From a virus (lineage: Duplodnaviria > Heunggongvirae > Uroviricota > Caudoviricetes), in IMG/VR virus record IMGVR_UViG_3300047546_003009: a DNA stretch of 64,000 nt. One strand, written 5' to 3'. The position numbers and the translations under genes are program-made. The number at the start of each line of letters is the position of its first letter. The stretch's first letter is position 1. The notes beneath the pieces are model-generated. The model was not told where the DNA came from, made no database searches, and saw only the letters and a list, made by a program, of their open reading frames with translations. Shown here in pieces: positions 1 through 64,000 of this stretch.

Positions 1-921
1 TCACATCGTAGATCGATTCCATCATCTGCTCCTAGAGGGTGATTTCAAGGCAAAAATCAACCGGCGTATCTTCGCCGTAGATCTGATCAAACTTCCGAAA
101 AGCTTCCGCGCGGGAGTCTGCTTGGAGTGTGATCACAGTGTCCCTGCCGCAGGGATCATATGTGTAGAACTGAAAATGTGTTTGTCCTGCAGCGCTAGGA
201 TGTTGTGTTTTCATCATCAATCTCCAATTGAAACAGTAAGAACACTATCCAACAGTTCGAACAAAGTGTCAACAGCTAGATTTGTTCACGTTCCTTCAGA
301 AAACGGTGAACTTCATATGAGCTCCTTTGATTGATATCAAACAGTGTAGTTGATTTTGTTTGAAAAATCAACTGAGAAAAACTACTCCTTCACATAAAAA
401 TAATCGAATCCAGAATCCGAATCCTTACTCTTACTTTCCCAAAAACCCAAATCTTCACCATCATTAATCCAATCGATCATACCCTTGAATTTCAGATTTT
501 GAGTCTCGAAACTACAATCTTCACTAATTTTCACAATACTATCAACACAGCCTCGACCAATATAACTTAATTTGTATACACCTTCACCCTTATACCAATC
601 TTTCACATCATTCATCAAATAATAATGATTCTCGATAAGTTTCGAATCAACAATTTTGTTCAATTGAACTTTCATTCGTTTTCTCCATTTAATGAACGTT
701 CATAATATAACGATTCGAACTAAATGTCAACTTCGAATTTCTAACTCATTGACAAGAAATTCGAAGTTGCCAAATTTCATCCGACCCTCTATAGTGGAAG
801 CATGCGTTCGATCGGGCACGACCACCGGGGATGATGCACCAAGAGCGGACCAAAGAAACGTCCCGGGCAAGGATTTTGCCCCTGGCAGGATCATTCACAT
901 AAATATTAACGAATTTCCAAA

Positions 922-1248
922 ATGGACAAATTGAAAATGAAATCGAAGCTCCTCACCGAAATCAAAGCCCTCGTCCGCAAGAAGCTCCGGGACGCAAAGC
1001 TCGGCAAGAAACGCCCGGAGTCCGTCCGCAAGAAGATCTCCCGGGCAATGAAGGGTGAATCGAACTTCGCCGGGCACGAACATACCCGGGCGACAAAGGA
1101 GCGCATGCACAGATCCCGCGGCAGAGACGATCAGGGCAAGGTCGGCGGCACGAAGTGGTATCGCCCGACAGCGTATACCTCAGCGAAGCCAGACCGCCGC
1201 AGAAAATCCTCAGTGGCCCCTCAGGGGTACAAACCAGGACGGTCGTAG
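922..1248 (+). CDS. NUMOD3-motif protein, probable homing-endonuclease DNA-binding remnant
   Basis: One of the few plus-strand ORFs. It sits in a locally GC-rich segment (about 780-1400). It carries a G-K-K-R-P-E-S-V-R-K-K-I-S-R-A-M-K-G repeat typical of NUMOD3 modules of GIY-YIG and HNH homing endonucleases, and no catalytic motif is seen. Confidence 0.3.
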   Translation: MDKLKMKSKLLTEIKALVRKKLRDAKLGKKRPESVRKKISRAMKGESNFAGHEHTRATKERMHRSRGRDDQGKVGGTKWYRPTAYTSAKPDRRRKSSVAPQGYKPGRS

Positions 1249-1504
1249 AACGCACTAGGATTCGTTCTGCACCGTTCAGATTTCCGCCGGTGCGCCCACT
1301 CCTAAAATAAAAAGTTCTGCAGCAGACGCAGAACTACGCAGCGAGAGGCGGCGAGTTTGTATCAGTTTAAGTTAACCCCGCCTCCAATAATTTTCTGTTT
1401 CCATCCCGTTTTCTTTTCAGATCATATCGTGAGGTACTTCATATCAGTTTAAGATAGCTAACCAGTTGTTTCCAGTAGCGTTTCAGTGAGTGTGCAGTGA
1501 TTGA

Positions 1505-2068
1505 TCACGTTCCCCTCTGTCTGTCAGTGTACTTCTCGTATCCATACTGGGTTATCTCTAATACCTCTTCTGATCTTCCCCATTGATATTGTTCTGGCAA
1601 TATTGTATTGATTGGTACTAGATGTTCTTTTCCTGTATGGACATTATGGCACCATCTCTTCTTAGGGATTTGTTTCTTTCTTCTTTTGATCCATCCTCTC
1701 TTTTGTGCAATTGATTGTTTTGCCGATTGGACTTTTGAAAGTTTTTTTCCTTTTCTATTCTGGTTTCCGATCATTCCGTTTGATATTGCTTTTCTTCTTT
1801 CGTCTGATATCGGGCCATACATCGGATTGTTCTTTCCCCTATTTGCCTTTGATATTTTTCTTTTTGTTTTTTCCGTGTGATGTCTTTTCGGTTTTGGCTT
1901 CGGCTTTGGTTTGTGCTGTTGAGTTATTTGTTCGAATCTTTGGTGGGCGACTGCCGGATTCTTGTGAATCTCCAGCACCTCAAATGGCTGCCCTAGCTTC
2001 CTTAGCTCTCTTTCTGTTTTTTCGTGGAGCTCGATTTTCGACCCGATCTTAATGATTGTGAAGATCAC
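1505..2068 (-). CDS. putative homing endonuclease C-terminal DNA-binding region (NUMOD3-like repeats)
   Basis: KRKISKANRGKNNPMYG and ERRKAISNGMIG repeats with a KPKPKPKPK linker. It has a GTG start that overlaps the stop of the upstream ORF 2065..2436 in another frame, so this may be a frameshifted or split gene. Confidence 0.35.
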   Translation of the reverse strand: MIFTIIKIGSKIELHEKTERELRKLGQPFEVLEIHKNPAVAHQRFEQITQQHKPKPKPKPKRHHTEKTKRKISKANRGKNNPMYGPISDERRKAISNGMIGNQNRKGKKLSKVQSAKQSIAQKRGWIKRRKKQIPKKRWCHNVHTGKEHLVPINTILPEQYQWGRSEEVLEITQYGYEKYTDRQRGT

Positions 2069-3166
2069 TGATCAACCTTCCATGTTTTGAAACAATCATA
2101 ACACTTACAATCACACCAATAACGATCGGATCCACTATCCCATCCACCAGTGCTTGACTTGTATTCATACGTTGCATTGCGGTGCTTGCACTTTTCTTGT
2201 AGGAGTTTCAATTCGCGATTTCTTTCGGCAATCGAATCGACAATTTCTTGCGCTCGGTCACGAATCTTTGATGTTTTCTTGGCGAAAAACGCCTGAGGAC
2301 CCAAAGATGAATGGACAGCAACTTTGCTGTCCTCATCAATGACAAAATCTCGATCAATCCTATACCTAGGCATTGAACGAACATTAGATTTCTTACTCAT
2401 CGACCGATTCTTCTCCGGCTCTGAAACTATCGTCAATCAACTTGAGAAGCTCTTGTTCCGAAAAGCAATAGACAATCATCTCGTAGCGATCACCAATCGT
2501 GTCAGGATCAAACACTCTGATGAGATTGGTCGTTTTGTTTTGTTTCGCCTTTTGGACAATTCGATTTCCCATCTCTTCTGCAAGATCACGAAACACATTG
2601 TCAAGTGCGGTCGATGGATCAACCTTGAGGGAACGATAGTCAAGTTGAGCGCACAACCGCACCTTGTTGCCCTTGTACCTGCCAATCAGCTGCTTCTCTA
2701 GCTTGTCCATCACTCAACTCCACATTTTTTAACTGTCAATCTACTCAACTCACCCCGAACCCGCTCCGCAATAGGAAGATACAAAGCAGGATGGATTGGC
2801 TGATACACCCACCGATCCCCACCCCAAACCCTGTTGCTTTCAAACAGCCTGGTGAGGTCTGATAATAGCTTCAATCTACTATCATCTAAATCAACTTGAC
2901 TTTCCATCACAAATTCTCTTCAAAAATATGCCAGACAAATTGACGCTCCTGGACTGTCGCAATGTAACGCCCTTCATTAACAGTCGCAATCGCATGACCA
3001 GTGCCATAGATCGAAAACCGTCTTAGCACCGTCTTGTTGCTGGGATTTGTCAACACCCACATCATGATCTTCCCATCCTGAACCTGAACACTGAGGATTT
3101 TCCCTTCAGGATCAATTTCAAGATCGTTGACCGGCTTGACTTCCAGCTGATATTTGTAGATTACCT

Positions 3167-3448
3167 TCATTTTGCAACTCCAAAATGTTCCTCTATATCA
3201 TCCCGAATATCTTTCAGCGCATCATACGTCCATTCGCATGCTAGTTCACCTGCAGGACTGTTGCCAACAGGAATCCGATATGTTTCAATCTTATCAATAC
3301 ATTCCCGAACAATCAACTCGGCGAACTTTTCAGCAAAGCAATCCGGGATATACATCTTTTCTAGTTCATCATTTAACGGATTACCTGGAAATGGATTATC
3401 CACTGCTATTACAGCATGGTTCAAAAGTTCTTTAATTCGGTCGTTCAT
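3167..3448 (-). CDS. hypothetical protein, paralog of 3552..3845
   Basis: Shares the ELIVRECIDKIE and HFGV segments with the next ORF. Confidence 0.4.
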   Translation of the reverse strand: MNDRIKELLNHAVIAVDNPFPGNPLNDELEKMYIPDCFAEKFAELIVRECIDKIETYRIPVGNSPAGELACEWTYDALKDIRDDIEEHFGVAK

Positions 3449-3551
3449 TTGAGTATCTTACTCTCAACAAAGCATTTGGCAATATCATATGCAACCATAA
3501 TTATAGCAATGGGCATAATGATCCAGGATATAAGCGAGGTGATGAATTTCA

Positions 3552-3845
3552 TTACTCTACTCCAAAATGTTTTTTGATTCTAATGACAGCATCTACGATA
3601 CCACTATTGTTACCTCTCATATACAACCGATCCTCAATATCATCTTCTTTATCAATCCAGTCCTCCGATATTTTTTCTTCCAACGCCTGATTGATACACT
3701 CCTGCACAATCAACTTGGCAAACTTTACCGGATCCAATTCTCCAGCAACATAATCTCCGCCGGCGCGTCGCAACATCTCAACGTGGGCATTGTGGACGGG
3801 TTGGAAACGTCCGATTACTACAGCTACGTCGTATTTCTTGTTCAT
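3552..3845 (-). CDS. chimeric small protein: NMN-adenylyltransferase-like N-terminus (GRFQPVHNAH) fused to a paralog-family domain
   Basis: The N-terminal VVIGRFQPVHNAHVEMLRRAG matches the (H/T)xGH cytidylyltransferase motif of archaeal or phage NadM-type NMNAT. The rest of the protein aligns to the 3167..3448 paralog instead of an NMNAT body. Confidence 0.4.
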   Translation of the reverse strand: MNKKYDVAVVIGRFQPVHNAHVEMLRRAGGDYVAGELDPVKFAKLIVQECINQALEEKISEDWIDKEDDIEDRLYMRGNNSGIVDAVIRIKKHFGVE

Positions 3846-5029
3846 GTTAGCCGCCCCTTATCAGCTTGAAGTATTTGAGGGCGTGTTCTACTTCAACACC
3901 ATCACGCTCACACTCGGCCAGCAGGCGATTGGCACGATGCAGATAAGGACGGTGGCTTTGACCGTTCCAATCATCTATGTCGTTGCTGACTTCGTAGTAC
4001 CAGCCGCAGCCGTCGGTATGATTTTGGCAGCAGGTAATTTCGTGCAGTTCGCGGGCCAGTGCATAATTCACGGGCTCACTTTCGGCCACTGCTAGTTGAG
4101 CTTCCAGCTCGGTGATTTCTTGCCGACGTTGTTTGATCGCTTCGCTGAGGGCGAAGACAGTTTTCGCTTTGTTTGACATACCATAACTCCTATGGTCTTT
4201 AGTTTTTATTATAATACTTGGAATTGAACGAAAAGTCAACGAGAGTTAAATACTTGATTTTTAATCGTTAATAGGACAACATGAAAACTCTACCTCTTCA
4301 GGAGTCAGTTTTCTCAGTAGTTTAGCATGGTAATAACCCTGGCTACCTTCATGCCACACATCAGCATAGTGTTCACCAGATGCTGTGAGATCAGGTTCTT
4401 CTAGAACAGGATCATGATATGCTTTAGGTGTTCGTTTTGGTAATTTACCGACCTCACCTTTTTCCAGATGGTAATGAATATTCATGATGGTTTCTTCAAT
4501 ATAATCGTCCAAAGAGTCTAAACCACATTGGCAACTGTTATCACTGTGTAAAAAACAGTTATCTCCATGATCACGAAGATTGATTTGCGCCCAGTCAAGT
4601 GCATCAAGTATTTGCATCAGTTCAATGCGGGAAATACTAATTGTGTTATCAGGTTTCATTGGATTTTCCTTGAGAAATAACTTCTATTCTAGCGACGTAG
4701 GTTGTGTTAAACGTGGACGGAGCGTATCAATGGCTTGTATTACGGCTAACGATTGCCGTAACGACATCGGCATACCATTAAATTCGGTGATTACCTCAAA
4801 CACCTGCTGCAACTCGGCACGAGGAATCAAGACCATATCACCAGTTGTCATTTTGGAAGTTCCTTATGCATCTCTGCTTCACCGTAACCCTCATCATCAT
4901 TCTGTGCGCACCGAATGATGGCATGATCTTTGGCAAGGTGTGCAACGTCGATTGGTGACAATTGAAGCCCCGTGCCCAACTTAAATGCGCGCATGATTTT
5001 TTGGTGTGGTGTTAGTTTACGTCGGCTGT

Positions 5030-5431
5030 TCACGTCATATCCCTTCCAAGCTGCACCGCCACTCGGCATGAAGCCAACTGAGCACGTAGATCGGTGGCAA
5101 TAACACCGAAACCATACGAAAGCGCGTTCTCATTGCTCTTGTCGGCCAATTCCTTCGCAGCCTCTAATCCCAACAGCGCCCACTCCAATTCGGTGCGTGG
5201 TACCGAGATCATGTCTTGGGTAGCTATGGAACTAGTTTGCTCATCCGCTGGCGTGCGACGATTCCAACGTGCAACTGCTGCTTCCTCCGACGCGGATGGG
5301 ATAATTTGCACAGCACACGTTCCTCCGTGGCCGATAGTGTTTCGGCATACTACACCCCACCATTTGCGCCCATCTATAGTTTGCTCTAACTTAACGGGAC
5401 CACCACAAAACGGACACGGTTTGAGATTCAT
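5030..5431 (-). CDS. lar: Lar-family restriction alleviation protein (zinc ribbon)
   Basis: MNLKPCPFCGG...WWGVVCRNTIGHGG...AAVARWNRR matches the Lar signature. The start is placed at the internal Met of ORF 5030..5485. It lies in a GC-rich stretch. Confidence 0.55.
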   Translation of the reverse strand: MNLKPCPFCGGPVKLEQTIDGRKWWGVVCRNTIGHGGTCAVQIIPSASEEAAVARWNRRTPADEQTSSIATQDMISVPRTELEWALLGLEAAKELADKSNENALSYGFGVIATDLRAQLASCRVAVQLGRDMT

Positions 5432-6683
5432 TTTGACTCCTTGATCATGGCATATTCCTTCCGATCTCTGCAGCAGCGCGGACAATAGCTAGACGGGTAG
5501 CGCCAATTCGATTGGCGTAATCGCGGCAATCGATCAGCTTTCCAGTCGGGGTGTAAACAAAGCCCGGGTGGACAGCGATGTTCAACATCACCGCCAACCG
5601 CAGCGCATCACCGTCGTCCTCAAGAGGGTTCCACACATCACAATTTCCCGAAATCCCTGGTGTAACGATGTAAGCGCCTCGAGCATCCCAACCTATCTGC
5701 AACCCCATCGCCTTTGCGGCAAGTTCTAGAATTTCGCGCTCTATCATTTCAGTTTATTCCGGGGTAATCGCAGTGCCCTGATGTTCTTTCATCGTCACCA
5801 ATTTCATTCCATGCGGCCGCTCGTTGAGTAGCGTCCCACCCGATACCCCCGTACCTGCAACCATCTGGATTCGTGCATGCACCATCCATCACCGCACAAT
5901 TACACTCTGGACATGTTCGCTCTTTCATTCCTCTTCTCCTATCCTATGCACTTGCTCTGCATAACGGACGCCTGCTGCAAATGCCACTGTTTCGGCCAGC
6001 GTCAACATTGACTTGTCCATGCCGTTGTTGATCTCCTCATCTGTCAGCGGCTGGCGAGTCGGTGACGCCGAACTCGACTCAGCTGTGCCGTCGGTAAGCT
6101 CCCACATATTTTCGTACAGGACTCTCTTGTCACCTGTGTCTTGATCCTGCTTGACCTTCGCCCAGCAAATTTGCAACTCGCCACGCTCCAGCGTTTCAAG
6201 CGCCTGCCGCAACCGCTTCTCGTCGTCTGTCATTTCCCCTCCTTCAGAACGGCGTCTATGTCGGTGTCGTCCATGGTGGTGCAAACATCGTCATTGACAT
6301 AGCCAATGAATAGATTTTCTTTTGCCCACCGATATCGCTCCGCATCTTGGCACACTTCGGCCAGTTTACACTCAAGATCGCGAGCATGGTTCATTAGTGG
6401 CGTTACCCAATTCCGTTGGAGCACCTCAGCAGCAGTGCCAGAAGCAAGTTCGGATACGAGGGCATCAGTCAAGGGTGTTTTACTCACTCAAAACCTCCAA
6501 ATTCCTTTATCTGGTTGTAACAAGGAATACAAACAGCATCATAGTTTGGACCACGGACATTAGATATTGCTCGTCGACAATATTTGCAATGTATGAAAGC
6601 CTGTGTTACAATAGAACCAGGCTTCACCTCGTAGAACGGCAAGAACTCACCATCCTTCTCAACATAACCAATTAGCTTTTTGT

Positions 6684-7736
6684 TCATTTCTCGTTCATCA
6701 AATATGCATTACTAACAGCCTTGAAGTGAATGTTTGGATCGGTCTCACACTTGAAAACAATTCCTTCACGGTTAATCGGTTTTTCTGAAATGTAAGACTT
6801 ACCATCCGCCCATTCAAGAATATAGTCAACATCACCTGTTCCAAGATCCGGATCTTGGAACAGGCCTGTTCCAAGATCCTTACCGATGCAAATCACAGGA
6901 ACGTGCTTGATATCAAGCTGCGTCAAAATTGCACGTCGAACTCCAGGCGCAAAATAACTAGTGCCAGAGAAAACATCAAACGCATAGAATTCAGTGTCAG
7001 CAAGATTGTAAATGTTTCCCTGTACACCAGGACCAACTAGTTCACCCTGAATGGCAACACCTAACAAACCAGCTTGTCTCATCTTTCGTTCAACATCGTT
7101 CTTGATGGCAACCCTCCAGAACGCATTTGTTTCACTGGGCTTGAGGTCAAGATTGCGGCTGCAAACGTGAAACACGCCCTGATAGTCCAAATAGAACGTG
7201 CAACTAGAACCTTCTAATTTCTCAGTAATTTCGAACAAAAGACCTTGATCATACCACTGTTTAATTTCTTTAGAAAGATTCTGAATTCGTTCTTGATCAG
7301 TCTTAGGAATTGCTGTGGGGAATGCACCCTGCACTTCACCCTGAAGTTGAGTAGGAATAGGCATTTCCCATTTCTGAATCGTAAGAATATCAGAAACGTC
7401 CATGCCTTCCAACTCGTCCTCTCGGGCAATTTGTTGTGTGTACGGATGAAGTGGAAGCAGCAGTCCCTGACTAATTTGTCCGCGAAGTTTGACAGTACGA
7501 AGGCGTTCACCCTTAACACCATTGAATTCTTTGGGTTCTCTACCCTTCGTCAGGAACGGGGCAATGTTGTGAGGAATCCACGAGTCGATCTCACAGTAGA
7601 TAGCAAGATCACCAGGATTAAATTCACCCTTCTTAATCACAACCTTCCAACCACCAACAGTGGCAACGTCAATTGCATCTGCACTAGGAATTGCCTGAAT
7701 GCTATCAATCTTCCGAATTGTTGCCATCTTTCTCAT
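6684..7736 (-). CDS. RNA ligase (Rnl2/Rnl5-like nucleotidyltransferase with N-terminal OB-like domain)
   Basis: Nucleotidyltransferase motif I KLEGSS, motif IV GELVGPGVQGN and motif V REGIVFK are present. An N-terminal domain of about 150 aa (MATIRKIDSIQAIP...) resembles the OB domain of DraRnl or NgrRnl-type ligases. Confidence 0.7.
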   Translation of the reverse strand: MRKMATIRKIDSIQAIPSADAIDVATVGGWKVVIKKGEFNPGDLAIYCEIDSWIPHNIAPFLTKGREPKEFNGVKGERLRTVKLRGQISQGLLLPLHPYTQQIAREDELEGMDVSDILTIQKWEMPIPTQLQGEVQGAFPTAIPKTDQERIQNLSKEIKQWYDQGLLFEITEKLEGSSCTFYLDYQGVFHVCSRNLDLKPSETNAFWRVAIKNDVERKMRQAGLLGVAIQGELVGPGVQGNIYNLADTEFYAFDVFSGTSYFAPGVRRAILTQLDIKHVPVICIGKDLGTGLFQDPDLGTGDVDYILEWADGKSYISEKPINREGIVFKCETDPNIHFKAVSNAYLMNEK

Positions 7737-10700
7737 GATAAATCCTTTTAGATAATATCCATAAACTTTTGATAGAGCTTCGCTGTGAGGTTAGGCAGTA
7801 TGATGACTCGCTTGCCACTTTTCAGTTGCTCAATCGCGTGGTAATCTGCTGCAAGTGCTCCAGGACCATACTTACAGTAAATAGCAAACGCTACCTTCTC
7901 TATAAGATCTTTCGCTTCTTTCAACGGCAAATCGGCCTCGTTTCGGGCATCCTTAATAGCCTCGATTAACATGCCATTTTTTATGCTTTCAACAGCTTTC
8001 TCCATCCACGGCACAGGTGCGCAATCAACCACGCGAAGAAACACTTCAGGTTCACGTTTGGCAAGTTCTACCACAACGCGTTTGTAGTCAATTTCTTCAT
8101 TCATCAAAATTTCAATAACACGCTTATAAAGATCCATTTCATTCCCTCTCATAATTTAAAATGATGTTGATATCGCTTACTGCACACCCCAGTAGTTTTT
8201 AATCAGGTCGGCAGTGTTTGGGAGGATAATGCCAGCCAGTGCTTCACCATACTGTACATACTTTTCATGGTTTGCATCTGCAATGTTAGCACAAACTCGA
8301 ACAATATCTTCAGTATATGCTAACAGTTCGCTCTCAGTAAACTGATAATATTCTTCTCGCTTCGTTGCAGGTTTGACTCTACTGTTCAGTACTGCTCGAC
8401 TAATGATTAGTTCTTTGTCCATATCAAATAACCCCGGTATTACTGAAAAATATCATGCAATTTGCTATGGCAAAGACAATGTTGCCCCAAAATAGCACGA
8501 TTCCCCAGGTAGAATCATCGTTTTTCACGTTCAGTGCACCATAAAGGTTCAACACAGCTAGCAAAATATTGGCCACGTTACACCTCGTTTTAGACGATTA
8601 TAACGCTATTGTACCACAATTTGAATTTCTTGGCAACTGATTCTTTCAATAGTTCGATCCGGCCATTTGACATCAACAGTTCTTTTTTGAACTTTGACAA
8701 TTTGACCGTGACTATATTGTTTTTTGCCAACTTTTTTGACAATTGAACCGACAGAGGGTTTTTGTATCATAACGAAACTTTCACTGAAGATGGGCAATCG
8801 TATCTGGGACAGACGTATCCTACTGCTTGCTTACCATTGAGTTTGCAAACTTTGCAGTGGATATCGGTTACATATTCCCATTCGCGAGGAAACCACTTAA
8901 CTTCTGAATGATTGGGATCAATAGAGGGTTCGGTGAATTCGCTTTGAATTATTTCACTAATAACGTGTCGATATTCGGTATTGGCTAGTGCAGTGTATAA
9001 CTCAAGAAGTTTGGTTAGATTTTCTTTCTTCATATTCCAAATCTGTATATGAAACGTTTCCTTGGCCAACGATTAGGTCTGCATACACTTCGCAGTATGT
9101 GCAGCTATGTGTGAACCCCTCACTAAAGATAATAATAAACCCACCAGTTGCTACATAGTGAATTTCTTTTGATGCACCATCTTTCATTGTATCCATAATG
9201 ATTTTGGCAACATCATACCAGTGCTGACAATTATAAAGTTTAACAAGGCCAGCATTGTTGTTGAATACATATCGCGCAACTGCCTCAACCTGGCTTTCTA
9301 TGTAGCTAATTTTCATATTAGTTTCTCATTGCTTTGATAAGCTGCTCATGATCGGCAAACAATCTTTCAAATTTCAGCTGATATAACTGCTGCATGCCGT
9401 GAAGAATTTTGGATAGGTTTTCCATTGACATTTTATCCCGCGAGTCAATAAATTCTGCAATAAGCTTGAGGTCATCGCAGACGCACCAGCATTCCATAAT
9501 ATGCTGTTCCATGTCATAAGCTTTAAACATCTTATCACGCGTATCAGTATCGAGAGAGGTATCCATTAATCTACATCACTTTCTTTATAAACATATTCTG
9601 TTTTTGGTGTATAGGGGAATTGAATGTAAACACGAGAGTCCCTACTAGTAAAATATGTCTTGTACCGCTCACCCTGTTTATCAACAATCCATTCCCAAAA
9701 CACCTTGCCGTCGATATCATATGCACCAGTATCATCTTTGAACACGCGGCCACATCTGTTGTTTTGATAGAGCTTGCCATCCAGTTCACCAACATGGTTC
9801 CACTCCCAATCTTCTCCAGTGAGAGGGGCAATTGGTTCAAACTTTGCAAGCTTTTCAAAAAGATCGATCGTATAATGTGCTGAGGTTCCAGAGTGACCTT
9901 CACCGTGGAAAACATCTAGAAGTTTGATTACGTGATTGCAAATCATTTCCTGCATCTCATCGCCAAACTTGCCATTTTCGTCGACCCAGCCAGCTGCCTT
10001 GAACTCTTTCAGGGCGTGTTTTACATAATTACTAAGATCAGATTCGCTCATATAAGATTCCCTACGTTAATAAAGTCAATTATTTGGTCTGTGTCAAAAT
10101 TATTAATTCTAATATTAGGAACCACATCATCAATCAGCACAGCATGCTCGAACTTAAGAACAGAACAAAAGTTTGTAAAAGCACCAACCTTACCACGGAT
10201 CGATATGAAATCTGTGATACTTTCCCACCGCACACCAGTTAGCTCAGTGTCAACCTGCATCATTGTTTGAGCCGTAGGTGTAGTTTCAATAATACTGCCC
10301 AAAACTCTTTCTAGAGTAGGACGGATATTGTTTGTAAACTCGCGATGATCATCATCGGTCCAAATAGCAAAAGAAAATACACCGAGCTTATCGGTAGGAC
10401 CGATGACTCTTTTAATCTTCTCAACATTAACCAGGAGTCGAGAAGACCAACTATCAATAATAGTTTCTTCGAGGTCGAGAAACACAAATCTCGGTGCATT
10501 ATTCATCACAGCGCTGTTCCTAGAACATTGTTTATGTATTGATCAAGCTCTTTATTGCAATCTTGCCCAAACTTTCGCTTCAGGTAAAGCCGTTGTATAA
10601 TGTTAGGGTCGGCCTCGCTCGTTTCGTACACTGTATAACCACGACGTTCCAACTCTTCAACCATATCATCAGAATCAACGTCATACAAATCAATTTCAGC

Positions 10701-11464
10701 ATCAACACGAACAGTCGGCATTATCACTCTCCCATGCCCAATGAATTACAATCCAATCGTCGATGCAATCAGCGGGACTATATTCAGCATCAACACGTTC
10801 TTTGCCAAACTTGTCGCACATCCTTCCATACCAATAGTCCCAGTATTCTTTGAGGATTTCTTGTTCGGAAAGAGTGACTGTTACAGCGGAGAAGTCACCA
10901 TTACCGGGATCGTTTGGTTCGTAGTACGAATAGTATTTCATTATTAACCCTTTTCTACATAATACCTCAACTCACCAACAAAGTCAAGGAAATTCTTTTT
11001 AAGATACTGTCCAGTACCATTGACAAAAGTGACATATATCTTTTCAGTATCATACTCTTTTACACTTACTACATTGTGGGGATTAATTGCTATAGACGCC
11101 CCTGCTGTGCTTGTAGTAATAATCATTTCCGACCCTTTTTAGGAAGTTTGATATGCTTTTTAAACTCTTCGGCCAGCCGATTATGTTCTTCGTGTGAACA
11201 ATACAGATACCACTGACGTGTGTCACCATCGGGTGTAACAAAGCCGATAACAGTAACGGCCTGACCTTTGTTAAGGCGTTCAATACTAAACACGTTAATT
11301 GCATTGAAGTCGATAACAAACGTAGAATTGTTAATATCGTCCTCCTGAGCATTGTTGTAGAGATCTTTTTGATCTGCAATACTCTTCTCAAGGATTTTGA
11401 TTCGTTCGTTAGCGGCAGCAAGTGCCTGTTTCAGTTTTTTAACTTTACCAAACATACTAATCTC

Positions 11465-11746
11465 CTAACAGCGAACACCAGAACCGTTTTCGCCGATAAT
11501 TTGTTTACCGCTGAAGAACAGATATCCATGAATACATTCTGTTTGATGTTTTACCCAATCGTCATGTGCTTTCGACTGAACACCGGTAGTAATGTTGACA
11601 TCAGCAACGCCAGCAACTTTACTACCAGATGGTAAAGTAACACTAAGAAGTATACCAATTATTGCTATACAAATCATAAGTTCAATAATACTGAAGCCTT
11701 TATTTGCCAACATTGACCATTCCTTTAAAGTCTTGAGGAACAACAA
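11465..11746 (-). CDS. type IV pilin-like protein (prepilin N-terminal methylation motif)
   Basis: KGFSIIELMICIAIIGILLS is a canonical prepilin cleavage and methylation segment. Confidence 0.5.
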   Translation of the reverse strand: MLFLKTLKEWSMLANKGFSIIELMICIAIIGILLSVTLPSGSKVAGVADVNITTGVQSKAHDDWVKHQTECIHGYLFFSGKQIIGENGSGVRC

Positions 11747-12494
11747 TCGTATGAACCTTGCCGTTCTTAATACCTTCAGAGATGTTCATCATTGCTTGCG
11801 CTTGCATATAAGCAATTGATTGTGTTGACTGATTAGCAAGAGCAGCCATTCGACGAGCCTCGGCTTCAGCAGTCTTAACCTCAACTTCTTTCTGCTTCAG
11901 TTCATTCTTAGAGCGAACAAGTTCATTAGCAGAAGCAACTACACTATCAGCTGGTTGGACATTGCGGATCAATACCTGCGTGATTGTTAGCGAACCATCA
12001 AGCTTTTCTTCAGCAAGTGCACGTTGAATATGCTCACGTACTTTCTGTTCCATCATTTGACGATTATCGGCCATATCGAGAGCCTCATATTCACGAGCAG
12101 CTTTGTAAATTGCATTACGAGCTGTCTGTACGATGTAATTGTACATCAGGTAAATGTCGCCGCGATCAGCTGCATGGAACGCTTTGCTTTTTTGCGAATA
12201 CAGTTCCGCAACCTGCGACTGGTTGATATTGTAAATCACGACAGCATCAAGGTCTTTCATCGTGCTGTTGTCTTTGGCTACAGGAGTTAGATTCTCGAGC
12301 GATACATTGACGTCTTTGATTGGGAACGTCAGAACATCGCCAATAAGGACTTGATTGAACGAACCTGGAAGAAGTTCACCGGGCTGAATCTGTTTATCAA
12401 AACCGATTCGGACACCGACTTCACCCGTTTCAATCCGGGTGCAGCCAGTAGCAGTAACAACAGCAAGAGCAACAGCAGCAAGTTTAAAAGTTTT
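11700..12494 (-). CDS. SPFH/band-7 (HflC/prohibitin-like) domain lipoprotein
   Basis: Signal peptide with an LAVVTATGC lipobox, then an SPFH-like core followed by a coiled-coil tail. The start is taken at MKTFKL within ORF 11700..12542. Confidence 0.6.
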   Translation of the reverse strand, partial: KTFKLAAVALAVVTATGCTRIETGEVGVRIGFDKQIQPGELLPGSFNQVLIGDVLTFPIKDVNVSLENLTPVAKDNSTMKDLDAVVIYNINQSQVAELYSQKSKAFHAADRGDIYLMYNYIVQTARNAIYKAAREYEALDMADNRQMMEQKVREHIQRALAEEKLDGSLTITQVLIRNVQPADSVVASANELVRSKNELKQKEVEVKTAEAEARRMAALANQSTQSIAYMQAQAMMNISEGIKNGKVHTIVVPQDFKGMVNVGK

Positions 12495-13761
12495 CATTGT
12501 ATCTCCATTAATCATGTTCATAATCTTCAACATCAATTCCATCTTTAGTGATAGTCACACAGACATGATCACCAAGTATGTCTTTAAGAATTGCTTCCAT
12601 ACTACGGTTACGAAGCAGATCACTCAATTTACTACACATTTTGTATGTTTCGCCGCTGACATATTCATTGCGGGTTGGATCGCAATAATACGCCACCTCA
12701 CTGAAAAGTGTTTCATCTTCAAAGCTGTCCAACTCGCCCCAAGGATTCAACAGTTCGGGTTTAGCATTAGAGAAATATGGTTCACTTATTCTGAATACAC
12801 ATTCCTCTCCATCGTTGAAATAAGGAGTATATTGTACCCACCGAATCGTTTTAATTTCGGTGCATTCGTTGAAAAACTGTTTAAAAATGTTTTTGATTTC
12901 AGCTTGCATTTTTTCTGTGAAGACATTTTTTGCTTTTTCATACTCTGTAATAAAATTTTCTGCATTTTCTAGCATAATATATCAATCCTCAAGTGAAATA
13001 TGACGTTTACCTAAATTATGTTTACCACGTTCTGTACCAGACATCCATTGTTGCAATTGCATATTGTTCAAATATTTTTCCAACGTTGGAATAAAGCCTA
13101 AATCTTGTATAATATGTTCTTCAGCAATATCCCTCGTTGACACTTTCTTACCGTCGGAGTTTGTGATGTATGTTCCAAACACTTGTTCAACAAGAAAACA
13201 TCCAAAAGCAGAATGAAGTATGGCTCTATGCCTTACATCAGGCATAGCTGCCTTTGTTGAGTCGATGAAGTTATGAATAGGCAGATAATCATCGATATTA
13301 CCGCCATGTTGTTTCCGAGAAATGTTTGCGTGAAGTAGAGGTTTCATATTTGTTTGTGTTAGAACAAACACACAATAATCATTATGAGAGCAGTTGCTAT
13401 TGTCGCACAAAACCCAGAAAAGGTCAACAGCTTTACAAGCTTCCATTTCTTCTTTCTGGCCATTTGCTGCCACGCAACAACAGACGTCCACACCACTGCA
13501 AAGAAGAATATGAAAACAACAAACATCTTAATCATTTTTAACCTCCATGGTCTTCTCAAACTCCCTCGACATATATTTTTCGAGCAGTTGCGTTGAGATC
13601 ATTCGAACGAGGTCGTTATACTGACCATAAACGGAGAACACATACGGACAATGTGCCCAGCTATGTGTCTTAAGGAACGTATAGAACAGCCTGCGATGTT
13701 CTTTGTTCTCGGGGTCGAAATCAATAACAGGTTTCAATGCTTTTCGCAAAACGTGACTCAT

Positions 13762-14070
13762 TTAGCCCTCCAAGGCGACTCGTTTCCATTGGCCATTGGT
13801 ATTAACCCACAACCGATTATCTTTCCCAACACCAAACTCTACTTTGTTTGACATTGCATAATCGGTTTCGGGGAAAATATTAATCCCACCATCACACTGT
13901 GTTATGTGACGTCTTGTTTCTTGGTCATTTGATGTAAGTTTCATTACGGATTTTGTTGGTTGTAAACTGTAACTCGTTGAAAATGATGCCTTCGTGGCAC
14001 CATTAGCCACTCCAGCAACGCTCACAGCTCCAACACCAAACAACCCTGTGATAAAGTTTCTACGATTCAT
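13762..14070 (-). CDS. Tat-signal secreted protein
   Basis: N-terminal MNRRNFITGLFGVGAVSVAGVANG has a twin-arginine motif RRxFI plus a hydrophobic region. Confidence 0.4.
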   Translation of the reverse strand: MNRRNFITGLFGVGAVSVAGVANGATKASFSTSYSLQPTKSVMKLTSNDQETRRHITQCDGGINIFPETDYAMSNKVEFGVGKDNRLWVNTNGQWKRVALEG

Positions 14071-14078
14071 AAAAGCTC

Positions 14079-14657
14079 CTAATCAATGTATAGTTGCAGC
14101 TGATCACCATCAAACTGCCTCGAGGATATTGATCGCACAAGGTCAACCAACGTCGACTCTTTAATGCTATAACCCTTGTTCTTGTACTTGAACAGGCGGT
14201 TAATCGTTGCAACGGGATACGTTACATCATTAATGCTAAGGTTTTTCTTGCGAACATCTTTGATAAAGCTACGGTGCATAAAGACTGTATCACCATCAAA
14301 AGCAGCCATACAAACACTAAAATCGAACGAATAAAGAAGTTCTTCGACGTTTGAATAAAAGCGCTTGGTAATCAGCTGCACTTTAATACTCTTGCGCTTG
14401 AACGTATAGAGTTCTTTTTTAGGACATGAGAACACGCACTTCCAACCGGCAACAGTTAGAGTGTTGTGCAGCTTCTCAGCGTAGACAACATCGCTGAAGA
14501 ACATGTCGTAGTCGGCGATTGGTTCGTTCGTGTTAATCAAGCTTCTGAGAGCACCACCAGCGCACCAAACCTTACCAGGCTCGCAGAACGCCGATACAGG
14601 AAATATACCAGCGTTGCTGCGGTTAAACAAATTCTCAATTTTGAAGCGATGGATCAT
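14079..14657 (-). CDS. Pol-beta-superfamily nucleotidyltransferase, CCA-adding-enzyme head-like
   Basis: CAGGALRSLINTNEPIADYDMFF fits the GGxVRDxLLG...DxD head-domain motif of tRNA nucleotidyltransferases and poly(A) polymerases. It is small (192 aa). Confidence 0.35.
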   Translation of the reverse strand: MIHRFKIENLFNRSNAGIFPVSAFCEPGKVWCAGGALRSLINTNEPIADYDMFFSDVVYAEKLHNTLTVAGWKCVFSCPKKELYTFKRKSIKVQLITKRFYSNVEELLYSFDFSVCMAAFDGDTVFMHRSFIKDVRKKNLSINDVTYPVATINRLFKYKNKGYSIKESTLVDLVRSISSRQFDGDQLQLYID

Positions 14658-17361
14658 TACCCTCTCCTCATCTTAGAGATATCTTTCGCATGGTCGGATG
14701 AAAACACAGGAACTGCGTTTGACTTGTGCATGGTTGAGATACCAATCATAGCATCGCCAGTATACATTACTTTTTCACGTTTGAAAACATCACATTCAGT
14801 CGTTTCAAGTGATTTAATTTCTTTGTAAGTGTCGGCACCTGGACGAAGTATAACGATTGACTGGGGTTTCTTCGCAATGAAAGGTTTCTTGGTAGTTTCA
14901 ACACGATAAGCTGCTTGCTGCTTATTCCAAGCAGCCTTTTGCTTAAGTTTCTGCTTACGGGTTTTCTTCGAAGATTGATTCGTATAGATCAACATAATTC
15001 ACCTGAACATAATATATGGGATGTATTGTACATCACAAAACAAAAAAGGTCAACATAAATGCTGACCTTTTGTAACTTATTGAAATTGTTGTTTATTCAA
15101 TTCCAAAGTGATTTTTTATTCGTCGATCTAGTGCATCACAATCGGACCAATTTTTAGCAATATCTAAACATTCTCGAGCAGTCCGTTCTATGTAATATTC
15201 TTTGATAATATCAACAAAATGTTGAACTTTATCATACGTTTCATAACCATCGTAACCTTCCGGATCATTCACTGCGTCGGGGTCAACGATACCACTAATA
15301 ATAGCAGCCGACTTAACTGTGGGGTTCATTACTACCAGCCTCCTGTATAATGTGCATGTACATATCTGTAAACTTGCCTGGGAAACACTTGAAAGACGTC
15401 AATTGGTTTTTGTTCGTCAAATGCCTTGTTACGTGAATTCCACCAGCGTTCTATATCTTGTTCTGACAGTCCTATACCAGTTAACATATCATTTATTTCA
15501 TTAATCATATCAGTCCCAGAGATTTTCATAGTATTTACCAAACAGTCTATAACCATTTTGGATTCTGCTGTGAAATTTTGTAAATCCTTCTTTGTCCCAT
15601 TTTCGAGTGTGATTAGGACCATGCTCAAATCGACTGTAATTAGTGCCTTCCACTTTTACCAGATTGTAGTCAGAAACACCAGTGTAAAACTGATCTTCCC
15701 ATTCTTTATTATCACCGACTTGACAATCAAACGCAAAAATCATTTCATCAAGCACCCAATCCCACCGAGCAAAGTGATTGCTATCAACATCATACTCGTT
15801 TTCTCTTGGTGCTGCTGATGTGCTTCTGAGATGTTCCGGAACATCTTCATCATCAACATGAGGTGCACCATGCTTAGTTTCTTTCAACTGTTTAAGCATT
15901 GGTAGAATAATATAGGCTAAAGTGTGATACATGCTCCAAGTATCCCACTTGTCAATTTTTACCTTTATCTTTCGTTCGTACCGAATACTATGAACCCAGG
16001 TTAAAAATTTACAGAGTAGAGTTTCATTCCGTTCAAGATTAAAAATTCTGACATGCTCATCATTGGCTTTCAATTTACCATATGCAAGCAGCTCACCAAG
16101 TTTACAAACAATAGGATCGTTCGGGTCTTTCCAGAAAAGAATCTTTTCTGCCAGTTGATACGGACCAAACCAGTTTTTATAAGGTCCAATTTTAACCTTC
16201 ATGTGTTTTCCTATATTCCAATTCAGTTGTGAAAATATGACGCACCCAGGGTTTGATGTGGTTTTGAGTTTCGAGGATAGCAATAATATGGTCGTCAGTC
16301 ATAGCCGATATTGGAATCCATTTCAGCTCGTCGTTACCGCTTGGACCTCTTGTACCCCAATGAAAGGCTTCACGAATTGCTTTATGTGGGTCAGTATCGT
16401 ACACTGACAATTCAACGTAGGGATGATCTTTATGAATTGTTCGGCGAGCATAATCAAGCCCACCATCAACCATATATTCTAAACCGTTCACATCAGTGTA
16501 TACCTTATAGTCATGTCGGTGGAACGACTGAAGAATCGTTCCATCAGGCGTCATAATGCGATTAGCTACAAGCCGACCTTCCATAACAATCTCCGCAAGA
16601 AAATTACATTGTATAGTAGTTTGTTTAAATGGTCAACGTTTATTTTCTTCTTTGGTTTCTGGCTGCTTAATAGGAGCAGTGATGGTGTCCATGATTTTGT
16701 GGCCACTCCACCATCCTGCTCCGGTAAACAAACCTATCAAAAATACTGTTGTATACATCTTATCACCTATTTTGCCAATGGGTTATCTAATGCCTTCTTA
16801 ATTTTATCGTCTACTTCTTTTCTGATTTGTCTCAGATCTCTATCGAGGTCACGCTGGATAGCTTGAACCTGACGCTCAGAAGTTTTGATGGAGTCGTTGA
16901 TTTCTTTTTGAACTTGTTTCATTTCACGATTAGCACTGTTAATTGCTTCTGTTGATTCACGACTCGATTGTTTGCTTGCTCTCTCTACATTTTCAACAAC
17001 ACCTTCAAGTCTACGAATGTCTTGCTTAAGATCATTCTTAATATCTTGAGTGTATTGAACAGCCTTGTCTGAGTTTTCTTGAATAACAGCAAGCTTCTTT
17101 TCTATCTCTGTTAGATCTGGTGAGACATACTCGGCAATCTTCTTTTTCATTCCTTGGTAGTCTTTATAAACCTCAAACGCTCCATATAGACCACCAAGTG
17201 TTGATGATACGAGTGTAAATGCCACCATTAGTTTAGCTGGAGTGAATTCATAACCACCAATGCTAATTACTGTATCTTTGCTAGCATACTTTTTCATTGC
17301 TGCTTCTGCTTCGTCAATCTTTTTATTGATGTCTTTTGTTTCTTGTGTCATTTTAACACCT

Positions 17362-18348
17362 TTAAATTAAATTTTGTTTAAAAATTTTCCAAGCGTTATC
17401 CCATGACCACCGAAAACTACCCTCATAAACACTGTTTCTATTGAGTGTTAGTGCTTTTTGTATGGCATCGTTTAAATTATTCTCATAGTATCCCGTGATT
17501 CCAACATCTATAACATCCCTTGGTCCATCACAATTAAAAGCTGCTACTGGGGTACCACATGCCATTGATTCGATCATAACTAGTCCAAATGTTTCCCATT
17601 TACTTGGAAATACGAATACGTCTGCGTTAGCGTAATATTTTGCTAGATCATGACCTGTTTTATAACCTACAAACATAACATCTGGATATGTTTTCTTGTA
17701 TGTTTCAAGCATCGGTCCATCACCAACCATTATTTTTTGATAACCCGCGTAGTCAAGTTTAAAAAAATCCTCAAGATTTTTTTCTTTACTCACTCTACTA
17801 ACACAAACCATATTTTTATTGTTATTATTTTGTCTTTGCCAAGGATTGAATACATTTCGGTCAACCCCTCTCGTCCATGGTATAATTTCTCCATCAAAAC
17901 CATGTTGTTTTAGATCTTTGACCATCGTTTCTGTTGTTGTCAGAACTTTTCCGGAATGCTTATGAAACCATCTGACTAGAGGCCAAACAATATTTTCAGG
18001 AATTCCAAAAAGCTTATTAATTCCTTCTGGTAGCTTAGTATGATAAGCAGTATTGTACCTAATACCACGTTTGTCAAGATATTGTCTAGCACACAAACCA
18101 ATAGGACCTTCTGTGGCGATGTGGATATGATCCGCAGATATCTCCTCAATGGCTTTACCAATTTTCCAGGGAATGCTAATCTTGAGTTCGTTGTAGCGAG
18201 GGCAATCAAAATAGCAGAACCACCTGGGATCAATATAAACAACATTATAACCATCCAAAACCGCACAAGCTTCAATGTTTTTGTAAGTTGTAACGACACC
18301 ATTAATCTGTTCTGGTAAATTATCCGTTATTATTAGTATTTTCTTCAT
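17362..18348 (-). CDS. glycosyltransferase family 1 (GT4-like)
   Basis: C-terminal FPSKWETFGLVMIESMACGTPVAAF is the GT1 EX7E-type motif. Confidence 0.65.
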   Translation of the reverse strand: MKKILIITDNLPEQINGVVTTYKNIEACAVLDGYNVVYIDPRWFCYFDCPRYNELKISIPWKIGKAIEEISADHIHIATEGPIGLCARQYLDKRGIRYNTAYHTKLPEGINKLFGIPENIVWPLVRWFHKHSGKVLTTTETMVKDLKQHGFDGEIIPWTRGVDRNVFNPWQRQNNNNKNMVCVSRVSKEKNLEDFFKLDYAGYQKIMVGDGPMLETYKKTYPDVMFVGYKTGHDLAKYYANADVFVFPSKWETFGLVMIESMACGTPVAAFNCDGPRDVIDVGITGYYENNLNDAIQKALTLNRNSVYEGSFRWSWDNAWKIFKQNLI

Positions 18349-19093
18349 CTTTTATATATTTCCAAGTAACTATTTCCCAGCTACCGTTCCAATGCTCAAC
18401 GAGTGCCGTCATTGATTCTACCCAATCTCCATCGTTCATGTAAATAACACCATTTATTTCTTTAATTTCGGCGTGGTGAATGTGGCCACATATAACCCCA
18501 TCGTATTGTTTTTTCTTACAGTAAGTAGTGATGTTTTTTTCAAACTCAAATATAAAATCAACGGCTTTTTTTACGTGTCTTTTTAAGAACTGACTAAGAC
18601 TCCAATAACCAAAACCAAATTTATGACGCCACCAATTGAACTTTGTGTTTGCCCATAAGATAAAATCATAGGCACGATCACCAAAAAAAACCAACCATTT
18701 AGCCAGTCTTGTAATTCCATCAAACATATCACCGTGAACAACAAGATAACGCTTACCATCAATTCCTATATGTTCAACATGATTAGCAACTTCTACATTA
18801 CCAAAACCTATATTATAGGGCATGAGTGGTCGTAAAAATTCATCATGATTACCAGCTACGTAGATAACCTTTGTTCCTCGTTTTGAGTGCCCCAATATTC
18901 TTCTTACTACATTTGTATGACTTTGTTTCCATCTCCATTTGTTTTGTTGAATTCTCCATACATCAAGTATATCCCCAACTAGATAGAGGGTTTCACAGGA
19001 GTTGTGTTTGAGAAAGTTGTTTAGTTGTTCAGCTTTCGAGTCTCTGGTTCCTAAGTGAACGTCACTAATAAAAATTGATCTGTATTTTTTCAC
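18320..19093 (-). CDS. calcineurin-like metallophosphoesterase (LpxH-like)
   Basis: FISDVHLG, GDILD and GNHDE metal-binding motifs in LpxH-like order. Confidence 0.55.
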   Translation of the reverse strand: MKKYRSIFISDVHLGTRDSKAEQLNNFLKHNSCETLYLVGDILDVWRIQQNKWRWKQSHTNVVRRILGHSKRGTKVIYVAGNHDEFLRPLMPYNIGFGNVEVANHVEHIGIDGKRYLVVHGDMFDGITRLAKWLVFFGDRAYDFILWANTKFNWWRHKFGFGYWSLSQFLKRHVKKAVDFIFEFEKNITTYCKKKQYDGVICGHIHHAEIKEINGVIYMNDGDWVESMTALVEHWNGSWEIVTWKYIKDEENTNNNG

Positions 19094-19100
19094 TCTTTCC

Positions 19101-21029
19101 TTATCTGTATTGTAGCTCTATTAACTGTTGATGACGGTTTTCGCTTGGTCCGTATAGACCACGTAATGCTCGATTGTTATCAACATTGCCTTTATCTTTA
19201 TAAATTTCAAACGATTTATAAAAAGGAGAGTCTTTCAATATTACTGCAGAGTATGCATCAAATGCTGCATTATATCCCATTGCTGCTAGTACTGCTCCTT
19301 GTGCTGCCACTTGTTGTTCCATCGATTTTGCTTCGCCAGCTTCTTTTTGTGCTTCTTTACCTTTTGCTGCAGCTTCTCTACGTTGCGATTCTACACGAGC
19401 TTGTTGAATCTGTTGCGCTCTTGTTGTTGGTTGCTGGTTTTGTCCTGCTCCACTTGGTGCTGGTGGAGGTGCTGCTGACTGACTTGTTGATTGTGTAACC
19501 GCTGTTGATGTAACTGCTGTTGGTGAAGCTGTTGTTGTTTGTTGCGTAAGTGGGACTGCTGTTGTAACCGCTGCTGGTGATGCTGAAGGAGCAGCTGCTG
19601 TTGAATTGTTTGTAATCGTTGAATTGACATTTTGATCGCTCACTATTGCTATTGTTGACGATTGTGATGTTGTTGACGATGTTGGTGTTGTAACTGTTGT
19701 AGCTGGTGTTGTTTGAGTTTTCTGCTGCGATAATAATTGCTGTGTCGCATATGCTTGAGAATAATTTGGACACTTTCTATCATACAAGCCATTTAGTGTA
19801 CATTGCTGATTAAAATACGCTTGTGCATACCCTGGACAATCCGGAGCATATAGTGAATTAATTGAGCACTGTTGATTATGAAAAGCCTGTGTATAACCTG
19901 TACAATTCACGTTATACAACGGATTCAATGAACATTGCTGGTTGAAGTATGCTTGGCCATAACCAGGACACTGATTGTTGTATAGAGGGTTCAACGAGCA
20001 CTGTTGATTGAAATATGCTTGTGCATATCCATTACAACCAAAGTCATACAACGGATTCAATGAACACTGTTGATCATAATACGCTTGCGCATAGCCTGGA
20101 CAATCTCTATTATACAAAGGATTAGCTGTACACTGTTGCGTAAAATAAGCAGATGCATAGCCTGGGCAAGCTTGATTGTATAGTGGGTTTATAGAGCATT
20201 GCTGATTGAAGTAGGCAGTAGTATAACCAGGACATGTCGGGTCGTATAAAGCACTTACAGTACATTGTTGTGTTAGGTAAGCAGCAGCATAACCAGAGCA
20301 CGTTGGTGATGATAGGGGATTTGATGTGCAAGGGTCAGCACCTGTAAATCCACCAACAGTATTCCAACTGAATATATTTGCTGAACCCGGTGTGATGTTT
20401 AATCCCTGTCCATGATAATATTGATAGTATTCACCTTTCGATAAATCACCAGCCATTCCAGACGTGACTGGATTCCAATTAACCCTGGCACCAGCAATAC
20501 GAGTATCAACTGTGCCCGATGATGTGATCTTTATTTCAAAGCTGTTACCACCTTGCGAGTTACAACACTGGCTAAGATTATACCACCCATAAGTCATCGA
20601 ATTATTTTCGCGAAGATAATACTGATTCATATTATTCCACGAATATAAATCAGTATGAACACCGTAAATTGTGTAATTATACGCTGGATTAGTTGTATTT
20701 CTCAGATCCACACCAGCACAACATCCACCACCAAGGCCTGATTGCCACGGATTCTGAAAAGTGACGTAACCGTTTGTAGCAGCCCATGATGTTGTAAAGC
20801 TTCTGCCAAAGAATGGAAAAGTAAATCCTAGCGGCACTTCAACAATATTGTCATCGTACGTTGTTATGTTTACAGCAGCTGGATTATTTTTTATTTCCTG
20901 TAGTGGCAAAGCATTTGCACCTACGCCAACAGTTACACTGAGTCCAGGAACTCCCGGAATAGGAACAGTGACAATTTGTGCGTAGCTAGATGTGACCAGC
21001 CAGCAAAGAAGAAAGGCCAAAAAACGCAT
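19101..21029 (-). CDS. secreted protein with about nine tandem 21-aa Cys-containing repeats and a Ser/Thr/Gln-rich linker
   Basis: Signal peptide MRFLAFLLCWLVTSSYAQ. The repeats are CPGYxQAYFNQQCSLNPLYN. They are followed by a long T/S/Q-rich low-complexity region and a C-terminal domain. Confidence 0.6.
   Translation of the reverse strand: MRFLAFLLCWLVTSSYAQIVTVPIPGVPGLSVTVGVGANALPLQEIKNNPAAVNITTYDDNIVEVPLGFTFPFFGRSFTTSWAATNGYVTFQNPWQSGLGGGCCAGVDLRNTTNPAYNYTIYGVHTDLYSWNNMNQYYLRENNSMTYGWYNLSQCCNSQGGNSFEIKITSSGTVDTRIAGARVNWNPVTSGMAGDLSKGEYYQYYHGQGLNITPGSANIFSWNTVGGFTGADPCTSNPLSSPTCSGYAAAYLTQQCTVSALYDPTCPGYTTAYFNQQCSINPLYNQACPGYASAYFTQQCTANPLYNRDCPGYAQAYYDQQCSLNPLYDFGCNGYAQAYFNQQCSLNPLYNNQCPGYGQAYFNQQCSLNPLYNVNCTGYTQAFHNQQCSINSLYAPDCPGYAQAYFNQQCTLNGLYDRKCPNYSQAYATQQLLSQQKTQTTPATTVTTPTSSTTSQSSTIAIVSDQNVNSTITNNSTAAAPSASPAAVTTAVPLTQQTTTASPTAVTSTAVTQSTSQSAAPPPAPSGAGQNQQPTTRAQQIQQARVESQRREAAAKGKEAQKEAGEAKSMEQQVAAQGAVLAAMGYNAAFDAYSAVILKDSPFYKSFEIYKDKGNVDNNRALRGLYGPSENRHQQLIELQYR
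19740..20333 (-). repeat. roughly 63-bp tandem repeat array (about 9 copies) encoding the CPGY...QQC...NPLY protein repeats
   Basis: Recurrent ...ttgaatc/ggattcaatgaacattgctg.../ccagg(a/g)ca... units are visible at DNA level between about 19.75 and 20.33 kb. Coordinates were derived from protein residues about 233 to 430. Confidence 0.55.
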
Positions 21030-21734
21030 TATTTGTCGCTCTTAACCTCTTTAGGTTTTCTTTGTGGGTTGCTTTCCCAAACAACCTTTGCTTCTTCACC
21101 AATCTTTCCATCAACAGGACACGGTGTACCAGCATTCATCATTGCTGTGAATACGCGTTCATCTTGACACATAAGTGAAACAGCAGCAACCTTCATTCCC
21201 ATGTCATAAAGGTTTTTTGAAAGCTTGATTCTTTCACAATTCATGTCTCTGGTAGTTGCACCAAAAGACATGCCGAGAATTTGGGTTTGAACAGCGCCGG
21301 AAGCACCAACAATACAAAGGTCGTTATTAATCGACGTGATTGTAGGTGCTACAGCTGTAGGTGGAGGTGTTCTAACAGTAGTTGTTGACTCTGATTTTGA
21401 GTATGTTGTGCTAGTGCTATTTGAGGTCGAATCAGTAACAATTGGTTCAGCAAAAGCTGATGTATTCATAACAAAAAGCACTGCAAGCAGTTGCTTTTTG
21501 GACATTAAATATTCTCCTGGAAGCCACAATTTGGCTCCCGGTATTTATCTAATCAATGTCTGTTTCTTCTTCGTCATCATCAACTTCATAATCGATTTCA
21601 ATCCCACAATATGGGCAAAATTCCACCTGTTCTCCATCATCATGTGCAGATTTAATTGTAAATTCCGCGTCACAATTGAGGCAAAAATACACAAGAGGTT
21701 CGTGTGGAAATAGTGGTTTAATCATGTTTTACTC

Positions 21735-22739
21735 CTATTTTGCAGCACCCCACACATCACTCCAGTCCCCGTTGAGAGCGCCTTTTGCATAGTCGGTTGC
21801 TCTATTCTCAAAGAAATTGGTGTGTGTTGGAGCATTAATCATTTCCTCAACCCAGGGAAGTGGGTTTTTCTTAACTTTGTTAATTCCTTTCAATCCAAGT
21901 GCAATTAGTCTACGATCAGCAATATATCGAATGTATTGTTTGACATCGGCCGCGGTGAGATTTTCCATCTCACCCATCTCAAAACAAACGTCAATAAATT
22001 TATCTTCAAGTAATACCATCTTTTCTGCAATAGTATAGATGTTGGATTTTAGTTGATCTTCCCAGATGTCTCTGTTCTCTTCAATAAAGGTACGGAACAG
22101 TTTGATCATCGACTCTGTGTGGATTGTTTCGTCAACAATTGACCAGGTCACAATCTGACCCATGCCCTTCATCTTTCCATTACGTGGAAAATTCAGCAGC
22201 ATAATAAAACTAGAGAACAGTTGCATCCCTTCTGTGAACGCGGAGAATGCAGCGATCTGTTGGGCTATCGTTTTTGAGTCCTGGCCAGCAAGTGACATGA
22301 AGTACTCGTGCTTCTCCTTCATTGCCTCGTATTCCAGAAATTCGTTGTACGTTGACTCCGGCATCCCTAAGGTCTCGATCAAATGACTGTAAGCAGCCAC
22401 ATGAAGTGCTTCCCTCGCTGCAAATCCACATAACATCATTCTTACCTCCGGCTGCGGAAAGTAAGGTAAGTAGTTGTTGACGTATCCCCCTGCTACATCC
22501 ACATCGCCCTGAGTGAAAAAGCGAAAGATGTTCGTCAAAAATTGCTTTTCCGGTTTTGTTAATCTGTTCTTCCAATCCTTTACATCCTCCATCATTGGCA
22601 CTTCCGTGTGAAGCCAGTGACTCTGTTCGTGCTTCAGCCACGCTTCATAAGCCCATGGATAGTTAAACGGTTTGAATGTTTGTCTCGGATCCGTCAGCCG
22701 TAGTTTTCTTTTTGCTGCGTTCATATTTCTGTGCTCCAA
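21735..22739 (-). CDS. nrdB: ribonucleotide reductase class I small (beta) subunit
   Basis: Ferritin-like diiron motifs (EALHVAAYSHLIETLG) and a typical R2 N-terminus. Confidence 0.9.
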   Translation of the reverse strand: MEHRNMNAAKRKLRLTDPRQTFKPFNYPWAYEAWLKHEQSHWLHTEVPMMEDVKDWKNRLTKPEKQFLTNIFRFFTQGDVDVAGGYVNNYLPYFPQPEVRMMLCGFAAREALHVAAYSHLIETLGMPESTYNEFLEYEAMKEKHEYFMSLAGQDSKTIAQQIAAFSAFTEGMQLFSSFIMLLNFPRNGKMKGMGQIVTWSIVDETIHTESMIKLFRTFIEENRDIWEDQLKSNIYTIAEKMVLLEDKFIDVCFEMGEMENLTAADVKQYIRYIADRRLIALGLKGINKVKKNPLPWVEEMINAPTHTNFFENRATDYAKGALNGDWSDVWGAAK

Positions 22740-22949
22740 TAATTGTTACGTTACCCTCTGTTTCAATCCATACTCGTGCACCACACGAAAGAGGTTTATC
22801 AGGACTATACACTACTTTTGATGGGCCGTCAATGATTACTTCATGACCATACGTGTTCTTTGATCCTTGTTTGACCGTCAATACAGGATCTTTCTTTCCG
22901 TGTTTATTATTTGATTTAATCACATGCTGGTTAACATGAACAATAGTTT

Positions 22950-23924
22950 TCATTGCAAGCCCAACTTTTTCCAATCGCTCCTAATCTTGTCCTTTACTGC
23001 GTTTGGTAGTGGCACATAGTCAATATCGCTCGCCATTTTATCACCATTTTTAAATGCCCAGTCAAAGAACTTAACAATATCTTTCGTTTTTTCATTCTTT
23101 TCGTAGATCAAAATGAATGTTGCAGAAGTGATTGGCCAACCACTAGGTTGATTGTTTAAGTTTACTGCCATACCCGGGACATCCCACTTGGCATTTTTTG
23201 CTGCTTCAGCAAACGATTGTGCTGATGGCGTTGCAATCTTTTTGTTTGTCTCAATAGAAATAAAGTTTAGTCCACCTTGCTTAACAAAAGCATACTCAAC
23301 ATAACCAAGACTATTGTCAACCGTCTTAACAAAGTTTGCTACACCCGCATTACCCTTACCAGCCAAAAACGTTCCCTTCCATTTTACAGATTTACCTTCT
23401 CCAATCTGTGTTTTAAATTCTTCACTAACTTTTGTTAGATAATCAGTATAAACTGCTGTAGTGCCAGATGCATCTGATCTCACGACAAGGCTAATATGTA
23501 TGTTGGGCAGTTTAGCTTTTGGATTTAGTTTTATAATAGCAGGATCATTCCACTTTATAATTTTACCAACATAAATGTCACCAAGAACCTTGCCTGTTAA
23601 AACAAGATTATTAACACCTTTAATGTTAAAAACAGGAACAACACCGCCAATTACGGCTGGAAATTGATAAACACCCATTTCTTTAAGTTTTTGCTCATCG
23701 ACAGGATCATCTGTTGCACCAAAATCAATTGTTTTTGCTTCTGTTTGTTTGATGCCACCGCCACTACCTATTGCTGAATAGTTTATTTTAACATTAGTTA
23801 CTTTTGCATACTCAGCCGCCCATTTTGAATATATTGGTTCGGGAAACGTTGCTCCTGCACCTGTGAATTGTGCAAACACGTTACTACAAAAAAATGCTAG
23901 AAGAAAACCAAATACTTTTTTCAT
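22950..23924 (-). CDS. pstS: periplasmic phosphate-binding protein PstS
   Basis: Signal peptide plus GAGATFPEPIYSKWAAEY...AIGSGGG, matching PstS. Confidence 0.85.
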   Translation of the reverse strand: MKKVFGFLLAFFCSNVFAQFTGAGATFPEPIYSKWAAEYAKVTNVKINYSAIGSGGGIKQTEAKTIDFGATDDPVDEQKLKEMGVYQFPAVIGGVVPVFNIKGVNNLVLTGKVLGDIYVGKIIKWNDPAIIKLNPKAKLPNIHISLVVRSDASGTTAVYTDYLTKVSEEFKTQIGEGKSVKWKGTFLAGKGNAGVANFVKTVDNSLGYVEYAFVKQGGLNFISIETNKKIATPSAQSFAEAAKNAKWDVPGMAVNLNNQPSGWPITSATFILIYEKNEKTKDIVKFFDWAFKNGDKMASDIDYVPLPNAVKDKIRSDWKKLGLQ

Positions 23925-24756
23925 AAAATCTCCATAATTAATATCCTGTTTTTCTTACCCTACGCTTGCCATTGCTCTTATTGACTGAAACAGTCTTACC
24001 GTTGCTTTTATATGAATAACTTTCCGTTACTTTTCCTGAACTGTATTGTCTTGTCGTCACCTTACTATTGCTTCCAAGACTCTTTACAGTGGACTTAATC
24101 AGTTTATTAAAAAAGCCCATCTAGCTTCCTCCCATAGAATCCTATCCGTGAATCAAACTCAGCTTCTTCTGGTGAATGTATAAATGTTCCAACACGCTCA
24201 GGTGTGGTGTTCCATTTATCTGAATCCCAAACAACATCTAATCTGTCAAAGTCATGTTCGATAAAATCTGGATTTCTTCGAAGATGAATTTCAATAATTT
24301 TTGAGTCGATGTACTCAACGTTGATGTAACTAATCGCTGGATTAATAAATGTGAATTTAATAAAGTCGGGAAGTGCGAACTGATCTTTAGAATAATCTTT
24401 TATCTTTGTCCAGGTTACAAATTTATATTCATTAACTTTAATGCCTTTAACAACGAGATCACATTCCCAATCGGTTGTGGATATACGTTTAAAATCGACA
24501 CTATAGTGATGACCATCGAAGTATTCACACCAAAAATAACCCGGTGGAGTAGAGAAGTCCCCTACGTTCAAAAACTTTCTTTGAGCTCCTCTACTCATTC
24601 CATCTAGGTTATAAATTGGTCTAACAATATAGAATCCGGTTTCTGGAATTGAAACACCACCTGGTCCACATTTGTAGCCCAGTTGCTGAGCTACCCATAA
24701 TTTGTTAAAAAACAAGTGGTGTTCGGGATATGCTTTCCAGCACTCCTCATCCATCA

Positions 24757-26553
24757 TCAACCCTCGCACGCCAGACACGTATCACCCTCCACGATAGCTT
24801 TCATATCAAGTTCTTCGATTACTTTACGTTCAATTCGCTTTGATACTTTATCTGCTTTACCAATCTTTTCTGAACGGCAGTAATAAAGCGTTTTCAATCC
24901 CATCTTCCATGCCATAAAGTGACATGCGTGAAGATATTTTACACTAACATTAGGTCTGAAGAAAAGGTTAACGGATTGTGACTGGTCAATGTAATTTTGT
25001 CTGTCAGCTGCGTGCTCCACAACCCATCGCTGGTCAATTTCCATTGAAGTTTTAAATACGTCTTTTTGCCAATCGTCAAGTATGTTAAGGTGCTGCACTG
25101 AGCCATCATTGGCAATGATTGAGGACCAGATTTCGTTATAGTCGAGCTTTGCATCTGCATCACACTTCTCCTTTATAATCTTATCCAAAAATCTATTCTT
25201 GTTAAGGTGGGCGCCAGACAACGTATCCTGACGATAAGCATTGGCTCTATATGGTTCTATAGAAGGTGATGTATTCCCCATAATAATAGAGCTAGAAGCA
25301 TTAGGAGCAACAGCCATGAGATGACTGAAGCGGAGTCCTGTGCCTGCTGCATCCGGTGCTTCTCCTCGCTCGGCTCCAAGCTGCTTGTTAGCTTCATCCA
25401 GATGCTTTCGGATGTGCTTGAACATTTTGATGTTTGTTGCTTTTGCTGATGCACTTTCAAATGGGATTGAATTTGCTTGTAGATACGCGTGGAAGCCAAG
25501 AGCTCCAATACCAATGGACCGCTCAGACAAAGCAGAATACCGAGCACGACTAATAGTATCAGGGGCACTATCAATAAAATATTGAAGCACATTATCAAGC
25601 ATTTCAGCAACGTCGTGCAAAAACTGCTTGTCTTTTTTCCAATCATCGAAGAACTCCAAATTGACAGAACTTAGACAGCAGACGGCTGTTCTATCCTTGT
25701 CGGTTGGCAGAATAATCTCTGAGCATAGATTTGATTGTCGAATCTTCAAGCCCTTCTTCTTTTGGAACTCGGGCATCAGTCTGTTACTTGTATCGACAAA
25801 ATGTATATAGGGTTCACCTGTATGCATTCTTGTCTCAAGAATTTTCTGCCAAAGCTCTTTTGCAGAAACAACTTCCCTAACAGTTCCATCGTGTGGATCT
25901 TTTAGTTCCCATTTGTCATCATAGTTTGGGTCTTTCATCGAGTTCTCTACGATCTCCATAAAATCATCGGTAATGTTGATACCGTGATGGAGGTTGAGAG
26001 CTCGCATGTTTTGGTCACCTGTTGGCTTTCTCATCTCAATGAACATTAATACATCAGGATGACTGATATCAAGATAAGCAGCATAACTACCGCGACGAGT
26101 ACGACCTTGACGATAAGCCAGACAGCTCGCATCATAAGTTTTAAGATGGGCCATAACACCCGTAGACTTATCATCAGCAGAACGAATACCAACACCAATT
26201 CCAACGCCACCTCCTAACATGGAAAGCCAATTAACTTCAGATAGCGTATTAACCAGGCCAGCTGATGAATCATGAAGATATGGAAGAAAACAAGAAATGG
26301 GAAGACCACGCTGAGACCTTCCAAATGAAAGGATTGGTGTGGAGTATGACAACCAATGCTTGGATGCATATTCGTACAGACGCTGAGCATGCTGATCATT
26401 TGAAGAAAACTGCTTTGATACAAAAGCAAACCGTTCTTGAGGAGATTGCTCTTCATCTTTCATATATGATTCTCTTAAACGCTTAATACCAAGCTCATCA
26501 AACAGCTTGTCCCTCTCTAGGTCAATTTCAACCCCAAAAACAGTTTTCTTCAT
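24757..26553 (-). CDS. nrdA: ribonucleotide reductase class I large (alpha) subunit
   Basis: Active-site NLCSEIILPT, a C-terminal redox-cysteine pair (CLACEG) and an RNR alpha fold-length core. There is no obvious long ATP-cone. Confidence 0.9.
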   Translation of the reverse strand: MKKTVFGVEIDLERDKLFDELGIKRLRESYMKDEEQSPQERFAFVSKQFSSNDQHAQRLYEYASKHWLSYSTPILSFGRSQRGLPISCFLPYLHDSSAGLVNTLSEVNWLSMLGGGVGIGVGIRSADDKSTGVMAHLKTYDASCLAYRQGRTRRGSYAAYLDISHPDVLMFIEMRKPTGDQNMRALNLHHGINITDDFMEIVENSMKDPNYDDKWELKDPHDGTVREVVSAKELWQKILETRMHTGEPYIHFVDTSNRLMPEFQKKKGLKIRQSNLCSEIILPTDKDRTAVCCLSSVNLEFFDDWKKDKQFLHDVAEMLDNVLQYFIDSAPDTISRARYSALSERSIGIGALGFHAYLQANSIPFESASAKATNIKMFKHIRKHLDEANKQLGAERGEAPDAAGTGLRFSHLMAVAPNASSSIIMGNTSPSIEPYRANAYRQDTLSGAHLNKNRFLDKIIKEKCDADAKLDYNEIWSSIIANDGSVQHLNILDDWQKDVFKTSMEIDQRWVVEHAADRQNYIDQSQSVNLFFRPNVSVKYLHACHFMAWKMGLKTLYYCRSEKIGKADKVSKRIERKVIEELDMKAIVEGDTCLACEG

Positions 26554-26565
26554 TCTTATTCCTTT

Positions 26566-27252
26566 TTATTGTTGTACGAAATCCATAATCATTGGAAACA
26601 CTGTGCTAATCTGTTCTGCACACTGTCTGGCAATGATTCGATGCTCTTTTTGTGTTTCAACCCCACTCCTAAGTTCAATGTAATGGATCCATGACCGGAG
26701 CGATCCATTCATGTACATTCTCGATACTGTTAATCCTTCAGGCAAGACGGCACGTGCTTGTTCTTTTGCAATATCATTTTGTATCGCCCATTGATATAGA
26801 TTGTTTATTTGTGCTGTAAGCACCTTTTGACGCAGCAACCACTCGTCCGCTACCGCAAGATGATGATCTCCATCCATCGGTGTGATCTCATGGCTGTTTT
26901 GACGGTTCGTAGGGTCCTGTAAACGCGCTGTACGCGTAGTGAACGATAGATCCTTTGTGGGGTCAGCATATCGCTGTGAAAACTCCTGAAAACTAAAACT
27001 ACGGTGTCTTAGGATCTGTCTTGCAATGTCTCTTGTTGTAGTTATCTCGAGGCAAACACTTGCCATCTCAAAAGGAGACCAATGCTTGTGCTTGATAAGA
27101 TATTTGATCAATCGTTCGTTTGTTTCTGTGTTGTGCTGGTTTGAGGGATTGGAAACGCGAGCACAATAACACACTAGATCTTGTAATGTTGATCTCGATG
27201 CGTTGACAGAATTTGAATAACTAATTAATTTTACACTCAACATTTTCTCCAC
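26566..27252 (-). CDS. thyX: flavin-dependent thymidylate synthase ThyX
   Basis: RHRSFSFQEFSQRY ThyX signature. Confidence 0.85.
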   Translation of the reverse strand: MEKMLSVKLISYSNSVNASRSTLQDLVCYCARVSNPSNQHNTETNERLIKYLIKHKHWSPFEMASVCLEITTTRDIARQILRHRSFSFQEFSQRYADPTKDLSFTTRTARLQDPTNRQNSHEITPMDGDHHLAVADEWLLRQKVLTAQINNLYQWAIQNDIAKEQARAVLPEGLTVSRMYMNGSLRSWIHYIELRSGVETQKEHRIIARQCAEQISTVFPMIMDFVQQ

Positions 27253-28265
27253 ATTGAAAATTGCAGTTTTGCTTCAAGACCACTAAACACGTTATTGTCA
27301 ATAATCAGCTTAATATCAACTGGTTTCATCCCAGCCATCACCATATCATTAACATCTTTATACTGTATATGGCTGGGCCAAATTAACACTCTGTAACCCA
27401 ACTCAATCATCTTTTCTATTCGTCCACAGATCTCTTTATTCCTTGGTTCATTATCATAACAAAAGATAACATTCTCTTTGTTTATGTTAATGGCAGCAAG
27501 AGCACGGAGGCAATCAGAGCCTGCCATTGCTAACGAATTTGGAATAAACATCGAATCGATAGGACCTTCGAAAATGTATGTAGTCTTTTCAATATTCGTA
27601 TGATCAAGACCATACACCTTTGGCTTCGATTCGTCAACGATGATCGTTATATATCTCACCCCAGACTTCGAGAAATTTCTTCCCTGTAATCCCACAAAGT
27701 TACCGTAACTATCTAACAAAGGGATTACAAGTCTTGGTTCATCTGGTTGATCTAAGTTGAATTTTTCAGGAATGAACGTGTTAACCCAGTGCTTAAACTT
27801 TGGTGCATAGAAAAGCTTGTGATGGAACGTTGTAGGTATCTTACGTTTGTCAATATACTTTTTGACAGGATGATCTGGACGAAGTTGTGAAACCTTCTTA
27901 AGATCTTTGAGAGGGCTGTATTTAAGGAATACAGGCTTAGCAGTTGATGTTATATCTGGAACCTTCTCCACGAGCTTAACCTGTGGAGGTTGGTTCTTGT
28001 CAATAAACTTCTCGGTTTTATACTGAGAGGCTAAGTCAGGATTGCAAAGCTCAATTAGTTTGAATAACGTTGTTGAAATATTACAGTTGTGACATTTGAA
28101 ATAGACGCGACGCTTGGTCTCGAGGATGTAACCTCGAGCCTTGCGTTTGTCTTTTTTCGAATCACCACAGAAAGGGCACCTGCAATTATAAACATCGTTC
28201 TTTTTCTTAAACCCAGTAAGGTGGTTAGAAATAAGTCCGATATACTTAAAATCAATATGATCCAA
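27237..28265 (-). CDS. 61: DNA primase (T4 gp61-like, zinc ribbon plus TOPRIM)
   Basis: CRCPFCGDSKKDKRKARGY...KCHNCN zinc ribbon, then EPRLVIPL and EGPIDSMF (TOPRIM), and a C-terminal VNDMV. The order matches T4 gp61. Confidence 0.85.
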   Translation of the reverse strand: MDHIDFKYIGLISNHLTGFKKKNDVYNCRCPFCGDSKKDKRKARGYILETKRRVYFKCHNCNISTTLFKLIELCNPDLASQYKTEKFIDKNQPPQVKLVEKVPDITSTAKPVFLKYSPLKDLKKVSQLRPDHPVKKYIDKRKIPTTFHHKLFYAPKFKHWVNTFIPEKFNLDQPDEPRLVIPLLDSYGNFVGLQGRNFSKSGVRYITIIVDESKPKVYGLDHTNIEKTTYIFEGPIDSMFIPNSLAMAGSDCLRALAAININKENVIFCYDNEPRNKEICGRIEKMIELGYRVLIWPSHIQYKDVNDMVMAGMKPVDIKLIIDNNVFSGLEAKLQFSMWRKC

Positions 28266-29647
28266 TTTAATACCTCACTCACACACGACATAGCGATTAT
28301 ACCAACATCGCTTTAGTAAGTCAACTAAAACAACTTATCAATTCGTACGTGAGCGAGGATATATCCTACAACAATGGCGCCACCAAAAATCATCCAGCGC
28401 CATTTTTCAAGAACAGTTATTCTACTCGAGACACTATCAAACTTATTGCATAGAGCTTCATGCTGCTCTTTCTGCTCTTCACGCATTTCCTCAATTTTCA
28501 TTCCAATGTTTTTTACTTCATTTTCCAACACAGCAATTCTCGAAGTTGTGTCAAATGTTTCCATTTACTTCTTAGCAGGAGGAACCTGTGTGCCTTCAAG
28601 TTTCTTATGGATCTTAACATCTTTACAAACTTGTTTTGACTTGCCGTCTTTTTGTTTCTGATCAACACACACTTTTTTCGTCTCTGGAGCTTTGTCGGCT
28701 GCAAATGAAACGGTAGCGAAAGCAAAGAGGAAAGCAAATAGAATTTTATTCATGGTGTTCTCCATTAAATTTCTGGTTGTGGTGGTTGTACAGGAGCTGG
28801 TTTTCCACCAAAACCTGTTGTAACTTGTGGTGCTACTTCAGCGACAGCTTGTGTCGGTGTGATATTTATCGATCCGTAACTCTGTGTGTTTGTAAACACA
28901 GGAGTTGGAGCAGCTGGTCTGACAGGTGTTGGTGGTTGTGATACTGGTGAAGGTGATGGGGCTTTTGTTGCAGCTTCTATTGCCTTCATCCTTGCATCTT
29001 TGTCGTCGCCGGCAAGCATAATACCTGAAAGTGTACCTGTTAGAAATGTTGCAACAGGAATAATCAACTCAAAAAACTTGTTGTCAACAGGACTCATACC
29101 ATTCATTGGTTGTGTAACAAAGATAAGGCTGTACAAAACAACAAACACAATACCAAAAAGTGTTAGACCTAAAATAATACCAATAAAGAATTTAAGTCGT
29201 GCATTTAACTCTTCGGAAGTATATTTTTCATCACTAAAAAATGCTTTAATCATTTACACGCTCCTTTATTTTCTTTTACCTGCTGTGGTGCTACTGTTTG
29301 AGGTTTCTGACCGTCTTTTAAGTAATGAGCCAAGTCTTCAGGACAAGTACCATTTGCACTGCAGTATGGTTTTTTACATTGTTCATCGTTCCAGTTTTTT
29401 GGATCCTGGCAAGGATATCTATAATGTTCCTCGCATCCAGCAAGAAACAAAACAAAAGCAAGAAGAGTTAATATTTTCATTATCATCCCTTTATAAGATA
29501 GACAATAGATGCAAGAATCATTCCCACAACTATGATTGTTTTCCAACTAATGTCATCAATTTTCATCTTAAACCAAGGGCTTGATACTTCTACTCGCTCA
29601 CGTTCATCATCAACTGGACATTGTTGATTGTTATCAATATGTTTCAC

Positions 29648-30286
29648 TTACGCACCAAATACATGAAGTGCATGGTTGTAGTGCTTGATACGATCATCCA
29701 GACCTATCGTACCACCATTGATTCTTTTTGTCAGAGTTAGAATATCACCCTTGTCTGCCCACTGATTAAGATTGTTAGTTTCCCAGAACCAACATGCAGA
29801 CTGAGCTGCTCCCTCAAACGTCTGAAGATATTCAGCTGCTTCTTCAACTGAGATTTGAAGCGAGGCTGCAAACCATGTGTAGTTTTCTTTACCTGTTAGC
29901 TGAATCAAACCACGACCACAGTAACGATATCCGTCACCGCTTGCTTCATCACCATTACCCATACGATTAGCATAGACCTTGTTTGCAATTGCTTCTTGTT
30001 TGTTTGGGAGGCTTGCGTAGTGATTTGCTGATGCGTCGTCAGGAAAATACTTCGGGAAAATTTTACGAAGCGTTGCTGCTTTGTAATTTAAATTTTCCTT
30101 TAAAGTCCGGAAGTTACCACTCTCGTGTGCACATTGAGCTACGAAGGCAGCAACACGTTGCGGTGTGTTGATATTGTAATCAGGAAGCAGCTGATTTAGA
30201 GCATCGTACCAATAATTGAGATAGGGATTACCTGAAATGCATTGTCCCAGTTTTTCTTTTGTAAACTCAAACGTAAATTCAGCCAT
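29648..30286 (-). CDS. endolysin, glycoside hydrolase family 19 (chitinase/lysozyme-like)
   Basis: AQCAHESG ... CGRGLIQLTGKENY match GH19 catalytic motifs. Confidence 0.7.
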   Translation of the reverse strand: MAEFTFEFTKEKLGQCISGNPYLNYWYDALNQLLPDYNINTPQRVAAFVAQCAHESGNFRTLKENLNYKAATLRKIFPKYFPDDASANHYASLPNKQEAIANKVYANRMGNGDEASGDGYRYCGRGLIQLTGKENYTWFAASLQISVEEAAEYLQTFEGAAQSACWFWETNNLNQWADKGDILTLTKRINGGTIGLDDRIKHYNHALHVFGA

Positions 30287-30498
30287 TACACTCTCCTATG
30301 CTAAAGCTTTAGCAACGTTAATTGCTCCGATGATAATATCTCTATACATTATGTTTTCTTCAAGTTGAGATGTCTGATCTTCTATTGCCTGAACTAAACC
30401 AATATTATTTACCAGTTCTTTGTATTCATCAGGTGATATTTCACCTGTTTGCAATGCTTGTTGAAGGGCCTGTGCCTGTACTGCCATTTCATGTATTG

Positions 30499-30918
30499 TC
30501 ATGGGCGTGGTCTCTTTGCGATGGCTTTTTGAATTGATTCAGCCGATTGGTTGATCGATGTGAGCTTTAACTCACAATATGTCTTGCTGACTGTAATACC
30601 AGAATTATATCTGGTGTGAATTTCAACAACCATTTTGTCCAATAGCTCAACTGGACTAATTGTTTGCTTATTCTTTGGAATGTGTTGGCTGTAATTCTTT
30701 AGCTCTGTTGATGTAACAAAGAGAGCGTCGACGTCAGCACGTGCAAGAAGTGATACACCGCAATTTTCTTTTGCGAGTTGTGATTGTGTGCGAATTTTAT
30801 TTACAAGGGCATACTCATTTGAATCGAAAGGAGCAATTGTGAATCTATCGACAACAGGTTGAATCACAGCACATCCTGAAAAGAATACAAATGATAATAC
30901 TGCTAGAATATTTTTCAT
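30499..30918 (-). CDS. lipoprotein (candidate outer-membrane spanin)
   Basis: Signal peptide with lipobox FFSGC. It overlaps its neighbours and sits in the lysis cassette. Confidence 0.35.
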   Translation of the reverse strand: MKNILAVLSFVFFSGCAVIQPVVDRFTIAPFDSNEYALVNKIRTQSQLAKENCGVSLLARADVDALFVTSTELKNYSQHIPKNKQTISPVELLDKMVVEIHTRYNSGITVSKTYCELKLTSINQSAESIQKAIAKRPRP

Positions 30919-31502
30919 TTTACGCTCTCATATATTTTCTTTTGTTCTTTATACCATTCTTGCCAACCGAGTAACTGCTCTCTCATTTGGTAATAGGTTC
31001 CGTAGTTTTCTGTGACTGTTCTGATGAGCTCGCTTGCTTTAACATTGGAGGTTCCTTCAACAGTTGGTCCGGAACTTGGGGCCACGACATTTTGACTGGC
31101 ACTGTTGTGGAGCACGACAGCAGCATTAGACAAAGTGCACAGGTTGTCATACTTTGTAACAACCTTCTCAATAATCTGCACGTTAGCATTTGTATTCTCC
31201 TTAACCACCTTTATTTTTTCGACCACTTTCGTCTGTATAACTGTATTGACTTCAGCCGACTTTTGTTCGGCTTCTTTAACCTTTGCCTCGTATTCAGCCA
31301 CCTTTGCCCTGTATTGTTTTGTCCCATATAACATACCCTCAAAGAATAGACCTAAACAAACAATTGCCAGTGCTACTGGTACAATAAAAATTTTATAAGC
31401 TCCGGCAAACCGTGCTAACAGATAAACTAACACCCCAAAAACAACGACCCCATGGGCAATCCAAGGGGTCTTATCACCAACTATTATATCAAGTAGAAGC
31501 AT
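30915..31502 (-). CDS. membrane protein with periplasmic coiled coil (candidate inner-membrane spanin or holin)
   Basis: N-terminal hydrophobic helices, then a KVAEYEAKVKEAEQK coiled coil. It is adjacent to the endolysin. Confidence 0.35.
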   Translation of the reverse strand: MLLLDIIVGDKTPWIAHGVVVFGVLVYLLARFAGAYKIFIVPVALAIVCLGLFFEGMLYGTKQYRAKVAEYEAKVKEAEQKSAEVNTVIQTKVVEKIKVVKENTNANVQIIEKVVTKYDNLCTLSNAAVVLHNSASQNVVAPSSGPTVEGTSNVKASELIRTVTENYGTYYQMREQLLGWQEWYKEQKKIYESVK

Positions 31503-33324
31503 TTACACCACCTTTTTACGCCGTATAATGCTGACTATTGATTTCTTTCTTTTAGGTGCTGAAGGATCATCTTTCATTGGTTTACCTAAAGGGGTACTAC
31601 CAGGAAAAGCAATATTACCTGCACCAACATTGTTGGCGGCTACTTCTTCAGTAATTGTTTTCCATTGTCTGACAAGATGTTCAGTTAAAACTTTTTCGTT
31701 TGTGCAGTCAATGTTTTTGTGTTCTTTGAACAGAAAATATGCGGCTGCAATTGAGGCCAACCGAGTTGAACCACCGGGAAGTTTTGCAAGAATCTTTTTG
31801 ATGTTGGCTGTAACAATATCAAAATACCCCCACGCACGTCTTTCATCTGCAGATGTGAGAGTTGATCTTGGTTTCAGCACCTTTCCATTCTTATCGATAA
31901 TTCCGAGTTGATAAGCTGGCCATTTCTCAAATGGAGTCGTGATCCGCTTGAGAAACTGATACACCATGTACATATCAACAAATTGATTTGTGCCACCAAT
32001 TTTTTTGTTTTGTACGGTGTTTATTTGACTTACTGGTAGAGTTGCCATTAGATCTTCCCTAAAACTTCTTCTATCCGTTTATCAGAAGGAATTCCCTCTG
32101 TAAATATTGTTTCGTTTGTAATACCTATATTACAAACCGTTTCTGGAAGTGTACCGAGCAAAACAAGAAACGGTTTTAGCATGTGGTACTGGCCACGAAG
32201 CTTGACAAATAACATTCTTGTTGCTGGCTCAACACCAAACACGTTGTATAAAACAGTTAGGTGATTGAGAATTAGACGTTCTTTCAGATCACCCGTTTCA
32301 ATATATTTATTGAACAATCTTTTAATATATTTAAACCTATTAAGGTCTTCGTAAAACTCGATAGTATCACAACACTGTGTACTATTATAGTGCTTTGCTG
32401 CATATAACAAAATGTTGCTTTCGTCAAGTTTTTCAATCATCAGAATGAGCTTAAAGCAACCCTCTTCAGCGTATTATTAGCGGTTGCAATATAGAGATAA
32501 CTCGAATCGTAGAAGATTGTACCTTGAGCTACAGTAATTGTGCTATTTGCTGGAGTACGGGTGTCGCGAACAATAACAGAATTTGCTGAAAGCACGCTAG
32601 TGTTCGACATTGTCACGTTAGCACTATGTGTAACAGCAAACTTCACATTACCAAGAAGATTGCCTACTGTGATCTTCTTGGTTTCAGGAGACCCCGAAGG
32701 ATCATCTACGATTAATAGAAGATCATCCGAGGTCGCATTAGTAAGAGCTGTAAGCTCTGTTACTTTCTTGGTTGCCATTAGCTATCAGCTGCTACCGTGT
32801 CGTCGTTAGCATCAGAAGCAGCTGTTGACGTCATGCTACGCATTGCAACAAGTGTCTCAACTTGTTTACGACCAGCGCGGCCACCCGAACCAACAACATA
32901 ATTGATCCAACCAGGTGTTTTCAGACCGTTTGCGCGGTTTGCAGACACACGAGCTTCAGTAACGTCAACACCAACAATGTCTTGTTTGTTAGCCAGTGAA
33001 CGACCAACATAAGAGTTGTTGAGATCTTTTGGTGATTGTTGATAGTATAATGTAGCTGCTGCGTTAGTTGTTCCAGCGTATGTTGTTGAAACAGTGATAG
33101 CAGTGCTATTAACAACACTAGCTACTCTATAACGAGTGTTTGTTCCTGGTGCAGTGTTTGCTGTTGAAAGAAACACAACATCACCAACTTTAACAGTGGT
33201 GCCTAACGTTGTTGATGAGTTTGCAACAATGCTTGCGCTACCGTTTGTAAGCACGACAGTGCCAGTAACTGCGCCTTGATCTAATTTACCCCATAGTGCC
33301 ATTTTACTACTCCTTTGTTTTTAG

Positions 33325-33332
33325 TTATTTAT
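33325..33332 (-). promoter_or_regulatory. T4-type late promoter-like box (AATAAATA) with a strong RBS upstream of ORF 32778..33302
   Basis: The minus-strand reads ...gaATAAATAact...AAAGGAGtagtaaaATG. Confidence 0.25.
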
Positions 33333-34616
33333 TCATTAAATCTTGCATGTAAGCAGATGTTTTATTGTTTCTCTTTGGTTTTTGATTGGTTTCACCAGCA
33401 GCAGATTGATTTGTAACCCTAAGTTCTGCAAACGAAGGAGGATTTCTTTTTATCTGCTGTTTCTGCTGTTCAATACCAGCGTCTGTTATTATTGCGTTAC
33501 CAACAAAAAAGCCCATATTATTCCAATCTTTCTGCTCTTGATTTAATATCCTCAACTTCTTTATCAGTGAAGAGAGCTACTTCTTCATTGCGAAGTTTTT
33601 TGAGGATGGCACCAGCAACGCGCTTACCCGCTTCTTCTGAACCATATCTTTTAGCAGCTTTAGCGGCAATTTTACTAAACATCTTGCCTGGCTTACCGAT
33701 GTCTTTACCAGCACGAGCAGCTTTTGCTGAGTATGAAGCCTCATCAACCTGTTCAACTTCTTCTTTCATTGCAGCTTTAATCGCTGAACGACGGTTCTTA
33801 AGATAAGAATCTGACTTATCGACTTTACCATCGTTGTTGACGTCAGCGTCTTCTTTACCGACAGGATCAAGTTTTTTCTTTTTTGCTTCGATCAGCTCAG
33901 CTTCGACTTTTGTAAGAGCAACTACACCAGCACTCATTGATTGCTGGGCTGCCTTAATTACGCTCTCTGGCAGGTTAAAATTTTTATTTGAGTGCATGGT
34001 TTCTCCTAATCCTCATCTATGATTTTTATTTTTCTTTGCATTTTAGCAGCACGTGAAATTGGTAGCTTGCTATTGTCAATATCTTTATCCATTGTAATGT
34101 CGCCAGTTGGATCTTTTGGAAGAGTCTTTTTGGCGTCTTTTACTGGATCAAAACTATTTATTTCTCGTAGGACTTTGTCGAGGTACTTGTGCTTTCCTGC
34201 AGTACCAATCTTGTCAGCAATCAGATTAATTCTATCAACAATGTCTTTTGCTTGACGTTTTTCATCGTCCGATGCACCATTTTGAACCTTGAGCTGCTTG
34301 TACATACCAAACAGTTTGTCGTGCAGTACAACCATCTTTTCAGCTTTGTCAAGATCCGCATCACGTGGAAGCTTGGTAAAGAATTTTTGCGCGTCTGGAC
34401 TCACCTCAAAATGCTTTGTCTTATAAGTTCCAACAGCAATCTGATCGTTAGGATCAATTTCAATAGGGACTTTATGCTGTTGTGCCAAAACAGATTTGGG
34501 AAGATTAAACTGCTCTCTCATTACCTTACGAACAGAGTGCTCGAGGCACGTGTACTCACCTTTTTCTGTCTTCTTCGTCATTACATCACGAACAATGCTT
34601 TCTAACGATCTGAAGT

Positions 34617-35060
34617 TCATTTTGCTTTTACCAGTATAGATTTTAACATCCAGGCATGCTTTTTATGTGCATCATAACGATCTTGAAGGAAGTTGCTCAG
34701 GCCAATCTCGTTATATTGCTCAGCAAGTTTATATGCCGCATTTAAAGTGTTTAGAAGTGTGGTGTTATCAACAATCAACCGAGCAACCATTGTACTGTGG
34801 TCAGGAATTGAAGTCTCATCCTGAATTGCAGATAGCTCTTTAAACCTACCAAACGATCCAGGTGCATAGCTACCAAGAGCTCTAATCTCTTCAGCAATCC
34901 TGTCCACAGCACCGTAAACTTCCTCGTAAAAATTACCAAAAAATTCGTGATATTGAGGAAAATCTGGTCCCTCAACGTTCCAATGATAGTTATGTGCTTT
35001 AAGATAAAGTGCAAAAGTTTCTGCTAAAACCTTCTTCATTTGTTCAACTAATGTATCCAT
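34617..35060 (-). CDS. dps: Dps-family ferritin-like protein
   Basis: YHWNVEGPDFPQYHEFFGNFYEEV is the Dps ferroxidase-site signature. Confidence 0.7.
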   Translation of the reverse strand: MDTLVEQMKKVLAETFALYLKAHNYHWNVEGPDFPQYHEFFGNFYEEVYGAVDRIAEEIRALGSYAPGSFGRFKELSAIQDETSIPDHSTMVARLIVDNTTLLNTLNAAYKLAEQYNEIGLSNFLQDRYDAHKKHAWMLKSILVKAK

Positions 35061-35365
35061 CTATGCCTCCACCTTTGCACCAGCGCGCCATTGACGGCAG
35101 CTCCAGTATCTTGCTTTTGTTCTTGGACCTGGGTTATCACAATTGTGTCGAGCTCTGAAAGCCTTTCTACGTGCTGGGCTGTCTCTTTTGATTGAAAGAT
35201 TTGGGTCACCAAACGTAACTTTCTTTTCATTGCCCGACTCAGGATTTTTAACATATACAGCAAACTTTTTAGGCCCACCGGGTGTCCTAAAAGGCTTGCC
35301 GAGCTGTTTCTCTTCTAAAAATTGTGCAAATGTTTTCATAAAAATCCTTGTTTTTATGTATTTAT

Positions 35366-36040
35366 CTAGGTGTAGGTTTCGCCAGTTTTATCTAGATCGG
35401 CCGACTGGACACCGCTAAAATTACTTATTTTTAGCATCTCAGCAAATAAAACTTGGTTGCGGACAAATACTTTTATTCTTTCGTCAAGCTCGTTGTCTTG
35501 TTTAATTTTATTTTTTGACTGATTTTCATCCGAAACAAACGCTTCTGGTGGCAAAGTAAAACCAAGTTGGGAAACAAAACTACCCATCAAACCTTGTATA
35601 TGCTGCCATCCATCATCTGCACCGCTAACGATTGCCCCAAATGTTTTACCATATAACATACTAACGTTTCGTTTAATGTATTGATCATCAAAATAAGACA
35701 TTCTTTCAAAAAGTGCTTGCACATAAGATGAATAAACGCCCCACCAAATTGGTGTTGCAACAATTAAACCATCGCAGTCTTTTATTTTTTCCAACACGTT
35801 TGTCAGATCATCTGCGTTTCCATATTGATCAACAATATCGACACCTGGTTCAAAATGAAGTTCGTTTGCAACAACAATCTCACAATCACAATTAAATTCT
35901 TCTAGTGCCTGTTGAACCATCAATGCAATAGTGTGTGAATTACTTTTTTCGTAGTCTTTCTTCAACGTAGCGCAATAAATGAGGAACTTGAGTCTTTGCT
36001 CAGGTTCCTCAGCTACAAAATAACCGTTAAACGATTTCAT
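35366..36040 (-). CDS. flavodoxin-like fold NAD(P)H-dependent FMN reductase-like protein
   Basis: LIVATPIWWGVYSSYVQALFERM resembles the FMN_red/flavodoxin-like P-loop region. Confidence 0.4.
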   Translation of the reverse strand: MKSFNGYFVAEEPEQRLKFLIYCATLKKDYEKSNSHTIALMVQQALEEFNCDCEIVVANELHFEPGVDIVDQYGNADDLTNVLEKIKDCDGLIVATPIWWGVYSSYVQALFERMSYFDDQYIKRNVSMLYGKTFGAIVSGADDGWQHIQGLMGSFVSQLGFTLPPEAFVSDENQSKNKIKQDNELDERIKVFVRNQVLFAEMLKISNFSGVQSADLDKTGETYT

Positions 36041-46038: not shown

Positions 46039-46176
46039 TTATTCTTTAGGTATATAGTCGTGTTTAGATGCACCGCACTCGGGGCAATTCACTTCATCTG
46101 GAAGTGACATCCAATCTGACTCTAAAAGAGTGTGGCCACATACAACACAAACGTATAATTTTTCTTGTTCAGACAT
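46039..46176 (-). CDS. rubredoxin-like zinc-ribbon protein (45 aa), translationally coupled to the rubrerythrin-like ORF
   Basis: Translates to MSEQEKLYVCVVCGHTLLESDWMSLPDEVNCPECGASKHDYIPKE. Its ATG overlaps the upstream TGA (ATGTCTGA). It was not in the ORF track because it is under 60 aa. Confidence 0.55.
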   Translation of the reverse strand: MSEQEKLYVCVVCGHTLLESDWMSLPDEVNCPECGASKHDYIPKE

Positions 46177-46696
46177 TTACAGACTCCTTTGCAATAACAT
46201 CCTGCATGACTTTTTGATATGCTTCAGCATGACGTTTTTCAATCTTTGCAAGAGCAGCAAAACGTTTTTCTGCTTTTTCTAAAATCTCAATAAATTCACG
46301 AGCGTGTTCTTTACTTTCGGTAATTTGATTCTCAGCTTCTTTTACTGCTTCAATGTTGCCTTCACATTCAGCAATATCTCTGAACTGCGGATACATTTGT
46401 GTATACTCATGAGTCTCACCATCAATTGCCATCCGAAGGCTTTCAACAACACCTGGTTTTCCAACTAGAAGTTCAAGATGGCTCCAGGCGTGAATGATTT
46501 CTTGATTTGCTGTGTGCTCGAAGTGAGCAGCAACATCTTCGAAACCAGCCTCACGTGCAAGTTTTGCAAAGTAACGATACTTGATATGGGCCATTGATTC
46601 ACCAGCTAAGGCCGCCTCAAGATTTTTCATTGTAACAGACATGATATCTCCTATGGGTTTAAAAATAACTACATGAATATCTATCGCACAACCCAT
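46169..46696 (-). CDS. rubrerythrin-like ferritin-superfamily diiron protein (no fused rubredoxin domain)
   Basis: ExxH pairs (GESMAHIKY, QEIIHAWSH and a third pair GETHEY). The start is likely the internal MSVTMKNLEAAL. Confidence 0.55.
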   Translation of the reverse strand: MGCAIDIHVVIFKPIGDIMSVTMKNLEAALAGESMAHIKYRYFAKLAREAGFEDVAAHFEHTANQEIIHAWSHLELLVGKPGVVESLRMAIDGETHEYTQMYPQFRDIAECEGNIEAVKEAENQITESKEHAREFIEILEKAEKRFAALAKIEKRHAEAYQKVMQDVIAKESVNV

Positions 46697-46754
46697 TAAA
46701 TTTCTTGCGAAATTGTGATGATATTTTTCTATGTCTGTGTTAGGTAAAATCGAT

Positions 46755-46830
46755 TGGGGTGACTAATGAGGATCGAACTCATACTTTCTCGTTCACAGCA
46801 AGATGTGCAGTCCACTACACTATAGTCACC
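46755..46830 (-). tRNA. tRNA-His(GUG) with encoded G-1
   Basis: Anticodon loop CTGTGAA. Extra 5' G pairing with C73. CCA encoded. Confidence 0.8.
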
Positions 46831-46832
46831 AT

Positions 46833-46910
46833 TGGAGCGGGTAAGGAGAGTCGAACTCCGCGATCTTCAGCTTGGAAGGCTGCTGGTGGCCCCTTCACCT
46901 GTTTACCCGC
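46833..46910 (-). tRNA. tRNA-Gly(UCC)-like, irregular (4-nt acceptor-to-D connector)
   Basis: Acceptor GCGGGTA/TACCCGC, anticodon loop CTTCCAA, T-loop TTCGACT, CCA encoded. The connector and stem mismatches may reduce the tRNAscan score. Confidence 0.5.
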
Positions 46911-46914
46911 AAAA

Positions 46915-47030
46915 CTGGATGCGTTTTTGACGGACTGCTGTTCTACCACTAAACTACTCCTGGATAGGAGGCTGGAATCGAACCAACGTTCGCAGTTTGG
47001 ATTGTCGTTTAAGTTGCTGCTAGCATCCAA
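46915..47030 (-). ncRNA. permuted tRNA-like RNA A (YrlA/Y-RNA-like candidate)
   Basis: Minus-sense order: closing strand GGATGC, a 35-nt region, T-arm GTTGG-TTCGATT-CCAGC, hairpin CTCCT-ATCC-AGGAG, D-arm GTT-TAGTGGTAG-AAC, a 17-nt spacer, then closing strand GCATCC. No linear cloverleaf is possible. Confidence 0.5.
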
Positions 47031-47035
47031 AAACT

Positions 47036-47111
47036 TGGAGCGGGCGAAGAGGTTCGAACTCTCGACATTTACCTTGGCAAGGTAATGCTCTACCAACTGA
47101 GCTACGCCCGC
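47036..47111 (-). tRNA. tRNA-Gly(GCC)
   Basis: Anticodon loop TTGCCAA, T-arm GAGAGTTCGAACCTCTT, CCA encoded. Confidence 0.8.
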
Positions 47112-47127
47112 ATTGTTACTATTTATA

Positions 47128-47203
47128 TGGCATCCCGGGACGGACTTGAACCGCCAACCTTCGGTTTTGGAGACCGTTGCTCTGCCAATTGAGCTACCGA
47201 GAT
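47128..47203 (-). tRNA. tRNA-Trp(CCA)
   Basis: Anticodon loop CTCCAAA, T-arm GGCGGTTCAAGTCCGTC, CCA encoded. Confidence 0.75.
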
Positions 47204-47378
47204 ATTGTTCTATTCTCCTGATTCAAAATACTCGTCACGCATGACAACCTTTTCATCCCACTCCTTAATGAATTTATCATTACGGTTTTTCTTGTTTGGA
47301 TCAAGCTTGAAAACGTTGTCGTAGTTTTGACGATACAGATCGCTATTAACCTTTGTTTGAATAGTATCACCTGTTACA

Positions 47379-47894
47379 TCATTTTTGGCAACCATTTTCT
47401 ATCCTTTTCATAACCTCTTCGAACGCAATTGGTTTAAAGTCTGTGTGTTCAACACTTACACAATGATACCAAGGATCATCAAGCTTACGCGAGTGTAAGT
47501 GTCCATGTATGTTTCCTTTAAACCTTCCCTTTGAATCTGGATGTACTGGTACATGACTTAATATGTAGTTGTTCATCATATGGTAACCACGAATGTCTCG
47601 GAAATATTTCGTGTAATCCGAAAGCTTAAAAATATCGTGGTTGCCCTTGATCAAAACCTTATCGCCGTTCAGTCTTTCTAGAGTTACTAGCGAACGACGG
47701 TTAATTACTACATCACCAAGATGATACACCTTATCTTTTGGTCTGACAACGCTGTTCCAGCGTTTAACCATTTCCTCATCCATCTCATTAGGATCATTCC
47801 AGGGTCTAAGTTTTGTACCATTCTCATTAAGGAACTGGCACACTCCCTTGTGACCAAAATGAGTATCAGAAACTAAAAATACATTACTCATCAT
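47379..47894 (-). CDS. calcineurin-like metallophosphoesterase (small, 171 aa)
   Basis: VSDTHFGH, GDVV, GNHD, GHLH motifs. It is embedded in the tRNA array. Confidence 0.6.
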   Translation of the reverse strand: MMSNVFLVSDTHFGHKGVCQFLNENGTKLRPWNDPNEMDEEMVKRWNSVVRPKDKVYHLGDVVINRRSLVTLERLNGDKVLIKGNHDIFKLSDYTKYFRDIRGYHMMNNYILSHVPVHPDSKGRFKGNIHGHLHSRKLDDPWYHCVSVEHTDFKPIAFEEVMKRIENGCQK

Positions 47895-47905
47895 ACTTCC
47901 TTAAC

Positions 47906-47983
47906 TGGTGCCCCTCCTCGGAGTCGAACCGAGAGAACTACTCCTTTTGAGAGAGCCGACTTTACCAATTTGTCCAGAGGGGC
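47906..47983 (-). tRNA. tRNA with anticodon CAA (Leu-type anticodon, Leu-like 3-bp D stem and 11-nt D loop, A73) but no long variable arm
   Basis: Acceptor GCCCCTC/GAGGGGC, anticodon stem GCTCT/GGAGT with loop CTCAAAA, T-arm CTCGGTTCGACTCCGAG, CCA encoded. Confidence 0.5.
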
Positions 47984-47990
47984 GTTGTTG

Positions 47991-48064
47991 TGGTAGCTCC
48001 TACAGGTAACGATCCTGTGTCGCACGATTATCAGTCGTGTGCTCTACCTTTGAGCTAAGGAGCT
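47991..48064 (-). tRNA. tRNA-Ile(GAU)
   Basis: Anticodon loop CTGATAA, T-arm ACAGGATCGTTACCTGT, CCA encoded. Confidence 0.7.
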
Positions 48065-48070
48065 AATGTT

Positions 48071-48146
48071 TGGCGCGCCAACCAGGACTCGAACCTGGAA
48101 TTCAACTTTCGTAGAGTCGTGTGATATCCAATTTCACCAAAGGCGC
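48071..48146 (-). tRNA. tRNA-Arg(ACG)
   Basis: Anticodon loop CTACGAA, T-arm CCAGGTTCGAGTCCTGG, CCA encoded. There are two U-U mismatches at the base of the acceptor stem. Confidence 0.6.
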
Positions 48147-48152
48147 ATTGTA

Positions 48153-48227
48153 TGGTGGTGACGGAAGGTAACGATCCTTCCTGTGAGCCTTATGAGAGCC
48201 CTGCCTATCCATCTAGGCTACGTCACC
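48153..48227 (-). tRNA. tRNA-Met/Ile2(CAU) copy 1
   Basis: Anticodon loop CTCATAA, T-arm GAAGGATCGTTACCTTC, CCA encoded. Confidence 0.7.
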
Positions 48228-48240
48228 ATTCTCCTGTCTA

Positions 48241-48317
48241 TGGTGCCCCAGGAGGGAGTCGAACCCTCAAAACCTGGTTTCTAAGACCAGTACGTATGCC
48301 ATTTCCGTCACCGGGGC
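48241..48317 (-). tRNA. tRNA with anticodon UAG (Leu-type anticodon and Leu-like D arm, A73) but class I architecture
   Basis: Perfect anticodon stem CTGGT/ACCAG with loop CTTAGAA, a 5-nt variable loop, T-arm GAGGGTTCGACTCCCTC, CCA encoded. Confidence 0.5.
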
Positions 48318-48319
48318 GG

Positions 48320-48395
48320 TGGTGGAGGTAGACGGGATCGAACCGACGACATCTAGCTTGCAAAGCTAGCGCTCTCCCAGCTGAGCTATACCCCC
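48320..48395 (-). tRNA. tRNA-Ala(UGC)
   Basis: The G3-U70 identity pair is present. Anticodon loop TTTGCAA. CCA encoded. Confidence 0.8.
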
Positions 48396-48403
48396 AAATT
48401 CTT

Positions 48404-48486
48404 TGGTGCGAGAGACGGGACTCGAACCCGTACGAATTAACGGCAGATTTTAAGTCTGCTGCGGCTACCGATTACGCCACTCTCGC
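48404..48486 (-). tRNA. tRNA-Leu(UAA), class II
   Basis: Anticodon stem GCAGA/TCTGC with loop CTTAAAA, long variable arm CGTTAATTCGTACG, T-arm ACGGGTTCGAGTCCCGT, A73, CCA encoded. Confidence 0.8.
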
Positions 48487-49143
48487 TTTTTTACTCACTA
48501 TACTATATTGTATAGTTGCTGTCAACAGTCCAATAATCCATGGAGCAAATTGCAACACCTGCGCATGGACTACTTCGCTTAACTGAAACATCGGTTCTTT
48601 CAGTATCATCTGAACAGCAACAACAAACAAAACAAAACTTCCTACAAAAACTGATTGTGGGTATTTTGCAATAATCTTACTTACTACACCTGCTCCAAAT
48701 AATATTATTGGAACAGAAATAATCAATCCAAAAATTATTAGTGCAAAATTACCGTGCGCGGCCGCAGCAATACCGAGCGCATTATCTATTCCCATTACAG
48801 CATCAGCAACCACTATTGTACCAATTGCTTTCCAAAAGGTATCGGCTGATTTAACCTCTTTGTGTTTATGATCGGTAGCAAGTTTCCAACCTATCCATAA
48901 AAGTGCTAACCCACCAATAAAACGAAGTCCAGGTATCAATAACAAATATGTCAATATAGCAACAGAAACAAACCTTACACCTATTGCACCAACAGTCCCC
49001 CACAAAATTGCTTTTTTGCGCAAATGCTCTGGAAGACGGCTAGCAGCCATACCAATAATAAGTGCGTTGTCTCCTGCTAACACAACATCAATCAGAATGA
49101 TAGCTAAAATGGCCCACAAGGCCTGTAAAGAAAGCAGTTCCAT
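48472..49143 (-). CDS. TerC-family integral membrane protein
   Basis: Two GDNALI / GIDNALG motifs and multiple transmembrane helices. Its 3' end overlaps the 5' end of tRNA-Leu(UAA) by about 15 nt. Confidence 0.65.
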   Translation of the reverse strand: MELLSLQALWAILAIILIDVVLAGDNALIIGMAASRLPEHLRKKAILWGTVGAIGVRFVSVAILTYLLLIPGLRFIGGLALLWIGWKLATDHKHKEVKSADTFWKAIGTIVVADAVMGIDNALGIAAAAHGNFALIIFGLIISVPIILFGAGVVSKIIAKYPQSVFVGSFVLFVVAVQMILKEPMFQLSEVVHAQVLQFAPWIIGLLTATIQYSIVSKKARVA

Positions 49144-49255
49144 TTTGTTCTCCTTGAGTTAAAATGGTCTTGCCTCTTTGTCTCTATACCGGACACAATG
49201 TCGTATTGACGATATAGAGAACCTTTGCAGGTTGGCTACTCCCCGAAACTATTTA

Positions 49256-49332
49256 TGGTGGGCTTTATAGGACTTGAACCTATACTCGACGAATTATGAG
49301 TTCGCTGCTTTAACCAATTAAGCTAAAAGCCC
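49256..49332 (-). tRNA. tRNA-Met/Ile2(CAU) copy 2
   Basis: Anticodon loop CTCATAA, T-arm ATAGGTTCAAGTCCTAT, CCA encoded. Confidence 0.75.
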
Positions 49333-49338
49333 TAAATT

Positions 49339-49424
49339 TGGTGCGTCGTGTAGGATTCGAACCTACTAAGCCGGAGGCCACAGTTTTACAGACTGTTACA
49401 ACTCTCCCACGTTGCCGACGACGC
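49339..49424 (-). tRNA. tRNA-Tyr(GUA), class II
   Basis: Anticodon stem ACAGT/ACTGT with loop CTGTAAA, long variable arm, T-arm TAGGTTCGAATCCTA, CCA encoded. Confidence 0.8.
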
Positions 49425-49426
49425 AC

Positions 49427-49502
49427 TGGTGCCGCTTGTTGGTTACGCTCCAACCTCTCGTGCTCTTCAGGCACACGCTTTCACTAGATTAGCTTAAGCG
49501 GC
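49427..49502 (-). tRNA. tRNA-Phe(GAA) with non-canonical T-loop
   Basis: Anticodon loop CTGAAGA. T-arm GTTGG-AGCGTAA-CCAAC lacks the TTC motif. CCA encoded. Confidence 0.5.
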
Positions 49503-49572
49503 ATTAAATTACAGGATCCTTTTTCTCTTTTCCAATAAAAGATTTTTTGTTTGCTGAACGGATCCTAAAACT

Positions 49573-49650
49573 TGGTCTCGGTGGCAGGATTCGAACCTGC
49601 GGCTTCTTGCTCCCAAAGCAAGTGACTTGACCAGACTAGCCTACACCGAG
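49573..49650 (-). tRNA. tRNA-Pro(UGG)
   Basis: C1-G72. Anticodon stem CTTGC/GCAAG with loop TTTGGGA. T-arm GCAGGTTCGAATCCTGC. CCA encoded. Confidence 0.8.
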
Positions 49651-49657
49651 ATAAAAC

Positions 49658-49730
49658 TGGTTGCGGACGTTGGAATCGAACCACCCATCGAGCTTATGAG
49701 GCTCGCATGCGCCACTACATCTCTTCCGCA
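49658..49730 (-). tRNA. tRNA(CAU) copy 3, short (73 nt with CCA), irregular D region
   Basis: Perfect anticodon stem CGAGC/GCTCG with loop CTCATAA, T-loop TTCGATT, CCA encoded. Confidence 0.55.
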
Positions 49731-49738
49731 TTTGAAAC

Positions 49739-49813
49739 TGGTGCTCCCTGTCTGATTCGAACAGACGACCTATCGCTTACAAGGCGATTGCACTACCACT
49801 GTGCTAAGAGAGC
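49739..49813 (-). tRNA. tRNA-Thr(UGU)
   Basis: Textbook cloverleaf, anticodon loop CTTGTAA, T-arm GTCTGTTCGAATCAGAC, CCA encoded. Confidence 0.85.
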
Positions 49814-49827
49814 GTTGTAATACGTTT

Positions 49828-49903
49828 TGGCTCCGGAGGTAGGGATCGAACCTACGACCAATTGATTAACAGTCAACTGCTACTACCACTGAGCTACTCC
49901 GGA
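49828..49903 (-). tRNA. tRNA-Asn(GUU)
   Basis: U1-A72, anticodon loop CTGTTAA, T-arm GTAGGTTCGATCCCTAC, CCA encoded. Confidence 0.75.
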
Positions 49904-50059
49904 CCAAAAAATACTACATTCGGTTTATGCCTGCTTCGTACACTGCATTACTTATCTAGAATTTCATGCAGTCGTGCCTGCTTGCATCCTGAGCTTTGTG
50001 CTCTCGCACCGATTACACCGAAAGGTATCGGGCGTGTCCTTGACAGTGAGGGGGATGTC

Positions 50060-50120
50060 CGGAACATCAACCGCGACTCACTGTTTCGATCTCTATGAGG
50101 GCGAGATCTCATCAGAAGGT
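50060..50120 (-). ncRNA. hammerhead-ribozyme-like core motif (CUGAUGA, stem II, GAAA, stem III) inside a promoter-driven intergenic transcript
   Basis: The minus-sense reads ...GGCUACCUU CUGAUGA GAUCUC-gcccucaua-GAGAUC GAAA CAGUGAG-(26 nt)-CUCACUG U CAAGG.... The 15.1-16.1 pair would be C-G, not the canonical A-U, and stem I is weak. Confidence 0.25.
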
Positions 50121-50141
50121 AGCCTCAACAACAGAAATACC

Positions 50142-50170
50142 ATTCTACCACAAACAACAAACAAAGTCAA
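50142..50170 (-). promoter_or_regulatory. sigma70-like promoter P3 (TTGACT, 17 nt, TAGAAT) reading leftward into the tRNA array
   Basis: The minus-sense reads TTGACTttgtttgttgtttgtggTAGAAT. Confidence 0.5.
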
Positions 50171-50175
50171 CATCT

Positions 50176-50250
50176 TGGAAGTAAGGACAGGACTCAAACC
50201 TGCATAGAATGGATTTGCAGTCCATCGCCTAATCTCTCAGCCACCTTACT
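50176..50250 (-). tRNA. tRNA-Cys(GCA)
   Basis: Anticodon stem ATGGA/TCCAT with loop CTGCAAA, T-arm GCAGGTTTGAGTCCTGT, CCA encoded. Confidence 0.7.
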
Positions 50251-50275
50251 ATAGTACCACTCGTTACCATATACT

Positions 50276-50366
50276 TGGCGGAGAGTATAGGATTCGAACC
50301 TATGGACCGTTATAAACGGTCTAGAGTTTAGCAAACTCCCGCATTCGGCCACTCTGCCAACTCTCC
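50276..50366 (-). tRNA. tRNA-Ser(GCU), class II
   Basis: GGAGAGT acceptor, anticodon loop TTGCTAA, long variable arm, G73, CCA encoded. Confidence 0.8.
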
Positions 50367-50378
50367 AAAAAAACAACA

Positions 50379-50493
50379 GGATAGTTTTTCTTTAGTGCTA
50401 CCGTTACACCAAACCATCCGAAGATGGCTGCGGAGTCGAACCGCTCCTTTCGTTTAACAGACGATTAAGAATTTAATTTTGCTGTGACTATCC
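50379..50493 (-). ncRNA. permuted tRNA-like RNA B (YrlA/Y-RNA-like candidate)
   Basis: Minus-sense order: closing strand GGATAGT, a 40-nt region with hairpin TCGT-CTGTTAA-ACGA, T-arm GCGG-TTCGACT-CCGC, hairpin AGCCATC-UUCG-GATGGTT, D-arm GTG-TAACGGTAG-CAC, a 9-nt spacer, then closing strand ACTATCC. It has the same architecture as element A. Confidence 0.5.
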
Positions 50494-50503
50494 TAAAACT
50501 TGA

Positions 50504-50590
50504 CGGGGAATACAGGAGTCGAACCTGTAAAAATTATTTGCTGTACACATTCACCGCTGAATGCAATGCACACCATGTGCGGTATTCCCC
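50504..50590 (-). ncRNA. atypical tRNA-like gene (87 nt, no encoded CCA, no recognisable anticodon arm)
   Basis: Perfect acceptor GGGGAAT/ATTCCCC (G73) and T-arm ACAGGTTCGACTCCTGT. The 55-nt interior folds into three hairpins (GCACA-TGG-TGTGC, CATTCA-GCGG-TGAATG, TGTA...TACA) instead of D and anticodon arms. The 3' end is followed by UCA rather than CCA. Confidence 0.4.
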
Positions 50591-50597
50591 AAAAAAC

Positions 50598-50676
50598 TGG
50601 CGACCCGTACCGGATTCGAACCGGTGTCCTCTGCCGTGACAGGGCAGCGCAATAGGCCAGACTATGCTAACGGGCC
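50598..50676 (-). tRNA. tRNA-Asp(GUC) with extended D stem
   Basis: Perfect anticodon stem CTGCC/GGCAG with loop CTGTCAC, T-arm ACCGGTTCGAATCCGGT, CCA encoded. Confidence 0.65.
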
Positions 50677-50683
50677 AAAAACT

Positions 50684-50774
50684 TGGCGGAGGAGGTCGGA
50701 GTCGAACCCACAAGGCGCTATTAACGCTCGACGCTTTTCAAGAGCGGTGCCGTCGCCAATCGGCTTGCTCCTCC
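50684..50774 (-). tRNA. tRNA-Ser(UGA), class II
   Basis: GGAGGAG acceptor, anticodon loop CTTGAAA, long variable arm, G73, CCA encoded. Confidence 0.75.
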
Positions 50775-51212
50775 TTTGTTCTTCGATTTATATGTATCAA
50801 GCTGTGAGTCACAGTTGCTGCATACAAACCGTAAATTTTCCAATCTATGATCGTTGTTCATGCCGTTGATATGGTCCAGTATTAGCGGCATTGGTTTACC
50901 GTGCCACTCAGGCCCAATTCCACAACACGCACAGCGATACTCAATCAGATCATTATCAAGAATCCGTCGTCGCACACAAACGCGCGAGTAAGATGAGTTC
51001 TCAACAAGAACTTCTTCCAGTGGAAACTTTTCATCCCAGTACTTAGATCTACCTGTTTGTTTGCCTGCATTCCAGGGTGTGGAGCCTTTCTGAGCTCCAG
51101 CGTTCGGAGATCTCTTACGGCGGATTCTGTTTGGATTATTAACGCACGTTTGTTCATGTGCCTTCAACGAAGGGTAGTTCTTGATCTCTCGATCACAGTA
51201 TTGGCAGTTCAT
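50721..51212 (-). CDS. HNH homing endonuclease
   Basis: LILDHINGMNNDHRLENLRFVCSNCDSQ is an HNH motif, with N-terminal CxxC zinc-binding pairs. The ORF's 3' end runs about 54 nt into tRNA-Ser(UGA). Confidence 0.65.
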   Translation of the reverse strand: MNCQYCDREIKNYPSLKAHEQTCVNNPNRIRRKRSPNAGAQKGSTPWNAGKQTGRSKYWDEKFPLEEVLVENSSYSRVCVRRRILDNDLIEYRCACCGIGPEWHGKPMPLILDHINGMNNDHRLENLRFVCSNCDSQLDTYKSKNKGGASRLATAPLLKSVER

Positions 51213-51392
51213 ACAATATCCTGTTACGGTTTATTGTATTTATAACTTTTAATATTGCGACTACCCATCCATATAGAAACACACTCTCGTCCTCCAATAG
51301 GACTTTTCATCGCGCTAGTGAGGCTGCTTCGCTGCGTGGCCAGGTTACAATCCTATAACTGCCAACAACCAATGATAAGTGTGTTTTTATAT

Positions 51393-51468
51393 GGTGGGAG
51401 CACTGGGAATCGAACCCAGACCAAAGGATTAAAAGTCCCTTGTGCAGACCCGCTACACCATACTCCCG
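51393..51468 (-). tRNA. tRNA-Lys(UUU)
   Basis: Anticodon loop CTTTTAA, T-arm CTGGGTTCGATTCCCAG, CCA encoded. Confidence 0.75.
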
Positions 51469-51469
51469 T

Positions 51470-51545
51470 GGCACCCCTGGAGAGATTCAAACTCCCGACT
51501 TTCTCGTTCGAAGCGAGACACTCTGTTCACTGAGTTACAGGGGCA
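51470..51545 (-). tRNA. tRNA-Arg(UCG)
   Basis: Perfect anticodon stem TCTCG/CGAGA with loop CTTCGAA, D stem ACTC/GAGT, CCA encoded. Confidence 0.7.
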
Positions 51546-51556
51546 AAGATATTATT

Positions 51557-51630
51557 GGCGGGGATACTAGGATTCGAACCTAGACTAGAAGAGTCAAAGT
51601 CTTCTGTGCTGCCTTTACACCATATCCCTA
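51557..51630 (-). tRNA. tRNA-Gln(UUG)
   Basis: Anticodon stem GAAGA/TCTTC with loop CTTTGAC, T-arm CTAGGTTCGAATCCTAG, A1-C72 mismatch, CCA encoded. Confidence 0.7.
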
Positions 51631-51730
51631 CTGATACCATATTGAAACATACTGACTACATCGGCCAACCCACATCAGGGATTTACGACCTTTGTCAAGG
51701 CGGTTCTCCGCTTACAATATGCTTCAATAT

Positions 51731-51806
51731 GGTGTCCTGTAGGGGATTCGAACCCGCTCTAGTCACCTTGAAAGGGTGATGACCTCACCAGAAGTCCAAC
51801 AGGACG
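51731..51806 (-). tRNA. tRNA-Glu(UUC)
   Basis: Anticodon stem TCACC/GGTGA with loop CTTTCAA, CCA encoded. Confidence 0.75.
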
Positions 51807-51850
51807 ACGCGATCCAAATTTTTAAAGAGCAATTAACTACTGAAATAACA

Positions 51851-51879
51851 TTCTACATCATTACATTTCAGAAGTCAAT
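51851..51879 (-). promoter_or_regulatory. sigma70-like promoter P2 (TTGACT, 17 nt, TAGAAT) upstream of tRNA-Glu
   Basis: The minus-sense reads TTGACTtctgaaatgtaatgatgTAGAAT. Confidence 0.5.
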
Positions 51880-51898
51880 ATTAATTTCTATTCAACTG

Positions 51899-51990
51899 CA
51901 CACTTGCAGGAGTCGAACCTGCCTACCGGGCCAATAGACCCAGCTGTTTCCGCAACATCTGCGTGGCCTACGCATTCATGTGCATGTGAA
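51899..51990 (-). ncRNA. tRNA 3'-half-like small RNA candidate (T-arm plus acceptor-like 3' strand, no 5' partner, no CCA)
   Basis: GGCAGG-TTCGACT-CCTGC followed by AAGTGTG. It is preceded by GC-rich hairpins (CGCAGATGTTGCG, CACATGCACATG). It lies between promoters P1 and P2. Confidence 0.3.
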
Positions 51991-52033
51991 TAGAAACTAA
52001 TTTAAAAGAGCATTTATTCAAACAACAAGACGC

Positions 52034-52061
52034 ATTATACACATTTCAAATTAAAAGTCAA
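52034..52061 (-). promoter_or_regulatory. sigma70 consensus promoter P1 (TTGACT, 16 nt, extended -10 TGTGTATAAT)
   Basis: The minus-sense reads TTGACTtttaatttgaaatgtgTATAATg. Confidence 0.6.
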
Positions 52062-52095
52062 CATCTTTTTATCTTACTGATTTACCAAATAAAAA

Positions 52096-52130
52096 ACCCC
52101 AAGTCTTTCGATCTTGGGGTTCTTATTTTC
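52096..52130. terminator. bidirectional rho-independent terminator
   Basis: aaaaaaCCCCAAGtctttcgatCTTGGGGttcttatttt, with T-runs on both strands. Confidence 0.6.
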
Positions 52131-52295
52131 AAGTTTTACTGAAACCTAAACTGTAAGAACCCCGCTTCTAACCCAATCATAGGCTGCACGAATAGCAGGT
52201 GAGCATTCACCACTATTCGATAGCTTTTGTGTCTGAGTTAAGGTTCTAAACATTTTATGTTCCTGGTTAATTTGTGTATTCATCTAGTATATAGC

Positions 52296-52736
52296 TCAGT
52301 TTTTGGAATTTTGTTGTTCAAACTCCAAAAATTTTTCATAAAGATGATAATCATACTTAAAAGCCTGCTTTTCCCACGGAAGATCAAGATACTTCATGTT
52401 TAATTCGTTAACATGCATTGACTTCCATTTTGTATGACAAGGAGACAACTCACCCTTCGCATACTGTTTAATGTGAACCATTTCATGTGCCAATGTACAT
52501 AGAGGATCTGTCATTGACGAGTTGAGTTTAACTACGAACTTTCTTGGTTTGTATTGATCATTAATATTTGTAACAAAACACTCACCATAATCCAACATCT
52601 TATTATCAACAACCAACGTTACAAATAAATTCCTACTTAAGTTATGATGCATTAACTCCTTCGTATAAAAATCCAATCCTTTCATTAATCGTTGTTTCAA
52701 ACGCTTACTTCTACAGTTCTGAATTTTATACTTCAT
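52296..52736 (-). CDS. putative zinc metallopeptidase (HExxH)
   Basis: TLAHEMVHIKQY is an HExxH motif. It is a small 146-aa protein. Confidence 0.45.
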   Translation of the reverse strand: MKYKIQNCRSKRLKQRLMKGLDFYTKELMHHNLSRNLFVTLVVDNKMLDYGECFVTNINDQYKPRKFVVKLNSSMTDPLCTLAHEMVHIKQYAKGELSPCHTKWKSMHVNELNMKYLDLPWEKQAFKYDYHLYEKFLEFEQQNSKN

Positions 52737-52915
52737 CCAGTCTCCTCATTCTTCCGGTTCTTCAGTCTCCTCCTGCATTGATGTTAACAACTTATCCATC
52801 TCTAATGGTATATTAACGATGTCAACCAACCACGCAAACAGATGCGTGCACGTCATCATCATAAGTGCAAATGGAGCCAGAAAACAAATGCACGCGAATC
52901 TGTAGAGTAGTTGCA

Positions 52916-54307
52916 TTAATTAAAATCCTCAAAAACGTTTTTGTTGAATTTCTTTTCAGAAATTACTCGTGATCCCGAAGGTGTAGCATCAAATGCAGGC
53001 CCGTCCAACACATCCTGTTGAGCTGACTGCTCAACATTGTACAACCTCATTTTTGCTCTATCGATACCAATAATAAACCTTCTGTTCTTGTTCACGTCAC
53101 TATATCTATTTTTAAGCTGTTTGATCAAAACTTGGTTAAGATCAGCCAACTCATCAGTAGAAATAAGAGCAAACATCAAATCAGCCGTTGCAGGTAGACC
53201 AAAGCTTTCACTCGTGTCCTCGAGACCCAGATCGCTGTTGGTATAACCAGAACGTGTCGTTTGAGTGGCTGAGATAATTGGAACATTGCACTCCACCGCC
53301 AATCCACGCAATTCCTCTGCAATAGATTTAATATATGTGTAGGAGTTAACACTTCCACTGAGCTTCAAACGCGAAGACATGCAAATATTTAGATAGTCGA
53401 TGTAGATGACATCAGGAACAAATTGTTTCTTTGTTCGTAACTCTGTGATAAGATGTCTAAAATTATTTGCACCCGCAGAGCTAGTTGGGTATTCTTTGAT
53501 AATCAACTTACCAGCGTTGGGCATTTTACCCTTCAAACGCTCAACCTTTTTAATATAGGCATCTCGAGGAAGCATTTGAAGTTCGTCAAGTGCCACATTC
53601 AACAGATTTGCATCAATCCTCTCTGCAATACGTTCTTCCGCCATTTCAAGAGTGATGTAAAGAACATTTTTACCCATCATCAAATGGTGGCCAGCAAAAT
53701 GACACATACCGAGCGACTTACCAACACCAGTTCCTGCAAGGATGATGTTAAGTGTCTTTCTCGATAGTCCACCTTTGGTAATTGTATTGAGAAGGTCAAT
53801 GTCGAATGGTAACTTCTCCTCTACCTTATGATAAAGTTCAAATCGTCTTTCGCTGTCATCAATAAAATCGTGACCAATATTATTGTCGAACGAAACAGCC
53901 AGAGCAGAAGAGAGAATGTCTGGAATCGAACCTCTATCATGTTTCTTGTCACCACCGTCGATGATCTTAATCGACGACATGATAGCATTGTATACAGCTT
54001 TATCCTGACAGAACTTTTCTGTCTGATCAACAAGCCATTCCACATCATCGAGCGATTGAGGGTCAAGCCCGTTAATCGTTTCTACAATGGTTTTATATTG
54101 CTCTTCGGATAGGCTAGCACTCTCAATCTCAATCAGTAGAACATCTTTTGTAACACATCGATTAAACTTGTTAACATGCGTTTCAATTACTTTGAACAAT
54201 GCCTTGTCGAGAGGGTCTTGAAAGTATTCCGCTTTGAGAAACGGAACAACCTTTCGCATATAACTCTCATTAAAGGCAAGGTTCTTCAGTATAGTGCGTT
54301 CAATCAT
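52916..54307 (-). CDS. 41: replicative DNA helicase (T4 gp41 / DnaB-like)
   Basis: Walker A ILAGTGVGKSLGM and a DnaB-family C-terminal domain. The position after uvsX matches T4. Confidence 0.9.
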   Translation of the reverse strand: MIERTILKNLAFNESYMRKVVPFLKAEYFQDPLDKALFKVIETHVNKFNRCVTKDVLLIEIESASLSEEQYKTIVETINGLDPQSLDDVEWLVDQTEKFCQDKAVYNAIMSSIKIIDGGDKKHDRGSIPDILSSALAVSFDNNIGHDFIDDSERRFELYHKVEEKLPFDIDLLNTITKGGLSRKTLNIILAGTGVGKSLGMCHFAGHHLMMGKNVLYITLEMAEERIAERIDANLLNVALDELQMLPRDAYIKKVERLKGKMPNAGKLIIKEYPTSSAGANNFRHLITELRTKKQFVPDVIYIDYLNICMSSRLKLSGSVNSYTYIKSIAEELRGLAVECNVPIISATQTTRSGYTNSDLGLEDTSESFGLPATADLMFALISTDELADLNQVLIKQLKNRYSDVNKNRRFIIGIDRAKMRLYNVEQSAQQDVLDGPAFDATPSGSRVISEKKFNKNVFEDFN

Positions 54308-55323
54308 TAAGCAACTCCATATTTGTACTCTTTAGCGGCAGCTTCATCGAGCTGTTTAAGAACATCTTCTGTAAAATATTTTTCTGGGTCCTCGTTAATG
54401 TTCTTACCAAACACCTTATCGCCACTTGGAAGCTCATAGCGAGTCGATACTTTCTTGAAGATGCCATACTTCTCAGCAAGCTCAAGTAGACCGTAATGAC
54501 GATCTAACCCTTTGGAGTAAGTAAGTAGCACACTTGCTTGTTGGTTCTCTTTTGAGAGCCTTGATTTGTACATTTTGACTTTGATGATGTTTCCAACAAT
54601 TTCATCTCCATCCTTTTCTTTCTTTTTTGAGAGCATAGCAATAGTGCTGGCAGCATATTTAAGTCCTGTTCCTCCACCAATTTCTTTTGTTGGTACATAA
54701 GATCCGACTACCTCATAGACATGGTTAGTAACAAGCATCGGTACTTTTACCTTTGCTAACTTAAGAGTTAGAACACGGAAAGCAGCTTTAATCATCTGTG
54801 CTTTCGTCATATCTCGTGTTTCTTTACCCTCCAAGGAATCCTCCATCTCTTTCGTTGTAGATAGAAGTCCAAGACTATCAAGAACAAACATCATGCGAGG
54901 ACGTTTGTCTTCTGGTTGTTTTTCATATGCCTCAAGCATCTTCAGTGCATGAGTTTTGAATTTCTGAATCGTATCTGGTTCGGAGATAATAACGCGTGAC
55001 GTGTCAATACCTCGATCTTCCATCATTCCTTTTGTGACTGCTGCCTCTGTATCGTAGTATACGACACCTCCGTCCGGGAACTGCTCGAGGAAAGATTTGA
55101 CGATCCCAAGAACGAAAAAAGTTTTACCAGTTGCGGACTCTCCTGCAAAAGCAGTAACTTTATTATCAGGTACGCCACCCCAGATGCTACCTGAGACAAC
55201 AGCATTGAGCATGTAGCTACCAGTATCAATAAAACCCCCAAACTCAGCGCTGCCAGTGCCGTCAGCGGCAATAGAAGTATCTTCATCTTTAATTTCCTCA
55301 ACTAAATCTCTAAAAAAGCTCAT
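54307..55323 (-). CDS. uvsX: UvsX RecA-like recombinase
   Basis: [11 protein letters not shown] Walker A and a RecA-fold core. Confidence 0.9.
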
Positions 55324-55331
55324 ATGTCACC

Positions 55332-56120
55332 TCACATTTTATACAATGACTGTTCGTCGATCACTATACCTTCTTTTCTTTTTCTTTTCAACTGTTTGAT
55401 ATTTTCAACCCACTCATCGCTATTTTCACTTTCGGGTTTAGTTCTCGTTGATATACCATGATTTGCTGCAATAATCATGACAACAGCGAGCGGATCAAAC
55501 ACAAGAACGATAAGAATGATTATAGCTCTTACTGCTGTGTTTAGCGTCGACTGATCTGTTTTACCGTAGATCATTTCTGCTACGTAACGCAACGGACCAA
55601 CCTCTGCTTCATGTTTTGTTTGTTCTTCAAGTAATGGAACTCGTTTATCATTGAGCTCAATTATCTTATTCTGCACTTCATCTATCTGCTTCTCAAACCT
55701 TCTATTTGGACCAGTGTATCTACTTTGCTGGTCGAGTAAAATTTTTAATCTGTTTTGTTCTATTTGTATCTGTTTGTCAATCATTTCCACTCTAACACCA
55801 GTGACACCAGAAGTTAGTGCAAGGTCTGTATGTGCTTTGGATAGGAATCCAAACACACCGAGCGATGTTATTAGCGAGAGAATAACGACAGCAACTGTTA
55901 GATAATATTTGATTGTCGCAGGAGAATTGTTCCAATACCGGTAAAGCCAAGATGTACAAACGACCTTGGCAGTCTCGATACTAGAGGCCATAACAACAAC
56001 CGGCCAGAAAGCTCCAGCAAAGATTGTTGTAAGGCCAATCACCGAATAATAGCCTGAAACAGAAGCTATTATAAGGGCGACAAAAAGAACCAGGTAGTTA
56101 ATCATTGACCAACTTCTCAA
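55332..56120 (-). CDS. integral membrane protein with coiled-coil segment
   Basis: Four predicted transmembrane helices and a central coiled coil. Confidence 0.35.
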   Translation of the reverse strand: MRSWSMINYLVLFVALIIASVSGYYSVIGLTTIFAGAFWPVVVMASSIETAKVVCTSWLYRYWNNSPATIKYYLTVAVVILSLITSLGVFGFLSKAHTDLALTSGVTGVRVEMIDKQIQIEQNRLKILLDQQSRYTGPNRRFEKQIDEVQNKIIELNDKRVPLLEEQTKHEAEVGPLRYVAEMIYGKTDQSTLNTAVRAIIILIVLVFDPLAVVMIIAANHGISTRTKPESENSDEWVENIKQLKRKRKEGIVIDEQSLYKM

Positions 56121-56392
56121 CCTTATTGATAAACTCCGTAACCTTTTCAGCTCTGTTTGGCCAGTAGATATATTCTTTTTCTGGATTCTTTTTGAGGTTC
56201 ATGAGAAGTGGCATAATCAGTTTATACAGAGCTTCAAGCTTTGTTTGGTATTGTTCTGAAACAGCACCGAGCTGTGATGCTGTCTTCTCCAAATTCTCTT
56301 GAAGCGTGCGTTCTATTTCTTTTAGCTCATCTTCTGACACAGCCGAGAAGCCAAAATCATCATACGCATCGTCAATTGAAATTGTTGGTTTC

Positions 56393-58975
56393 TTAATCAT
56401 TGAAAAAGTCCTCTAATGTGTAATGCTTTTCTGTCTTCCAACCAATAGCATCAAGAATTGTTTTTAGTGGTTCAAGAAACGACTTCTCAAACTGTGTATC
56501 ATGATCAATATAATTCTCTAGTCCAAGTTCTGGTGGAAGAATACCAGGAGCAGCAATGACGTTCTGTCGACACGGATTTGGCATCTTCATGTAACAAAAC
56601 TTAATCTTATCGCCATTAGTTACTGTAGGATACTTTGCCTTAAGGTTTCTTTCAGCAATCATCTGGTTGTAAACAATCGTACCACGTACGTGTATTGGAC
56701 ATCCAGACTTTACACCAGAACCACCTTGCATCCACTTGTCAATATTCTGAACGCCTCGAGGAAATGCAACCTCCTCAAACGGTAATTTTGAAAATTCATC
56801 TCTAAACTTTTGAATAAATTCAATTGTGCTCTCTTCATCCTTGTTCATAATCACTTCAAGTGCTTTCTTGAAGTGTTCTCTACATGAAGATGGTGTTGAG
56901 GAGCGAACAGCCTCAATACCTTGCATTTTTAGTTTAGGTGACTTGTATCTGACACCTTCGTTATCATACACATTAAGGATGTAATGCTTTTTACCAGTCC
57001 AGATACCTTTATCAGCAATTGCCTCCCTCTTCATTTTCATCTTTTGCTGATAGGCGTTGACATGATGTCCAAGCTCATCATACGTTTTGTCAATAAACGG
57101 CTCAAACACCTTGCTGCAATCGCTGTCAAGAATGTCAATCAGTTCAAGTGTGTTCTTATCACCGTAAAACTTTTTGACATACTTCTCAAGATCGATATAC
57201 ATCGAGTCTGTATCACACGCGATTACATAATCAACATTTAACGTTTCAAGCTTTTCGTTGAGATACTGATTGATATGTTTTTCCATCCAACGAATAGCTA
57301 GCTGGCCAGACAGCGTAATAGACTCAGCATACTTTCTATCAAACCAACGAAAGAACTTGTTGCCAAGCGCACCATAAGCACTATTTAGTTGAATCTTTTT
57401 AGCTAGCTGCATGTTATGGCATCGAGCTATTTCGTTACGAAGTTCAACAGTCGGTGTTTGTTCATACTTCTGCTTAGCTTCAAGCATTCTCTTTTTCCAA
57501 ACAACTCGATCGTCGTACATCTTTTCCATCAGATGAGGAAGGAACCCTTGACGGTCACGGTCAAACATACATCCTGAACCACAAAACGTTACGTTGTTCT
57601 CTTCAAGTATCTTTTTGAGTTTTGGATTTGCAATCCCACCTTGAACCAGCTGTTCAACATCAACACCTCCCTTACGATCAACGTATGTGTCGGGGGAGAT
57701 GTTGTACTGCATAATAATATGCGGATACAGACTATTAAGGTCAAAAGAAACAACCCAGTTATGCAATCCATTAAGTGGATCTTTTACATACGCACCTTGA
57801 ATAGTTCCCTCATACTCTACACCAGTCCTACTTTCACGGTCAAAGAAAGGAACAACGATGTTTTTCGACAGCAAATAATTGTGAATTATAACATCCCAAA
57901 TTCGCACAGTAGTGAGCGACTCGATAAGGTTGGCTTTAGCGTCGTATGCCAAAGCACAGGCCTGCTCGATAAGCTTCATCTTGTCTTCAAGCTCATAAAC
58001 CAGTTCCACGTCAACAATGTTATAGTTTATGAAGTTCTGATAGTCTTTCTTATAGAATTCATCAAGAGTATCGTATCCCAAACCTCTATAATCCAACTTC
58101 TTCTTACCAAGCTCGCTATGAGCAATATGGTCTAGTTTATAACTCTCTTGAGGAGTGTATGAAAACTTTTTATACAACACGAGATAGTCGAGAACGGTAA
58201 TTCCAGCTGGACAAAGGATTGGCACAAACTCTTCACCACCATCAAACTTGGGTGATGGGACGTAGCGCACATCGAAGAAACCAAACGGAGACATTTTCTT
58301 CGAAGATCCTTCGCCAAGAATATTTTCAATACGTCGAATCAAGTATGGCATGTCGAACCCTTCGACGTTCCATCCTGTGACGATGTCGGGGCTCCATTGC
58401 TTTGACCGCCAAACAGTTAGAAACTTTTCTAGGAGGTCTTTCTCATCTTCACATTTAATATAGATGACGTTTTTCTTTTCCTTCTTATATGGCTTTGTGC
58501 CGAGCACAACATACTCGCTGTTTCTACACAGCGTAATAGCCGTTACTTCTTTGTTTGCAGTGTTAAGATCGGGAAAGCCACCTTCCGAATCGGTCTCAAT
58601 ATCGAGCGTCATAACCGATATTAGAGACATATCATGAATGCACTCGCCTGGATAGTGTTTATTAATGAAGTAGTGAACAAGTTCAAATTCTTTGTAACCA
58701 AAACCATAGAACATCTTTTGGTCTTCAACACCTTTATACATTTCAATAAAGTTACGAAGGTGTTTTCTTGACTCAAACTTTTTCTTTTTAACTCGTTTGC
58801 CATCTAGCGTGCGAAACGTTGTTTGATCGGAATCTTTGGCAGGTATGAAGATTTCAGGTTCGCAAACAATTCGTTGCTCAACCCGTTTTCCTTCTTCATA
58901 ACCTCTAACACAGAATTCGTTAGTCTTGACATCGTAACTAACTGCGGTATAAAATCGGCTCATAGCTAAATCCAT
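56393..58975 (-). CDS. 43: DNA polymerase, family B (T4 gp43-like)
   Basis: Exo motifs, SLYPHIIMQYNISPDT (motif A) and YVIACDTDSMYIDL (motif C). Confidence 0.95.
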   Translation of the reverse strand: MDLAMSRFYTAVSYDVKTNEFCVRGYEEGKRVEQRIVCEPEIFIPAKDSDQTTFRTLDGKRVKKKKFESRKHLRNFIEMYKGVEDQKMFYGFGYKEFELVHYFINKHYPGECIHDMSLISVMTLDIETDSEGGFPDLNTANKEVTAITLCRNSEYVVLGTKPYKKEKKNVIYIKCEDEKDLLEKFLTVWRSKQWSPDIVTGWNVEGFDMPYLIRRIENILGEGSSKKMSPFGFFDVRYVPSPKFDGGEEFVPILCPAGITVLDYLVLYKKFSYTPQESYKLDHIAHSELGKKKLDYRGLGYDTLDEFYKKDYQNFINYNIVDVELVYELEDKMKLIEQACALAYDAKANLIESLTTVRIWDVIIHNYLLSKNIVVPFFDRESRTGVEYEGTIQGAYVKDPLNGLHNWVVSFDLNSLYPHIIMQYNISPDTYVDRKGGVDVEQLVQGGIANPKLKKILEENNVTFCGSGCMFDRDRQGFLPHLMEKMYDDRVVWKKRMLEAKQKYEQTPTVELRNEIARCHNMQLAKKIQLNSAYGALGNKFFRWFDRKYAESITLSGQLAIRWMEKHINQYLNEKLETLNVDYVIACDTDSMYIDLEKYVKKFYGDKNTLELIDILDSDCSKVFEPFIDKTYDELGHHVNAYQQKMKMKREAIADKGIWTGKKHYILNVYDNEGVRYKSPKLKMQGIEAVRSSTPSSCREHFKKALEVIMNKDEESTIEFIQKFRDEFSKLPFEEVAFPRGVQNIDKWMQGGSGVKSGCPIHVRGTIVYNQMIAERNLKAKYPTVTNGDKIKFCYMKMPNPCRQNVIAAPGILPPELGLENYIDHDTQFEKSFLEPLKTILDAIGWKTEKHYTLEDFFND

Positions 58976-59027
58976 TACGCAAAAATATATGATACATCAA
59001 TTTATCAAAAAACTCAACCGCAAAAAA

Positions 59028-59052
59028 GAAAAGGGGCCTGGTGGCCCCTTTT
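59028..59052 (-). terminator. rho-independent terminator after hsp20
   Basis: aaaaGGGGCCtggtGGCCCCtttt. Confidence 0.55.
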
Positions 59053-59157
59053 GTCAACGCACTCTGTATGAGCGCTCTTTGTATCTTGATTGCATCTCTC
59101 TTGCTTCGAAGAGAGCGTTAACAACGTTTGATACAAATTTAAATATTGATTTCATTT

Positions 59158-59640
59158 CTACTCCGTTAATAGTTGCTTTGTACTTTGTGTGGGTTCGTTG
59201 ATGTCTATTTTCTTAGGTTTCTTATGTTCAGGAATAATTTGTTCAAAAAAAATCTTAAGCATACCATTGACAAGATCAGCGTTCTTTATCTCAAGTGTAT
59301 CATCAAGTGCAAACGTGCGAGTAAATGCTCGTGATGCAATTCCTTTGTACAAAAATCTATCTGTATCGTCTTTTGTATTACCCTTAACGATCAGTTTACC
59401 ATCCTCAAGTGTAATCTCAATGTCTTGTTTTGCAAAACCAGCTACCGCAATCTCCACAACATATTTGTTTTCGTCAAGTTTTTTGATATTGTATGGAGGA
59501 TATCCTGGAATGTTTTTTGCAAGATCATCATGCATCTTAGACAGTTTATTAAAGTGGTTATCAAATCCAACAAAGAATGGATCAAATTCTTTTGCCCAGT
59601 CTTGTCCGAAAGCATGTGCTAACGTCTTGATGTTAGTCAT
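59158..59640 (-). CDS. hsp20: Hsp20/alpha-crystallin small heat-shock protein
   Basis: NIKKLDENKYVVEIAVAGFAKQDIEITLEDGKLIVKG alpha-crystallin domain. Confidence 0.85.
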   Translation of the reverse strand: MTNIKTLAHAFGQDWAKEFDPFFVGFDNHFNKLSKMHDDLAKNIPGYPPYNIKKLDENKYVVEIAVAGFAKQDIEITLEDGKLIVKGNTKDDTDRFLYKGIASRAFTRTFALDDTLEIKNADLVNGMLKIFFEQIIPEHKKPKKIDINEPTQSTKQLLTE

Positions 59641-59764
59641 CTTTTATCTCCTTATTAAGCAAGTTAAAAATAGCGAAGGCCCCGTTAGGCAACCTTCGCT
59701 ATTATATATTGCAAAAATGTTGTATTACAACATTTTTATTGACGCGTTTTATTGAACGTACAGA

Positions 59765-60508
59765 TTAGTTTTTCTTAACTAAGCGGTAACTAGCTTTACG
59801 GGAAGTTTTTTCAATCAATTCCCAACCATGCTTAAAAAGCTTTTCTTCAAGAAGATCGTGGAGGTATAACTCAATGTCATCAAAGACCCATACTGAACCT
59901 TCCACACATCGAGACTGATAGAAATCTATTTCTTCCAAAAGAGCTTCAAGTGTATGAGGTCCATCAAAGAAAACCAGCGCGTAGTTTGTCTCCACTATTT
60001 TATATTCATTATAAAAAGGAACACCATCTGCAAACCGTTTGAAAAACTCAGTATCTTCCATACACTGAATTAAAATGTTTACTGGTTTATTTTGAACATA
60101 CTCGTAGATTGCAGGTATAGCTTCATTACGCATCTCATTTGTATAATTAAGTTTCAGTGAATCTCTGTTTTCCTTCTCACCAATTGGGTAATCGATATTA
60201 CCGTAAGGATCAATGCAGACAATGTTGCGGTAGTAATCTTGATTTTGCAACAGATTATCGATTATAACTTTCATACTACCACCGCGTCTTGTTCCTATTT
60301 CACATATCATACCAGGAACATTTTTGATTTCCTTTACTGCGTTAGCAAGAACTTGGTAGTCTCGGCTGTCTGTTTCCAAACTCTTTGTATTTCGTTTGTT
60401 GCTTAAAACAAACTCGCGCTGAAATACTTTTTGATTACCACTATCATCAACAATACCGTTAATTTTCATTACGTTGTCGTTGATTTCCATCTGCACCTTT
60501 ACATCCAT
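59765..60508 (-). CDS. class I SAM-dependent methyltransferase (Methyltransf_24-like)
   Basis: MICEIGTRRGGS motif I and a downstream FFDGPHT. Confidence 0.45.
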   Translation of the reverse strand: MDVKVQMEINDNVMKINGIVDDSGNQKVFQREFVLSNKRNTKSLETDSRDYQVLANAVKEIKNVPGMICEIGTRRGGSMKVIIDNLLQNQDYYRNIVCIDPYGNIDYPIGEKENRDSLKLNYTNEMRNEAIPAIYEYVQNKPVNILIQCMEDTEFFKRFADGVPFYNEYKIVETNYALVFFDGPHTLEALLEEIDFYQSRCVEGSVWVFDDIELYLHDLLEEKLFKHGWELIEKTSRKASYRLVKKN

Positions 60509-60522
60509 AACAAAACTCCTTT

Positions 60523-60912
60523 CTATCGTTTACCAATATTATATTTTGCTACTAATTCCCATTCACTTTTTTCTTTATGCGAGATCACTTTAATCTGACT
60601 TAGTGGTGCTTTTGGTTCTGCTGACTTCTGAGTGCTGACTAATTTTACAAGACCCCACTCGGCAAGAAGATTTGCTATCGTATTTCTACGACCAACATCT
60701 TCTTCTGAAAAGTTTGAGGGTTTTCCATCCAAAGCAAAGAGCTCTTTAAAATGAACAATGTAATACTTTCCCTGTTTATGGAGAATGTGACAGCTCTGGA
60801 AAAGTTTTTTATCTTTTCTTGATGCCACGCCAATACGTGTCAATGTCTCTCTGACTTTGAGGAATGAATCCTGATCAATGAGCGTTACTTCCACTAAACT
60901 TTCTATATTCAT
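60523..60912 (-). CDS. regA: RegA translational repressor of early genes
   Basis: Aligns along its whole length to T4 RegA (VTLIDQDSFLKVRETLTRIGVAS...LFQSCHILHKQGKYYIVHFKEL). Confidence 0.85.
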   Translation of the reverse strand: MNIESLVEVTLIDQDSFLKVRETLTRIGVASRKDKKLFQSCHILHKQGKYYIVHFKELFALDGKPSNFSEEDVGRRNTIANLLAEWGLVKLVSTQKSAEPKAPLSQIKVISHKEKSEWELVAKYNIGKR

Positions 60913-61361
60913 GTTCCACCTTTTTGTAGTTTTTTCTTTATAAGGCTTATTTGATCACTAGAAAGTAACGACAAAGCTTGCAATGTTTTATCATTATTAT
61001 ACTGATAATATTGCTGTATAGCCTCAAAATCATCACTCTCCACTTTTTTAACCCACTTAGCGTAACGCTTTGAAGGGCGTATACTATTTAGAAGAAAGTG
61101 ATATTGAAGCTTGTTATCGAGCAGTGGATACTTGTTCATCTCATTGCTATAAGCAATGCAGTCGGGAAAATACGATAATCCACGATTGACAAGGAACGGT
61201 TTATACAGTTTTTCGGCTAAATCAGGATTGTCACTGGTATCAATAACATCCTTTTTATTATGGGTAATCGAGTTTATAAAATCAAAAGGGTTCATTTTCG
61301 GTCCAGGATTCTGCATACCACCGTGCAACATCTGCCCTTTCAAACGACTCTGTAGCAACAA
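60909..61361 (-). CDS. 62: clamp-loader small subunit (T4 gp62-like)
   Basis: FDFINSITHNKKD, SYFPDCIAYSNEMN and RPSKRYAKWVKK align to T4 gp62. The start is uncertain (a 61295 alternative). Confidence 0.55.
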   Translation of the reverse strand: MLLQSRLKGQMLHGGMQNPGPKMNPFDFINSITHNKKDVIDTSDNPDLAEKLYKPFLVNRGLSYFPDCIAYSNEMNKYPLLDNKLQYHFLLNSIRPSKRYAKWVKKVESDDFEAIQQYYQYNNDKTLQALSLLSSDQISLIKKKLQKGGT

Positions 61362-61478
61362 TCACCTTGTTTTCGTACCGATTAACAATAAATTTAACCG
61401 TTGCAAACTCCATATCTCTCGAAATTGTTGATACACGTTTTCCGTCTTTGCTTGTATAAGTGGCGAAGGCGACGAGTT

Positions 61479-62432
61479 TCATTTGAAAGTACACTCAACC
61501 ATAATCTCAGTAAAACACGCAGTCATGTTAATTTCATGATCTGCAACAAACGCTGCTTTATACTGATAGTCTGCGAGAATAAGAACAAGTTGTGGAATAC
61601 TTGCAGGAGTTAGCACCTCGGCTGCGAAGTCGTAGAACTTGCGGAACATGGTAGTCTGATCAATATCACTATTTTCACCGACCCACTTTCTAACATCCGA
61701 GAAAGACTTCTGTTTCATCGCGGATACAAGCGTTTTAAACGATTCGTCCGTGAAGGAGGTCAGAATGCCGGAGTCAATCTTTCCAACCGCTGAAAAACGC
61801 TGCAATTCGTTTAATACGCGGCGCCAATCCGGGAAATACTTCGTGATAAGAGCAGCAATTACCTTTTCTTCAAATTCAACACCCTCAGCACAAAGAATAT
61901 TGATAATGTGCTTATAGAACTCAAGTGCAAGTTTGGGCTTTTCTTTGTTGTCAATCTTAAAGTCTACAACGCTGCACCGAGAGTGCAGCGGTTCGATAAT
62001 TCTATTCTTGAAATTACAAGTAAGAATGAATCCACAGTTGTTTGAGAACTCTTCCATAAAGTTTCGAAGAGCTGGTTGTGTAGAGTTAGGATTTAGGTAA
62101 TCTGCTTCATCAAGGATAACATATTTACGACCACCAGTTAATGAAACCGTTGAAGCGAACGTCGTAATATCATTACGAAGCGTATCAATATTACCGTTAA
62201 GCGACCCGTTAATAACAACGTAATCACAATCGAGCTCGTTGAGCATTGCTTTCGCAACAGTGGTTTTACCAACACCTGCTCGCCCCGTCAGCAATAGATT
62301 AGGAATGTTACCCTCGTTAACAAACTGTTGGAACACGGACTTCAACGACTGAGGAAGCACACAATCACTAACAGTCTTAGGTCTATACTTCTCTACCCAC
62401 AGAAAATCATCACGAATCATTACAAACCTCAC
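61479..62432 (-). CDS. 44: clamp-loader ATPase subunit (T4 gp44-like)
   Basis: AAA+ Walker A GRAGVGKTT and Walker B ILDEAD. Confidence 0.9.
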   Translation of the reverse strand: MRFVMIRDDFLWVEKYRPKTVSDCVLPQSLKSVFQQFVNEGNIPNLLLTGRAGVGKTTVAKAMLNELDCDYVVINGSLNGNIDTLRNDITTFASTVSLTGGRKYVILDEADYLNPNSTQPALRNFMEEFSNNCGFILTCNFKNRIIEPLHSRCSVVDFKIDNKEKPKLALEFYKHIINILCAEGVEFEEKVIAALITKYFPDWRRVLNELQRFSAVGKIDSGILTSFTDESFKTLVSAMKQKSFSDVRKWVGENSDIDQTTMFRKFYDFAAEVLTPASIPQLVLILADYQYKAAFVADHEINMTACFTEIMVECTFK

Positions 62433-63109
62433 TTAGTAAATGTAGAGTTTTTACCGTTAATTGCAATCCAGTATTGGATATCATTTCCTTTGAAACATGA
62501 AATACCACCAACAGAAATTGTTACATCATAGTCACCGGGAACAAGTTTCAGATGTTCACCGGAGAACATCATTGTGAACTCGTGTTCCGTAGTTCCAACT
62601 TCAACCTCATACCTGTCATTGGTTGTTTTCTTTTCTCCATCCATAGCAACAAGTTTAATGATTTTACGATCCCCAACAACAGCCACTGTTGGAAGTTGGA
62701 GAACATGAAGAGCCTTCATCAATCCAACATAAACAGATTGTGTGACGCTAAACTTGATATCTTCACTTTTGAGTTTAATATCCTTATCAGGTGGTGCAAC
62801 AATCATTGAAGGGTCTGTGTAGTAGAAGCTAATCGCTTGATTTCCATTAATCATCTTGAGGTGGTTAGTTTCAAACTCCACCTCAGGATCATCAAACAGA
62901 GACATTGTTCCTAAAAACTTCACGAGATTGTAGATTGCAAACTCTCTATCAAACGTCTCGTCAATTTTTGCCCGAGCAAGAATTTCCTTATTGGGAGAAA
63001 CAGTGGATAACACGCTTCCCTTTCTTACAAGGATAGATTCATTAATCAGCGAAAAGTTTTTAAGAATCTGTAATGTTTTTGCACTTATTTTCATAATATA
63101 GATCTCCAA
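62429..63109 (-). CDS. 45: sliding clamp (T4 gp45-like)
   Basis: The N-terminal MKISAKTLQILKNFSLINESI aligns to T4 gp45, and it lies upstream of gp44. Confidence 0.8.
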   Translation of the reverse strand: MEIYIMKISAKTLQILKNFSLINESILVRKGSVLSTVSPNKEILARAKIDETFDREFAIYNLVKFLGTMSLFDDPEVEFETNHLKMINGNQAISFYYTDPSMIVAPPDKDIKLKSEDIKFSVTQSVYVGLMKALHVLQLPTVAVVGDRKIIKLVAMDGEKKTTNDRYEVEVGTTEHEFTMMFSGEHLKLVPGDYDVTISVGGISCFKGNDIQYWIAINGKNSTFTK

Positions 63110-64000
63110 TCAATGTAGGTTTGAACTTGGTGTAATGTCGAGCGAAGATTTCTTTTCAATTCTTTCTGTACTTGCTTTCATAAAATCAACCAAACCCTCT
63201 TGACCTAAAACAGTTTCATAACACTTCAACGATGAGCTAAACAACACACTAGCAATACATAGTAGGCTCATCGTATCAGTAACATTCTCAACAATCATTT
63301 CGTTAAGATCATCTTGAAACTGCTCGATGATTTGAGCAGCTTCCGGACTAACAATATCCTTTTTCATTATTTCTTACCAAGCTTTCCAGCATCTGCGGTT
63401 GCAGAAGCACCAATCGATGCAAGGTCAGCAAGACTACCACCAAACACATAAGAACCAACGTGCTGAAGCTTCATCCAAGGACAGAACCAAACCTTAAGAC
63501 CAACCCTATCACAATTATAGCAGAACATATAGTCTTCTGACAAGTAGCGTTTTGATGCGTGCTTCTCGGCTTCAAGCATCTGCTTGACTTCATCTGCAGG
63601 AACTGTTTCACCAGCAGCAACGCGGTTCATAACACTCATAACCTGTTCGTAGGTGTAGCCACGCTCAATAATACAATCAAAGTAAGCCATAATTTCACGC
63701 GAACCGTCAAAAGCAGCAGTACGTACATGGTCCGGACGATACGACTGGTTTGGGTAATGCTTTTGATACACCTCAAAAGTCTTGCGGCGAACCATCATAA
63801 AACCAGTACCGATTTCACGAACCTCAGCAGGCTTTCCAAGTGGAATTTCATTCTGGTTGTTCTTTGGATTAAACACGTAGTCGCCAACAAATCGCTCGAG
63901 CGTGTTAGGATCACTGTCAGCCACACCTTTATCAACGGCCTGCTTAATCTTTTCCCATGAAATACACTTCTTAGGATACGGTCCACCCATAACATCATAT

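Follow-up and report, generated by a model that had tools for sequence, protein, structure and literature searches.

Permuted tRNA-like elements in a phage tRNA array, probable members of a Y-RNA-like family linked to a predicted Ro60-fold gene

What are two tRNA-like sequences doing in a phage tRNA array when their arms come in the wrong order for a tRNA? The question is raised by a 64,000-nucleotide stretch of DNA from a Caudoviricetes virus (the window), for which the original prediction, made from the letters alone, proposed two paralogous RNAs resembling the bacterial YrlA Y RNAs, with the anticodon stem opened and the acceptor stem closed. We conclude that these elements, here called A and B, are probably non-coding RNAs of a phage-encoded Y-RNA-like family that is absent from Rfam. 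Since a large family of small RNAs adjoins a Ro60-like gene in many phages, they are most likely the phage's own 'Y RNAs'.

Anatomy and conservation of elements A and B

The minus-strand anatomy of both elements confirms the predicted T-before-D order, the tetraloops AUCC and UUCG and the two terminal stems. Element A is laid out as follows:

46916–47029, minus strand: element A, a permuted tRNA-like, Y-like RNA of 114 nt
47029–47023, minus strand: 5′ strand of the terminal stem, UGGAUGC, 7 nt
47022–47014, minus strand: conserved single-stranded motif, UAGCAGCAA
46996–46992, minus strand: 5′ strand of the anticodon-stem analogue, ACUGC, followed by the loop GAAC
46987–46971, minus strand: T arm, GUUGG-UUCGAUU-CCAGC
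46970–46957, minus strand: closed acceptor hairpin, CUCCU-AUCC-AGGAG, 5 bp
46954–46940, minus strand: D arm, GUUU-AGUGGUA-GAAC, preceded by U8 A9
46938–46934, minus strand: GCAGU, partner strand of ACUGC
46922–46916, minus strand: 3′ strand of the terminal stem, GCAUCCA; GUUUU comes next
47014–47029, minus strand: 5′ half of the handle, the terminal-stem strand plus UAGCAGCAA, delimited from the alignment and sequence logos
46916–46933, minus strand: 3′ half of the handle, the A-rich CCGUCAAAAAC and then the stem strand GCAUCCA

Element B reads, from 5′ to 3′:

50378–50494, minus strand: element B, a permuted tRNA-like, Y-like RNA of 117 nt
Minus strand: terminal stem, 5′ strand AGGAUAGU and 3′ strand ACUAUCCU
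Minus strand: motif after the 5′ stem strand, CACAGCAA
50450–50464, minus strand: anticodon-arm-like hairpin, UCGU-CUGUUAA-ACGA, then AAGGA, before the T arm
Minus strand: T arm, GCGG-UUCGACU-CCGC
Minus strand: closed acceptor hairpin, GCCAUC-UUCG-GAUGGU, then UU
Minus strand: D arm, GGUGU-AACGGUA-GCACU
Minus strand: strand between the D arm and the 3′ stem strand, AAAGAAAA

Closing the acceptor and placing the chain ends on the anticodon side makes this a circular permutation of the tRNA fold. The claim of an opened anticodon stem fits A, which has no anticodon loop and cannot form one from its termini. In B, by contrast, a hairpin resembling an anticodon arm is retained, with CUGUUAA as its 7-nt loop, and the chain ends fall between this hairpin and the D arm. 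Common to both elements is the handle, towards which the anticodon-stem analogue of A extends. It comprises a 7-bp stem of the 5′ and 3′ ends, the consensus motif N-U-W-C-M-G-C-A-A at RNA positions 8–16 (single-stranded U-W-C-M-G-C-A-A at 9–16), from which UAGCAGCAA of A departs, and on the 3′ side an A-rich strand and the 3′ end CC(U)/GUU. Pairing of GC in the motif with GC/GU of the 3′ strand was dropped, being seen only in a CCGCAA subgroup. A UUCUU/AAGAA helix prolonging the anticodon stem of B is likewise unsupported by the B-type relatives and was discarded, as these pass directly from the D arm into the A-rich strand.

The expectation that no linear tRNA would be called on either element was met. 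ARAGORN finds 29 tRNAs in the window, none of which overlaps 46916–47029 or 50378–50494; the Rfam tRNA model (RF00005) matches neither element at the gathering threshold or at E ≤ 10; and a gathering-threshold search of the window with Rfam yielded tRNAs only, with no YrlA.

Judged from sequence comparison, the pattern of A and B exceeds chance, and its support is comparative, not thermodynamic. Folding energies sustain the prediction for B (MFE z-score of −3.0) but not for A, whose fold is no more stable than shuffled sequence (z-score of only −1.08). A covariance model (R1) was built from A and two relatives, excluding B because a four-way MAFFT alignment of these sequences misaligned the 5′ half of B. 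Although trained without B, R1 matches it at 34.1 bits (E = 3.7e-5), which bears out the earlier argument that the same architecture occurring twice is not accidental. Element A scores 132.8 bits with R1 and 102.6 bits with a second model, R2, values that are qualified by its being a training member of both.

R1 recovered 45 full-length homologues (37 distinct) with strong covariation. Among these hits 96.7% of base-pair cells are paired, compared with 65% in shuffles and 33–44% when partners are slid; double changes occur in 23 of 25 pairs, and every helix contains compensatory pairs. The alignments behind these counts are fitted to the model structure. When MAFFT and RNAalifold were applied without reference to the model, the same terminal stem, acceptor hairpin and T and D arms emerged, and 19 of 22 pairs were compensatory. 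The structure is conserved, and the covariation of terminal stem, T arm and D arm on which the original prediction was staked is present in homologous phages, in the acceptor hairpin too. Proteins of the homologous loci are 58–78% identical, so the homologues are not near-identical copies stemming from a single recent event. U8 and A14 are each found in 31 of 32 members (column-based count), in which the T loop reads UUCRANY, the D loop holds GG and the Levitt pair covaries (G15:C48 twelve times, A15:U48 eight times).

Further family members and the Ro60-like gene in the window

A and B are related, as proposed, but they are not a lone pair: the window contains at least five such elements, and probably six, counting A and B, and they share a strand with a Ro60-like gene:

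42826–44250, minus strand: Ro60-like protein gene, 474 aa, with Pfam DUF2828 and DUF7788 and a weak VWA_2 match
44263–44318, minus strand: mini of 56 nt, 13 nt upstream of the Ro60-like gene start; handle AGGUUAA-G-UUCCGCAA ... UUUAACCU; cargo hairpin CAGA-CUGAAAA-UCUG with a 7-nt anticodon-loop-like loop
44332–44519, minus strand: tentative long member of 188 nt with a multi-hairpin interior, a perfect 7-bp terminal stem UGGGUGG/CCACCCA and canonical spacing to UUCAGCAA
49513–49566, minus strand: mini of 54 nt within the tRNA array, AGGAUCC-G-UUCAGCAA ... AAAAA-GGAUCCU
50505–50590, minus strand: tRNA-order member immediately upstream of B; its 7-bp acceptor stem GGGGAAU/AUUCCCC is open, its D arm is reduced and a T arm is present; internal handle GCAUUCA-GCGG-UGAAUGU-G-UACAGCAAA, closed by the GCGG loop

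The tRNA-order member is not among the ARAGORN calls, and Rfam tRNA-Sec gives only 26.9 bits at 50504–50591. Analogous forms occur at loci L004, L046, L086 and L082 (Aeromonas phage Aeh1), where they have NCCA ends and full anticodon arms and keep the handle as an internal arm. The family accounts for some oddly long or 'pseudo' tRNA annotations in phages, for example the 122-nt 'tRNA-Val' of Aeh1. The 188-nt element is also present as the same element in locus L001, and long variants of 143–258 nt recur among related loci; its membership remains tentative, its interior structure lacking comparative support. Minis equivalent to 44263–44318 stand directly 5′ of the gene in most related loci. 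When the 8-kb tRNA region was compared by megablast with 50,697 phage records, the only matches were scattered tRNAs, which leaves the region without a close sequenced relative.

The protein encoded at 42826–44250 matches DUF7788 (E = 2.9e-48) and DUF2828 (E = 1.7e-24). Pfam TROVE is not matched, phmmer and profile searches against PDB sequences found no Ro60, and nothing functional was found in the literature on DUF2828, PF11443 or DUF7788. In an AlphaFold model computed from a 38-sequence alignment (the single-sequence model was unusable, with a pLDDT of 41), two methods recognise the Ro60 fold, a helical-repeat ring followed by a vWA domain, and the best structural match is phiRo60 of Thermus phage phiLo. 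Model quality is moderate (pLDDT 75; TM 0.46–0.55). The designation Ro60-like is supported by predicted structure only, and the protein is the presumed partner of A and B, without binding data. With this qualification, the gene corresponds to the Ro60-like candidate that had been placed 2.7 kb away: A is located 2,666 nt upstream of it on the same strand. B lies on that strand at a distance of 6.1 kb, and tRNAs and four protein genes separate both elements from the gene. DUF2828 homologues are found in 711 sequenced phage genomes, among them Felix O1-like coliphages, Salmonella phages, KVP40-like vibriophages, Listeria P100-like, Staphylococcus and Campylobacter phages and mycobacteriophages. 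The homologue in Felixounavirus EC6 shares 39% identity with the window protein.

Linkage in other phages and competing explanations

In other phages the RNA family and the gene are linked on the same strand. All 61 hits of R2 at E ≤ 1e-3 are on the gene strand, and a handle detector run over 1.3 Mb found 307 elements on that strand versus 21 on the opposite one. These counts are lower bounds, as the strict regular expression misses A (UAGCAGCAA) and the Lewan and Listeria variants (UAACAGCAA). Contigs from metagenome-assembled genomes have the same strand bias (44 versus 11). The elements of the relatives are situated within 20–500 nt of the gene, in tandem arrays of two to seven whose last member ends about 3–20 nt before the gene start. 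The family adjoins the homologous gene in Felixounavirus EC6, Mycobacterium phage Lewan (where the gene is annotated 'Ro-like RNA binding protein'), Aeromonas phage Aeh1, Synechococcus phage BUCT-ZZ01 and Listeria phage LP-124; same-strand adjacent arrays span phages of Gram-negative and Gram-positive bacteria, actinobacteria and cyanobacteria. EC6 carries four handle-bearing elements (L081 7718–7778, 7879–7938, 8274–8341 and 8361–8486). The one at 8361–8486 is a B-type tRNA mimic and, with that of Lewan (L085 9534–9653), a close analogue of B.

Each member combines two modules, the constant handle and a cargo that varies; the cargo of A and B is a tRNA mimic with its acceptor closed by a tetraloop and its chain ends on the anticodon side. 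As a mechanism we propose that the elements may be transcribed along with the tRNA array and then excised from the transcript, and that the handle would be bound by the Ro60-like ring protein from 42826–44250. The tRNA-like module could then guide the RNP to an effector able to recognise the elbow or the body of a tRNA; candidates are an exoribonuclease, an enzyme of tRNA repair or modification and a host tRNA-targeting nuclease. Alternatively, the RNAs might gate access to the ring, like Y RNAs on Ro60. That the RNAs are expressed and processed, that the protein binds them and which effector they reach are all inferences. Binding is argued from linkage only, because the handle lacks a known Ro60-binding motif: GNCGAA of YrlA, CGAA of Yrl and GGUCCGA of metazoan Y RNAs all differ from it. 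Even so, a partner-RNA family with a defined handle provides the uncharacterised DUF2828 gene with a concrete, mutable putative binding site.

The absence of such a motif also fits the view that these structured tRNA-like RNAs work without the Ro60-like protein, the adjacency of the gene reflecting co-regulation only. They might then act as decoys or sponges for host tRNA-targeting nucleases or tRNA-binding enzymes, or as processing or stability elements of the tRNA-array transcript. The location of A and B in the tRNA array, with tRNA-like spacing and GUU(G)UUUU linkers, agrees with this, as does the mimicry of tRNA parts by the cargos (whole bodies in A and B, anticodon-like CUNNNAA loops in 60 of 113 minis). 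We nevertheless regard protein-independent action as unlikely, since a handle that stays constant across otherwise unrelated cargos indicates one common binding partner, and strict same-strand adjacent arrays beside one gene family in diverse phages are the pattern of Ro60 and its Y RNAs. A role as cis-acting leaders that control translation or transcription of the Ro60-like gene is suggested by the last element lying 3–20 nt before the start codon in most loci, including the mini at 44263–44318, but is very unlikely in view of the distances of A and B with their intervening genes, of the elements downstream of the gene in EC6, Lewan and BUCT-ZZ01, and of the multiple tandem copies with differing cargos, which fit poorly.

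Two explanations start from tRNA genes themselves. As in the permuted tRNA genes of Cyanidioschyzon merolae and in permuted tmRNA genes, A and B put the 3′ half of a tRNA ahead of the 5′ half, with a short loop joining the acceptor strands, and the tRNA-order relatives have NCCA ends and full anticodon arms. Maturation via a circular intermediate into decoding tRNAs is barely tenable, however. Processing of permuted genes restores an ordinary tRNA, or yields a tmRNA in two pieces, and leaves the CCA end free, whereas the acceptors of A and B are closed hairpins of only 5–6 bp without an encoded CCA and A cannot form an anticodon loop; moreover, the handle, the most conserved part, would be discarded, and the tRNA-order relatives retain it. 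No splicing-endonuclease pathway of the C. merolae permuted-tRNA kind is known in bacteria or phages. That the elements are functionless, either remnants of decayed tRNAs or debris from recombination between tRNA genes in tandem, deserves next to no credence. Ordinary tRNA–tRNA junctions do put a T arm before a D arm, reaching 18–20 bits with the Rfam YrlA model, and in L086 the covariance-model match spans two tandem units. Yet this origin is largely refuted by covariation, over dozens of divergent phages, in the terminal stem, the acceptor hairpin and both the T and the D arm. Family members also end at defined, conserved positions and share a conserved motif foreign to tRNA, and no half-tRNAs flank A or B.

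Relation to YrlA, phage and Dictyostelium RNAs

YrlA RNAs are bacterial tRNA-mimic Y RNAs bound by Rsr/Ro60; their two termini pair into a stem that carries, in this order, the T arm, the acceptor as a closed hairpin and the D arm (Chen et al. 2014, PMC4201824; bioRxiv 10.1101/312249). A and B share the order (V)–T arm–closed acceptor–D arm, where V is an optional hairpin before the T arm, and the phage family has the conserved tRNA tertiary nucleotides, a covarying 15:48 pair, a location on the strand of a nearby gene that is Ro60-like by predicted fold, and more than one paralogue per genome. The YrlA model (RF02553) aligns to the T–acceptor–D core of A (24.4 bits at 46940–46988, model positions 30–81 only) and over its full length to two B-type relatives, at a sub-threshold but significant 39.4 and 37.5 bits (E = 3e-5 and 1e-4). 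In contrast to genuine YrlA, A falls short of the gathering cut-off of 69 and B gives no match at E ≤ 10; in the Rfam alignment the outer YrlA helix falls on AU-rich flanks, and only the tRNA-like core is truly matched. The GNCGAAN0-1G motif, the proposed Rsr contact near the 5′ end, is absent from the phage elements (A begins UGGAUGC-UAGCAGCAA and B AGGAUAGU-CACAGCAA, without GNCGAA), whose protein-proximal module is instead the sharply conserved handle (stem plus UWCMGCAA, A-rich strand, CC(U)/GUU). The partner belongs to DUF2828/DUF7788 and not to TROVE, and the arrays hold up to seven members with non-tRNA cargos and both permuted and tRNA-order forms. Against the YrlA yardstick of about 4 kb and the same strand from a Ro60 orthologue, A lies at 2.67 kb and B at 6.1 kb from a gene that is Ro60-like by fold only. 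The predicted likeness thus stands for architecture, core nucleotides and same-strand linkage to a gene with a predicted Ro60 fold, and fails on the Rfam cut-off and the GNCGAA motif: the evidence supports calling A and B YrlA-like, and not YrlA. Permuted and tRNA-order forms side by side offer material for the published origin of tRNA-mimic Y RNAs from tandem tRNA transcripts.

A phage precedent exists in Thermus phage phiLo, whose phiRo60 binds the Y-like RNAs Yrl1 and Yrl2 (PMC12135203; PDB 9KOP, 9L5Y). There, too, a phage Ro60-fold protein, the one that best matches the window protein, has two Y-like RNAs beside its gene, in which a 5′–3′ stem flanks an internal loop with a short conserved motif. 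These RNAs, however, carry CGAA and are not tRNA mimics (PMC12135203), and phiRo60 is only 16–18% identical to the window protein in structural alignments. In Felixounavirus Bas63 the Ro60-like gp130 is reported to counter the Ppl defence, and the authors of that report surmised that Y RNAs are among the neighbouring 'tRNAs', without identifying an RNA (PhageMaP preprint, PMC11482910). The gene likewise sits beside a tRNA array; the Felixounavirus RNA elements described here are those of EC6. Inferred through the EC6 homologue, gp130 is probably the counterpart of the window protein in the same gene family, so that one probable DUF2828 member has a reported anti-defence effect.

A further resemblance, to the Class I RNAs of Dictyostelia (RF01414), is confined to the handle and the minis and does not extend to the tRNA-like cargo that A and B carry. 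Class I RNAs have a short 5′–3′ stem, (U)UACAGCAA at positions 9–16, a run rich in A ahead of the 3′ stem strand and C-UG(U) at the 3′ end, and are about 55–60 nt long with 30–40% GC, a variable middle and few long variants (PMC7919456, PMC5054030). Phage handles meet this layout with a 5′–3′ stem, (CC)UUACAGCAA beside the 5′ strand and a 3′ C-UGU; the published Class I search pattern is GTTGRCCTTACAGCAA...GTCAACTG. Class I RNAs differ in being eukaryotic: reports of them are limited to Dictyostelia, where they have a DUSE promoter of their own and the RRM protein Rnp1A as partner.

A more general reading, which we consider rather doubtful, would make all of these one handle-and-cargo RNP system, in which a DUF2828 ring binds the constant handle displaying interchangeable tRNA-derived cargos. 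The cargos would be permuted tRNA bodies (A, B), tRNA-order forms with the handle between the D and anticodon arms, and anticodon stem-loop mimics; they could be baits or decoys for host tRNA-targeting defence nucleases, or guides for tRNA repair. On the same doubtful reading, Dictyostelium Class I RNAs, which bear the same handle, would partner a Ro60-like/DUF2828 protein in the manner of Y RNAs, or else derive from a system of this type in phages or bacteria. If the resemblance is true, an RNA class described as unique to social amoebae gains relatives and a candidate protein partner. RF01414 does not match A or B, and all phage scores remain under its cut-off of 41.5 bits, with marginal individual E-values (best 0.0098). 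It matches the window mini over its full length (49512–49565) at 29.6 bits and minis of EC6 at 19.7 and 16.9 bits. A covariance model built from D. discoideum only (R3) gave 31 hits at E ≤ 10 on the phage loci, mostly to minis, and 30 of these are on the gene strand.

Anatomy and covariation of elements A and B

From the sequence alone, two permuted, YrlA-like RNAs had been proposed in the tRNA array, with a candidate Ro60-like gene 2.7 kb away. Reading the minus strand of both intervals confirmed the proposed anatomy.

47029->46916, minus strand: element A, 114 nt
50494->50378, minus strand: element B, 117 nt

In A, a terminal stem (UGGAUGC/GCAUCCA) is followed by a single-stranded 5' stretch that starts UAGCAGCAA, and the anticodon-stem analogue ACUGC pairs with GCAGU on the 3' side. 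A four-nucleotide 'variable loop' (GAAC, its last nucleotide being C48), the T arm GUUGG-UUCGAUU-CCAGC, the closed hairpin CUCCU-AUCC-AGGAG, U8 and A9, the D arm GUUU-AGUGGUA-GAAC and an A-rich strand complete the chain. Element B runs from an 8-bp terminal stem through CACAGCAA, the hairpin UCGU-CUGUUAA-ACGA and AAGGA to a 4-bp T arm, the closed hairpin GCCAUC-UUCG-GAUGGU, the D arm and AAAGAAAA. Thermodynamics is weak evidence for these structures (MFE z-scores of -1.08 for A and -3.0 for B).

As anticipated, no linear tRNA occupies either interval: none of the 29 tRNAs called by ARAGORN in the window overlaps A or B, and the Rfam tRNA model gave no match to them at any threshold tried. The only Rfam family touching A or B is YrlA, at 24.4 bits (cut-off 69), aligning model positions 30-81 with the T-acceptor-D core of A (46940-46988). 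Because ordinary tRNA-tRNA junctions of the array also score 18-20 bits, this match on A alone proves little.

Comparative evidence came from 80 related viral contigs gathered by protein (57-99% identity). BLAST with A identified homologues in L002 and L065; in the former the entire acceptor hairpin, and in the latter the terminal stem, is swapped for different sequence with pairing kept. R1, a covariance model of A and these two homologues that leaves B out, returned 45 full-length matches at E<1e-4. Every one shares the strand of the protein gene, and in many cases the match ends 20-140 nt upstream of this gene; R1 also recovered B at 34.1 bits (E=3.7e-5). Among 37 distinct R1 sequences, standard pairs fill 96.7% of pair cells (65% in shuffles, 33-44% with slid partners); both sides changed in 23 of 25 pairs, with compensatory pairs in each of the five helices. 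This alignment was fitted to the model, and the test was therefore repeated on 32 members with plain MAFFT and RNAalifold, which recovered the terminal stem, T arm, acceptor hairpin and D arm de novo, 19 of 22 pairs being compensatory. The covariation of terminal stem, T arm and D arm that homologous phages should display is thus present. The tRNA core is likewise kept in these 32 members: U8 and A14 each occur in 31, the D loop carries GG, the T loop reads UUCRANY and the 15:48 Levitt pair covaries (G:C in 12, A:U in 8), as has been reported for YrlA (PMC4201824). A second-round model (R2) yielded 61 matches (E<=1e-3), once more without exception on the gene strand, and extended the family to sequenced phages, namely Mycobacterium phage Lewan, Felixounavirus EC6, Synechococcus phage BUCT-ZZ01 and Aeromonas phage Aeh1; the Lewan match lies just downstream of a 'Ro-like RNA binding protein'.

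A constant-handle family linked to one gene family

A, B and all other members of their family share a constant module, the handle, and no Rfam family covers the handle family. The two ends pair as a 7-bp stem that usually reads 5' AGG.../...CCU 3'; one spacer nucleotide precedes U-W-C-M-G-C-A-A at positions 9-16, and an A-rich strand lies immediately 5' of the 3' stem strand. GUU follows the stem to give CUGU in 172 of 248 distinct elements, and UUUU stands upstream in 115 of them. Across 1.3 Mb of phage loci, a handle detector found 307 elements on the gene strand versus 21 on the opposite one. Their lengths fall into three groups (52-68, 84-131 and 143-258 nt), and they stand in tandem, two to seven together, immediately upstream of the gene. 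The same strand bias holds in MAG contigs (44 versus 11).

In the shortest members, the minis of about 55 nt, the variable interior or cargo is a small hairpin. Across loci L001-L086, a 7-nt loop occurs in 60 of 113 distinct minis versus 5% in shuffles, and its consensus, C-U-N-N-N-A-A, is an anticodon-loop signature. B-type mimics carry such a hairpin between motif and T arm, and therefore mimic a complete cloverleaf, the two chain ends lying between D arm and anticodon arm. A-type members are without it, their anticodon-stem analogue extending toward the handle, and some others retain T arm and acceptor hairpin with the D arm replaced. The window holds further members:

44263-44318, minus strand: mini with loop CUGAAAA, 13 nt before the start of the Ro60-like gene
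49513-49566, minus strand: mini folding with a 5-nt loop
44332-44519, minus strand: tentative long member, 188 nt, with a perfect 7-bp terminal stem, canonical spacing to UUCAGCAA and several internal hairpins; identical in L001

In EC6, four elements with the handle lie downstream of the gene, and one of the four is a B-type tRNA mimic. In Lewan (L085 9473-9731), a mini, a tRNA-like element and a second mini with motif (U)AACAGCAA or UACAGCAA lie directly downstream of the Ro-like gene; all three are unannotated, and Rfam YrlA scores only 21 bits there. Listeria phage LP-124 (L084 6212-6476) has three handle elements with motif UAACAGCAAU or ACACAGCAAA just upstream of its DUF2828 gene, with RtcB-like and RNA ligase genes 1.3-4 kb downstream, an arrangement that recalls the Rsr-YrlA-RtcB operon. 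Distant DUF2828 homologues (about 30% identity) also occur on large Akkermansia MAG contigs (L115-L132); the strict handle motif is mostly missing from these, with one plus-strand detector match each in L119, L122 and L127, and they may have a diverged RNA or none.

Permutation and resemblance to known RNAs

The handle and its motif also occur inside molecules of normal tRNA order, in BUCT-ZZ01, Aeh1, L004 and L046. Their acceptor stem is open, 7 bp long and carries NCCA; between a D arm and a T arm sits the handle, capped by a tetra- or pentaloop and in some cases followed by an anticodon-like arm.

L086 9585-9700 and 9714-9830: BUCT-ZZ01 units in tandem with identical handles, downstream of the DUF2828 gene
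L082 10193-10314 (NC_005260 96384-96505): Aeh1 member, annotated as a 122-nt 'tRNA-Val (CAC)'
50505-50590, minus strand: 86-nt member of the window, directly upstream of B

The Aeh1 member carries handle and ACCGCAA motif on the anticodon side, and a second unit lies just upstream. In the window member, the acceptor stem is open, the D arm reduced and the T arm present, and a GCGG loop closes the internal handle; ARAGORN makes no call there and Rfam tRNA-Sec reaches only 26.9 bits. Permuted and tRNA-order forms thus stand side by side in the window, and A and B are true circular permutations of an existing form. In BUCT-ZZ01, a permuted covariance-model match spans the junction of the two tandem units, which looks like the kind of intermediate expected if YrlA-type RNAs arose from dimeric tRNA transcripts, as has been proposed (10.1101/312249, discussion). 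This locus also has a permuted tmRNA match (L086 3783-4079; Rfam RF04321, 111.9 bits).

Three features define YrlA RNAs: GNCGAAN0-1G close to the 5' end, a V/T/AS/D tRNA-like module and a same-strand position within about 4 kb of Ro60. They have been reported from 254 bacteria and 22 phages whose genomes have TROVE-annotated proteins (PMC4201824). A and B share the tRNA-like module and lie on the strand of the neighbouring gene, A within that distance (2.67 kb) and B beyond it (6.1 kb), and the gene is Ro60-like by predicted fold only. They lack the motif and remain below the Rfam cut-off; when a relative scoring 39 bits is aligned to the Rfam model, the true match is confined to the tRNA-like core. 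We therefore file A and B with the Y RNA/YrlA kind as a variant with its own handle motif.

The handle has a second possible relative. Class I RNAs, reported in Dictyostelia only, are AT-rich, about 60 nt long, and have a short 5'-3' stem, an 11-nt motif beside the 5' stem strand and a 3' CUGU (PMC7919456); the published search pattern is GTTGRCCTTACAGCAA...GTCAACTG. In D. discoideum sequences, UUACAGCAA occupies positions 9-16, the 3' stem strand is preceded by an A-rich tract and the end is C-UG; the phage handle is laid out likewise, with its terminal stem, UUACAGCAA at 9-16, an A-rich tract and CUG(U) at the 3' end. Rfam RF01414 matches a window mini (49512-49565) at full length with 29.6 bits (cut-off 41.5; the Class I authors nominated candidates from 25 bits, PMC7919456), and gives 17-30 bits there, at L081 7719-7779 and 7880-7939, at L048 9924-9980 and elsewhere. 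R3, a covariance model whose training set was 25 D. discoideum sequences and nothing else, found 31 matches in the phage loci at E<=10; 30 are on the gene strand, and most coincide with minis at a one-nucleotide offset at each end. Taken singly, these matches score marginally (23.5 bits at best, E about 0.01). The resemblance is a lead, not a finding.

The Ro60-like gene and the proposed partnership

42826-44250, minus strand: Ro60-like ORF, 474 aa, 2,666 nt downstream of A

Pfam assigns DUF7788 (2.9e-48), DUF2828 (1.7e-24) and, weakly, VWA_2 to this protein, with no TROVE match, and no solved structure matches it at the sequence level. Its AlphaFold model (38-sequence alignment, pLDDT 75) aligns over its own full length with Ro60 proteins, and Foldseek retrieves the Ro60 of Thermus phage phiLo (9kop; E=1.2e-7, TM 0.55) and D. 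radiodurans Rsr (2nvo; E=3.3e-6). The candidate gene of the original prediction is therefore Ro60-like at the level of the predicted fold. By tblastn, 711 phage records carry a homologue. In phiLo, a phage Ro60 and two neighbouring Y-like RNAs have been demonstrated biochemically; these RNAs have a CGAA motif and, unlike ours, are not tRNA mimics as described (PMC12135203). The Ro60-like gp130 of Felixounavirus Bas63 was found to counter Ppl defence, and the authors of that work suggested, as speculation only, that Y RNAs might be among the adjacent 'tRNAs' (PMC11482910).

The data establish that the structure is conserved and covaries, that the RNAs form a multi-copy family around a constant handle and that this family is strictly linked to one gene family, whose product has a predicted Ro60 fold. 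We have little doubt that both A and B function as structured RNAs of the handle family. We infer that they would be excised from the tRNA-array transcript, that the handle may bind the Ro60-like ring and that the tRNA-like cargo may recruit or distract a tRNA-recognising factor, this last step by analogy with Ro60/Y RNA/PNPase complexes and with the gp130 counter-defence phenotype. The whole statement, handle-family RNAs in partnership with the Ro60-like protein, we consider probable. Its main rival takes the same RNAs for tRNA-like decoys or processing elements acting without that protein, which we think unlikely. That they are permuted tRNAs serving in decoding, debris or cis-leaders is in each case very improbable.

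Elsewhere the window resembles a T4-like myovirus, with genes for a family B polymerase, clamp loader, UvsX-like RecA, DnaB-like helicase, ribonucleotide reductase, PstS-like protein and an RNA ligase (6684-7736). Four protein genes lie within the tRNA array, all on the minus strand (44526-45092, 46169-46696, 47379-47894 and 48472-49143); their products are an HNH endonuclease, a protein like rubrerythrin, one with a weak metallophosphoesterase match, and a membrane protein of the TerC family. Adjoining A, an odd tRNA-like gene (46836-46910, minus strand) has an acceptor stem, T arm and encoded CCA with an aberrant D region; it scores at the Rfam tRNA cut-off (29.7 bits), has neither an ARAGORN call nor the handle motif, and its counterpart is kept beside the A homologue in L002. 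Two minus-strand tRNAs are also unusual: a tRNA-Phe(GAA) at 49430-49502 with a non-canonical T loop (AGCGUAA), scoring 45 bits with Rfam and missed by ARAGORN, and a tRNA-Ile with anticodon UAU at 45117-45211, which at 95 nt is unusually long for that isoacceptor.
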